A stretch of DNA of 64,000 nt. It comes from Cetorhinus maximus. Taxonomy: Eukaryota. The translations under genes and the position numbers were made by a program. The notes beneath the pieces are model-generated. The model saw only the letters and a list, made by a program, of their open reading frames with translations. It did no database searches and was not told the origin of the DNA. The DNA is taken from NCBI RefSeq assembly GCF_964194155.1, contig NC_135894.1, positions 16,616,001 to 16,680,000 of the forward strand, written 5' to 3'. Positions 1 to 64,000 of this stretch are shown one piece after another (the stretch's first letter is position 1; each line of letters starts with the position of its first letter).

Positions 1-259
1 TTAAGGGCTTGAGTATAAATCCTCTGGGTTCAGTGATCAACTAATTTACAAACTGCTAGTGGGAAGGTCCCATGTTGTCCCTTCCATTGGTATTGCATAG
101 ATTCTACATTGAAAATCACGTATTAATATCTAATTATCAACAAGTGGTGCAAAATAAATGGCATTTCAAGAATTCATTCAACAGACCTGGTCATTGTACT
201 CAATGCATCGTCTGGTATATTCCTGGTACTCTCTATTCCAAACAGCAAAAAAATCATTC

Positions 260-445
260 ACAGGGGCATTTATTGCCCATCCCCAGTTTTGCTGAGGAGT
301 TGGTGTGCCTTCTTCTGGAATCAATCAGACAACTAAATGACTTGTGAGGCAACTTCAGAGGACATTTAAGAGTCAACCACCTTGGTGTGGGAGTGGAGGT
401 GCATATAGGCCAGACTGGGTAAAGAGGGTCTAGTTACCTTCCCTA
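260..445 (-). mobile_element. Fragment of tRNA-derived SINE family with LINE-B tail
   Basis: gcatttattgcccatccc...ttaagagtcaaccac...taggccagactgggtaa...ccttccctaa, the same body as copies at 7530-7895 and 16020-16350. Confidence 0.65.
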
Positions 446-639
446 ACCATCTCTGAGGGAAAGTGTTACCCAGGGGCCTTAAGGAAAGAAAATCAAGGCA
501 AGATTCATTGATTCGTTCGTGTGCTCTGCCCGAAGGCAGGTCCTTGGTACATTGTCTGCTGATGCTTTGACCTGAGCCATTTTCTTAGCAGCTGTTGTCA
601 GTGGTCTTTTGCCATTGCGCTTCTGCTCTCAGGGGCAGG

Positions 640-750
640 ATGGGGAAGCAGGTCCCAAACCTACCTTAGCCGGAATGGGAATCGAACCCACACCGTTGGC
701 ATTATTCTGCGCCACATGCTAGGCATCTAGCCAACTGAGCTAACTGGCTC
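640..750 (-). mobile_element. tRNA-derived SINE head (separate family)
   Basis: Minus strand reads GTTAGCTCAGTTGG (A box) ... GGTTCGATTCCC (B box). No complete cloverleaf. Confidence 0.55.
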
Positions 751-1676
751 AGGAGAATCACAGAAATTGAGAGAAGATTTAATGTCACAATTGGACTGGA
801 TTCGGAATCAATGAGCCAAATTCTAAATTTGTTGATGATAACCGAATTGTGTGGGGTGGTGAAAGAGAATCAATATGGAGGACAGCTGCAACAAATTACA
901 GGAGGACATGACTCAACTTGCAGAATGGGCAAATAATTGGCAAATGAATTCCAACACAGATAAATTTGAGGTAGTACACATTGGTAGGAAGAATAGGAGA
1001 GGTCACTTACTACTTGAAAGGTGGAAGTCAAGGTGAGGTAGAGGAACAAAGGGATCACCGAGTACAAATACACCAATCACTAATAGGTTAGCAAGGCCAT
1101 AAAAAAAGCAAATCAAGCACTAGGCTTAACTTCTAGAGGGACAGACTTGAAAAGTAGGGAAGTTATGTTAAACTTGCATCAAACCTTTGTTAGGCCACAC
1201 TTCAGAGTACTTGTGCTGTTCTGATCACCATATTATAATGAGGATAGAGACACACTGGAGAGGGTGCAGAGAAGGTTTACAAGGGCGATACTCGAAATCC
1301 ATGGGTGTACATCAGGAAAGGACTGACAGGTTGAGTCTTCTCTGGAAAGAAGGCTGAGGGGTAACCTAATGGAGGTTTTTAAAATGATGAAAGGTTTTGA
1401 TGGAGTGGATACAGAGAGAATGTTTCCTCTTGAGGGGAAGAGCATAACTAGAGGCCATCAATATAAGATCGTTACCAAGAAACCCACTAGGGAGTTCAGA
1501 AGAAATTTATTTATCCAGAGAATGGTAAGAATGTGGAACTTGCTACCACAGGGAGTGGTTGAAGTGAATAGTACAGATGCATTTAAGGAGAAGCTAGACA
1601 AGCATACGGAGTAAAAGGAATATTTGGTAGTACAGAACTTGAGTATTGCTGAAAAAAAAAGAGACGTGTCTAGACA

Positions 1677-1710
1677 TGTCTAAGCTTTTCATCTTGCACT
1701 CATCAGGGCA
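1677..1710 (-). ncRNA. Hammerhead ribozyme motif, slightly degenerate inverted copy
   Basis: Minus strand TGCC-CTGATGA-GT-GCAAG-AT-GAAA-AGCT-TA-GACA. One stem I mismatch and a G-U pair in stem II. Confidence 0.65.
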
Positions 1711-1750
1711 CTCGCAAGAATACTAATATTAGGGGAAAGAACAACTTATA

Positions 1751-1853
1751 GGGCAGAATTTTACGGCCCCGTTTTGGTAAAATGCAGGGAGACATTATAA
1801 ATCCCATTGACAACAACGGAAACGTAAAATCCTGCTGTTGTAAAATTCTGCCC
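1751..1853. mobile_element. 103-bp PIF/Harbinger-type MITE
   Basis: Perfect 14-bp TIRs GGGCAGAATTTTAC / GTAAAATTCTGCCC with 3-bp flanks ATA/ACA. Removing it restores collinearity of the two PLE terminal repeats. Confidence 0.85.
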
Positions 1854-2443
1854 ACACTGTACGTGAAGAGAGTGATGATTGGTTGACATTTGTATGATAG
1901 GCAAAATGTCTTTTTGCCTTGACGGCAGCATCCTGTTAGTGGTGAATACCTCTCGTGTTGCTATTGAATAGTAGCAGCATGAAACAGCTAGCTTCATCTG
2001 TTGCTCGAATTTTTGACATACCTTTTGCTCCGCGATCGGACAATATTTGCTAAATAACCCTCAGTGTGCTAAGAATTACGCTGACAACCAATTTAAGATT
2101 GTCAGTTGGGCTCGTAGTGTGGTGCAGTTGTGTGTCCTGGAGCAACACATATTAATACACAGGGCCCTGTTCTTTGCAGACAGAAAGAACATGTACACAC
2201 ATTGTGCCTGTTTCAGCTAAACAAAATAAGTGACAGCCATTCACTGACTCATTCCTCAGGGTAATGCCTTAACCAATCAGGGTCAAGCTACCTGGTTTAA
2301 ATTTCAAACAATGCTTGGTAGTTAACTGTCAGTCACCATCACAGATGCATTTTCCATGGCAATGCCACTTGCCAACCAATCAGCACTCTCTTCACATTCA
2401 GTATAAATTGTTGGTTTCCCCTTATATTGGTATTCTTGCAAAG

Positions 2444-2476
2444 TGTCCTGATGAGTGCAGACGAAAAGCTTAGACA
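2444..2476 (+). ncRNA. Minimal type I hammerhead ribozyme motif in PLE terminal repeat
   Basis: TGTC-CTGATGA-GT-GCAG-AC-GAAA-AGCT-TA-GACA. Stem I is TGTC/GACA, the CUGAUGA and GAAA cores are intact, stem II is 2 bp, stem III is palindromic (AAGCTT), and the cleavage triplet is UUA. Confidence 0.75.
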
Positions 2477-2956
2477 AGTCTCTTTTTTTTAGAAAAGGGA
2501 ACAGAGTTACAATGGTAGATTTAGATGAGGAAAGATGAAGGAGGCTCAAGTGCAGCTTAAACACCAGCATGGGCTGGTTGGACTGAATGGCCTGTTTCTG
2601 TGCTGTAAACCCTAAGTAATTCTTAGATGTATTGAGTATTTGAACCCAATATTTTACATGGCAGCCACATACTGAACCAGCCACAGGATCACGTGGACAT
2701 GGGTCAAAATGTCATTTCTCTCCGTCAAGAGTTTGTCTACAATGTATATGGTGATCGTCCTCAGTGCCCTAATTACCTTCAATGTGCTCTTTTGTATAGA
2801 ATTTGTACCAGCAGATTCTTCAACAGTCCTTTTTGAAATACAATTTAATAGCATAGTATGTTAAGAAAAAGTAAAGGAGGAGGCAAAAAAGGAAACAGGT
2901 AAGAATTGAGAGACAAGAAACAATGGTCACTGCAGAAGACATTTAATTTTTCATAC

Positions 2957-3030
2957 CTCTTCTTAGCTTCTTCATACTGCCAACTAAGTCGAACTCTGTC
3001 TGCCAGTTTGGACCTTCCGCCACATGAAAA
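2957..3030 (-). CDS. WWC3: WWC3 coding exon (74 nt)
   Basis: FSCGGRSKLADRVRLSWQYEEAKK(R), compared with recalled WWC3 LVDRVRLNWQYEEARKR. Acceptor TTTCCCTTTCACAG|, donor |GTATGA. Phase 0 to 2. The gene continues beyond both window ends. Confidence 0.9.
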
Positions 3031-4334
3031 CTGTGAAAGGGAAAGCATTAACTTTATTAAGAGCAAACATTCGTAAATCTAAGCTCTTAGTTCAGACGTG
3101 GCTCAAATGTTTGCGTTGAAAGTGGGGGGACTTGGCTCTTTTGAAAATATTTAGTTAAAAGGACGCAATACTTTTAAACAAGTTCAAGTCAACAATGTGC
3201 AAAGATGATCGCTGAAATGTAACAGTTCACAAAAAGGCACCATCATTGCACCAATGCCACAGTCTTCAACTGCCAGACTGGGGAAGGCTCTTTTTCATTT
3301 CTCTTAAGCAACGTGAACAACAGTTTTTCGAAAAGGTTTGCTCCTCTCCTAGACCAGCAGCATGATCTGGGGAAACCAAACCATATTCCTCGAAAGGAGT
3401 AAATCCACAAATTAACAGCCCTGAAATGATGGATTTACATCTTATATGTAAACTGCATGCAATTGAGCATGATTGTTAATCATGCCCCCCAGGCATGAAA
3501 GAATTTCCATTTAGATTCTAGGAAGCAAAACTACATAAGTGGAGAAGATGCGCAGAATGAACCTATATCTATAATTAAAAGTTCTGTGGGTAACACAAAT
3601 CCATTACACTGAAGTTTTCTTCACAAAGTTTTCAGGGGAGATAGGACAATGGTCACTGGTTCAAGCATTATGTTGATTAAAAAGGTTATTAAATCACTAT
3701 TTGATAACTGATTTATGCTAATTAACTTGCATTCATTAAACAGGTAGGAAAAAGCTACAACTCAGCAAACAGCTCAGAATCAACCAAAATCCCTCTGGGA
3801 GCTACCAATCAGCCACTAGTATAAAATATTTGCTTTCCAAGTACAAGACTGATGAGGTCTTTCAAAACAAACTGAATCGCTCCAAAATGTTGCAGTCATG
3901 TTGGTTTCTACACCAGCCCAACACAAACATCTATAAGCAATGACGATGAGGCAAATGAATTCACTCCATTGCTATCAGTTCTGAACTAGCCTGTCCTCTT
4001 CAGTCATCTGAATCCCTTTTGGTGACAAATGACTTGACATTGTCTATCCAGTGTTTCATTGCTCTAGCTCTGCTTCTTGTTCTATGTAGGAATAAGTGTA
4101 CAGGGTCATGAAGGTATCCTAGCTGTTTCCATTCCAGAAAGTTCCAGCAATAGCTCTGAAGACTTGTGCTCCAGAACTAGTTGTGTCCCTAGCCAAGCTG
4201 TCCCAGTACAGCTAGAACATTGGCATCTACTCTGCAATATGGAAAACTGCTCAGGTATGTCCTGTCCACAAAAAACAGGACAAATCCAACCCGGCCAGTC
4301 ACCACCCCATCAGTCTCCTCTCGATCATCAGTAA

Positions 4335-5660
4335 AGTAATGGAAGGGGTCTTCAACAGTGCTATCAAGCAGCACTTACTCAGCAATAGCCTGCTCACTGA
4401 CAATCAGTTTGGTTTCTGCCAGGGCCACTCAGCTCATGATTTCATTATAGCTTTGGTCCAAGCATGGACAGAATAGCTGAACTCAAGAGGTGAGGTGAGA
4501 TGAGAGTGACCGCCCTTGACATTAAGGCAGCATTTAACCAAGTGTGGAATCAAGAAGCCCTAGCAAAACTGAAGTAATGGGAATCAGAGGAAAAACTCTC
4601 CACTGATTGGAGTCATACATAGCACAAAGGAAAATGGTTGTGGTCATTGGCAGTCAATCATCTCACTCCCAGGACATCACTGAAGGAGTTCCTCAGGGAA
4701 CTGGCCCAACCATCTTCAGTTGCTTCATCAATGACCTTCCCTCCATCATAAGGTCAGAAGTGAGAATGTTCACTGATGATTGCACCATGTTCAGCACCAT
4801 TTGCTACTTCTCAGATACTGAAGCAATCCGTGCCCAAATGCAGCAAGACCTGACCAACACTCAGGCAAGGGTTGATAAGTAGCAAGTAACATTTGCGCCA
4901 CACAAGTACCAGGCAATGGCCATCTCCAACAAGAGAGAATCCAACCACCTCCCCTTAACATTCAATGGCATTACCATTGCTGAATCCCCCACCATCAACA
5001 TCCGGGGGTTACCATCAACCAGAAACTGAACTAGACCAGCAATATAAATACAAGAACAGGTCAGCGGCTCAGAATTCTGCAGCGAGTAACTCACCTCCTG
5101 ACTCCCCAAAGCCTGTCCACCAACTACAAGGCTCATGTCAGGAATGTGATGAAATACTCTCCACTTGCCTGCATGAGTGCAGCTCCCACAACACTCAAGA
5201 AGTATGACACCATCCAGGACAAAGCAGCCTGCTTGATTGGCACCCCATCTACCACATTAAACATTCACTTCCTCCACCACCGACACAGTGGCAGCAGTGT
5301 GTACCATCTACAAAGATACACTGCAGCAACTCACTAGGGATCCTTCAACAGCACCTTCTAAACCCGCGACCTCTACCATCTAGAAGGACAAGGGAAGCAG
5401 ATGCATGGGAACGCCACCACCTGCATGTTCCCCTCCAGGTCACTCACCATCCTGACTTGGAAATATATCGCTGTTCCTTCACTGTCGCTGGGTCAAAATC
5501 CTGGAGCTCCCTCCCTAACAGCACTGTGGGTGTACCTACACCACATTGGCTGCAGCAGTTCAAGAAGGCAGCTCACCACCACCTTCTCAAGGGCAACTAG
5601 GGGTGCGCAATAAATCCTGGCCCAGGCAGCGAAGCCCACATCCCATGAATGAATTAAAAC
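4335..5660 (+). mobile_element. 5'-truncated LINE, CR1/Jockey-group (called family B here), RT domain to 3' end
   Basis: RT motifs GVPQG..GPTIFSCFINDLP...MFTDDCT with frameshifts. The 3' end reads aagggcaactaggggtgcgcaataaatcctggcc...cccacatcccatgaatgaattaaaa. Confidence 0.85.
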
Positions 5661-5984
5661 AAAAGCTACCCAAACCATCGCAGTCATCTTTCTCTGATCT
5701 TTTGTGTAGGTGCGTATTCTTGTCCAAGCCATGTTCTTATTAAGCCAATCTTGATTTTTTGCATCCTGGTTACTCCTAGTATTCCTCTCAATTAACTCAT
5801 CCTCACTGTTAAGTATGGGGGTCCAGGATGTAGAGGTGGAGGAGCGTCAGTCCTTGACTTTGACCAACTGGTATGAGGTACTTGCTTTCTGTGTAATTGA
5901 GAAAACATGTACCGCAGAGTGATTGGACAACTGACCAAAGCACTATAGTGCAGGAAGCCATTCAAGTAGAGGGAGTTTTGCAGG

Positions 5985-6496
5985 GGCAATGACGTAGTGA
6001 TAGGGGACAGTGTAGTCAGGTTGATACATACTGTCTAACCCCTGCAACTGCAACTAGGAGCTCCAAAGGTTGTGTTGTTGCTAGAAATCTAAAGAGAAAA
6101 ATTGAGAGAATAGAGCGGTAAAAATACTTTTCATGAAAAGTAGTAGTAAAACTACTTCAAAGAATAGTAGTAAAAAATAAAATTAAAGGCTCTTTGCCTG
6201 AGTACACATTGTATTTGTAACAGGATAGGCGAATTAGCCACATAGAGAGATGAATTGGTTTCATCCGATCACCATTGCAGAGACATTGTTGCAAGGTGAT
6301 CAAGGTTGAGAAATAATATTCCAGGGTGCACAAGCCTTCCAAAAGACAGGCAGGATGGGAAAGTAGGAGGGGTAGTCCTGATAATAAAGGATGACATCAG
6401 GACATTAGTGAGGATGGATCCTCACTCAGAAGATCAGGAAGTAAAATCAATATGGGTGGAGATTTGGAATACCAAGGGTCAGAAAAAACTGGTGGA
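5985..6496 (+). mobile_element. CR1 ORF1/endonuclease fragments
   Basis: gtagtgataggggacagtgtagtcagg (VVIGDSVVR, SGNH-esterase motif) and NIPG...KDRQDGKVGGVVLIIKDDI...SIWVEI (APE endonuclease). Confidence 0.65.
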
Positions 6497-7532
6497 CAGT
6501 AGTTACACTCTTGTAACTTATAACTAAGCCTGTGGCCTGTGTCACTTCCTGACTCTCCCTCTCGCCAATCCTTCCTCTTGCCAAACTTCACCGCTACCTG
6601 ACCGTCCTGTTCGCCCCTTCCCTCTCCTGAATCTGCATTCCAGTTCAAAGAAGGTCCAAATCCAGATCAGATGTCGGAGCTCCAGGATTGTGGAAATGCG
6701 GGTCATGATGATGCAGAAGTGCCGAGCTGGGGCTGTTATAATGGGTGCTTTTTTAAAATGCTCCTGCTCGCGGCTTCCCTCTACTGAACCCCACTGTGAG
6801 CGAGGCCTCTGGAGATGAACAGCAAGAGGCAGGGGGAGCAGCTTTGACTGAAGTATTCCACTCAAACCACTAAAAAAAAGAACTCTGTCATATTCAGCCT
6901 CGAGTTTGGAAAGGAAGAAGGTGTTTTGCACAGGGCTAACGGATTTTCGAGATGTGACTCTGGAAATAAGTATCTGCGGTGGTGCTAGAACCCTGGGACA
7001 TGACTGCAGTGAACAATGATGGGGAAGTGCGCAGGAGACAGTGACTTGGAGTGAAAGTAAACTCATTCCTGCTTTTACATACGGTACCTGTACTATTGTG
7101 TGCGTTCAAACAAATATCAATTATAGCAGCCCCAGTTCAGCAATTCTGCATCGTCAGGGTCCGCACTTTGACAATCCTAGAGCGCTGGCTTCGGATCGCA
7201 GTTGGATCTGGATCCAGGTCCTTCCCTGAACAGCAATGGAGGTTCAGGAGAACAAAACGGTGAGCAGGAGAGTCGGGGAGTGGGAGGTTTGGTGGGATCA
7301 AGGAGGAGCGTGAGGGGGAGTCAGGGAGCAGGTGAGGCCGCATGTCGGGGCATCGACAGTGAGAGAAAGGGTAAGGAGCAGGAGAGGCCACTCCAAAATG
7401 GTGCGAATCGGATCACGTGGCTCTATGTCAGAATGGAGGGAAATTACTTTAAAATGAAACTCAGGACGTTAAATGAGAATACATTACAGTTAACTCACTG
7501 ACATTAAAGCGAAACAACGTTAAAAGGGGCCT
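6497..7532. mobile_element. Non-autonomous DNA-transposon-like element with ~210-bp internal inverted repeats (possibly Tigger/pogo-type)
   Basis: 6530-6742 is the diverged reverse complement of 7120-7347, e.g. tgatgcagaagtgccgagctggggctgttataat versus attatagcagccccagttcagcaattctgcatcg. The ends (cagtag...ttataac and aacgttaaaaggggcctt) resemble Tigger-like termini. Confidence 0.55.
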
Positions 7533-7895
7533 TTTTTTCCTTTATTGAGCATTTGTCACCCATCCCTAATTGCCCTTGAACCGAGTGGTTTGCTGGGCCA
7601 TTTCAGAGGGCAGTTAAGAGTCAACCATATTGCTGTGGGTCTGGAGTCACATGTAGGCCAGACCAGGTAAGGATGGCAGAATATCCTTCCCTAAAGGGCG
7701 TTAGTGAACCAGGTGGGTTTTTACAACAATGGATGATTGTCATGGTTACTGAGACTAACTTGCAATTCCAGATTTTTATTAATTGAATTTAAATTCTAAT
7801 CGGCTGCCGTGTTGGGATTTAAAGCCGTGCCCTCAGAGCATTGGCCTGGGCTTCTAGGCCGCTAGCCCAGTGACATAGCCACGACACCACCATGT
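7530..7895 (-). mobile_element. Near full-length tRNA-derived SINE with LINE-B-derived 3' tail
   Basis: The minus strand begins ggtggtgtcgtggctatgtcactgggctag (tRNA-like head). The body contains cttacctggtctggcctacatgtgactccagaccc. The tail is aagggcaattagggatggg...aaatgct. Confidence 0.75.
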
Positions 7896-7909
7896 CCCCA
7901 TGAACCTGG

Positions 7910-8109
7910 TCAAAAACCAGCTTGTTGTTCACGCACTTCTACGCATCTTTTTACCCGCCTCTGCACCGCCTTGGTAAATACACAGCCTTAGGACAGCCTC
8001 ACTGTAGTGGGGGTCGCCACAGGAAATTCGGCGGCCCAGCCAATAAGACCATCGACTTTCGGCAGGGCCGGACGATCCCGGCAGTGGGTGGGGCTGGGAA
8101 GTCCGGCCC
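7910..8109. mobile_element. Harbinger-type MITE fragment
   Basis: CpG-rich stretch ending ggaagtccggccc, similar to the TIRs of other Harbinger elements in the window. Confidence 0.5.
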
Positions 8110-8404
8110 ATAAACATTCCATATGCATCAAATATTACACACAGTATGTAATATAATATATTAGATATCCATTTCCAAAAATAACAATCCCATACCCAAC
8201 TCTTTCCAGTCCTCCCCGATTTCAGTCTCATCAAATCCTCCCAGCCCATATTCACCTGAACCCCACTCCTGGAACTTGGGTGCGCCCGCAGCCACCTAAC
8301 TTTCTCCCATAACCCAACCCACCCAACTATTCCCTCATCCCAAATCTACTCCACCACTGCAACCTCGTAACTGCAACTCACCATGAGGTGCTACTGTCAA
8401 GGTC

Positions 8405-8775
8405 AGCACTTATTGAGCATCCCTAGATGCCAGAGGTGGACGTGGAAGTGGAGATGGTGGTGCTCTGCCTTCTTGAACCGCTGAGCAGTTCAATATATCC
8501 GAATGGCATTCTAGCTCATCCAGGCGGCAGGTAAAACCAACCATGTTGATCGGGGACTGGGTCACACAAAGGCTAGACCAGGTAAGGAAGGCAAGTATCC
8601 CTCCCTAAAGGATATCAGTGAGCCAGTTGGGTTCTTATAACTTTTACCGACAAATAGCTTTTTATTTAAACATTTTGAAAAGCCCTGCTCAAGTTCTCAA
8701 CACGCCCAGGGCAGGATTTGAAGCAACTTTCTGTGGGTTGCTAGGCCAGTAATATAGGAACTGCACTACCATCCC
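8405..8775 (-). mobile_element. Older copy of the SINE with LINE-B tail
   Basis: cagcacttattgagcatccct...ggctagaccaggtaaggaaggcaagtatccctccctaaaggatatcagtgagccagttgggtt...ggatttgaa. Confidence 0.6.
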
Positions 8776-9077
8776 CAGTCACTCCAGGATTTGGAATTTG
8801 AACAGCCATTTTCTGTAAAGCGGAAGGAGAATGTGAAGTAATTTTAACATGGAACCCTACTACTGCCAGATCAAGCTGTTTGATCATTTATCTATTTGTT
8901 AATTGAAAATGAAAACATTGGTGGGCTTTATCTTGTGGTCAGTGGAACAAAAGCGCCGATTCTGAATTTTGTTTTCTTGAATTGTACGAGCAGCAGAGGT
9001 TCTGCGAATGCGGTCTGAAATCACAATGTAAGTTAGCCAAAGAGTTTATAAATAGGTCTTAGCATTCGAAAACATAC

Positions 9078-9224
9078 CTCTCCGATGATGTCAGTCTGTG
9101 ACCCTGCTTCACAGAACTGCTGCGATAAACACTCAGAGGCCAAGCGTGCATTCGTCTGGAGGTCCTGCAGGGAGTTCTCAATGCAACAGCTATTCCTGAA
9201 TTCATCTGTTAGTCTAGCAAGGCT
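9078..9224 (-). CDS. WWC3: WWC3 coding exon (147 nt); not in the ORF track
   Basis: SLARLTDEFRNSCCIENSLQDLQTNARLASECLSQQFCEAGSQTDIIGE. Contains the G-S-Q-T-D motif conserved in WWC proteins. Acceptor CTCGCTTTTCAG|, donor |GTATGT. Phase 0 to 0. Confidence 0.92.
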
Positions 9225-9694
9225 CTGAAAAGCGAGACAAAAGAAACACTGAGATTCTCATTCAGCTCAGGCACACTGAGTAGCAAAGTTACAGCCATAG
9301 AAGAATCATTTAGTTGTCTAAGCGCTGGTTAATGCCAGTCAATTGCTTTATTTTGTGGATTGGCACTGGTTAGCAGTCATAGTAGCCATTTTGTGTCAAA
9401 TTCCCCCGGTGCAGCATTAGGATTCAAAATGGAGAGCGTGGACAAACAAAAAGTGCAAATTATTGAGCAAACTGACAATTTGGAGAAATTCACCGTTTTG
9501 AAAAAAGAAAACCTACTGGTCGAAAAAGAATGAAAAGGATACTAATCATGACCAAAGATTCCTTTGTAACAATACTAATAGATTATCCTTTTGGTAATTG
9601 AGTCGATGACAATCAATGCCCCAATTGCATCATAATTCCTCAGTCGTGCCTGTAAAAAATGCAGGGAACACAGTTCACTTTATCTGCTTTTAGG

Positions 9695-10390
9695 CCCATC
9701 ATAGAGTCGTTCAGCACAGAAGGAAGCCATTTAGCCATTGTGCCTGTGCTGGCTTTTTGAAAGAGCTATCCAATAAGTTTCATTCTACTGCTTTCCCCTT
9801 AGCCCTGCTATTTTTCTCCTTTTACAAGAATACATCCAATTCCCTTTCAAACGTTATTATTGAATCGGCTTTCGTCACCCTGTCATGCAGTGTATTCTGA
9901 ATCGTAACAACTGTAAAACAATTTTCCCTCATCTGCCCTCTGGTTCCTTTGCCAATTATCCTAACTCGGTGTCCTCTGGTGAGACACCCATCCACCAGTG
10001 GAAACAGAGTATTATATAGGAACAGGAGTGAGCCATTCAGCCCATCAAGCTCAATGCACCATTCAATTAAATCATGATTGATCTGTACCTCAACTCCATT
10101 TAGGTGCCTGTGACTTTTTACCTAACTAAGATCTGTTGATGTTGGTTTTGAAAATGTCAGTGGGCCCAACACCGCAGCCATTTTGTGTCAATTACCCTTG
10201 GGGAACAAGTTCCTGATTTCCACTAGCCTGAGAGAGAAAAACTGCTGCCCGAGTTTACTGCTGAATCACCTGGATCTAATTTTAAGATTATGTGCCCTGG
10301 CTAAACAGATTCTCCATATCTACCCGATCAAACCCTTTTATCATGTTAAAGGCAATGATTTGATCACCTCTTAATCTCCCCACGCTCACA
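9695..10390 (-). mobile_element. Two tandem CR1 3'-end fragments
   Basis: Two tail starts (cagcacagaaggaagccatt at ~9712 and aggaacaggagtgagccattcagccc at ~10018). The minus-strand ORF reads RLRGDQIIAFNMIKGFDRVD. Confidence 0.7.
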
Positions 10391-10629
10391 TGTGATGACA
10401 CAATGGAGCAGAGAGGTTTCGTAAAGAAAGAGTAAAACTTTATTACGGGGGCATCTCGGAGTGCTTGCACCTAGACCCAATCCCTCATTGTAATGGTTCT
10501 TCCCCCACCACCCCACCCCTGCTGCTCTCCCGGATTGCCCACACTAAGAGCTCACTGGTCAAAGGTCCCACAGTACATCACATGACCCGCGATTAACAGG
10601 AGGGATGGACAATACATGCAGTTAGCACA
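10391..10629 (-). repeat. 3' LTR of the Gypsy element (239 bp)
   Basis: Minus strand TGTGCTAAC...GTCATCACA (TG..CA, short inverted termini). It directly follows the PPT and contains AATAAA. Confidence 0.8.
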
Positions 10630-11972
10630 TTTCCTCCCCCTTTAGTTTTTTGCAATTATCTTTACAAAGCACATTTGAACATCCGAAAAACATTTATACA
10701 ATTTCAGGTGATTATAAATCTAGTCTTTGAGGTGCTCTTTGTACACGGCTAGAGCGGTGTAGCTCCACCACTGGAGGTTCCTGAACAGGATTGACAGGAT
10801 CTAGAAGCTGCACTATGAGACATATGATCGGAACTGGGCAGTTCAGAATTTGGCAACTCTTCTGAAACATCTGGAATGTCTGTTCTAGGTCAATCACACA
10901 CCTCAGAAGTCAATGGGTTCAACGTTATCAAAGGTTGATCAGTTAATTGTTGGAACGTCTCTCTAGCACGGATATGATCCACGTGCTTACGGATATTCTA
11001 TCTCCCACTTGTACCTGGAAAGATAACGCACCAGTCTCCGAAACAATGGCTCCCAAAGCCAAACAGGGTCCACTGCTGAAATTTCACACATATACCGTGT
11101 CACCTACACTGAATGCGCGAGCTTTACTGTGTATGTAATGGGTAAACTTCTGATTATTCTGGTTCCGCGCTACCTTCCCCTCTAAATTCGGGAACAGCAA
11201 GTGTAAACGTGCACGCAGACGCCATTTCATTAATAACTCCGATGGTGTTGAACCAGTCATCGAATGTGGTGTGGTATGATAAGTTAAGATAAACTGAGAG
11301 CCGAGATTCCAGGGTACCTTCCGATAGCTTTTTCATACCAGACTTAAAAGTTTGCGCAGCCCTCTCAGCTAGGCCATTCAATGAGGGATGCCAAGGAGCT
11401 GTCTTTATACGGCGGATTCCTTTCAGATCCATAAATTTCTGAAACACGGTGCTGGTAAAGACTGTACCATTATCAGAAACGACGATTTCATGCTGAAACA
11501 GTGACGTAGCTTCTCGATAGTTGCGTTTGATGTTGGGAATTTGACTTCGTACACATCCATCCATTTTGAATGTGCGTCTACAATTAACAAAAACATGGTA
11601 CCTAAGAATGGACCTACATAACAGACATGTAGTCGAACCCAGGGTCGACCAGGCCATTCCCAGGGATACAGTGGAGCTGAAACATGCAATTTCCGTTGTT
11701 GCTGACAGTGGGAGACAGTGCTTGACCATGGTTTCGATGTCACTGTCAATGCCTGGCCACCAGACATAGCTTCGCACAAGCATTTTCAATCTCTGATATG
11801 CCTGGATGCGCACTGTGGAGTTCTGTCAAGAGTGGCTCTCTACCTTGTGGTGGGGCCACAACTCTCGACCCCCACAACAAAATTCCGTCTTGATGGCTTA
11901 ATTCCGTGTTTCTGATACGGAGCGGTCTCAATTCTTCAGATCCAGGTGAGTTTGGCCAACCTTGCAAATAAA

Positions 11973-12370
11973 GGGCAGGATTTTTACCTCGACGGGTGGG
12001 CCCGGGAGTGGCTGCAAAACCAACTGCCACCTGATATTGGGCCCCGACCGCGATCTCACGCTGACTGGCCAATTAACGGCCAGTGAGAGCTCCTTGAAGT
12101 CACAGGGCTGCCTCAGGGAGCTGAAGATTTTTAGCACTAAAAATAAAGAATGGAAAAATAAGGAAAACATGTCCCCTCATGTGACAGAGTCACGTGTTAA
12201 TCATGAGCTTTAAAAGTTTTTATTTTTTTTTTAAATCACTGGTTGAAACCGCTTCTCGCCCATAGATGAGGTTTCGCAAAAAATGCAAAGGCCACTTGGC
12301 CTATTCAGCCTGCCCGCCAGCTGAACATTTCAACAGGCAGTGAACAATTAAATTCAATTAAATTCAATTC
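11973..12370. mobile_element. Truncated Harbinger-type MITE inserted in the Gypsy element
   Basis: Starts GGGCAGGATTTTTAC. Shares acatgtcccctcatgtg and gatgaggtttc...tgcaaaggcc blocks with the MITE at 43930-44588, in opposite orientation. Confidence 0.7.
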
Positions 12371-14102
12371 AATATCGTATCTCTGTTCGTTCAATTCCAA
12401 ATTTGTTTCACACACACAGGCAAAGGATCTAAGAAATTCAATAATAGCACTAATTCTTGTGGAATGCGAGTATTTACAATATTATCTGATTTTAGGCGAA
12501 ATATCTCGGACCAGTCGAGTTTTATCTTCTGTATCCAATAAAAGACTGGGTCCCTCCCCTTTTATGATTATCACAGGCAGTTGGTCTGTCTGTCCCTTGT
12601 AACAGACTGGGGCAGTGGCAATGCCCTTGACTTGAATAGATTCTCCCATATAACGTCTTAACTTGGTGGTTGTCCGCTCCAGGTTTATTGGCTGTCTTCC
12701 TTCATTAAGATGCCTGAAAGTTTGCTCTCCAACCACCATGGTTGAGGCACCAGTATCCGCTTCTATACGCAGTGGCTTCTCATTTACTTGTACTGTCACC
12801 ATAACAGGCTCAGTTTTCACAGCCGTACACATCAGTATCAGCAGCTTCAGCCTTTGCTGTACCTGTTAACTCCATCATGTTTGTTTGCTGTCTTGTAAGT
12901 TGTTTCATCTTTGTTCGGCATTGCCTAACCATGTGTCCCTTCTAATGACAATAATGACATTCTGCCGCTCTGAATTTACAGGTATCTGCTCCGTGGTCAC
13001 CTCCACATTGATAGCAATTTTATCTTGAAGTTGTTGATGAAGTGCTTCTGTTAGGCTTCTTAATGTTTCTCATAGTGAACATTGAATTGCGCTTTAATTC
13101 TGCAGGTCCGGTTTTCACACCACACTCGGAGGCAGGTTCCCACCCCACATGGAGTACGGCCCCATTATCCATGTGTTGCAAAGCCTGTGAGCCTCTCGCA
13201 GCATTTTCCATGGCGAGGGAGATTTCTAGGGGGTGCTTAAAGACGATATCGACTTCGGCAAGCAAGTGGCGCTGTATGGCATCGGCCTTGACTCCACACG
13301 CCAGTCGGTCCCTCAGCATATTGGTTAATGAGTCCCCAAAGCCGCAGTATTCCGTTAACTGCTTGAGGTTGGCCATTATATGTTGTGATGGACTCTCCCG
13401 GGGCACAAACTCTTGAATTCAATTCAAAGCGTTGCATTATCACAGATGGCTTTGGCTGGAAGGGTGCTTTCACTAGGTCCATTAACTCCCTTGTATGACC
13501 TGGAGTTAGGCGTGCTCGGTGCAGTCAGGTTGTATGTTTTACTGCCGCACACTCAAGAGGATCGCTTTCCACTTTCCTTTGGCGGTTATTTCACTTGCTA
13601 CAACGTAAAATCCGAGGCGCTCAACATACTGGCTCAGGACGTGCGCACATGTGCGTGTGCCCTTTCTCATCTAATAGCTCATGCTGGTCTGGGTAAAGCC
13701 ACCTACTTGATCAATCTAGCCACAACCAATCCATCGCAAGGAGATGGGGGAAAGGGTAGGAGAATTAAAAAAGGAACCGAAAGGTAGAGATCAGGGAGAC
13801 ATTACCTGAAAAGAACCATTTGCAACCGAGGGGATAAAATTACACAACATCCGAAGTGTGATTAAAGGAAAATGAGGCAGTGCTCTGTTCAATGGAATAA
13901 GTTGATCTTGAGCCAGATTCAGAGCATTCTGCTAACAAACCCCTGCCCCTTGGGTTAGAATCACCATCACTACAGTCATTCACTCCAAAGAAAAATAACC
14001 CACACATGGTTTTATTCCTTTCCAATTTAGAATGGAAAACAGAACATGTTGCCGCTGCACTTGTACCAAATTTGAGTATTGTGGAGGCAAAGACCAAAGA
14101 AA

Positions 14103-14380
14103 GAACTTTGAGAGGAGAAAACTATAGAAGAGATGTGCGGGGCAAGTTTTTTTACGCAGAGGGCAATGAGTGTCTGGAATTCGCTGCCAGAGGAGGTGGT
14201 GGAAGCAGGTACGATAGTGGTGTTTAAGAGGCAGCTTGACAAATACATGAATAGGATGGGAATAGAGGGATACGGACCCCAGAAGTGCAAAATGTTTTAG
14301 TTGACGGGCAATATGATCGGCGCAGGCTTGGAGGGCCGAAGGGCCTGTTCCTGTGCTGTACTTTTCTTTGTTCTTTGTTC
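14103..14380 (+). mobile_element. Young, severely 5'-truncated CR1 3' end
   Basis: agagatgtgcggggcaagttttttacgcagaggg...ttggagggccgaagggcctgttcctgtgctgtacttttctttgttctttgttc. CpGs are retained. Confidence 0.85.
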
Positions 14381-14859
14381 ATTGACACTTTACTGAATAC
14401 TGTTTTTGGACTATTAATTAGTGAAATCCTTCTTCCTGATATAGGCAAGAAGTCAAAGTATAAGTCATGCCCTCAGCCACTTCTCACTTTCAGATCCAGC
14501 GCCGTCATGGCCCTCAACAAGTCAAAATTTAGGCCGTTACTTCATGCATAGGACCTGCTTGTTCAGAGACTTCAATTTGATTCTAAAGGTTTGTTAACAT
14601 TGAGCTATCCTGCAACTAATTGTGTTTAAGATTAAGATATTCATTTCGACCAAAAACCTTTTGATGACAAAGAAAACATGTGGAGGATTGCCACTGATGG
14701 AGATTCGTAGTAACTAATCTTGAAGAATGACAACTGTACTTGTTGCATTTCATCAAATAGAAATAGAGGAGTAAAATCTGGTTCCGTAGCACCATTTCTT
14801 GGCCAATACAATAGTCTTCAAAAATCCAAAATGGGGCATCCGTGGGTCCTTTGGTGCCT

Positions 14860-16960
14860 GGCTGGAGTTGCAGATGTTTGCAACATGTCTCAGTTTTCTG
14901 TCCACTCTGCTTTCTGGGACGCCACTGAGACTCTGTATTCAAAGAGAGCTAAATACATCTCATTCTCTCCTGCCAGAGAGCAGTAGACAGAGCAAGAACA
15001 TGGCTTCACAAGGCTTGCAGGCTTCCTTGTGATGCAGGGTGCCACTGATTGGACACAAATTGCTTTGTGGGCCCTGCAATTCAACTCCGTGATGTACTGC
15101 TCCCTCAATGTCCAGCTGCTGTGTGAGCATACCAGATCAACGCCCAGAATGACGCCCACGATGCCTTCATTTTGCAGCACTCCACTGTGTCATCTGCACC
15201 TGAGCCTTCACATAAACTGAAGGATGTCTCATGACCTCAGTTGCCTCATGAAATGTGATAGAGCAGACCACTAGCATGCTGATACAATGATTCTGCTGGC
15301 TGTACCACTCTTGAGGGAACCCTGCAGCACTCGGAGCATGTGTCGAACTTGTGGTGGCCTGCTGCTGGTTGCACAGCCTCAGCATCAAGAGGGTGTAACC
15401 CTTTTCACCAGCTACATGGAAAGCTGCTGAGGAGCAGGAAGAGGAAGAGGGAGGAGGTAACTTAGCCAAACACTTCTGGCCGAGCTGCCCTCGAACGACA
15501 CATTTAACTGCAGTATCAGTGACACAATCCCAATTTACCAAGAGTCCCATACCTTATCTTCGTCTGTCACTGACCATCTTGGCATCCGCTTGCAAATATA
15601 TAAGTCAACACAAAATAAACATTCCAAACCAAATTTATAACTGAAAACAATCCATACTGCATACCAACATAAACAAATCACCTTTGTGCATTCCCTTAGT
15701 GCCTGTCTTCCATCTCCCTTCCTCTGTCCTGGTTCCCCTACACTGTGCTACCCCAGTGGCTGCAGCACACCTGGTGGAAGACTTTATTAGGGGAGATCGC
15801 AGATGGTCTTGGAGGTGACCTCCAGCAACTCTGGGCCTAAAGGGCCTGGCTTTGAACTGCACCAGCAGGCTAGGCTGGCTAACTGGCAACTGCAGGGGAA
15901 ATGGCAGAGTGGCACTGTTGGGAGGAAAAGTGCTGTCATCCTGAGGGCGGACAGGAGGTTCACTACCAATTCCCTGGGGCAATACCTCAGCAATCCTAGT
16001 AATCTGCTGCAGGACAGGTTGCTTTTTTTTTATATTCATTCGTGGGAATGGGGGCTTCACTGGCTAGGCCAGCATTTATTGCCCATCCCTAATTGCTCTT
16101 GAGAACTGAGTGGCTTGCTAGGCCATTTTAGAGGACACAGCTATGGGTCTGGAGTCACATTTAGGCCAGACCCTAAAGGACATTATTGAACCAGATGGGT
16201 TTTTAATGACAATCAATAATGGCTTCATGGTCATTTTTTTTTCATTGAATTCAGATTTCACCATCTGTCGTGGTGGGGTTCAAGCCTAGCTCCCAGAGCA
16301 TTACCCTGGGTACCTGGATTACTAGTCCACTGACAATACCCTACGTCACCTCCTCCCCCTGAACTGCTGAGAGAGCCTGTGAGCCCCTATGAGCACTGGT
16401 ATTTACAGTCATGATGGCAGCAGACTGAGCCTGCATGACCTCCGTCTGAGTTTCCACTGCAGTAACCAGACACTGGGCAGCTTCCTCCTATGGTGCAATG
16501 AGAACTGAGATATCAGATGATGCATCATGGTTTGGTCCACAAGTGTGCTAATGGACTCCAATTCAATGGGCTCCAACACCTGTGCCAAGTTGTCATGCTT
16601 CTCAACATTGAACACAGGCTTTCTGGCAGGTCTGCCAATGCATCAAGCATTTCATTCTGCATACCCATCAGCCTTTTTCTGTAGCCTGCCCCATCCAAAT
16701 GTTTATTGCAGTCCTCTTGAGCAAGGCTCCTGTGTGTGACCACATCCTCCGGTGAGCTGGCACCTATGCTACCCTTGCCCACTGATCCAGCTGCAGGCCA
16801 CTCATGCCCAGTGTCTCACCATGTGAGGATCGCTCCTCTAAAGTATCCTTCAAATTAAATGGAGTGTCAGTATCTGAGCTAGTGGCTAAGTGCGAGATTG
16901 AACAATGGTGTTTCTTCATCATCACCGTCTTCATGCTCTTCCACCAATGGTTGACCAGGT
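14860..16960. mobile_element. Decayed Harbinger transposon: transposase remnants (+) converging on Myb/SANT-partner C-terminal remnants (-)
   Basis: Plus strand MMQGATDWTQIAL resembles the catalytic GAIDCTHIAL motif, followed by SLNVQL. Minus strand MQNEMLDALADLPESL and ATSSDTDT are typical of the partner ORF. Interrupted by a SINE at 16020-16350. Confidence 0.6.
16020..16350 (-). mobile_element. SINE with LINE-B tail
   Basis: tttttttatattcattcgtgggaatggggg...ccagcatttattgcccatccctaattgc...gggtctggagtcacat...gattactagtccactgacaatacc. Confidence 0.75.
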
Positions 16961-17659
16961 AGAAATTGTTGTCTATCCCAACATGAGGATCAGCACTTTG
17001 GCAACAAGGGCAATCCGCCAGTGATATTTGGTTCATTCAACCGTTCAAGCTTTTTTGTTTCCCATTTTAGATCATTCACTGGACAAAATGCCAAAGAGAA
17101 GCCAAATTTTTCCTCTTGGGGTGGAGGGTGGGGTGCAGAGGAAAGTAGGACAAAGTCAGAGGTAACTAACATTTTCCAATCTGCTCACTGATTACCAAAC
17201 ATCAGTAACTGTCATAAGAAGAACACAGCACAGACTGTCCCTTCTTCCCGGAAGAATAGCACGTGGGGGTTCGCAGCTTTCAATAAAAGCAATGGGACTG
17301 GAATGAGAATAACAAGATTTGAAAACCCCTTGATCAGCAATAAAGTCATTTAGTGCTTTTGTTAAGGCCTTGTAAGCTCCTGCTATGGTTAATTGGCATG
17401 CAGTGTTAAACATTCAAATTCCCAGGGGTTATTTCCTTTTCCAGAAGGAGAGTCACGTTTATAGTCTGCAGATTGCAGATTCTTGCCGCCCTAATTCTCA
17501 CATCCATGCTCCAAAAAAAAATGCAGCCCTTATTGAGGGCAAGGAATTATTTCTAGTATCCTTTTTTTGTCAAAAGTCCTGCTACTCCCAAAAAATACTT
17601 CTCAGGTAAGGTAATGAACCAATGGAATGAGAGAATAGGGTTACGGTTACAAATTCTCA

Positions 17660-18050
17660 TGATAGGGATGTTCCTATCAAAGCTAGCATTTATTGCTATC
17701 CCTAATTGCCCTAAGAGCGTGGTGGTGCACCACCTTCCTGGTTTTATACAGCAGACTGGCTTGCTAAAACACTTCAAAGGGCAATTAAAAGTCAACTATT
17801 TTGGCATGGGACTCAAGTTACATAATAGATCAGTCCAGGCAAGAACAGCAAGAGTCCTTCCTTAAAGGATATCGATGAACCAGTTGGTTTTCTAATGATA
17901 ATCCAACAGCTCCTGGGACACCTTTACCAATGCTTGTTTTTTATTTTCTTTTTGTTTTAAATTGAATTAAGTTTCCAAAATTGTCATGGTGGGATTTGAA
18001 TTCCTGTTATCTGGGTTATTAAGTCTAGGACCCTGGGTTACTAGTCCGCT
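17660..18050 (-). mobile_element. SINE with LINE-B tail, close to the donor of WWC3 exon 18086-18215
   Basis: agcatttattgctatccctaattgccct...taaaggatatcgatgaaccagttgg...catggtgggatttgaa...ttactagtcc. Confidence 0.7.
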
Positions 18051-18085
18051 AAATTTTCCTGTGCAATAAGGAAGGAATGTCTTAC

Positions 18086-18215
18086 CTGAATAAGGTCCTG
18101 CCTTTCTTTCTCTCCTAAAGTAATTGACTTCTTGATGGTTCTCAGCTCATTCATTATTTCCTGTGCTTCATCCAGTTTGTAGTTGGTTTGACTGTCGGAC
18201 ATTTTACGGTCAATC
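18086..18215 (-). CDS. WWC3: WWC3 coding exon (130 nt); not in the ORF track
   Basis: (E)IDRKMSDSQTNYKLDEAQEIMNELRTIKKSITLGEKERQDLIQ. Acceptor TTTCTTTTGATTCAG|, donor |GTAAGA. Phase 2 to 0. Confidence 0.92.
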
Positions 18216-18789
18216 CTGAATCAAAAGAAAAAGAGAATGAAATACTTCAACAATGTGTTTTATTCTTCTCCCCATGGCGTGTCAGCACTTTTTTTTGGCT
18301 GGTAGGAACAATTTTTAGGTCACAGAAATAAACGCCCTGATTGAGATTTGAGCCACTTCTGAAAAGCTGTTACAACCACTGAACTAACAGATTTGCTGAT
18401 AGTCATTTGGAGCTAAACAGGAGCGCTGCACTGTTATTTTCGTACTGCGCAGTTTTAAGATATTGATGGTGCTGGGACAAAAGAACTCCTTGTTGTCTAG
18501 CATTGTTGCCATGCATTTAGTATATATAGTGTTGGGGTCAACAAGTTATATTCAACGACAACAGATGCAATTTGGGTGTCTGCACAGAGGCAAAGGTGCC
18601 TAAACTTAACGGAATGATTTAATATGGGCTGACTTATAAGAATTGATCAAGTCTGAGGGTCCCAAAATAATCCAGTTCCTCTCAATGTAAAGCAATTTCA
18701 CAAAAATCGCACATTTACATCCTTAAGGCTGAGGAGGCCATCCTGCAGAAGGGGCAAAATAAATAAAACTGGAGTACAGTACAAAAAAA

Positions 18790-19235
18790 GCTTGCATTCA
18801 TATCGCATTTTTTAGGAATCCTGGACGTCTCAAAGCACTTTACAGCCAAAGTGCTTTTGAAATGTAGTCACCATTGTAGTGCAGGAAATGTGGCAACCAA
18901 TTTACATACAGCAAATTCCCACAAACAGAAATTTGATGACAACCAGATAACCAGTTCTTGTGATGTTGATTAAAGGGATAAATATTGACCAGGGTACTGG
19001 GAACAACTCCCCTGCTCCTCTTTGAATAGAGCCTTGGGCTCATTTACAACCACATGAGGGGGCAGACAGGGCTTCGGTTTAATGTCGCATCCAAAAGATG
19101 ACACTTTTGACAGGGCAGCATTCCCTCATTTCTGTACGGAAGCTTCAGTCCTGATTTATGTGCTCAAGTCCTGGAGCGGGACTTAATCCAGAACCATGTG
19201 ACTTAGAGGCAAGAGTGCTACCAACTGAGCCAACG
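18790..19235 (-). mobile_element. Deu-domain tRNA SINE (SacSINE1/AmnSINE1-like)
   Basis: Minus-strand head gttggctcagttggtagcactcttgcctctaagtcac. The central domain matches the copy at 26315-26745, and the tail is L2-like. Confidence 0.75.
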
Positions 19236-20139
19236 CAGACACGCACAAATGAAGAAGATTCAAGATAAATTTACTTATACAAAGTTCTGATATATGAACT
19301 AGATCTCATCATCCCTTGAGGCAAATTCAAAGAAAGGTGAAGTCATATAGGGATATAATTTCAGCATAAATATTGCACCTTTGTAACTTTAGGTTAAAAT
19401 TAGAACCAAGGCATTCAGGGCCGACGTCAGGAAGTGCTTTGTCAATCAAAGCGTAGTGGAAATCTGGAACTCCTTCCCTGTCAAGATGTTGTGGCTAGGT
19501 CTATTCAAAATTTCAAAATGGACTTTAAGAAGCTTTTGTTCAGTAAGGGTACTCTACCAATGAACCACACCACCACAAAAAGCTGGAAAGAGAAAGGGTT
19601 CAATTCTTCCTGCAAATTGTTTAAAAGAAAGAACAACAAAAACAAACTTGCATTTATTTCGTGCCTTTGATGTCCAAAGTGCTTTACAGTTAATTGTGCT
19701 CTTTTAAAATGTTGCACTTAGGAAAGAGAGCCAACTATTAACGTACAGCAAGCCCCCACACACAGCAATATGGTCATGACCAGATCATGTATTTTAAGTG
19801 TTGGTTAAGGGATAACTCTTGATCGTGACATCAGAAAACTCTCCTGCTTTCGTTTGAAATACAGAAAGCACAGAACTCCTGCAAGCAGTATAAAAGGGAA
19901 GGAAACTATGCGAAATGGGACTCCACCCTGTTTCTTGATCTTTGCAGCTGGGGAAATGATATTTCCAACAGCAGAGGTAAGAAAAGTCTCCCCCAATATT
20001 TAGGGATCCATCAAATCAGCAACTGTTAGCTGTTAGTAAGTTAGCTCAATGCAGAATATAGAGATGGGGAGAGGATGCGATCCAGTCCAACATGGGGAGA
20101 GGCTGAGGTCCTGTCCCAGGATGCTGTGTGGCTTGGAGC

Positions 20140-21080
20140 TGAACTTTCAGGTAGTGGTGATCCCATGTGCCTACTGTCCTTGTCCTTCTAGGCGATAGTC
20201 ATGTGTTTGGAAGGTGCTGTCAAAGGAGCCTTGGGGAATCGCTGCAGTGCATCTTGTAGGTGGTACACACTGCTGCCACTATGTATTGGTGGTGGGGGGA
20301 ATGGATGTTTAAGGCGGTGGATGGAGTCTGATCAAGTGGGCTGCTTTGTCCTGGATGTGTTAAACCTTCTGCATTCGTCCAACCAAGTGGGGAGTATTCC
20401 ACCACACTCCTGACTTTTGACTTGCAGTTGGTGGACAGGCTTTGGGGAGTCAGACCTTGTCTACAGAACTTTGAACTGATCTGTTGACGTTGGAATTGCC
20501 AAATTCTGTCTATAGCATGCTTCTTCTACTGTTATGCATGCATGTATTCCTGTGTTGTTGTAGCTTCACCAGGTTGGCACCTAATTTTTAGATACACCTG
20601 GTGTTGCACCTGGCATGCCCTCCGGCAATCCTCACTGAACCAGAGTTAGTCTCCTGGCTTTATGGTAATGAGTGAGTGATATGCCAGGCCAGGAGGTTAC
20701 AGATTGTGGTCGAGTACAATTCTGCTGCTGCTGATGGCCCACAGCACCTCACGTTTGGCTAGTTTTGAACTGCTGGTTCTGTTCCGAGTCTATCCCATTT
20801 AGTGCACTGGCAATGCCACACAACATAATGGACTGTACCCTCAGTGTGAAGACAGGACTTTGTCTCTACAAGGTCGATGTGGAGATGGTCATACCTACCA
20901 AAGTGGTCAAGGACAGGTGCAGACAGGAAGACTGGTGAGGACAAGATCAAGTAGCTTTTCCCTCGTTCGTTCCCCCAGCACCTGCTGCAGACCCAGTCCG
21001 GCAGACACGTCCCTCCAGAGTCAGCCAGCTTGGTCAGTAGCAGTGCTGCTGAGCCACTCTTGGTGATGTCCACTGAAGCT
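20140..21080 (-). mobile_element. LINE family B fragments (internally deleted)
   Basis: Reverse complement of 5100-5450 (gtgctgtcaaaggagccttggg...gctgcagtgcatcttgtag), plus an upstream endonuclease-region segment. Confidence 0.7.
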
Positions 21081-23139
21081 CCTCACTTCACCCCCCCACC
21101 CCCACCCCACCCAACCACATAAAGTACACGCTCGCTCCTCCTGGCCCACAAGGAGTACCATGAAGACGCTTGCCTTCTCCTCGAGCTGTCCTCTCCTCAG
21201 TGCAACCGAGTTTCAGCCCCAGGGAAACCCAGCCGCCCACATTTATACCTACAAATCTGGTGAAATCAGACTTCCAGCATTACTGACATATTTGAAATAC
21301 CAGCCTGCCTCCTGGGAGAGGGTTGACTGCTTGCCATCTGCCCCACCTGAGCAAAAGCTAGAAGTTGCCAGGTTGCAGCTGGTTTCCCAACTGTAGTGTT
21401 CAATGGTTTAATTGATCTGTGCTTGATTATGAGAGTCTGGTGACTGATCTATGCTCACTGTACTTGATTGGTTAAGCCTGGGTGTGGGACTCAGAGCAAA
21501 ATAAACAGGCACAACTGAAAGGACCTAGAAGCTGAACTGTAAACATAAGTGCAGGCATTTTGTGATTGCAGAGATATTTTAAAACTCTTGTAAATAAATC
21601 TGTAAATAAACACTTAGAAGCTAGTAACATCACTTAATTGCTCATGAGATACATAAAATATATAATACTGACATGCTTCAATCCTTTGGGAACATAACCC
21701 TCCCCACCCACACCCATTATCACCCATTCCCCCATGTTAAAACTTCACCCTATATTTCTGATTTGTTACATTAAAATGCAGCCTCCAATAGAAAACAGAC
21801 TGGCTAATGAATTTATAGGTTTTCAGACGAGACTCCATCAATCACAGTTGGAGAAGGAGGGAGAGTGAGGGGTCTGTGAGGGGATTCCAGGGTTCACCAA
21901 TTTTCAGATTTCTGTCTGTTGAAGGGAAATGTACCTACACTTATAAACCAATATTTGCAGGGAGAGCCACGCATGGAAAATTTGAAAAACCACTGAAGTA
22001 AAACAAGCAATGGTCGACATGATTCAAACGCTGAGACTTTTGACTTGTGATGGGAACGTGGCAGTGAGTAGAGAAGGGGTGGGATCAGGCTTGACCCTTT
22101 AGGAAAACTCTGCTGTCAGCACAGTTAGACATGTTAGCCATACTCTGCCAATTCGCCGCACTGTTCACATCCTTCTTGGCTTTAGAGGAATTCATAAAAT
22201 TATAAATCACACATAATGAGTTAGTCAGTCATGGTCTAAAACCTTTTACCACCCCCTCCCCACCCAACCCCACCAAAATAATTACTATGCTTGGACAGAA
22301 CATTCTAGAAAATAAAAGGTGCTTTCCATATAATGCTGTAGACCAAGCCAATGGTTCAGCTTCTCCACTTCACTGTCTTTTTATCCCCCCACATATTTGA
22401 GTTGACGTCCAATAATGGTATTCCCAGAGGACTGGCTCTTTATTTGATTTATCAACGTATTAAATTATATTCACTGTGGGTCAAACAAGCCATCTGCAGT
22501 TATTATCTGAAAGAGAATACTGCCTTTGGATTGACCCGCCATGGGCTGTATTTCAGATCCATTTGATCGTAAGTCATTTCACACAGAAAACATTTTTAAC
22601 ATAGTTAAGCCTTTGCTAAAACTCCATGGAATTTAATCAGATCCTTCAAAGATGAAGGGGAATGCCACCCAGTTCAAAAACCATTAAATTCAGCTTTTAC
22701 AAGCCTCATGTAAGCTGACCTAGAAGCTAAGGCTGTTCCGGAATGTGCGCAAGATATATAGAACCCACTACATTCTGATGAAGAGGTGGGAGTGCTACCA
22801 ATTAAAATATGATGCCTGGTATAGTATTGAAGAGACCACTGTCAAATAGAAGCACTAGTCATAAAACCAGATTTTCCAAAATGGTCTGTTGGCAGAAATG
22901 AACTTCAGAACCTTTTTGCCAGTATAAACGTATGTTAGTGCTTTCTATATCTTGTACTTTATTTTACATTTGTACGTGCTAGCAGCAAGCTGCTGAACAC
23001 TTGTGACATCGTAACACTAAAGTTGCCCTCAGGGAGAATAGGCTACTAAACACATGCACAGGTGTGAAAGTATACCTGAATCAACAATAAAAAGTTTCAT
23101 TGAAACAAATGTTTAAGAAAGTTTCTGTTAACCATCCGC

Positions 23140-23395
23140 CTCGGCTCACTGGTAACGCTCCCAACCTCTTAGTCAGAATGCAGTGGGCTCAAACCCCATC
23201 GCAGAGACTTGAACATATAAACTAAGGCCGACATTCCCGAGGGAGTGCTGCACTGTGAGAGGTACTGTCTTTCAGATGAAACATTAAACTAAGCTTCTGT
23301 CTAGCCTCTTATGTGGATGTAAAAGATCCCTTGGCACTATTCTGAAGAACAGCAAAAGGGAGTTCTCTCTGGTGTCCTGGTCATGTATCCGCTGA
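23140..23395 (+). mobile_element. Deu-domain SINE, 5' half
   Basis: ggctcactggtaacgctc...gagggagtgctgcactgtgagaggtactgtctttcagatgaaacattaaac...aaaagatcccttggcactattctgaagaac. Confidence 0.7.
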
Positions 23396-23680
23396 CCAAA
23401 AGCTTGGTCAAAGAGGTAGGTTTTAAAGAGTGCCTTAAAAGAGGAAAGCAAGGTAGAGAGGCAGGGAGGTGTAGGGAGGGTATTCCTGAGTTAGCCTAGA
23501 CAACTGAAGGCACGGCCACCAATGGTGGAGCAATTAAAATCGGGGATGCACCAGAGGCAAGAATTAGATAAGCGCAGATATCTTAAGAGGGTTTGAGGGC
23601 TGGAGGAGAGGGAGGTCAGGAGTGACAGGTGAATGAGATTTGGCGTGGGACAAGATACAGACTAAAGTTTTGGATGAGTC
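23395..23680 (-). mobile_element. L2-type LINE 3' fragment
   Basis: gaccaaaagcttggtcaaagaggtaggttttaa...ctgaaggcacggccaccaatggtggag, the same family as 24390-24720 and 34780-35090. Confidence 0.65.
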
Positions 23681-24389
23681 TTTAGGTGCTAGAACAAAGG
23701 TGATACTGGGTTTTCAGTAAAGCTAAAACACCCTCCCTGACATTGTTATGACGAAGTTGCAATGCAACCTGTCAGATGCTAGCATGAAGCACATTAAGTA
23801 GCAAAACCCACAGCCTGTGCCCCCAGCTTTAACCATTATATTATCTTCGGCAAACCTAAAGGGCCCTTTTTTGTGTACAGTAAAGTGAATGGGGCAAGAA
23901 AAAAATCATCTCATCAGTACAAGGGGTAAAGGGGAGGCCTTTAGAGAAAGTGAAACCACTGAAGTTGGGTAAGAATAGCTTGCAGAAGTGTTGCTCCGCA
24001 TAATTGGTCAACTATTTAAAGCAGATTGCTTTCAGCGACTCCTGGGAGACACGCAAAATGTATGTTTATCTGGTAAACACGTATCTGAAAGTTCGCTTCC
24101 AATTAAACTCCAAAAGTATTTCAAAAATTGAAAATCAGAAAATGTAATGTTGAAAGTCTAGTAAATATTCACAAGAGAGAGAGTGGGAGCATGAGACCCG
24201 CCTTCCCCAGGTTGGCCATTTTTGGTGGATTCCTTCAAACCTTCTTAGCCCAGTTGAGAATCCTTGGGTTAGGGATTTGTATGGACTAAGTAGGGCATTA
24301 TATAAATTCCCCTGATCTCAAAGTTCTCTCCCCCAACTCCAAAAACAGTATTTAATATACATCTTAATCACAATCATCCCCCCACAAAT

Positions 24390-24720
24390 TAACAACTTAA
24401 ATTTTATATAGCATCTTTAATGTAATAAAATGTCCCAGGATGCTTCACAGGAGCATTATACAGCAAAATTTGACACTGAGCCACAGAAGTAGATATTAGG
24501 GCAGATGGTCAAAAGCTTGGTGAAAAAGGTAGGTTTGAGTCTTAAAGGAATGTCTTAAAAGAGAGGAGGGAAATAGAGAGGCAGAGGGGTTTAGGGAAGG
24601 AATTCCAGAGCTTAGGGCCCAGGCAGCTGAAAGCATGGCCACCAATAGTGGGGCAAAGGAAACTGGGAATACGCAAGATCCCAGAGGGCAGGTGGGCTGG
24701 AGGAGGTTGCAAAGGTAATG
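24390..24720 (-). mobile_element. L2-type LINE 3' end
   Basis: Minus-strand ORF PTIGGHAFSCLGPKLWNSFPKPL...LLSFKT is an L2 C-terminus. The tail reads gatgctatataaaatt. Confidence 0.75.
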
Positions 24721-26314
24721 TAAATGGGGGTATTAAGCAAGGTGATGCCAAGGAAACTTCTCCATCTAGCTGAATATTTCAGAGGCAGGCTGATGCGAGC
24801 TATATATGGGTTTCTGTTGGCGTCAATGAGTTCTCAGTGTGATCAGCAAACTGGACTGGGAAAAGGAAAATGTTATTTTACTTCACATCTTGTGGAAGGT
24901 TAGCACCAGCCGCCTTAACCATCCTCCCTGAAAAGATATGCAGCACATCCTGAAAGAATGGAAAGTTCTGTTACGACTGCTGCCTTTTACATCATCGGCT
25001 GCTGGCAGCATTCCCTCACCTAACCACAGCCCGCTTCCTGTAAAGCTTTCCATCAACAGCAGGTACTGTTAAAGCGGCCAGCTTTTCACTCAGCCTGCTC
25101 AGGAGCTGAAAACAATTGAGTCTTTGTTCTAAAACAAGACACTTATGGATGTTTGACTGTTATCTAAAGATCATTTGCACCCCCCTCCACCACCCCCCAT
25201 CTACCCCACCCTCCCTACCTCCCCCCCACAGCAACCCACCCCAACCCCGTACTTTTGTTTTGTGTATGTGTTTATGCTGCCTTGTGTTTTATATACTTAG
25301 CTGGTTTTTGTTGAGGTGCCAACTAACAATAACATTCTGTTTGAAAAGTATGTCAAGACTTTCAGGACTGAACAACTTCTCATATGTGGGGCGGGGAAGG
25401 GAAGCTCAGGCTTGACGTTGCTATTTCAGTTGGGTTTTGTGACAGCACAAAGATTCATTAATTACCGACATGTAACGTTAGACTGAGAAGTCTCTCTTCC
25501 AATACGGACATCAGCAACAAAAAGCAAATCGAGCCCCATTTTAAGTAGCGCATTCGGCCGGCAAAACTTGCCCAGAGGGCCAATTTCCCAGAAGTGTGCT
25601 CCCAGCATTGGGGATGGAACCTCAACCTCCAGGAGCAATCACTGGTGCTCTCCCCTTAATAACTCTCCATCCATTATATGCAGGACACCTATGATTTCCA
25701 AATGTGCACTTAAGGTTACCAACTCTGGTTTGACGTCTTCCTGGAGTTTGATCATGTGACATTTGATCACATGGCATTTGATCAGGTGACATTTTCCCAG
25801 TCTTACTGCATTGACCTGACAAGTGTCTCATTATCATCAAGATCCAAACAAATTATTTGACTCCGTTTTATGGTGATGAATCACATAACTGAAAAATAAA
25901 ACTTAAGATTAGATAATGTTTTGGCACACTTTTTTGTTTTTGCAAGGTATAAAAATAATGGGTGGGCCTTACCGGTGCTGCCGAAGTCAATGGGTTTTTG
26001 GCTGGTTCGCCACATCCACTGCGGTGGGGCCAGGAAATCCCGGCCAATGAAGAAAAAAAAATCTAAACCTAATTGAATTCACTGACTCCCACCCCGCACA
26101 AGGTGAGAGGTGAAGCTCAGTGCTCAGAAAGAAGCACCAAAGCTTTCTGACTTCCATAACTTAGATGATACAGCAGCACACATGCCAAGCCAATGAGAGC
26201 TTTCCCTCCCCCTGTCTGCGTTTCACCCTCCATCGCTCTTTCATTTTGTGTTTCTCTCATCCTTGCCCTCTCGCCTCCCCCCCGCCCCGTTTGTGTTTCT
26301 CTCTTTTGTGCGTC

Positions 26315-26745
26315 AGTCTTGTGGCTCAGTTGGTAGCACACTCGTCTCTGAATCACAAGGTTCTGGGATCAAGTCCCACTCCAGGGCTTGAGCACAAAAA
26401 TCAAGGCTGACACTCCAGTGCAGTACTGAAGGAGTGCTGCAAATGTCAGAGGTGCTGTCTTTCGGATGAGACATTAAACCAAGGTCATATCTACCTGACT
26501 CAGGTGGATGTAAATGATCCCATGGCACTATTTGAAAGAAGAGCAGGTGAGTTATCCCTAGTGTCCTGGCTAATATTCATCTCTCAATCGACATTACAAA
26601 AATGATGATTTGGTCATTATCAGATTGCTGGTGTGGAACTTTCTGTATGCATATTATCTGTCGCTATTCCTACATTACAACAGTGACCGTAAAATGCTTC
26701 AAGGCATCTGGTGACCATAACAAGCGCAATACAAATGCAAATCTT
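26315..26745 (+). mobile_element. Full-length Deu-domain tRNA SINE (SacSINE1/AmnSINE1-like)
   Basis: A box TGGCTCAGTTGG and B-box-like GGATCAAGTCC. Deu core gaggtgctgtctttcggatgagacattaaacc...gatcccatggcactatttgaaagaagagcagg. Tail aagcgcaatacaaatgcaaat. Confidence 0.8.
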
Positions 26746-28084
26746 TATTTTTTCGTTTTTTTCTCTCCCCTTCCTCCAGTTTCTGTTTTCCTCTCTCTCT
26801 CGGTCTCCCTCTCAGTTTGTTATTCAGAGTGATGATTCCACTGAACCACAGCTGACTGCTAAAATATACAAGATAATTCCAGATTACACACTTACTTTTG
26901 TTTTCTATAAGCGAAAATTCAACTAGGAAGAGGATTAAGTTAGAAGAGACATTTAAGTCACCACTTGGAGCAACAGGGTATAATTTTATCTTATTAAAGT
27001 AAATAGTTGAATTGACAGCCATGTAAAGTTGAAGTTACATTATTCTGTAACTGGAAGGGTTTAAACAACTTGTGACCTGACAGATTTGATTTTTTTCTTA
27101 AAAATTAAATTGTTTTCAGTTGCTTTAGTTTAGTGTCTTGCTCTACGTCGAATCTAATTTAGTTTATTTGTTTTGTAACCAAAAAGAGTTACACTATGGT
27201 CCTTTTTTTCTTGGAGAATGGTGCATGTAAACTGCTATCAGCTGTGGCCAAGTGGAGGAGTGACAATGGGCCAACAGTTGAAGGAGCTGCCAAAGTGGGA
27301 GAGGAGAGAACGAGTGTAAAACTGGTTTGCTTATGGTGACTGACAAATCAGACAACCATCCAGTCTGAGTGCCATAAAGCTGCAATGAAGTCTTATCCAA
27401 GGATGTGGAGTTTGAAAATGTGCATCTTATTGAAAAGGCTTATAAGCAATAAGTGCACGACTAGGCTGTCTACTCTAGTTTAATGGATCATGAGTTAAGG
27501 TAAGAAAATAAGGGACAGTTCCACTCAGTGTGTCCCCATACAATTACAGTGCCTTATGCATCATAATAACAGTCACTCCCTATCCACCAGTACCATGTAA
27601 TCTCCTGGGAAGGGAAAAAAATAAAAAAGCAGAAAAACTAGAACATTTCTCGCTGTCGCTTTTAAATGATCAAAACTAGTCGAGGGGATCACACTGACAT
27701 CGGTTACTACAACAAGTGTTATTACAGGTCTTGCACAAGGTGATATTCTAGAGGTTTTGTTACAGCTGCTTTGGTAAACTGAGACAATATTGGCTTTATG
27801 GTAGCATCATTAAAGGTCAGAACCAGTATCCCAGAAAGATAACAGAGGGCAAACGCAAACGGCCTCAACATTTCAAACACCAGCTGAACTGTAGAATCTC
27901 CAGAAATGTATGCTCCCACCCGTCGCTGATTAACAAGATAAATCTGATTCACCAATCAATATTCATTTTGATTTTCTCCCAAATTGCTCACAGCACCTGT
28001 CGGGAGATCAATTCCCTGAGGCTCCAGGGCAATCTAGGAGAGCCAGGAACCCCATGTATGCTCCAGGTCAGGAGGAACAGTCAT

Positions 28085-28210
28085 ATCTGATGAATAATTT
28101 AACGTCCAAATGTTAACCTATCTCACCACAGGTGCTGACTGACCGACTTACTGAGAGTTTCCAGCATTTTCTGATTTTGTTTCAGATTTCCAACATTTGC
28201 AGATTTTTCC
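28085..28210 (+). mobile_element. Degenerate Penelope-like element 3' terminus (second PLE family)
   Basis: tctgatgaa...aaatgttaacc...ccacaggtgctg...ctgagagtttccagcattttctgattttgtttcagatttccaacatttgcag, the same terminus as 33540-33673 and 49436-49572. Confidence 0.6.
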
Positions 28211-28314
28211 AAATATTTCATTCAGAACCTGTTGACCATCAAGATCTTTACCAAAAGCACAAGACTCATTTTACTGCGAATGAATAAATCACACCTTAAA
28301 GTAGGACATGTAAT

Positions 28315-29257
28315 TTTTTTTATTCATTCATGGGATGTGGGCATCACTGGCAAGGCCAGCATTTATTGTCCGTTCCTAATTGCCCTCAAGAAGGTGGTGG
28401 TGAGCTACTTTCTTGAACCACTGCAGTCCATGTGGTGTAGGTACACCCACCGTGCTGTTAGGGAGGGAGTTCCAGGATTTTGACCCAGTGACAGTGAAGG
28501 AACGGCGATATGTTTCCAAGTCAAGATGGTGAGTGACTTGGAGGGGGAACTTCCATGATGGTGGTGTTACCATCTATCTGCTTCCTCGTCCTTCTAGGTG
28601 GTAGAGGTTGCAGGTTTGGAAGGTGCCGTCAAAAGAGCCTTGGTGAGTTGCTGCAGTGCATCTTGTAGATAGTACAAACTGCTGCCACTGTACATCAAGG
28701 GTGGAGGGAATGGATGTTGAAGGTGGTGGATGGGGTGTCAGTCAGGTAGGCTGCTTTGTCCTGGATGGTGTCAAGTTCCTTGAGTGTTCTTGGAGCTGTA
28801 CTGATCCAGGCAAGTAGAGAGTATTTCATCACACTCCTGACTTGAGCCTCATGGACTGATGGTGGACAGGCTTTGGGGAGTCAGGAGATGAGTTACTCTC
28901 CACAGGGTTCCTAGCCCCTGACCTGCTCTTGTAGCCACAGTGTTTATATGGCTGGTCCAGTTCAGTTTCTGGTCAATGGTAACCCCCAGGATGTTGATCG
29001 TGGGGGATTCAGCAATAGTAATGTCATTGAATGTCATGGGGGAGTGGTTGGATTCTCTCTTGTTGGAGATGGTCATTGCCTGGCACTTGTGTGACATGAA
29101 TGTTACTTGCCACTTACCAGCCCAAGCCTGATTTTTGCCCAGGCCTTGCTGCATATGGGCAGAGACTGCTTCAGTATCTGGGTCATCGTGAGTGGTCCTG
29201 AACAATCAGTGAACATCCCCACCTCTGACTTTATGATGAAGGGAAGGTCATTGATGA
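28315..29257 (-). mobile_element. LINE family B, 3' ~940 bp
   Basis: Reverse complement of 4730-5655. Reads IINDLPFIIKSEVGMFTD, WAGKWQVTF...LGVTIDQKLNWTSHI and has the complete 3' tail. Confidence 0.85.
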
Positions 29258-29679
29258 TATTGTCATGTTCCAAATGATTACAATTTAAGCGCACTCTCAC
29301 TAACTCTCTTTCCCCACCAACATCCCTCTACCCTGTTACTTGATTAGTTCATTGTCCTCTTGCCTTTCTCTCTTAAACCAGGGTCTCACTGTGGGAGGGT
29401 GAAGTCTGCCTTGCTTATGGTGCATATTGGTAGCACTAGAATGGAACAAAGTTCAGTCACTAAGGTCAGCTGTTTCTGGACAGAGGAGGAAGCCCTGAAA
29501 TGAAATGAAACCCACTGAACTGAATGCAAACAGGGCTAGGTTCATCTTCTCCCAGAAGTCAGTATTACCACTGGAAATAAATGATGTTTAAACCTAAAAA
29601 CCCCTGCCTCTCTCACCTCAGTTTAGCTGATGAAGCAAACCTTCAATTTGTGGAAAAGTGACAGTGATGCCTTTGCTTT

Positions 29680-29940
29680 TTTTTTATTCATTCACTGGAT
29701 ACGAGCATCACTGGGGTTATCCGCATTTATTGCCCAGCCATAGTTTTGAAAACGTGATCAGCCCTCTTCTTGAGCCCCTAGCGATTTATTACAACTAAGT
29801 GTGTTTCTGGGCCACTTCAGTGGACAGCTAAGTGTCAACCATGTCAGCGTGAATTTGGAGTCACATATAGGTCAGAGGTCCTAAAGGATTTCAGTGAACC
29901 AGTTGGATGATATAATAATGCAACGTCTTTATGGTTACTT
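29680..29940 (-). mobile_element. SINE with LINE-B tail, partial
   Basis: ttttttattcattc...gcatttattgccc...tggagtcacatatagg...cctaaagga...gtgaaccagttgg. Confidence 0.6.
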
Positions 29941-30090
29941 CCGATTTTACCCATTCCCCTCCTTCCCAGAACCACAATAGAGTCTCCTTGTCCTCATTTT
30001 CCACCCCACCAGCCTCCACATTCAATGGATCATCCTCCAACAATTCTGCCACCAATGGGCGCAATGCCACGAAACACACCTTCCCATCGC
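29940..30090 (+). mobile_element. Penelope-like ORF fragment (RT-EN linker)
   Basis: After one frameshift it reads SPPSQNHNRV/LVLIFHPTSLHIQWIILQQF...ATKHTFP, resembling the PLE 'RVPLVLTYHP' linker. Confidence 0.55.
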
Positions 30091-30219
30091 GATTGCTGAT
30101 GCCAGTGCCCCATGCATTGAAGTCTCTCACACTCCGTTCTGAGCCATGCATTCAGCTCTCTGATCTGTTTGCCCCTATGTCAATTTGCCCATGGCTCAGG
30201 TAGCAATCCAGAGACTATT

Positions 30220-30890
30220 ACTAGATCCTAGATTCTCAAATTCCCTCAGCAAACCTCACTCTTAGTTCCATTTATGTCAATGGGTCCAGGAAGATTGGAT
30301 TCATGTGGACCAGGAAAATTAGATTCTGCCCCTCGCGCTCCAAGTTCTTTTCCAGTTGTGAGTCAATAGCCTTAACCCTGGCACCAGGCAGGCAACGTAG
30401 CCTTTGGGACTCCTGGTCACAATATCAACAAACAATAAATAGCCCCCTGACTATACTGCCCACTACCACTACTACATTCCTTTATACACACTCCACTAAG
30501 ATTGGCATCCTGTGCCACAAAACAAATTACCCATCCTCCCTGCAGCATTTGTTGTCATCCATGCTGTAACAAGCATCATCTACCCACTGGACAAAGTAAA
30601 GGGCCAAGGCCCCTCCCATCACTGCATTCTGGGTCCACATAACTGCCTGACACACCCTCCTTTAACCGACCAGTGACCACCTTTAAACTTCTCCCTAACC
30701 TAAGAAATTTGACTGCCGTCTGGATCAAGGTGTCCAGGTAAATCTCCTTCTTCCTGATGCATCGCAATGTCTGCGGATCAGACTCCAGCTCTGGGCTGAA
30801 GCTCCGCGAGGTACAGACATTTATTGTAGATGTGGGGCCTGTCCCACCAACTCCCATATGCTGCTGTTATGATAAACCGCCTCCTAGCCA
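30220..30890 (-). mobile_element. CR1 ORF1 fragment
   Basis: Minus strand ELESDPQTLRCIRKKEIYLDTL (leucine-zipper region), VVVGSIVRG and LRCLPGARV (SGNH esterase region). Confidence 0.65.
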
Positions 30891-31161
30891 TCCCTATCTA
30901 ACCTGCTATTATATATTTACTCAAGGCTAATTCAGGTTTTTATTTGCTCAATAATTTTAATTTTTTAATTTGAATAATTTTATCAATTAAATAGCTTATC
31001 TGATTTTTGTTAGTTATTTTTGTTTAACTAGTAAGCTTTATTAGTAATAAGGTTTATCAGTAGCAATAACGTTTATTATCTAATACATAGAGGAAAGGCA
31101 GAGCAGCCACATCCAGTGCTATGTGGACCTCCAAAATGCTTCCTGTGTCCTGGATAGCCGT

Positions 31162-31836
31162 GGGCAGAATTTTACACTGATTGGCCGACCCAATCGGACA
31201 AAAAAAATTGCGCGAGATGACATCAGGCAAGCTTCCCGACGTCATCCCGCGCTCGCGCCATATTTCGGTCAGCAGGCACGCGCAAAAGTTGGAAGGCCGT
31301 CCGCCGACAATGAAGAGGTGTAATTGTCTCTGATTTTTCGTGGTCTGTCCAACCTTACGGTTGGCGGACGGGCGAAGCGACCAGGCGGACTTTGCATTTT
31401 TCATGAAACCTCATCCAAGGGCGGGATGAGATTTCCGTTATTAAAGGAAAGAAAAATAAAAATCTATGTACAGCATTTTTATCCTGTATATGTTCAGGCG
31501 ACTGATTGTGATTCTTGGACAATTTTTTTCCCTGATTTTAAAAACTTTATTTATTGTTTTTCAGGTCTTCAGCTCCCTGAGGCAGCTCCCTGTCTTCAGG
31601 GGGCTTTCTGTCAACGCTCACCCACGCATGCACTGACGTCAGCGCCCACCCTTGTCCCGCCCCTGACCTGCAACTCTGAGCTTCTCAGTGTGCACGTCAC
31701 GCTAATGCTATCTGTCTCTCCCAGTATACAACCTGCCATTAACTGTGGCCAGCCAGCATGAAATCGCGGTTGGTGGCTGATTGCAGCTGGCAGTCCGTTC
31801 TCCAATCCCGGACCCACCCACCTAAAGACTCTGCCC
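31162..31836. mobile_element. Harbinger-type MITE (675 bp) inserted in CR1 ORF1
   Basis: TIRs GGGCAGAATTTTA / TAAAGACTCTGCCC with 3-bp flanks CGT/CAT. The CR1 ORF1 frame rejoins across it. Confidence 0.85.
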
Positions 31837-33110
31837 CATACGTGCAGGAAATGTCGCGACTTGCAGCAGCTCAAGCTCCAGGTTTCGAGCTTGAACAGCA
31901 GCTGGCGTCAGAGCGGCGCATCCATGAGGTTGAGAGCTTTGCTGATAACACGTTTATGGATATGGTCACCCTACAGCTTTAGAGCATGCAGGGAGAGAGG
32001 GAATGGGTGACTATCAGACAGCCAAGAAGAAACAGGCAGACAGCGCAGGAGTCCTCGGAGTGCATCTCACTCTCCAACCAGTCTTCCGTTCTGAATACTG
32101 ATGAGAGTGATGGTTCATCAGTCAACTCCATGGCACCACAGTTGGTTCAGCTGTACAGGGGGGCATGAAGCAGACTGGAAGAGCAATAGTGATAAGAGAT
32201 TTGATTGTTAGGGAACAGACAGATGTTTCTGCAGCTACAGGCGTGAATCCAGGATGGTGTGCTGCCTTCCTGGTGCCAGGATCAAGGATGTCACTGAATG
32301 GCTGCAGAGCTCCCTGAGTGGGAGGGGGGGGGAAGAGAGTGAAAAGCCAGCAGTTGTGGTTCACATTGGTAACAATGGCCTAGGCAGAAAGAGGGATGTG
32401 GCCCTGCAGTCAAAAGTAAGGGAACAAGGTAGAAAATTGCAAGCAGGACATCAATCTCCAGATTAGTCTCGATACCACGCACAAGCAAGTATAGAAATAG
32501 GAGGATAAAGCAGATGAATGCATGGCTGGAGAGATGGTGCAGGAAGGAGGGCTTTAGATTCCTGGGACATTGGGACTGGCTCTGGGAGAGGTGGGACCAG
32601 TACAGATCAGGCAGGTTGTATACTGGGAGAGACAGATAGCACTAGAGTAGAAAAGAGTAAGTTATTAGGTGGGTTCAGTAAGGGGGAAAGTAATAAAAAA
32701 TCTAAATTAGGGTTGCTGTGCATGTATGTGAATGTGCGGAGTGTGGGAAATAAGATTGGTGACATGGAAAAATGGTTTTGTGAATATATTGGAGACCTGG
32801 CTCAAAGAAATGCAGGACTGGGTATTAACTATTCCTGGATAGAAAGTCTTCAGGAAAGACAGGAAAGGAGGAAAAGGGGGTGGCACAGGTTGGTGGAATG
32901 GGGGGACAAATGGCAGATGAAACAATGCAAAGAAGTGTGAAGTGATTTAGTTTGGGAGGAAGAACATAGGGATACAATATAAAATAAAGGATACAATTCC
33001 AAAGGGGGTGCAGGAGCAGAGGGACCGGAGTGTATTAGTGCATAAATCATTGAAGGTGCCAGGACTGGTTGAGAGACTGGTACAGCATCCTAGGCTTTAT
33101 TAATGGGGGG

Positions 33111-33673
33111 CAAAAACAAAAATACCTGGAAAAACTCAGCAGGTCTGGCAGCATCTGCGGAGAGGAACACAGTTAACGTTTCGAGTCCGTATGACCCTTC
33201 AACAGAACTAAGTAAAAATAGAAGAGAGGTGAAATATAAGCTGGTTTAAGGGGGTTGGGATAAGTAGAGCTGGATAGAGGGCCAGTGATAGGTGGAGATA
33301 ACCAAAAGATGTCACAGACAAAGGGACAAAGAGGCGTTGATATTATCTAAAGGAAAGTGCTAATTAAGGGTAATTAGCATATTCCTTTAGATAATATCAC
33401 CACCTTCAACACCTCTTTGTCCTTTTGTCTATGACAACTTTTGGTTATCTCCACCTATCACTGGCCCTCTATCCAGCTCTACTTGTCCCACCCCCCCTTA
33501 AACCAGCTTATATTTCACCCCTTTTCTATTTTTACTTAGTTCTGTTGAAGAGTCATACGGACTCGAAACATTAACTGTGTTCCTCTCCACAGATGCTGCC
33601 AGACCTGCTGAGTTTTTCCAGGTATTTTTGTTTTTGTTTTGGATTTCCAGCATCCGCAGTTTTTTGTTTTTAT
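33111..33673. mobile_element. Fold-back Penelope-like element: 526-bp palindrome plus 3' tail, inserted in CR1
   Basis: 33111-33366 is the reverse complement of 33371-33636, with a 4-nt loop (aggg). A tail extends to 33673. TSD tttattaatggggg at 33096-33109 and 33674-33687. Confidence 0.9.
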
Positions 33674-34544
33674 TTTATTAATGGGGGCACAGAATACAGA
33701 AGCAAGGAAGTTATATTAAACTTAAATAAAAGATTGGTTTGGCCTCAAGTGGAGTACTGCATCCAGTTCTGGAAGCCACACTTTAGGGAAGATGTGAAGG
33801 CATTAGAAAGACAGCAGAAAAGATTCATGAGAACAGCTCCAGGGATGAGGAACTTCAGTTACGTAGATAGATTGGAGATTGTTTTCCTTGGAGAGAGGAT
33901 TGAGAAAAGATTTGATTCAAAATCATGAGGGGTCTGGGCAGAGTCGATAGGGAGAAACTGTTCCCATTGGTGGAAGGATAGAGGACCAGAGGACACGGAT
34001 TTAAGATGTTTGGAAAAAGAAGCAATGGCGACATGGGGAAAAATCTTTTCACTCAGCGAGTGGTTAAGATCTGGAACACATGGCCTGAGAGTGTGGTGGA
34101 GGCAGGTTCAATAAAAGGTACTTAAGAGGGAATTCAGTTATTGTCTGAAAGGAAGAACATGCAGGGTTTTGGTGAGAAGGTGGGGGAAGGTCACTATGTG
34201 AATTGTTCCTTCAGCATGCGAGCACAGACATGGCAGGCTGAATGGCCTCCTTCTGTGCTGTAACCATTCTGCGATAAAGTCAAAATCTTAAAACCACCAT
34301 AGAGGGATTTGAACTCTCCAGCCTAGACTTTCTCAAATTTGTGGAGACTCCACAGAGCTTCCAAAATGGTGAGCAGGACCTGGATCCAAGTCCCGCCCCC
34401 ATTTTCGACATCCCATTTTCGCCAGTAAGGGAAAGGGGGCAGGGCGCAAATCATACAGGCAGGAAATCCAAACTCAGCTGTGCCATTTGAACTCAGTGCT
34501 CAGAACAGAGGCTTAGAGAAGAATGGAAAGATTGATTTTTAAAA

Positions 34545-34715
34545 ATATATTCATTCATGGGGTGTGGGCTTCGCTGGCTGGGCCAGCATTTATTACCCAT
34601 CCCCAGTTGCCCTGGAGAAGGTGGTGGTGAGCTGCCTTCTTGAACCGCTGCAGTCCATGTGGTGTGGGTACACACACAGTGCTGTTAGGGAGGGAGTTCC
34701 CGGATTTTGACCCAG
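34545..34715 (-). mobile_element. LINE family B 3' tail
   Basis: attcattcatggggtgtgggcttcgctggctgggccagcatttattacccatccc...gggagggagttcccggattttgaccc. Confidence 0.75.
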
Positions 34716-34779
34716 GATTTTGATTCTGGGCCTCATGACTGTTATCAGAAAATGTAGGGCACCCTAGCTCCCCAATCTC

Positions 34780-35088
34780 CTCCAACCCTACAATCCTTTG
34801 AGATCACTGCACTCCTCTAATTCTGGTCTCTTCCACATCCCCAATTTTCATCGCTCCACCAGTAATACCCACATCTTTAGCGAGCAAAGCCTCAAATTCT
34901 AGAAGTTCCTTCCTAAATCTCTCCTCCTCTCAAACTCACTCCCCTCCTTTAAGCTGATGCTTAAAACATCCCTCTTTGATCAAGCTTTGTGGTCACCAGT
35001 CCTAATATCTTTTATTGTTGTTCGGGGTCAAATTTTGTCTCAGAAAACTCCTGAGAGGTACCTTGGACATTTTTATTATGTTAAAGTC
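34780..35088 (+). mobile_element. L2-type LINE 3' end
   Basis: tcctttaagctgatgcttaaaacatccctctttgatcaagctttgtggtcacc...ggggtcaaattttg...ccttggacatttttattatgttaaag. Confidence 0.7.
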
Positions 35089-35091
35089 ACT

Positions 35092-36660
35092 GGGCAGGGT
35101 TTTCCCTTTGTCGGGCGGGCACGGTGGGCTGGCCCGGGAGTAGCCACGAAATGGACCACCACCCGCGATTGGGTCCGACCACGATTTCACTCTGGGGGGC
35201 CTAATTGTGAAATGAGGCTCCACACTGGCCGGGAAGGGCCCTGCAGGGACGGGGGCCTGTCAGCCACCCGGTCCGATGGTGACCCGGTGGCTGGTTTACA
35301 AGCGGCCCAGGCAGCCCCTGGGAGTCTGCCATGGAGGACATTCCCTGAGCCGGCACGATGGACCTGAGTGCAGCTGGATACGGCAGGCGGGAGGGCAGGT
35401 CGGGTGGGCATTTGGCCCTCTGCTTTTCCGATGAGTGCCTCTCCGTCCTCCTGGAGGGGGCGGCTGCCAAGAGGGGCACCCCTGTCCCCAGAGATGGGAC
35501 GAGGAGGCCACCGCACATCACCAAGAGGGCATGGGAGGAGGTGGCAGTGCTGGACAGCAGCTGTGATGCGGTGCGGCGCTCCTGGGTGCAGTGCCGGAAG
35601 TGCTTCAATGACCTGCTGCGCTCAGGAAGGGCGAGTACCGTGTTGGCATGGGTCAGTGTGCAGAAGTGTTAAGGTGTGGCCGTCCCCCATGGACCTCAGG
35701 GGTGCTACAGTCTGAGTGCCAACTGTCAATCACGCCAAAGTTGGTCAAGGGGGTGAGCCCTGGCTGCTTGGACTGAGTGCCTTGCGGCTCTAGGGCCACA
35801 ACTCGGATGTGCCCTGCGAGGTGTTCCTCAGTTGGGGTTGGCCAGGCTGCAAAGGCGTTGCAGGTACAGAGTGGACTAATCAATGCTCCTCTGTTGTTTC
35901 AGCAGAAGATGGCCCACAACAATATAGAAAGATTGTGGACCGGCGGAGGCCCCGCTAGCCTCCTAATCCTTTCAAGGTATCAGCAAGATGCCATGGAGCT
36001 TGAGAACCGGCACACCCTACATGCAACCTGGCGCGGAGAGGTGGGGGTGCCAGACGAAGGTAAGAGTGCAGTGCACAGAGGTGAGAGTTTTTGATTGTGC
36101 AATCCTTCTAGTGAAGCCTCTTCATTGATGTGAGCCTCAAACCTGGAGTTCACATTGAGCATTGAAAGACGATGGCAGATCTCACGAAGGCACCCGGCTG
36201 ACCCGCTGGTGCCTTGATGGCCACGTGTGCAGTTGATTGCACCCTGGACATGGGGGAACCCAGCAATCGCTGCGAAGCCTTTGGTTCACTCATCCTGGCT
36301 GGCCTCGTCCGTACGGTAAAGAATAAAGGTCAGTACCCGCCTGAACAGAGCTTGACGCAACTGTGGACAGCTGATTAGGAGACTCCACACAGATCCCCAA
36401 ACTGAGCACTGGAAAGAGCCAGAGGAACAGAAGTTGAGGGCCACTGTGACCTTCAGAGCCACTGACATGGGTGTGTCCACCCACACAGTCAGAGCTGATC
36501 TCAGGCCCGATCATCTGACAGATGGAGGTCAGTGATTCCCTCGAGAGACAGAGCCTTCTTTGGCATTGCACCTTGGACATATTGAGGTAGCTGCATCACC
36601 GCCTGTAAACCCTGGCAGCAGGATATTAGCGTCTTCTACAGCCCCTTCTGCCTCAGACTA
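35092..36660 (+). mobile_element. Harbinger transposon left arm with spliced Myb/SANT-like DNA-binding gene (transposase absent)
   Basis: TIR-like start GGGCAGGGTTTTCC. ORF 35358-35630 reads FSDECLSVLLE...AWEEVA...RRSWVQCRKCFNDLLRSGR (Myb/SANT trihelix). A second exon follows tttcag at ~35903 (KMAHNNIERLWTGGGP...) and ends at G|GTAAG ~36060. Confidence 0.75.
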
Positions 36661-38875
36661 CCTACTGGCCCTGTGGCCCTTGTGCCACATCTTTAAACGG
36701 CATTTTATTTTCAAGTTGGTTTTTGCTCCTTTGTTAATTTAGGGTTTTAGTCAGGGATCCAGAATCACTGCTCATTAAACTGCAATGGTTTAACATGCCA
36801 TTTCCAATCATGCAATACTCCTGGATATCACATGGCTTTTGATATACTTTTAACTATGTGAATTATTTTTTAAAATATCTGCAGCATGTCTCCCTGACTT
36901 CAATCGGTAATTTAGCAAATTGTTAAGATGTCTGTCCAACGTCACAATTTACATGTTTCATATTTGGATGGTTAAATGCCTTTAAGTCTACAGTGCGATC
37001 CAGATTGTGAGATTATCTGTGTCCACGTTTATCCTTGCAACACTTAACCAATACCAGTTTCAAAAAATACATCTATGCAGCATTGTCTGTTAAAGACGGG
37101 GGTATGCCGGAGCCGGGGTTGGGTGGGGGGGCGAGGGAAGAGAGGCGGAATCATAATTCCTTAATTCTCCGGTCTTTCTTGAAACTCGTCACAGCCTCTA
37201 GCTATGCAAATATATTTTAGGATTGAATAATCCATGGGCACTAATCTTCTCTGTGCCTCTCAGTGATTACAAACCTTCGCTAGTTCCTCAGTTTCAAATC
37301 AGAGAGCTTCTACTCAAATTATGTTGTGCAATCTTGTGATCAAACTTATTCAGGAGATTTTCACTGAGTTCTGGAGTTCCTTTACCTGCTATTTCAACAA
37401 AGGCATTTACCAATTTAAAATAGTGTCACACTGCACAATAGTCAAATATAACAGCTGGAATTTTTAAAAAGATTGCAGCACTTTTGTGTCATTTTTGTGT
37501 CAACCACATACCCTTCATCTTTATGTAGCTGAGTAAGAAATAATACCTTTTTAAAACCATATTGAACAAGCATTTTAAATTTAAAATCATGCATTTAAGT
37601 ATCATCATGAACCATTACATCATTGTAAATAAAACAGGTTCATCCTTTAAATGCATTGCTCGAGCAATAGTCTTCCTATTGAAAAATCTAGATGAAGATT
37701 AAAGTCCTTGGTGTGGGTTAAAGAGACTTAACTGATGCTAAACTAACCAATCATCTTGCCTACATTCACGTCTTAAATCACTTCTTTCAGATTACCTATC
37801 ATCTGGAAGACCACTGTATAGCAGGTGAGGGGAGCATGATGGATAGACCCCTATTCGGCTTTTTAGATTTGTTTCAAATTTTGACTCTCTGGATTAAGGT
37901 TTAATTTCCAAACAGAGTTACTGCAAGATTAGAGAGCCTAACAGACTTCATAAACAAGACATCAATGTCAAATTACAAAGGAAAACTTGTACACCTCCCT
38001 GTTCCCCTCTCAAAGGCCTTTCAAGTAAATTTAAAAGTCTGTACTTTAGGTGCCTGCAATAAAGCAAGTCTAATTTTAGCACAACAGTTATTTGTGATGG
38101 TGCATCTGTTACAGCTGGAATATCCACCAGTTGATATATATGTGGATAACTTACCTCAAAATCCCAATCATTTTCATTAAAAATTGCTACACATTCATTG
38201 CTACACCAGGTAACGGTATAAGTAAGGAAAGAATATTACAGAACGTAGGCTGTCTTGAGTAATAGGAGTCGAAATTCACAAATTATGATTGTCAATTAGG
38301 GCTAAAGGGAAAGATTGGGGATCGCAAATAATTAGTAGCGTATCCCTTTCCAAGAGCCAGCACAGGAACAATGAACCAAATAGTCTCCTTCTGTGCTGTA
38401 TCATTAGATAATTCTAATTAATATCAGTCAATATTACAATTACTGTAATGTAGTCTGGAGTTTCTACCTGTTCAAACGTCCAAGTCAAAGGTGCCAGCTT
38501 GGGGTATAACTGCTCCCCAATGTTAATAATAGGTAAGCAGTTGTCCTTCAACTTGGCACCATTTTCTTGGTCACCATTCTAAACATAGGAATATTACAAG
38601 TGAAACTTGCATCTGATCTACTTCAAATACAACCTCTTTCCGATTGGGTTTCCCCCTGGCTGGAATAAAAACATGAGTTTGCAACAGAGCCCGTAGTGCT
38701 AACAGTCAAACATTTCTCCTTTGTTAAAATGCAAGGTTGTGAAATCATCTATTTAAAATTTATCAATGAACAGGTGATCTGAGAAAAGTGATATAGGACT
38801 CTTCTCAAATCTTTTTGAAGGAAAAAAATCAAATTGTGCTAAAAATGCATTTACTTTCTTATTTTGGATGTTAAG

Positions 38876-39104
38876 TGTTGTAATACGCCTTTAAGGGATA
38901 GCAGCATGCCCTCACTAGAGGGGAAGTGTCATGTGATCCAGTCTCAGTTTCACTTTGGCCAGTGAGCAGAGCATACAGCTCTGCTGCTGATGTCTTCAAG
39001 CTTTCTACCTTTGTACAAATATTCTCATGTGCCTAGTCTCAATAAATGTTTACCCAATCCCTTATGAGTGATTGGTGTCTTTATATCGTTATAAAAACAC
39101 AACA
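38876..39104 (+). mobile_element. Solo LTR (229 bp)
   Basis: Termini TGTTGT...ACAACA, an internal AATAAA, and a perfect 5-bp TSD TTAAG (38871-38875 and 39105-39109). Confidence 0.85.
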
Positions 39105-39254
39105 TTAAGAACCAGATAAAAATGGAAAGCCGTGAACATCATCAAGAAGGGACACTTTTCCTGAAACTTCAATGCATGCTTTGTTCTGGCATATATTCAC
39201 AGGGCCTTTGCTAAGGGCAATCAAGCAGCAACTTTTACAAATCGAGGGAAAATA

Positions 39255-40680
39255 ATTGTAGAATCTGACCAAGCAAAAGGAGGCCATTGGACACATTGTC
39301 CCTGTGAAAGTTCTTTGAAAGAGCTGAGAAGCACAGAGATATAGGATATAGGCTATTTAGCCCCAAGAGCCTGTTTCACCACTCAAATGAGATCATGGCT
39401 GATCTATGACCTAACTCCACTGACCCATCTATACCCCATGTCCCTTCATACTTTGCTTAACAAAAATCGATCAATCTCAGTTTAAAAATTAATAATTGAC
39501 GTAGCATCTATTGCTGTTTGTAGAAGAGGATTCCAAACATTTACTATCCATTGCATGCAGAGTTTCCTAAGATCGCTTCTGAAATGTCTCTGCAATCAGT
39601 GGAAATAGTTTCTCCCAATCAACCCTGGCTGTTCCCCTTGATATCTTGAAAAAAAAATCAAATCACCACTTAAGATTCCGAATTCTACGGAATACAACCC
39701 TCATTTGTGAAATTCCTCCTGGTAATTTAACCCTAATTCCAGGTTTCATTTTGGTAAACCTATGCTGCACTCCCTCCGAGACCAATAATATCTTAAGGTG
39801 TGGTACCCAGAGCCTCTCACAGTAATCAGGGTGCAGTCTAACTAGAGCTTTGTGTAGCTGAAGCGTGACTTCTCCCCTTGTATTCTAGTCCTCTAGACAT
39901 AAAGGCCAGCAATTCATTCACAATTTGATTATTTTCTGCACCTATTCATGAAGTTTTAATAATCAATATACCTAGATGCTCAAATCTCTTTGGACCTCCA
40001 CTGTTTAGCTATTCACCATTTAGAAAGTGCCCTGTACTACCCTTTTTAGGTCCAAAGTGGATGGTCTCACATTTACCTATCCACAGTTTGACCCATTCGC
40101 TTAACCTATCAATACCTTTGTAATGTTTTGCTTCCCTCTGCACTATTACAATGCCACCTATTTGTGTCATCAGCAAATTTGGGTATGTGGCTTTCTATCC
40201 AATCATCTAAGTCATTAATAAATACAATGAATAGTTGAGGCCTCAACACAGATGTTTGTGGGATGCCACTAGTCACATCATGCCAATTAGAATTCCTACC
40301 CATTATCCCTATTCTGTGTGTGTTAATGCTCAGCCATTTTCCTGAGCAGGTCAATAATTTGCCTTTAATTCCATAAGCTGCAAATTTAGTCAACAGTCTC
40401 TTATGAGGAACTTTATCAAATGCCTTCTGGAAGCCCATATAAATAACATTCATAGACCCCTGTCCATTCCTTTAGTCACCTCTTCAAAAAAATCCATCAG
40501 ATTAGTCAGACATGACCTACCCTTTACAAATACATACTGGTTCTCTCTGATCACTTGTTCCCAATTATAGATTCCAGCAATTTCCTGAAAGCAGATATTA
40601 GACTATCTGATCTATAATTCCCTGGTTTCCCTCTGTTGCCTTTCTTAATCTGGACAAATACTCCAGCTTCCCAGTTCTTT
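39255..40680 (-). mobile_element. Decayed CR1 LINE (RT to 3' end)
   Basis: KKGNRGKPGNYR..SLIS, VIYMGFQKAFDKVPHKRLL, VTSGIPQTSVLRPQLF..FINDLD, KFADDT. Confidence 0.85.
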
Positions 40681-40959
40681 CCCCATAGCCTCAGAGCGGA
40701 GACTACATAATCCGCAGAGCATCTGGTCACTGACAGGTTCAATTCACCTTATCTTTTTACAGTGTGAGAAACAGGAGCTCCATGCATAACTCTCTCAAAT
40801 AAATCACCAGAGAATGTGTTAACCAAGAAAGTGCTGATATGAGACTCTAATAAATAAAACAGCTTTCTGGAAAGCATGCAGTTGCATGTGAATTGTCTAT
40901 TTAAATGATTATACTATTTAACACCTATATCTTTTCACCTCTATTTGTTATTTAAAATA

Positions 40960-41112
40960 CTCATTAAAGCCTACCTCCTTAAACCGAGTTCTTGGTCATC
41001 TTCCCTAATATCTTTTGATGGGGTCCATGTCAAATTTAGCCTCACAATGCTCTTGTAAAGTGCCTTGGGATGCTTTATTACATTGAAGACACTATACAAA
41101 TGCTTGTTGTTT
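40960..41112 (+). mobile_element. L2-type 3' tail
   Basis: aaagcctacctccttaaaccgagttcttggtcatc...gtaaagtgccttgggatg...ctatacaaatgcttgttgtt. Confidence 0.65.
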
Positions 41113-42099
41113 ATCTGTACATGTATCTGACCATGTAGTTGGCATGCACGCAGCAACCTGACATGTTAATTGTCACTTTCTAAGGTGATGAGGGAATTAT
41201 TCGACCTTCCCACACACCCTGGGAGTATGCTACACTGCTCCAGTCCAGGGCTAATTATTAGACCTGGGTTATGCCAATGCCTGAAGAGAGAGATACAATG
41301 TTGGTTCAAAAAGTTTTCAGTCTGCTTATTGAAATCTGTAGTCGGCCACATTTCTTTTGTATTGTAAAGATTGTTGCTGTCCAAGCAAACAGAACATAAA
41401 CCGTGTACGTCACTAATTCATTTGTGACTGAGAGGGAGCCAATTTTGTGGTTGGTAGGAAAGTGCATCAATTTAGGTCTCAACGTTAACACTAAAGAATT
41501 GTTCGAATGTTCCAGAAATCTATATCCTATACAATAAAATTGAACAACAATGAAGTACATTTATGTAGTGCCTTTCACATAGCAAAACACCCCAGCAGCT
41601 TCAGAGGAATGCAATCAGGCAAAAATTGATACTGAGTCAAAAGAGGGGATATTAGGACAAGTGATCAAAAACTTGATCAAAGAAGTGGGTGATACAATAA
41701 TGGAGTAATTGCCTAATTATAATAATCAATTAATTAGTCTACGACAGATCCAGAGACTCAAGGCAAGGGACATCCTAGTTATGGAGTGCTTTGAAAACGA
41801 CCTGTTCTTCCCAAGCACACTTGCTGCATGCCAAGTGTTGTAGAAAAAACAAAAAAGGTCTACACTGAACAAATTGTAACAAATCCTCCAAGCATGTAAC
41901 TCATTGTCAATTTAGAGTGAATTGTTAGACCTACGCTATTGCCAACCCTCATTTTCGCAGGTCACATGAGGACAAATCCTTAACCTGTCCCACTGGCAAT
42001 CAAAATAGCTTTCTACTTACTAGGCAGTATGGACCTTCCCTAAGCTTTGGGGAATCTCTCCAACTAGAAACTAAAATCATCTTTTTCACATTATCACGG

Positions 42100-43620
42100 G
42101 TGCTTTGGCAGGAGTAGTGCCATACAATACTCACAAATATTGATGTGTATTACGGGAGTCCTGCCTCAAGCTATTTACAAAGTGGCCCATATTCAACATA
42201 GCTCAGGAAGCTATACTTCAGAAATTAGTGTTACTGCATCTTACATTACATTCATACGAGCAGATGGCTTCTACAAATCCAATATTGCTTTCTTGATTTT
42301 GTATTCAATGCCTCTAGGTACAAAATCAAAGATGTAATTTGCCTTTTTCCTGACCCACAAATCCACATACCAAGGTTTCAGTGGCATTCCATACCATTTG
42401 AGATACATTTCCTCTTCCCATTGTTACTTCCCAAATATTTTACTTCACATTTTCCTACACTAACCCGTGTTTCCTACTTATCAGTTCACCTTGCTAATCT
42501 ATCCATCCTCTCTGCTAATCTTTCACAATGTCCCATCCTCCTAACTTTGCTTCATCAGCAAATTTCAATATTTCCTTCCAATCCTAAACGTGCACAGTTT
42601 GTACAAAGTATTGAAGTGAGACCAACACAGGTTCCCACGGAACACTGTTCACTGCACCTCCCCACTCCAACAAACTTTCTTTTACCTTCTCTCTGCTTTC
42701 TGACTTCCAAGCATCTCCCTATCCACATCCCTTTAAATCTCAGGTGCCATTATTTGAGCCACAAGTCTCTTGCAGGATACCTTATGAAATGCTTTTTGAA
42801 AATCCACATAAAGCCAATGGAGCAGCTTTGGTTTATCATTCAAAGGTTTTTTTATCAGGTTGGTCAAGTTCGAGATCCCTTCAGGAATCTGGATGGCCCG
42901 ATCCTGATTATATTAAGTTTCTGAAAGAACTTAGTAACTTCATCTCTTATTACAGACTGGTGAGTTACATAATAAAGTAAGTCTAGTGGCCAATAATTCC
43001 CTTTCTCATCCAATGTCTTTTTTGTAGAGTAGGATCACATTTGCTGTCTTCCAGTTCCCTGGCACACATTTCCTATCCAGGGGAAATGGAAACGTTAGTT
43101 AAATACTCTTTCTGTTTCTTCCCTGTTAGTTCTGGATGTAAATCATCAATCTTTGATGATTTGTCTACCCGAAGTTTGAATAGGCTCTTTAGGTCCATCT
43201 CCTTGTTTTATATTGGAGATTCTCTCATTTTAATAGCCACCTTCCTGTGAATACCAATGCTGAACACTCATCGGGTACTTTTAGCATTACTTAACTCTCC
43301 ACTAAATGCTCACCTTCCAGCAACCTTACCCCTCCCTTGATTATACTTACTACTAACAGACCAAAAGAAAAAAATTTTTTGTGACATTTTATGCTTCTTG
43401 TTCATTTTCTCTTGGAGCAGCAACATCTTGACTGAATCTGACACACAACACAAAAAAAATCCTCCCCTTTCTCAACAAAAAGATATCCTCTATTCCACTT
43501 TGCCGTTGGATATTCAATATCCTTTCACAATTATAGTGCTATGGTTAATACACACCCCACTTACTGGTCTATACATTTCAACCCATGTTTCCTGAAATTG
43601 TTGAATATGATACAACCATA
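42100..43620 (-). mobile_element. Old, highly diverged CR1-like LINE
   Basis: The reverse complement contains atgtggattttcaaaaagcatttcataaggtatc (DFQKAF.KV) and gtgttccgtgggaacctgtgttgg (GVPxGxVL-like). Confidence 0.55.
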
Positions 43621-43929
43621 TTTGCATGCCTAATGTCTTTCTCTCCTTACTACACTAGTGGTAGGATTTTAGGTGAGCAAATTGAAACATGCACCTAAGT
43701 CCAGTAAGAAGGGTTTGTCTGAGATTCATAGTGAAGACACGTTATTAAGCCATGTGGAAGGAACTTTACCCAGCATCAAACACCACCAGATGAGATATAA
43801 TAAAGCACTATAAGACCGGACAGGGTGGCAAGGAAAACAAAACGGGAGGTAGAAATTGGTACATTTTGCACCTATATTTTATTTTTGATGGTGTAAAGCA
43901 GAAGCAAAGCCCATCAATTTAGACATCCT

Positions 43930-44588
43930 GGGCAGAACTTTCGGGTCGGCGAGCAGGGGGCGGGGTCCGCTCGCCGAAACGTAAAATGACGCGTGGCAAC
44001 ATCGGGCATGCGTCCCGACATCACCGCGCATTATTTAGATTGTCAGTCCGGCGGGCCCAGCCACATTGGCTGTGCACCCGCTGAACTGTCAAAGGCCTAT
44101 TAAGAAAGTAATTAAAGTTGTTAAGAAAGCTGCCTGTCCAATCTTAAGGTTGGCGGGGGGCAGGCAAAAAGCCCAGGCGGCCTTCGCATTTTTCATGAAA
44201 CCTCATCCACTGATGGGATGAGGTTTCATGAAGGGTTTATTAATTAAATAAAAAATTTTTGAAGAAATTAATGGACATGTCCCAGCTCATGTGACAGTTT
44301 CACATGAGGGGACATGTCCTTAATATTTCTTTTTCCTTTATTAAATTTTTCAGAACTTAAACTTTCGCGCAGACATGCGTGAAAGAGTGCAGACCCCAAC
44401 TCAGGGAATCCCCACGCCCGCCCACACAGGGAGCGCACAGTGCTTCTTCCGGGCGTGCATTCTTCCGGCCAATTAAGGCCCGCCCACGTAAAATGGCGGC
44501 GCGCACCCAATCGGGGGCGCTGATCGGGTTCGTGCTCACTCCTGCACTGCCCCCACCCCCCCATCCCAATGGGGGGAAGATTCAGCCT
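43930..44588. mobile_element. Harbinger-type MITE (659 bp)
   Basis: TIRs GGGCAGAACTT / AAGATTCAGCCT and a perfect 3-bp TSD CCT/CCT. Internal blocks (gcatttttcatgaaacctcatcca) are shared with 31162-31836. Confidence 0.85.
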
Positions 44589-45701
44589 CCTAGCCTCAAT
44601 CTGTGCAGGGGTTGATCGCCCTGTCAACATTTGAGGGGTCTATTTTTTGGTATCCCAAATGGACCTCAAAATAAAACAGGCGTCTGCCAAAATCGGGCAT
44701 GAGGCCTTCAATATACACATACAAAGGACCCAATGCCTGTTGAAGGGCCCCTTTTCCGAATTATTCAATGATGAGTAGGTCAAGCACTTGGCCTGCACCA
44801 CTCGAGGGTTATTTAAAACTATTCCTTCTGTAGACCAATTTCTAGCAAGCCACAGGCCCAGCGGTAGGCCAACACTTTCCAACTTTTATCCCAGGTTCTC
44901 AGCAGTAGAAATGTGTCCTAGCTTCTGCACTCACATCCCTCATTTCCATAAGAAAAAAGTGCATGTTTTGGAAAACTATAAAGATTATACCATCTGCAAA
45001 CTTTCCTCACACTGAAGAAAAATTAAGACTGATTTAAATGACTCCAGAGTGGCCATTTGAAAAGCCACTGATGGTTTAGAGGCAAAGTTTGGTTGTAACC
45101 ATATAAGGCATTTTTATACTAAGTGAAATGACAAATCAGAATGCAAAAAACAGAAAATAGATAGTGTCTTAAATCAAACACCATCCGAGAGTAAAGGAGA
45201 AATTAAATTTTATTTGGGTGTTCACTATAGTTTCCAGGCAGTCGTGCTTAACTATTATAAATCACAGACGTGATTTCCAGAAAGCAGGTGATTAATCACT
45301 TCCACAACTCTTCAATATAATCACTAATGGTGTGTCGTAAAGTTACTGATTAGGTACCGGCATACCCAGTATTGCAACAGTAAGTACTACACAGAAGTAG
45401 TTTTGGAAACGTGCAAAGCAGGTCATATCACAAATAAGAAAGACAGCATGTTGACAAAAAAGTTTGGACAATAGATCTGTCACATATTCATAACTTATAC
45501 CCAAATATACAAACATTGAAAACATTGAATGCTTTTTCTCATGTTATGATGGTCACTTGCATATGGACCATATCCTAGTCTTCATTCACTCACACAAGAC
45601 CAAAGGGCTTAAACAAAACATATAATTAAAAAATGCTCAGTTTGGAATCAAGAATATACATACCTTAAAATATAATTTTTACAAACAAATATTACACTTA
45701 C

Positions 45702-45781
45702 TCTTGTAGTGTCTCTACGCCTTTTTCCTTGTACTGCAACTCCTCTTTCATTTGCGCCAACTCCCTTTTCAATCTGGAAAC
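45702..45781 (-). CDS. WWC3: WWC3 coding exon (80 nt); not in the ORF track
   Basis: VSRLKRELAQMKEELQYKEKGVETLQ(E). Acceptor CTTTGTTATTAG|, donor |GTAAGT. Phase 0 to 2. Confidence 0.92.
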
Positions 45782-47189
45782 CTAATAACAAAGCAAGTCA
45801 CTTCCAACAAATGTAGCCAGATCCAGACAGTAACTAGCCATTTTAATTCAAATTATCAGAATTAAACATAATCCATCAGACTGACGGACAAATGTGCTAA
45901 TTGTTCCAGTGAGGGAGTTAGCATTTAGTCAACGGTGTGATTTCAAATGGATTTCATTCCTCACTCATGATTGCAAAAATAGCAACCAAAAACCAAGCAG
46001 CAAAAACCGTCTGTTGCCTTCATTAAAGAAGTGAAGTTGGGCCATTCAGATAATTGAAACCCATCTTTTTAAATGGTTTTATTTGACCCTAATTTCATAA
46101 AATTCAGGAGTTTCTGCCAATACAGAGATTGGCAGGCTTCAAGCTAAGATTGGGAGTGGCAAAATAACATAGCCACTGGCACCTGGCCCACTTCACTACC
46201 AATAAGCAGTTAATATTACAGACAGTAGGGATAGTTTCTTTTGGCATCGTTTCTGGTGTTAACTGGATCCACGCCAGGTGGCGGAGTTAAAACTAGGACA
46301 CAGCAGCTTTCTTTGCTGGAGAGAGTTTATTGATTTAGTTCACAGTCAACACTACTCCAACCCACCAGTGTCCCAGCTATCCCCATTTATAGGTGTGCAA
46401 ATACCCATTACCTGTTCAACAATGTGATTGCCATTAAACCTTAACAATGTGATTAATAAGACATTGACATGAGGGGCTATACAGAACCTGATACTTCCTT
46501 CCTTGTGGGTAACTTCACTTTTCCAAAGTCCAGTGTTCAAATGATGCCATAAACAAGTAATACGAAAAGAGAATCTGGTAGAAAGTAACTGGTGGTGCAG
46601 GGGAAAGGTGCTGAGGGGGAGGCAGCTGATGGCTATTTAAAATATATGTGTTTTATTTAAAAGAAAAATGTGCCAGTGATTGGAAAAGGAAGCCACAATT
46701 AAAATAGTGATTCAGAAAATTAAAGTCAAAGTAGAATCACAACTCAGCTGGACAATAGGGAGGGAAAATGACCCATAGGATTTATGGCTTCCAGGGGTTT
46801 AGCCAATATGATTGGATTAGGAATAAAAAGACACATGATTCCCTCTTCAATTATATATCACAACTATTTACAGATGTACCTTTACTTAAGAATACTTCAC
46901 ATCTGTCTGAGGGTGTAACTCAGAGATATTCCCTTAATGATAATATCTTACAATATATTAATTAGCCAACCAGTTTGAGAAAAGTTGCTCGAGACGGAGC
47001 ACTGAATTTGGAATTTTGTTAGCATAAGCCTGAGCTGCTGCATAGGATATTGCCTTCAACGTTTAGCAAAATTATTCCTTTTCATTCAATCTCGGATTGC
47101 ACGTAATCCTAAAGGAAGTCGAAAATGAGAACTTTATTTCCTCGGTGGTAAACTGCCAATTTCAGTGAGCCATCTCTGGAGGCACGGAC

Positions 47190-48260
47190 TTCATAGATTT
47201 ATAGAACGACAGGGCTCAGAAAGAGGGCTTTCAAGTCCACTGTGCCTGTGCCAGTCCTTTGAAAGCTCCACTCACTTGCCCTTTCCCTGTACGTTTTTTT
47301 TCCCAAGTGTTTATCCAATTCCCTTTCGAAAATGATTATTCAATCTGCTACCACCACCCTTTCAGGCAGTGCATTCCACGTCGTAACAATTCACTGCATA
47401 AAAAATTTTCAACTCATCCGGCCTCTGGTTCTTTTGCCAATTTTCTTAAACCTGGGTCTTCTGGTTACCAACTCTGCCGCAGTTTCGCCTTATTTACTCT
47501 ATCAAAATCATTTACAATTTTGAACACCTCTATCAAACCTCCTTTTAATCCTTTTTTTTTGCTTGAAGGAGAACAAGCCCGGCTTCTTTAGTCTCTCAAA
47601 GTAACTAAAGCCTCTCAACCCCTGCTACTGTTCTAGTAACTCTCTCTCTCTCTTCTGCACCCTCTCGAATGACTTCCTCCTTGAAGTGCTTTGCCCAGAA
47701 TTGGACGCAATACTCTAGCTGGGCCAAACCTAATGATTTATAAAGGTTTAGCATAACTTTCTTGCTTTTATACTTTAAACTTCTGTTTATAAACCCAAGG
47801 ATCCCACAAGCTTTTTTTTTTAAAAAAACAGCCTTCTCAACTTATCCTGTCACAGTCAAAGATTTATGCACATACACCCCAGGTCTCTCTGCTCCTACAG
47901 CCTCTTTAAACTTGTACTATTCATTCTTCCCACCAAACTTTATCGGTTCACTGCACTAAATTTCATCAGTCACTTGTACGATCATTTCAACAATCTGTCT
48001 ATATCCTCCTGAAAGCTGTTATTATCCTTCCCATTGGTTATTACATTCCTAGTTTTGTATCATCTGCAAGCTTTGAAATTATACCCGAGTCCCAGTCATT
48101 AAGAATATCAAAAAGAACACTGATCTCATACTCATCCCTGGGAAACACCATCATATACTTCCCACATGTTTGAAAAACAATCCTTCACCACTACTCTCTG
48201 CTTTCTGTTCCTTAGCAAAGTTTGTATCAATACTGCAGTGACCCTTTAATCCCCTGGGCA
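47190..48260 (-). mobile_element. Decayed CR1 LINE 3' portion
   Basis: Tail at ~47190-47250. The reverse complements of the EYCVQFW, KLADD and GVSQG-like motifs are present. Confidence 0.75.
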
Positions 48261-48439
48261 AATTCCTTCAGCCTCATTTCATAACTCAACAAGGTTAGAT
48301 TTGGAACTAGCCTCGTTAATATTCCTACCTACGCTAATATTCTATGGAGGTTTCAGCATTTAGTTAAGCCTTTCACACAAATCTTTCTTGTGCCCCATTC
48401 TCTTCAATGATGCTATGAATCTAAAGAAATAAAATGTAT

Positions 48440-48890
48440 GTAGAGCAAAGCCATTTGGCCCATCATGCTTGTGCTGGTTCTTTGAATGAGTTATCTTATT
48501 AGTCTCAACCAACTGCTCGTTTCCCATACCCCTACAAATTCACCTTTTTGAAGTATTTATCCAATTCCCTTTCGACAGTCACTAATTAGTCTGCTTCCAC
48601 CATCCTTTCAAGCAATGGATTCCAAACCATGACTTGCTTTGTTTAAAAAAAATCCCATCACACACCTTTAGTTCTTTTGCCACTTAACTTAAAACTCTCT
48701 CTTTTGGTTACCAACCCTCCTGCCAGTGGAAATAATTTCTCTATCTCCACTCTATCAAGACCTTTCATAATTACAAGCATTTCTATTAAATCTCCCCTGA
48801 ACCTTCTCTGCAATACCATCTTCCTTCATGCCTCCACATAATTGAATGCTGTCATCCCTGTCACCCTCTCAGAGGCCTCGAAAATATGGC
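48440..48890 (-). mobile_element. CR1 3' fragment
   Basis: gccatttggcccatcatgcttgtgctgg...tatttatccaattcccttt...ctattaaatctcccctgaaccttctc. Confidence 0.7.
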
Positions 48891-49229
48891 TCCCAAAATT
48901 AAACTCCCGGTTCTTTGGAATTCAATCGCTCCAGATCAACACCCAATTGTTCATCTTGCTTACAAATAGTCTCATCTAGATGATTAGTGTAATGGAACAA
49001 AAAAATGCTCCATTTTAAATCTGTCTCAATCCACTGCTCTCTAATTCAGCTAAAATTAACATCAGTGACTATTCAGTACTGAAACTCATGCCTTGATTCC
49101 ATAACCTCTCACTTCAGTGCTAATGATTCGTGAAGGAACTTCCTAAAGGAAGTCAAGATAAGCAACGTAATATCATCACTCTCATCCACCTCATGGAAGG
49201 GATCCCAAAAAACTTATTCGAATCAGGCT

Positions 49230-49572
49230 GTCTTTTAGAAAACCATCTTTTGTTTCCATGTTTGTCCCATTACCAGCCCACACTGTCTTGCACCATTATC
49301 CTTTTTGCCATTTAATCATTCCTGCCTTCCACTCTATCACAGACCTATCACAACACTGCCTGTTGCTTTGCCTTCCACTTTCCCTTTTCCCTACCTCTGT
49401 ATTTGCTTAAAAGCTATCCACCTCCAACATCTTCAAGTTCTGATGAAGGATCATTGACCTGAAATGTTAACTCTTTTCCTCGCTCCACAGATGCTGCCTG
49501 ACCTGCTGAGTGTTTCCAGTAATTTGCTTCTTTTATTTCAGATTTCCAGCTTCTGCAGCATTTTGCTTATGT
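49230..49572 (+). mobile_element. Penelope-like element 3' terminus with hammerhead motif
   Basis: AGTT-CTGATGA-AGGATCATTGACCT-GAAA-TG-TT-AACT at 49436-49472, followed by ccacagatgctgcctgacctgctgagtgtttccag...tttcagatttccagc..ctgcag. Confidence 0.75.
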
Positions 49573-49900
49573 TTAACAAACCCAGGTCAGCTTTGATTTT
49601 ATTGCTGTTATTTCCACCTGTTATTCTGTAATTATTTCCTTCCTCAAATGCCAGTAACCCTGTGCTAGAAAATGTCTTTTAAGTGACTTAGAATTCTTCT
49701 CACCTTTTTAAAAATGGTAAAACTGGCAGTGTGATTCCAGGCTGCCTCTTCGCACTATTCACTCAACATATAGCATCGCAGAATTGTACACAATGATAAA
49801 ACTTTGACTTTTTCAGATCTGACCCAAGAGGTCAGTTTGCTCAAGCCTAATCTGGTCAGTTTTCTACACCAGCCCACGCCAGATTCAGAACCTCACTTAC

Positions 49901-49977
49901 CCCCTCTCTTCGGCTTGCTATTTCAGCTTTAATCTGGTCAGGATTGTACTTTGTATTGGAGGATGAACCCGAATACA
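49901..49977 (-). CDS. WWC3: WWC3 coding exon (77 nt)
   Basis: (L)YSGSSSNTKYNPDQIKAEIASRREG. Acceptor TTTTTGTTTTTACAG|, donor |GTAAGT. Phase 1 to 0, in frame with the previous exon. Confidence 0.92.
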
Positions 49978-50499
49978 CTGTAAAAACAAAAATCAGGAAT
50001 ATGTAATCAGTGAACAGAAAAAGTTCCCAGCTCCAGGAAAAGATAAACAATCAAACTATTAGATTACAAAGCAGCAATGGGAGGGGGAACCACGCAGTTG
50101 TGGCTGACTGCGTGGGCGGGGCGAGAAGGGTTGGGTCCAACTTGAGATTTGACCGACTGGACAGGAAGGGGACTAAGGAATACTGACGTATCTAATGTGC
50201 AGGCCCAGCCTGGAGGCCAAAGGCGGGGAGTGAACTGGAGGCAGTCCTCCAAGGCCACATTGGCTGACCTCAAAACGATTAAGGAAGGGATAATGACCCA
50301 GCTCGTCCACTCATTGGCTTGATCATTGGAAATCAGCACAAAGACTTACAATACAAAACATTCTTAAAGCACAGAACACTGAAATGTTGTTCAAGGTTGT
50401 TAGATCCCTGAAATAAATAGGAAATATTACCTACATGTTTTTAAAAATTTAGCAACAAGTTAAATTAAGCCATAGACTTTTGGACAATTGAGAAACTCG

Positions 50500-50790
50500 G
50501 GTTTCAGTAAAAAAAAACATGAAGCTGTTGGATTGTTGTAAAAACCCAATGTGTTCATGAACGTGCTTTGGGGAAGGAAAGTCGTCCTTACTCAGTCTAG
50601 CTTATACATGACTCCAGCCCAATACTAATGAATTTGAACCTTAACTGCTCAAGCAGTATCAAACCATTACAAATATTTCTAACAGAGATTTTGTAGAGCC
50701 TTCAAAAAGGGAGTCCCCTATCAGCCTCTCAGGACAACAAAGGCCAGCATTGCTGGAGATGCCCAAATCCCAAGAATGAATTAGAAATAG
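50500..50790 (+). mobile_element. SINE with LINE-B tail, partial
   Basis: catgaagctgttggattgttgtaaaaaccc...gtccttactcagtctagcttatacatgactccag...gcccaaatcccaagaatgaat. Confidence 0.6.
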
Positions 50791-52602
50791 GATTTCATCA
50801 GTTCAGTTCTGGTTATGCACCAGTGATAAAAGCAGTGTAGCATTTTAGTGCACTGATTCTCATGTAAATGTTAAATGGGATTAGGGGCTTCCCAACGAAA
50901 GTGAGAAAGAAATTTCTGAACAGCAGGCACATAACTCTGGGCCATTGGTAAAATCCTCAGGAGTGTCTAGCCCTCTATATTCCTTGAGAGCTAAACAAAT
51001 TAAATGTAGTCTATAAAATAGGAGCACAACCAGTCAGTCTGCACATAATAGCATCAACAAAATAGATCCGCAATAGGCAGGAATGAACCACTTGACGGAA
51101 AATAGTTTGGAAAGAAAAGTCATGTATTATAAAATGATGGGAAGATGAGATTGTGTTCAGGTAGACAGCTTCTTTCAACTAAATAGAGAGGGCTGGGGTG
51201 ATGGGGGAAGAAGGGGTGTGTCACAATCTCAAAGTAATGTAAAGGACTAAACAAGGTGAATGTTTGGAGGTGGCTCTTTTCCGAGTGAATAATGGAGCTG
51301 TAGAAAAGGCTGCTGGCTCATGTGGCAATTTGCTGATTTCTTCAAACGAGATGAGAAGTGGTTTCTGGTTGGTGGGAAGGTCAGGGTAGTACCTCATGAC
51401 ATTAAATCAGGGTCAGAGTGGTCTATTAGAACAGATTTGATTACTGAAGGAATCTGTCAGGTTTCTCACCCACCAGTTGGCCAGGGTGCCTCTGTTTTTT
51501 GTTCCTCCCAGGTGATTAGATAGCACCAGGTGGGGCGGGGTGTGTCTGTAGTATGATGCACAAAGTATCGTGGTGCTGTGGGACAGGCTGGGTGGATGAT
51601 ATAGTCTTTTTCTGTCCAGCATTGTTTGCATCTCCACTGCCTTCTCCTTCTGACTCATTGCCAAAGTAGTGTGTGTGGTATAGGATGGAAGGGGGGGGAA
51701 AAACAGCTTAAAAACGAAGAGACTGTGATGGTTCTATACGCCGCACCTTCAAACCATAGTTTTTCCAGCTGATGTGGCAAAACTAGGGCAACAGATCCAA
51801 GTCAGATTCCGTCTGAAGCCGGGGTGGGGGGAGAAAGAGAGAGAGAGAAATTGGCAAAATGGCCCACAAGTGTAAAATAGATTCTTTGAACCAAACTCCT
51901 CCCAAATTTAAAATCAAAGCCACTGTGTGCTGCTCGTGCTGGTCTCCCAACACCTCCACATTCCTGGTGAATTAAACGACTAGTATGGGGACCTTCCTAA
52001 GTAGAAGCAACAGCCAGGTGGTTGTGCAGGACAGCCTCAATGTTGGCTTTAGCAATTACAGTACGCAAATGGGTTACCTGATGGAAAATTCTTTAGAAAC
52101 AAAGGCCTTGTGTTATTGGCATCAAAATGACTACATTGTTACCTTATTAGTGCTAATCTGAACTTGCTCAACTGAGGTCATGTTTCTGTTTATGTACCAA
52201 ACCTCAACGTTCCAGCCAGCTGCTGGCTGCATCTGGGATGAGTAATTCCAATTCCTCGTAGCTCCCCAGAGTGAAATAATAAGTTAAGGAATACCAACAG
52301 ATAAGAGTGTGTGGTTGGGAGGGTGGGGAGGTGGGGAAAAAGAGGGAGTATACCAATTTTCCAACCTGCAATCTATTAATTAAATCTCAAACTCCGAAGC
52401 ACTGGCTGTTGTGAATTTACGTTTAGGCCGTGCTACACAGGGCAGACGATTTGTCTTAAAGTTTGAACAAATTGCATCGGCTTTGGATTTTGATCACATT
52501 TGAAATCGATTCGGCTTAGCGCAAAAATAAAATGCCAGTATGAGCTACAGGTGCCCACTGACCACCTGCTCGAGTCCGAAGGAACTTCACGTAGGTACTT
52601 AC

Positions 52603-52806
52603 AACTGACGTAAGAGATGCTGTCATTCTCGCACAGGTCATGCAGCTGCTGATATTCCTCCTGGGCAAGTGCCAAACGTTGCTTTTTCACCTGGTAGATC
52701 TCTTTCTTGGCATTAAGAGCCTCCTGGGCCACCACCAAATACTCTTTCAGCATACGTTCCTGTTCCCGTCGCCATTGCGCCCTGGGGTCTTCAATCTGGG
52801 TGACCT
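52603..52806 (-). CDS. WWC3: WWC3 (WWC/KIBRA family) coding exon: end of second WW domain and start of coiled coil
   Basis: Translates (K)[67 protein letters not shown]. Acceptor ...AATGTAG|, donor |GTAAGT. 204 nt, phase 1 to 1. Matches the recalled WWC3 motif [21 protein letters not shown] better than the WWC1 equivalent. Confidence 0.92.
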
Positions 52807-53434
52807 CTACATTAATGAGAATTTTATTAGTACAGAAATCCGGACACTGTGCTACAATTAAAGTTTCGGTACAATGCAGCTAATCATTGTGATATTTTCT
52901 CCCCTTCTTTCAAGGCTGCGTTTCACCACACAATCCTGTGAACGATCGATTAGTCAGCAGTAAGTCATTTACAAAGGGAAGCATTGATCATTTACAAAAA
53001 TTGCATACTTTTAGTCATCTCACATTTTTCAGAGATGATGAGCTTTAAAAAACACGCATACTGCTCGACTTTATTGGGAGTCACTCAAGGACAAAAGTTT
53101 CAAGAAATCAGACTGCATAAATAAATAAGTCTAGCTTCCTTGTACATTTCAGTTCTGTGATCAAACCAATCGTTGCTCACTCCTTCACCATCACTGGGTC
53201 AAAACCCTGGAACTCCCCACACAACAGCCCTGTGGCAGTACCTTCACCACATGTACAGCAATGGTTTACTTTCTTGAGGACAGTTAGGGATGGGCAATAA
53301 ATGCAAGCCTAATGTAATGGCTCAAGGGGTTGAATGGCCCATTCCTGTTCCTAGGTTCCTAAATGCCACCAACGAGCAAGAAAGTTATACTTCAACGAAT
53401 AGCAAACTCACAATCAACCACCTTGGTGAAAAAT

Positions 53435-53570
53435 TTAATAAAAACAGAAAGTGCTGGAAAATCTCAGCCAGTCTGGAAGTGTGAACTTGAACCGTTATCT
53501 CTATTTCTCTCTCCACAGATGCTGTCAGACATAGAGCTTTTCCAGCATTTTCTGTTTTTGTTTCATTTTA
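53435..53570. mobile_element. Mini fold-back PLE terminus
   Basis: aaaacagaaagtgctggaaaatctcagc at the left is inverted relative to gagcttttccagcattttctgtttt at the right. It contains ctctccacagatgctg. Confidence 0.65.
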
Positions 53571-54339
53571 GTAAAAATGATCCCAGTTGCTTTGTATTTT
53601 CCTCAATGTGTTGATTGGGACGTTATTGCATAGTTCCAGGTATAGGTCAAGTACAGTGATTTGACTTGTGTACATTTAATACACTGCAATACCTGGCCCA
53701 CTGCTGTCATGGATTCTAGCAAGCACTGAACGTTTTGTTAACGAATCTACATATAACAAGTTTAATTAGCTTTGTTAACATCTTCTCTTCCATCACAAAA
53801 ATGTTTAATAGAAAACTCATAAGTGATTTCAAAGGTCAGTGTAGCAATAGAAGGGCATGAAAGCAACAAAAGAGCTTGGAAAGAATCAAGATGAAAAGAC
53901 CTCAGATTGTTTGCATGTTAATTCTATGAATTGGTTTGTGGTCGTACAACCCATTAGCTCCTCTGGATGCCTGCAGTGTGCAGTACTGAGAGACAGCTAC
54001 ACTGTTGGTGGTAAGCAGATTTAGAAGAATTTACTATACATGTTCTAACTTTTTTTCTTCCTGATATTAAGTCTTCATTCCGTCAATACTTTGGTCAGTC
54101 CCTCAAGTTCTCTGTCCTACATTCAACCCCAACAGTAAGTCCGCTTTCCATACTAAAGGGCCCATCTCAACCTCTTACCCTCAAGTGGGTTCTTAAGGGC
54201 TTTCCCTTCAAACCCTCTCCTCAAAGAGTTGCACTCTTTCTGCCTTGACCTCCCTCAAGAGCTAGTCTGTGCTTCTCCCTTTCACCCCATGCTCACCACC
54301 ACCCACCCTAATTACCCCCCACCCCACCCTACCCCTGGA

Positions 54340-54575
54340 GAAACTTCTTTATGCAGGAAGTGGTTAAAAATGTGGAACTTGCTACCACATAGAAAGGTTG
54401 AGGCGAATAAAATAGATACATTTAAGGAAAATCTAAATAAGTACATGAGGGAGTAAGGAATAGAAGAATATGTTGATGGGGTTATATGAAGTAAAGTAGG
54501 AGCAGGCTCATGTCGAGCATAAACACCAGCGTAGGCCTGCTGCCTATTACCCTTTTGGTGCTGTAAATTCTATGC
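54340..54575 (+). mobile_element. CR1 3' end
   Basis: MWNLLPHRKVEANKIDTFKENLNKYMRE followed by a 3' UTR. Confidence 0.75.
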
Positions 54576-55817
54576 ACCAATCCACATACATTGGCTTTCA
54601 TTCCAGCATAGTTAATAGTCTGGGAATTCTAGACTTTTACACGAGATGCATTCCTATCCACGTGCTCTACATTTTGTTACGTCAACTAATAAATGTGGCA
54701 AGTCAGTTGGCAAGATGAAGTATGGAGGAGGAGGTGGTGGAGGGGTGTGGAAAGTCACAGTGTAAGCCCAGGATGTTCAACCATCCAGCAAGGCACATTG
54801 TGCTGTTGGTAGGGTGGAGAGGGAGGAGAGTTACGCGAGGCAAGTTCACGTCTAAGCAAGAGGTTCTCAGTCAATATTTTCAAGGGTATATCATGAGCGT
54901 GAAAGAAACTACCATTGCACCTGACTGAGAACTTTTGCCTGGTGGAATGTGTTTGAAGAGGCGTGTTTTGTTCTGCACAATTGGCAAACACCAGAAGTGG
55001 AGAAGAGTCAACAGACCAGACACAGTAATAGTATTAAAATTTTCTTCCCCCTAATGGTGTTTTTCCCCTCATTTTATTTAACAACTAACAGTAATCAAAA
55101 GACTTGCTCTCATTTACAAAGTATAAAAGTTAACTTTAAACGTGGCACAATGGAGGATATATTTCACAAGGAGTTTATAAAGAGCTTGCACAAGACACTC
55201 TGGTCTTGTGCTACGCATTACAGTCCACACTGAACCTTGAAGGGACTGGAAAGAAAGCCCACTTGTGCTTTCGCATTAAAGAGCCCAATGGACTCTATTC
55301 TGAATGCAGCACACTCTAGTCTTAGCCTGACTAACAAAGCACAGTGCAATGGCATACCATTGACATTCTTGTTGGAACTCAAGTTAAGAGCCACAGTTTG
55401 TTCAAACTTGATTTGCTGATACAGAAGACAACTTTTCTTTTGCTTGGTAACAGCAGGCAAAATGTACTGGGATGAAAAGGAAGGTTTTATTCTTCCCATG
55501 ATTGGGATGAGTTCCCAGTCATGAAATCATTTTCTAACTTAAAAATGTCCAGCTCTCGTCACTGAAACAGAAAAGGTACAAGGCACAGAGGCGGACTTAA
55601 TGAATGACTTTGAAATAGCAGTCTCTGATGTTAAAAAGAACCTAGTCGCATCAGTACACTGTATTCAATATCTCTGGTCTTCACAGAAAAGTACATTACA
55701 GCAAATAGTCTGATCTCTAATACTGAAAGAGCAGATGTGATAGAGATGTTCCAAATAACTATGCTCCTCTCCACAGATGCAGACCTGCTGAGTTTTTCCA
55801 GGTATTTTTGTTTTTAT

Positions 55818-56938
55818 TATGGTCTCACTAAGGCCCTGTACAGCTGCAGTAAGACATCCTTGTTCCTGTATTCAAGTCTTCTTGCAATGAAGGCCAACAT
55901 ACCATTTACCTTCTTAACCACTTGCTGCACCTGCATGCTTGCTTTCAATGATTGGTGTGTAAGGACACCCAGGTCCCTTTCTACATCAACATTTCCCAAT
56001 CTATCACCATTTAAATAATACTCTGCCATTCTGTTTTTCCTACCAAAATGAATAACTTCACACTTCTCCACATAATACTGCATCTACCATGTATTTGCCC
56101 ACTCACCCAACCTGTTACATCACCATAAAGCCTCTTAACACTCTCCTCAACACTTAAATTCCCACCTAGTTTTGTGTCATCAGCAAACTTAGAAATATTA
56201 CATTTGGTTCCCTCATCCAAATCATTGATATATATTGTGAATAGTTGGGGCCCAAGCACTGATCCCTGCGGCACCCCACGAGACACTGCCTGCCAGTCTG
56301 AAAAAGACCAATTTATTCCTATTCTGTTTCCTGTCTGCTAACCAGCTCTCAATCCACGCCAATATATTACCCCCAATCCCACGTGCTTTAATTTTACACA
56401 CTAACCTCTTATGTGGGACTTTACCAAAAGCTTTCTGAAAATCCAAATACACCACATCCACTGGTTCTCCCTTATCTATTCTATTAGTTACATCCTCAAA
56501 AAACTCCAGTAGGTTTGTCAAACATGATTTCCCTTTCATAAATCCATGCTGGCTTTGTCTAATCCCGTTAATATTTTCTAGTTGTCCCGTTATCACATTG
56601 TTTATAATAGACTCTAGCATTTTCCCTACTACTGATGTTAGGCTAACCAGTCTGTAATCCCGTGTTTTATCCCTCCCTCCTTTTCAAAATAGTGGGGTTA
56701 CATTTGCCACCCTCTAATCTGCCGGGACTATTCCAGATCCTACAGAATTTTGGAAGATGACAACCAACACATCCACTATTTCCATGGCCACCTCCTTTAG
56801 TACCCTGGGATGTCGACTATCGGGCCCTGGGGATTTATTGACTTTTAGCCTCATTAATTTCTCCAGCACTATTGTTTTAGCAATACTAATTTCCTTCAAT
56901 TTATCCTTCTCTCGCGGCCCTTGGTTCCCTAGTATTTC
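55818..56938 (-). mobile_element. CR1 ORF2 RT segment (relatively young)
   Basis: KSPGPD..HPRVLKEVA, SQHGFMKGKSCLTNLLEFFE, VYLDFQKAF, GVPQGSVLGPQLFTIYINDLD, KFADDTKL, LYRALVRP. Few frameshifts. It abuts a PLE tail at 55762-55817. Confidence 0.9.
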
Positions 56939-56939
56939 T

Positions 56940-57230
56940 TAAACCTTAAAATTAGAGCCGAGCCAATTCGGGGGTGAGATCAGGAAGCACTTCTTCACAC
57001 AAAGGGTAGTGGAAATCTGAAACTCTTTCACTCATAAAGCTGCTGAGGTTGGGGGGTTGACTGAAAATTTCAAAACTGAGATTGATAGAATTTTGTTAGT
57101 TAAGGGAATTGACAGTTATGGAACCAGGGAGGGTAGATGGAATTAAGATACAAATCATGATCTAATTGAATGACAGAACAAGGCTGAAGGGCAGAATGGC
57201 CTACTCCTGTTCCTACATTCATATGTTCCC
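56940..57230 (+). mobile_element. CR1 3' end
   Basis: aaaccttaaaattagagcc...caggaagcacttcttcacacaaagggtagtggaaatct...gaatggcctactcctgttcct. Confidence 0.8.
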
Positions 57231-57479
57231 ATTATCTGGTCACTAAAACACAATGATGATGTTTGAGGAGCCAGGCAGCAGGGAGCCACAACAATGATCC
57301 CCAACGTCAGAGGATTCAGTTAAGGGGTGGGAACTGGGGGAGGAACTGGAGATTCCTGCACTTTGTGGCATTGAAAGGGAACCTTGTAAGAGGCACCCAA
57401 GATAACAACTGGTATATAAAAAATAAATCTCAACCACTTCAAATTAAACTCCACGGCAGGGCAAGAGTGCAGATTTAAA

Positions 57480-57710
57480 CAAGGACTGATTTGGGACAAA
57501 TGTCATCAAGTTCTTCAGTTGCCTGAACGAATAAGCGGAGACCATGAGTACAAAATCCCATTATGTCCGTTTGAGAATTAAATTCAGTTTCAAAAATCTA
57601 GAATTGAAAAGCTGGTATCAGAAAAGGGAACAAGAAGCTATCTGATTTTCGTTAAAAACCCAACTGGTTCACTAATGTCCTTTAGGGAAGGAAACCTGCC
57701 ATCCTCACCC
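57480..57710 (+). mobile_element. 5' half of SINE with LINE-B tail, cut by the Harbinger insertion
   Basis: aaaaacccaactggttcactaatgtcctttagggaaggaaacctgccatcctcaccc ends abruptly at the Harbinger TIR. Confidence 0.65.
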
Positions 57711-58975
57711 AGGCCGGGATTTTCCACCCACTACGCAGCGGGCGTGGTCGGTGGCGAGATCACGAGATGTCCCTAGTCACGTTTCCTGACAACGTAAATC
57801 CAGGACACAATTGTCCACTCCCCCCACTGTCAATGGCAGGTCAGGTTTCCTGCCATCGAACATTGGAAGCTTAATTGAAATGAATTTGCATCTAATTACT
57901 GTGGCCACACAACGGAATCATCCCCCCCGCCAACATCAAATTTAAATCCCACAACGGCGTGATTTACAACTGCCTCTAAAAAGGCCTGATCCTGGCAACC
58001 TCAACTACGAGGGGAACTCGGAGGCGAGTGCACAGAACATGGCGCGTGATTCCAGTGGCTCCGCACATTCAGGGGGGAGGTCACAGGCAAGTCTCCGCAG
58101 CGGCTTCTTCATGACTGGCTTATGATGCTGGGTCAAGGGCGAAAGTACAAAGGGAGAAGGGTGAGAGGGTACCTCGAAGCAAGGGCAACAATGCAAAGAG
58201 GGAAAGGGGAGAAGGCAACCACAGGGCAAGGGCGACAATGTGGGAGGGGGTCATGGCAGCACTGACTGAAGTTTGAGCACAAACACATGTGGGGACGTGG
58301 GGAGCCTGGGGGGTGGGGGGAGGGAGGAAACGGCCAGGCTAATGGCAAAACATCTCAAAGATGAGCACTCCACCACAGCTGACAGCATTTCGCTTGAGCT
58401 GAATTGGCATGGAGTGAGTCTGGTTACACAATTGTGCCCACTGAAGCAACACTAATTCCTGACAGTGCCAATGATTGCTCTTCTACTGTTAACCCCTCAC
58501 GCACACACTTCAAACTCGAATGAGTGCTATGGTGCTGCAGATCCATTGGGTGACTGGGGAAGCTTGAGGGTCCTCTTAGGAAAGGTGACCATGGAACACC
58601 GACAGAGGAGTTTGCTCCTAGTCCCTTGCATTATGTTTCAGTTAACACTGAAAAGTCACCCTCATGATACAAGCAAACCGCGAAGCTTTGGAGTCCAGGT
58701 TAGGAAAATGCCTGCACCTGAGATGAGAGTTCAGGATGCAGTCGAGTGGCTGAAGCTGCCACCACTCAGTCATGTGGTGTGGGGCAGTGCTGGGTGTGGG
58801 CATGGTGAGCCATCATACACACTAAACACTGGGCATCCATGTGGTGGCCTGGGCTCTCTGGCATGCATTAAGGAGCCTTGAGAGGCAGCCACAGGCCATG
58901 ACTTGATCAAGAGTAGTCCTTGAGAAAATTGCATCTCTGTCTCTTTGATACTGCAGTGAGGAGACCCTCAGGAAC

Positions 58976-60133
58976 ATGGCAGTCTGGTGATCTCGCTGTC
59001 TGCTTCATTGTCTTCTCTCCTGCCTATAAGCAGAGAAGAATGCGACGGAGGCGCCTGGCTCATCAAAGGGAGGAGCAGAACCTTGAAGGCCAAGGGGCAG
59101 CACAGCCTCCTCCACATGCAGAGGATGAGCCCTACAGAGCCGTCATTCGTAGGCGCATTGCTAGACCAGGGTCTATAGATGGCATGTGTGCACCAGCAGA
59201 TGAGCATGAACCACTGTCAACGATGCCTATGCATATCAAAGGAACAGGTCACGCACATATGCCACCTTCTGCAGGGCGTGGCACCTCGGGAACTCAGGGG
59301 GCTTTCACTGCCAGTGGTAGTTAAAGTTACTGCCGCATTCAATTTCTCAGGAAGTGGGTCCTTCTAGGGCACCACTGGGGACCTTTGCGGGATCTCACAA
59401 GCCTCCACCCACAAATGTATCCAGGAGGTCACAGACACCCTTTTTGCCGAGGTGCACAATTATGTCAATTTCGACAGAGATCAGACAAGTCAGGATACAA
59501 GAGTGCTGGGCTTTGTTCAGGTTTCCAGATTCCCACAGGTGCAGGGTGCCATCGACTGCACCCACATAGCTCTTAAATCTCCGTGGCAACAAGCAGTCCA
59601 GTATGTGAACTGCAAAGGCTCTCAATGTTCAGCTGATCTGCAACCATAACAAGCATGTGCAAGACACCCCGGAATTGTCCACGACTCATACACCCTCAGG
59701 CCTCGGGGACAAGGCTACCCACAACGGATGTGGTTGATGACGTTCTTGTGGCAGCCTCAGACTCCCGGTGAGAGAAAGTACAATGCGGCTCATACCACAA
59801 CCCGGAATTTGGTTGAGCACACCATCCTAAAACTGAGGTTCCGATGCCTGGACAGATCTAGTGGAGCACTCCAGTACATTCTCCAAATGCATCATAGTGG
59901 CTTACTGCACACTACACAACCTGGCGATGCAAAGGGGGGAGGATCTGGATGATGAGGAGATGCAAGAGCTGCATGTCTCCTCCAATGAGGAGGACGTCGA
60001 AGGGGATGAGGGTGATGAGGTTCTGGAAGGCGAGGGTGCGGGTGATGAGGCTATTGCACTAGCCAGACAAGGCAGGCATAACCGTGAGGCCCTCACTGCT
60101 GCAAGATTCCAGGAGGATGATGACAAGATGTAG
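58976..60133 (+). pseudogene. Harbinger (HARBI1-like) DDE transposase pseudogene
   Basis: LPVVVKVTAAFNFSGSGSF*GTTGDLCGISQ, FPQVQGAIDCTHIAL, GDKATH-like remnant, YNAAHTTTRNLVEHTI.LK.RFRCLD.SSGALQY, IIVAYCTLHNLA and an acidic tail. Stops and frameshifts are present. Confidence 0.88.
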
Positions 60134-60479
60134 TGAGGACACTCCTGAGGATCTTCACATTGCATCTGGGAATGGCTGACACCTGTCTAGCTGGGGGCAG
60201 TACACATACACTCTGTGAAGAGGCTGATATCATGGAGACACTGCTGACAAACAGTGTAAGACAATTTGATCCTTCGTCAGGCTTCATCACCTGTCCCTTC
60301 AGCACCATACCTTCACCTGTCAGGAATGGTGCTGAGATGGGAGGGCAGCCCCACCTCAAAAGGTGCTGAGAGCAGAACCCAGTTACGTTTTGGTACAAGA
60401 TCGACACGAACAGTGCTCAACATAACAATGCAGCATAGACAAGGAGACATTCTAGGGAGTGTATTTACAATGGTCAACA

Positions 60480-63400
60480 TTAAGTACAAGTGATTAACAC
60501 CCGTGCCCACATTGTGCAAATAAATCTTCTTGACCTTTCTAACCCTGCCGCTAAGTCTTGGTGCTCCCCTGACATCCACAGCGGAGGTGGAAGTGGCCTG
60601 CTGACTGCTACACCTTGTTGTCTATGATGACATTGGCAGGCGTCCTCTGGAGGGCCGAGACCAGGAGGGCACCAGCCTGCTTTCAGGGCCCTGCTGTGTG
60701 GCAGTGGCACCTTCCTCAACCTGTGGAGCTGGTGCTGCTGAGGCCACAGGAAGAGGGAATACAGATGGGCCTGACACTCACGGAGACCCCTGGGTGGATG
60801 GCACCAGGGTGTGCACCTGCTGATCCTCCTTCCTATGGGTGCTTGAGGGCCCTTGGCTGACTCCTTGAGAGGAAGGGGTAGCTGAACTCAAGATGCCCCA
60901 CACCCCTCTCACATTGACAATGATGGATGCCAGCAATTGCCTCAGTGATGGAGTTGAGCCTGCACAGCAGTGCAGGACCAATGTCCTGAACCAAGGTCTC
61001 CAAAACAACTGTCATCCTACCTGTGTTGACCTTGGTACATTGGCATGCCGGAGCTATCATCTCAAACTGAAGGCGGACAGACTTCTCCATTGTGCCTTGC
61101 AATCTAAGGAGTGTAGCGGACAACCCTTCCCGAGGTTCCCAAACTTGCCTTTGTAGCTCCAGCAACTGAGGTATGACAGAGTCCAGAGGCTCCTATTCTG
61201 ACTAGGACTCAACAGATTTCTGGGCTCCAGCAGTCCTCCAAGTGCCGGAAACCTGGGAAGTCCCTGTCTCCACCTGCTGTTGATCAGACAGTGTGATGTG
61301 CTCACCAGGGGATTGTGATCCCAAGGCTACTCTACAGCTAGGTCCCACCAACATGTGTGTCTCAGCGCTGGTGGAGGGTGTGGGTGAGCACTGTGACATG
61401 TCTTCAATTATGGTGTCATCAGATTCTTTTTCCGAGGTGTCTTCGGGGCTCGAGTAGCGGACCTGGCTCTTGGACCCCCTCGGCTGCTTCCCAGATGTGT
61501 CTGCAAAAGCAAGGAGAGATAATTAGTGCATGGCATGGGACTGTGGAACAGGAGAATTCACCCACAGCATGGTTGTCTGATGGACGTTTCACTGCTGCGT
61601 CTTCACTTGATTGAGCACCGCCGACCTCACCGTCAGCACTGGAACGGTCCAGATCCTCGTCAGCCAGCTGGATGACTCTTATTTTCAAAGTCTGTGAGGA
61701 CCGTGACATTGGGCATTCTTCCACCAGTCTGCGACCTCTCCCTTTTGTGGCGTGCCAGCTTGTCCTGCATGAATACAGTGGAGAGTATGTAAGCAGGACA
61801 CCTGCCAGGCCAGGTGAGAAAGATGCCTGGCATGTGTATTTTTAAATATATAAAAAGGAAGAGAGAGACTAAAGTGAACATAGGCCCCTTACAGAATGAG
61901 GCTGAGGAAAAAGTAATGGGGAACCAAGAAATGGCTCTAATAGCATTCCAAAAATACTAAATAATCAAGATGCAAAAGGTGGGGAGGAAATAAATTCAAT
62001 AACCATCACTAGAGAAAAAGTACTAGGGAAACTAATGGGGCTAAAAGCCAATAAGTCCCCTGGACCTGATGGGTTACATCCTAGGATATTAAGGAAGTAG
62101 CTATAGAGATAGTGGATGCACTGGTAGTAATCTTCCAAGAATCCTTAGATTTTGGAAAAGTCCCGGAGGATTGGAAAACTGCCAATGTAACACCCTTATT
62201 CAGAAAGGGAGACAAAAAACAGGTAACTATAGACCAATTGGGTGAACATCTGTCATTGGGAAGATGTAAGAGGCTATTATAAAGGGTGTAATAGCAGAGC
62301 ATTTAGAATTACATAATCTAATCAAGCAGAGTCAGCATGGCTTCATGAAGGGGATATCATGCCTGACAAATTTATTAGAATTCTTTTGAGGAGGTAACAA
62401 GCAGGATAGATAAAGGGGAACCAGCAGATGTAATATATTTGGGTTTCCAAAAGGCGTTCGATAAGGTGCCGCATGTAAGGGTACTTAATAAGATAAGAGC
62501 CCATGGTGTTTCGGGTAGTATATTAGCATGGATAGAGGATTGGCTAACTAATAGAAGACAGAGAGTTGGGATGGCAACCTGTAACTAGTGGAGTGTCACA
62601 GGGATCAGTGCTGGGGCCTCAATTCTTTACAATATATATTAATGACTTGGATGAGAGAAGTGAATGTACTATCGCCATATTTGCAGATGATACAAAAATA
62701 GATGGGAAGGATGAGACAAGGAGTCTGCAGAGGGATATAGGCAGGTTAAGTGAGTGGGCAAAAAAGTGGTACATGGAATATAATGTGAGGAAATGTGAGG
62801 TTATGCACTTTGGCAGGAAGAATAAAGCAACTCAATATTATTTAAATGGAGAAAGACTGCAGAAGGCTGCAGCACAGAGGGATTTGGGAGTCCTTGTGCA
62901 TAAATCCCAAAAAGCTAACATACAAGTTCAACAGGTAATAGGGAAGGCGAATGGAATGTTGGCCTTTATTTCAAAGGAAATGGAGTATATAAATAGGGAA
63001 GTCTTGCTAAAACTATACAATGCACTAGTTAGGCCACACCTAGAATACTGTGGACAGTTTTGGTCCCCTTATCTACAGGCATTGGAGGCAGTTCAGAGAA
63101 GGTTCACTAGATTGATTCTGGGTATGGAGGGATTTTCTTATGAGGAGACGTTGAGTTCATTGGGCCTGTACTCATTGGAGTTTAGAAGAATGAGATGCAA
63201 CCTTATTGAAACATATAAGATTCTTAGGGGGTTTGACAGGGTAGATGCTGAGAGGTTGTTTCCCCTTGTGGGAGAGTCTGGGGCCAGAGGGCGTAATCTC
63301 AGATTAAGGGGTCACCATTTTAAACAGAGTTGAGGAGGAATTTCTTCTCTCAGAGGGTAGTTAATCTGTGGAATTCTTTACCACAGAGGGCTGTAGAAGC

Positions 63401-64000
63401 TGGGCTGTTAAGTATATTCAAGGCTGAGGTAGACAGATTTTTGATCAGTAAGGGAATCAAGGGTTATGGGGGAAAGGCAGAAAAATGGAGTGGAGGATTA
63501 TCAGATGAGCCATGATCTCATTGAATGACAGAACAGGCTCTATGGGCCAAATGGCCTACTTCCGCTCCTACGCCTTGTGGTCTTATGCGTGGGTGGTGAG
63601 TGCTATCATGGATGGGATGAGGACATGATCCGCAGAGCAGATAAAGGTGTGTGTGAGACAGTGAATGGTGATGTCCCTTTACCTAGCAGTGAGTGAGATC
63701 CCTATGGACGTGTGATGAATTTGTGAGTGTGAGAGTTGAGGAGAGTGATGAGAAGAGTGACTTACCTTGGCGGAACGGAGGAGATCACTCATTCTATTTC
63801 GACACTGGGTGGCTGACCTCTTTTGCAGGGCGTTGGCACTGACCAGTACTGCCATCATGCTGGACTGGTGACCTTGCTTGCTGGTCTTCACCCAGAGCAG
63901 GGGTTGAGGATTCACTGCGTGTGCTTACACTGCGTCCAGTAGGCGCTTGAGGGAGGCGTCGCCAAATTTGGGGGCAGCACATTTCCTCCCTTTGGCAGCT
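60480..64000 (-). pseudogene. Harbinger Myb/SANT-like partner gene, spliced and decayed
   Basis: Exon 1 reads APKFGDASLKRLLDAV...SANALQKRSATQCRNRMSDLLRSAK|GTAAG (~63766). Exon 2 reads DKLARHKRERSQTGG...LTDFEN..IQLA. A later coiled coil reads MLELQRQVWEPREGLSATLLRLQGTMEKS. Confidence 0.75.
61838..63586 (+). mobile_element. 5'-truncated CR1 LINE with complete RT and 3' UTR, nested in the Harbinger Myb-gene intron
   Basis: 255-aa ORF 62566-63333 (GVSQGSVLGPQFFTIYINDLD...IFADDTK...LVRPHLEYCGQFWSP). Tail atggcctacttccgctcctacgccttgtggtcttat. Possible TSD atgtgt/atgcgt. Confidence 0.9.

What the first reader, a model, noticed from the sequence alone, without database searches (positions are those of the whole stretch)
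1623..2490. Fold-back Penelope-like element with a hammerhead ribozyme motif in each inverted terminus, inside a WWC3 intron
Seen: both ends are inverted copies, and each holds a type I hammerhead consensus. The plus copy (2444-2476) is TGTC-CTGATGA-GT-GCAG-AC-GAAA-AGCT-TA-GACA; the minus copy is at 1677-1710. The interior is an RT-EN linker on the minus strand fused at ~2028 to a GIY-YIG C-terminus on the plus strand. Established: PLE pseudo-LTRs carry minimal hammerheads whose palindromic stem III favours dimeric self-cleavage. Inference: the minus copy lies on the WWC3 pre-mRNA strand ~1.25 kb downstream of the donor at 2957, so it could cleave the intron. However, the fold-back pairs it with its own antisense, which could act as a built-in silencer. 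The P-V-L-C-R-Q-K ending suggests a Naiad-like PLE clade, which I recall mainly from invertebrates; this is unverified.
Basis: partly seen in the sequence, partly recalled or inferred. Interest (0 to 1): 0.72.

Follow-up and report, generated by a model that had tools for sequence, protein, structure and literature searches.

The report
Decayed Penelope fold-back with knotted hammerheads
This mirror-image insertion in an intron is an old, mutated scrap of a very common Penelope-type jumping gene, laid down in a back-to-back pattern already known for that class; its two self-cutting RNA motifs are damaged and likely idle here, although related elements show by matched base changes that the motif is predicted to fold with an extra knot.

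Summary
In detail: 1623-2490 is two head-to-head, 5'-truncated pieces of one high-copy Penelope-like (PLE) family in an intron of a WWC-family gene (WWC3 by synteny), each ending in a type I hammerhead. The interpretation mostly fails. The family has RT before a C-terminal GIY-YIG and carries hammerheads, so it is not Naiad; motifs point to Penelope/Poseidon. Fold-backs are routine: 17 of 39 sibling copies have an abutting inverted piece, as published for PLEs. Both arms are 6-7% diverged, like the average copy. The pre-mRNA-strand hammerhead has G10.1-U11.1 and a helix I mismatch, has no same-strand partner in the 94 kb searched, and is predicted to be paired with its antisense arm (P about 0.93). 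A 103-nt MITE later landed in that arm. One correction adds interest: 'helix II' is one G-C pair whose loop pairs with a strand 5' of helix I, a pseudoknot with compensatory changes across six PLE families. Pseudoknotted hammerheads are known from microbes; I did not find one for animal PLEs, but could not read Lunse 2017. This scan noted both the fold-backs and the knot before on other DNA. No cleavage was tested.

The parts
1613..1622 (+). Candidate target-site duplication, left copy (imperfect, about 10 nt)
   Evidence: sequence; flanks on both sides align through to related repeats in 3 places at 69-72%
1623..1650 (-). PLE 'tail' extension, present on this end only
   Evidence: matches the 3' extension of sibling copies; one-sided 30-40 bp tail described in PMC8557442 and PMC3846280
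1651..1888 (-). Left arm: 3' part of the pseudo-LTR, interrupted by the MITE
   Evidence: blastn to natural copies L022/L026 at 83-91%
1662..1681 (.). 10-nt tandem duplication just 3' of the minus hammerhead, absent from the 52 sibling termini
1677..1719 (-). Hammerhead on the pre-mRNA strand: pseudoknot strand 1719-1713 (intact), helix I 1710-1707/1680-1677 (one C-A mismatch), core from 1706, G10.1-U11.1 instead of G-C, palindromic helix III, predicted cut after 1681
1751..1853 (.). MITE with 14-nt terminal inverted repeats and a 3-nt target duplication (ATA/ACA), a shortened member of a 117-nt family; Harbinger-type by these features (label recalled)
   Evidence: I7; 1,228 first-look candidates, 40 scored; perfect 3-nt duplications in 7 of 8 parsed copies of 11
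1887..2028 (-). RT-EN linker fragment, joined to the pseudo-LTR by a jump of about 530 nt at a 2-nt microhomology
   Evidence: junction found only here among 40 scored of 351 candidates
2029..2490 (+). Right arm: GIY-YIG C-terminus (frameshifted), 3' region and pseudo-LTR ending in the T run
   Evidence: central junction found only here among 40 scored of 237 candidates
2434..2476 (+). Hammerhead antisense to the gene: pseudoknot strand 2434-2440, helix I 2444-2447/2473-2476 intact, core from 2448, G10.1-C11.1 intact, 1-nt deletion in the loop that bulges the pseudoknot, predicted cut after 2472
2493..2503 (+). Candidate target-site duplication, right copy
2957..3030 (-). WWC-family exon upstream of the intron (host gene, WWC3 by synteny)
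   Evidence: next exon hits Pfam PF25802 WWC1-like hairpin, E 1.4e-24; CLC channel exons about 152 kb downstream on the same strand

Best explanation
This is a decayed fold-back insertion of a high-copy Penelope-like retrotransposon with a C-terminal endonuclease, and its two hammerheads are the family's ordinary pseudo-LTR motifs, likely inactive at this site. Shown: two 5'-truncated family pieces sit head to head, with a tail on one end, a candidate target duplication, an internal jump and a later MITE; both arms have drifted as far as the average copy. Inferred: one retrotransposition event made both arms by template switching or self-priming into an older LINE-like repeat in the intron, before the split from a related species. 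In the WWC3 pre-mRNA the antisense arm is transcribed first and is predicted to pair with the sense hammerhead, which has also lost G10.1-C11.1 and one helix I pair; the intron is likely spliced uncut. In the once-active element the ribozyme would fold as a type I hammerhead whose helix II is a single G-C pair closing a 7-nt loop that pairs with a strand 5' of helix I (covariation shown, folding and cleavage untested), and would cut as a dimer through the palindromic helix III.
For: Family size and age: 6,234 first-look candidates, best 39 other copies only 87-92% identical; every long copy read is broken. Architecture: 17 of 39 have an inverted piece within 60 nt of the 5' end, 10 of 39 with the hammerhead-bearing end, 2 of 39 with an internal jump; same pattern in PMC8557442 and PMC3846280 (passages). 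Decay: plus arm 12/199, minus arm 7/101 from the family majority, family mean 6.7%; 28 of 52 copies lost the C11.1-G12 CpG; all elements intact in 5 of 39 main, 0 of 13 inverted, 0 of 2 window copies. Sequestration: mean pairing probability 0.93 over 1710-1677, arm duplex -109 versus -4.3 kcal/mol for the helix III dimer helix. Pseudoknot: 5-6 Watson-Crick pairs ending 8-11 nt before C3 in 6 of 6 short-loop families (shuffle p 0.001-0.027) and 0 of 12 long-helix-II controls (p 0.35-1.0); 4 of 7 knot pairs and 4 of 4 helix I pairs change on both sides. Age: contigs of another organism bridge the central junction in three studies.
Against: Core positions are slightly more conserved than flanks across copies (18 of 513 versus 158 of 2,975; Fisher p 0.10; base-adjusted expectation 29.4, P 0.017), and both window copies keep all catalytic bases. 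The minus copy keeps a perfect pseudoknot strand. The effect of G10.1-U11.1 has not been measured; PMC3088659 notes that even a U-U pair there can support cleavage. No RNA evidence was obtained either way. The clade call rests on motifs, not on a tree. Pseudoknot counts come from few, related, hand-picked rows.
Confidence: 0.88

Rival explanations
1. The minus-strand hammerhead cleaves the WWC3 intron during transcription and affects splicing or output of the gene.
For: It lies on the pre-mRNA strand 1.25 kb after the donor; catalytic bases, helix III palindrome and pseudoknot strand are intact; the insertion appears to be shared with another species.
Against: G10.1-U11.1 and a C-A mismatch in a 4-bp helix I; no second same-strand copy in 94 kb; antisense arm transcribed first and predicted to pair with it; single minimal PLE hammerheads showed no cleavage in vitro (PMC4209133); no read ends at the cut site for the anole element (PMC11167929).
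Confidence: 0.03
2. The fold-back was kept by selection as a built-in silencer that protects the host transcript from the ribozyme.
For: The duplex is predicted to block the motif; none of 13 inverted sibling termini is fully intact.
Against: Inverted arms arise routinely at insertion (17 of 39); the arms differ at 13 of 119 columns with no sign of co-evolution, and a MITE and a duplication were tolerated inside the duplex. Blocking is a by-product.
Confidence: 0.04
3. The element belongs to the Naiad clade.
Against: RT precedes the endonuclease in family copies and in 30 of 30 homologues with a recognisable GIY-YIG among 120; DKG not DKA; no insertion in the fingers against Fig. S1 of PMC8557442; hammerheads present. 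The ending P-x-L-C-x-Q-K occurs in 37 of 120 of these RT homologues; the string LCRQKE is absent from that paper's supplement.
Confidence: 0.01
4. The fold-back is an assembly artefact.
For: Inverted repeats are known to trouble assemblies (PMC8557442).
Against: The arms differ by 11% and by a MITE; contigs of a run of the same organism match across 1700-1777 and 2460-2524 with no difference; contigs of another organism bridge 2028/2029.
Confidence: 0.01

Closest known systems
Complex insertions of endonuclease-bearing Penelope-like elements (Pen2a/Pen2_Av, PMC3846280; general scheme in PMC8557442 Fig. 2)
   Same: Inverted 5'-truncated copy at the 5' end, head-to-head geometry, one-sided tail, short target duplication, microhomology-type internal deletion.
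   Different: Here only short 3' pieces remain, the arms start about 330 nt apart in the family sequence, and a MITE interrupts one arm.
Minimal type I hammerheads of metazoan PLEs (Cervera and de la Pena 2014, PMC4209133)
   Same: In the pseudo-LTR, 4-5 bp helix I, palindromic positions 15.2-16.2, G10.1-C11.1; pairs on opposite strands 100-700 bp apart were already reported.
   Different: That paper describes a long helix II (7-8 bp) with an extra base before it and no pseudoknot in the parts read; this family has a one-pair helix II and a pseudoknot.
Pseudoknot-stabilised hammerheads (Perreault 2011, PMC3088659) and the PK hammerhead structure (Zhan 2024, PMC11300833, PDB 8YDC)
   Same: G10.1-C11.1 closes a 6-7 nt loop that pairs with an upstream strand, replacing helix II.
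   Different: No helix IV and no A-minor linker (only 2-3 nt between knot strand and helix I); helix III is a dimer-type palindrome; host is an animal retrotransposon.
Conserved intronic hammerheads of amniotes (RECK and C10orf118 introns; passages in PMC3088659, PMC6155905)
   Same: Hammerhead motif on the sense strand of an intron.
   Different: Those are single, conserved and shown active; this one is one of thousands of copies, mutated, duplexed and untested.

Membership tests
Endonuclease-bearing Penelope-like element | RT followed by GIY-YIG endonuclease in one frame | tested here: met
   L022 RT frame (Pfam RVT_1 E 0.0018, below cut-off) followed by the EN frame; homologues P0001/P0005/P0118 hit RVT_1 and GIY-YIG; window pieces align to them
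Endonuclease-bearing Penelope-like element | Pseudo-LTR with hammerhead, optional tail, inverted 5' copy | tested here: met
Penelope/Poseidon clade | CCHH motif in the endonuclease and no CX2-5CxxC zinc finger in the linker | tested here: met
   C-x-C between GIY and YIG plus two H in family copies; 0 of 30 homologues have CxxC in the 60 aa upstream; compared with Fig. S2 of PMC8557442
Penelope/Poseidon clade | RT phylogeny groups with Penelope/Poseidon | not tested
   no clade-labelled reference sequences were held; by eye the closest row in Fig. S2 is Perere_Smed
Naiad/Chlamys | N-terminal GIY-YIG endonuclease | tested here: not met
Naiad/Chlamys | DKA motif and insertion in the fingers domain | tested here: not met
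   DKG in family copies L046 and L051; RT3-RT4 spacing as in Poseidon
Naiad/Chlamys | No canonical hammerhead | tested here: not met
   hammerhead in every terminus aligned
Neptune / Nematis | CX2-5CxxC zinc finger in the RT-EN linker | tested here: not met
Type I hammerhead ribozyme | Conserved core CUGANGA, GAAA, UH | tested here: met
   both window copies
Type I hammerhead ribozyme | Helix I supported by covariation | tested here: met
   4 of 4 pairs change on both sides across families; not within this family; minus copy has a mismatch
Type I hammerhead ribozyme | G10.1-C11.1 pair | tested here: inconclusive
   met in the plus copy and in the family majority; G-U in the minus copy
Type I hammerhead ribozyme | Self-cleavage | not testable with these tools
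   no assay; no usable RNA reads
PK hammerhead (Zhan 2024) | Loop closed by G10.1-C11.1 pairs with an upstream strand | tested here: met
PK hammerhead (Zhan 2024) | Helix IV stem-loop and A-minor linker before helix I | tested here: not met
   knot strand ends 8-11 nt before C3, leaving no room beside helix I versus the crystal construct

The most novel reading that the evidence does not exclude
One lineage of animal Penelope-like elements carries a hammerhead that is both pseudoknot-stabilised (one-pair helix II, 7-pair knot, no helix IV) and dimer-dependent (palindromic helix III), an architecture not described for these elements. If the knot makes it a fast ribozyme once dimerised, thousands of intronic copies would have been real hazards to host transcripts at insertion, and fold-back copies like this one would have survived preferentially because they mask themselves.
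Probability: 0.3. Interest if true: 0.55.

Novelty: new variant of a known kind. Interest (0 to 1): 0.28.

Why it matters
The locus itself is ordinary and gives no reason to think WWC3 is regulated by a ribozyme. The family-level knot matters modestly: PLE hammerheads are described as minimal and slow, lacking the usual tertiary contacts (PMC4209133, PMC6155905), and their role is open (PMC11167929). A knot strand just outside the usual descriptor would be left off test constructs and explains why Rfam misses these motifs; it gives a clean disrupt-and-rescue experiment.

Tried and rejected
Rfam scans found no hammerhead family in the window stretch or in six family and relative loci. Sequencing-run search: no RNA holder listed, so expression and RNA ends were not examined. 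Laying contigs was swamped by paralogous copies; the state of the two hammerheads in related organisms could not be read, and no listed piece of organism B bridged a locus-specific junction (tables are cut, no conclusion). The idea that this exact fold-back is a mobile unit was rejected: both internal junctions were found only here among 40 scored hits each. The 530-nt jump is not a spliced intron (no GT-AG at the joint, 2-nt microhomology). A second subfamily shares the knot unchanged and adds only one double change in helix I. The upstream CpG first used as a neutral control lies inside the knot strand, so it is not a control. Pfam did not score the window's own short fragments. The protein atlas gave no answer. 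No RT tree was built for lack of labelled references. Lunse et al. 2017 (RNA Biol 14:1499) is not held.

Full report
Setting. The window is G000:C16:16616001-16680000 of a 4.0-Gb genome; that it is a cartilaginous fish is my inference, not a tool result. The exon at 2957-3030 (minus) ends in a GT donor and the next exon starts 3,392 nt below the window, in phase, so the intron is about 6.35 kb. That exon hits Pfam PF25802, WWC1-like hairpin, E 1.4e-24. CLC channel exons lie about 152 kb further on, same strand; WWC3 next to CLCN4 is recalled synteny, so WWC3 is likely but not directly tested.

Anatomy. Against natural family copies the right arm, 2029-2490 plus, is the last 460 nt of the element: endonuclease C-terminus (61% over 38 aa to P0001), 3' region and pseudo-LTR. 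The left arm reads on the minus strand from 2028: 140 nt of RT-EN linker, a jump of about 530 nt at a 2-nt microhomology, the pseudo-LTR end, and a tail to 1623 that the right arm lacks. A 103-nt MITE with a 3-nt target duplication sits in the left pseudo-LTR and a 10-nt duplication follows the minus hammerhead. An imperfect duplication of about 10 nt flanks the whole, inside an older repeat whose two halves align through (3 places, 69-72%); that repeat looks like a CR1-type LINE end (recalled label).

Family. The right arm has 6,234 first-look candidates; 40 were scored and the best 39 other copies are 87-92% identical. These favour complete copies. With 5-8 kb of upstream flank, 17 of 39 have an inverted family piece within 60 nt of their 5' end, 10 of 39 include the hammerhead-bearing end, and 2 of 39 have an internal jump by a strict rule. 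This is the published pattern: PMC8557442 (passages; supplement parts 54-55 of 59), PMC3846280 (passages), and opposite-strand hammerhead pairs 100-700 bp apart in PMC4209133 (parts 1-2 of 4). Both junctions of this insertion were found only here. Contigs from three studies of another organism bridge 2028/2029 with 4 differences in 73-74 nt, so the insertion likely predates that split; a flank contig of that organism has 17 differences and 8 gaps over 521 nt.

Clade. Family copies run RT, linker, GIY-YIG. Among 120 listed homologues, 30 have a recognisable GIY-YIG, all after RT and none with CxxC in the 60 aa before it; 37 end in P-x-L-C-x-Q-K. DKG is present and the fingers insertion absent. 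Naiad is excluded; Penelope/Poseidon is the motif-based call, without a tree.

Hammerheads in the family. In 52 sibling termini the majority motif has an intact core, a 4-bp helix I and the palindrome in helix III. Copies decay: 28 of 52 lost the C11.1-G12 CpG; 5 of 39 main and 0 of 13 inverted termini keep every element. Within the family there are 3 paired double changes over 11 pairs, as expected of dead copies. Against my reading, non-CpG core positions differ a little less than flanks (18 of 513 versus 158 of 2,975; p 0.10; base-adjusted P 0.017), which may reflect variation among parent elements.

The knot. A metagenome scan with alignment A1 gave 78 loci of related PLEs. A strict descriptor found 14 hits in them against 0.2 per shuffled single-strand pass, 8 of them 124-298 nt after the ORF end on the sense strand. 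A short-loop pattern gave 20 hits: 18 fall into five families, and 2 (L174, L186) have no upstream complement and may be chance. Taking one copy per family plus the window's family, 6 of 6 have a 5-6 bp Watson-Crick match between the loop and a strand ending 8-11 nt before C3 (shuffle p 0.001-0.027), against 0 of 12 long-helix-II hammerheads. Mutated copies within those families (for example L123, L126, L177) break it and were not counted. On alignment A3 (six rows; L121, L155 and the window copies left out because of register problems; two rows from one family; one row cut short) 92.5% of cells pair, and 4 of 7 knot pairs and 4 of 4 helix I pairs change on both sides; slid registers give 22-44% paired. 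The shuffle control there ignores relatedness and is not a probability. So helix II is a single G10.1-C11.1 pair closing a loop used in a pseudoknot, as in the PK hammerhead (PMC11300833, parts 1-2 of 6 and passages), but without helix IV. Pseudoknots in all hammerhead types, with one- or two-pair helix II, were shown to be needed for fast cleavage in PMC3088659 (passages). I did not find the knot described for animal PLEs in searches, or in word searches of PMC6466107, PMC6155905 and PMC7229834 (no occurrence) and PMC6765202 and PMC10085705 (passages). Lunse et al. 2017, the paper most likely to contain it, was seen only as a reference entry; one supplement file of PMC4209133 was not searched and figures are not visible. 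I saw the knot, before one search showed that this scan had noted it on other DNA.

The two window copies. Minus (pre-mRNA strand): core, knot and helix III intact; G10.1-U11.1 and a helix I mismatch. Plus (antisense): core, helix I and G-C intact; a 1-nt loop deletion bulges the knot. The arms are 6.0% and 6.9% from the family majority, mean 6.7%, and differ from each other at 13 of 119 columns. Polymerase meets the antisense arm first; the sense motif is predicted to be paired with it at 0.93 on average (whole-element fold z -15.2). No other copy lies on the minus strand in 94 kb. Single minimal PLE hammerheads did not cleave in vitro, and no read ends were found at the site of the anole element, whose ribozyme did cleave in vitro (PMC11167929, passages). 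A 2026 preprint (10.64898/2026.07.22.740005, parts 1-2 of 5; supplements not seen) reports about 43% of frog retrozyme copies in introns, with depletion after normalising.

Verdict. A real but ordinary, decayed Penelope/Poseidon-type fold-back in a WWC3 intron; intron cleavage, a selected silencer and Naiad affinity are not supported. The family's pseudoknotted, dimer-type hammerhead is the part worth a bench test.

Noticed in passing
L124:296-340; L142:1319-1365 and 1385-1420: A hairpin resembling the histone 3' UTR stem-loop (Rfam Histone3, 33.1 bits, cut-off 34, E 2.7e-6; others weaker) follows the hammerhead in two related PLE families. It is absent from the window's family, although the second L142 hairpin is followed by a tail much like this family's.
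   Followed up: partly
L125, L126, L128, L129, L133, L139, L143, L151, L171, L177: All ten loci of this related family have U at hammerhead position 3 opposite G8 instead of C3, with helix I and the knot otherwise kept.
   Followed up: no
window 1751-1853; L110-L120: 117-nt MITE family with GGGC-starting inverted ends and 3-nt target duplications; 1,228 first-look candidates.
   Followed up: partly
L089-L108: Second subfamily of the same PLE (about 71% identical to the first in the 3' region, 6,036 candidates) with a 5-bp helix I and mostly C at the cleavage position.
   Followed up: partly
window 52436-52879 (-): Another probable WWC3 exon lies in this open frame; no Pfam hit for the piece tested.
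   Followed up: no
window 59368-60130 (+), 34903-35712, 11157-13418 (-), 62548-63330 (+): Broken frames that look like Harbinger-type nuclease and Myb-like genes, a gypsy-type pol, and CR1/L2-type reverse transcriptase (labels recalled from the translations).
   Followed up: no
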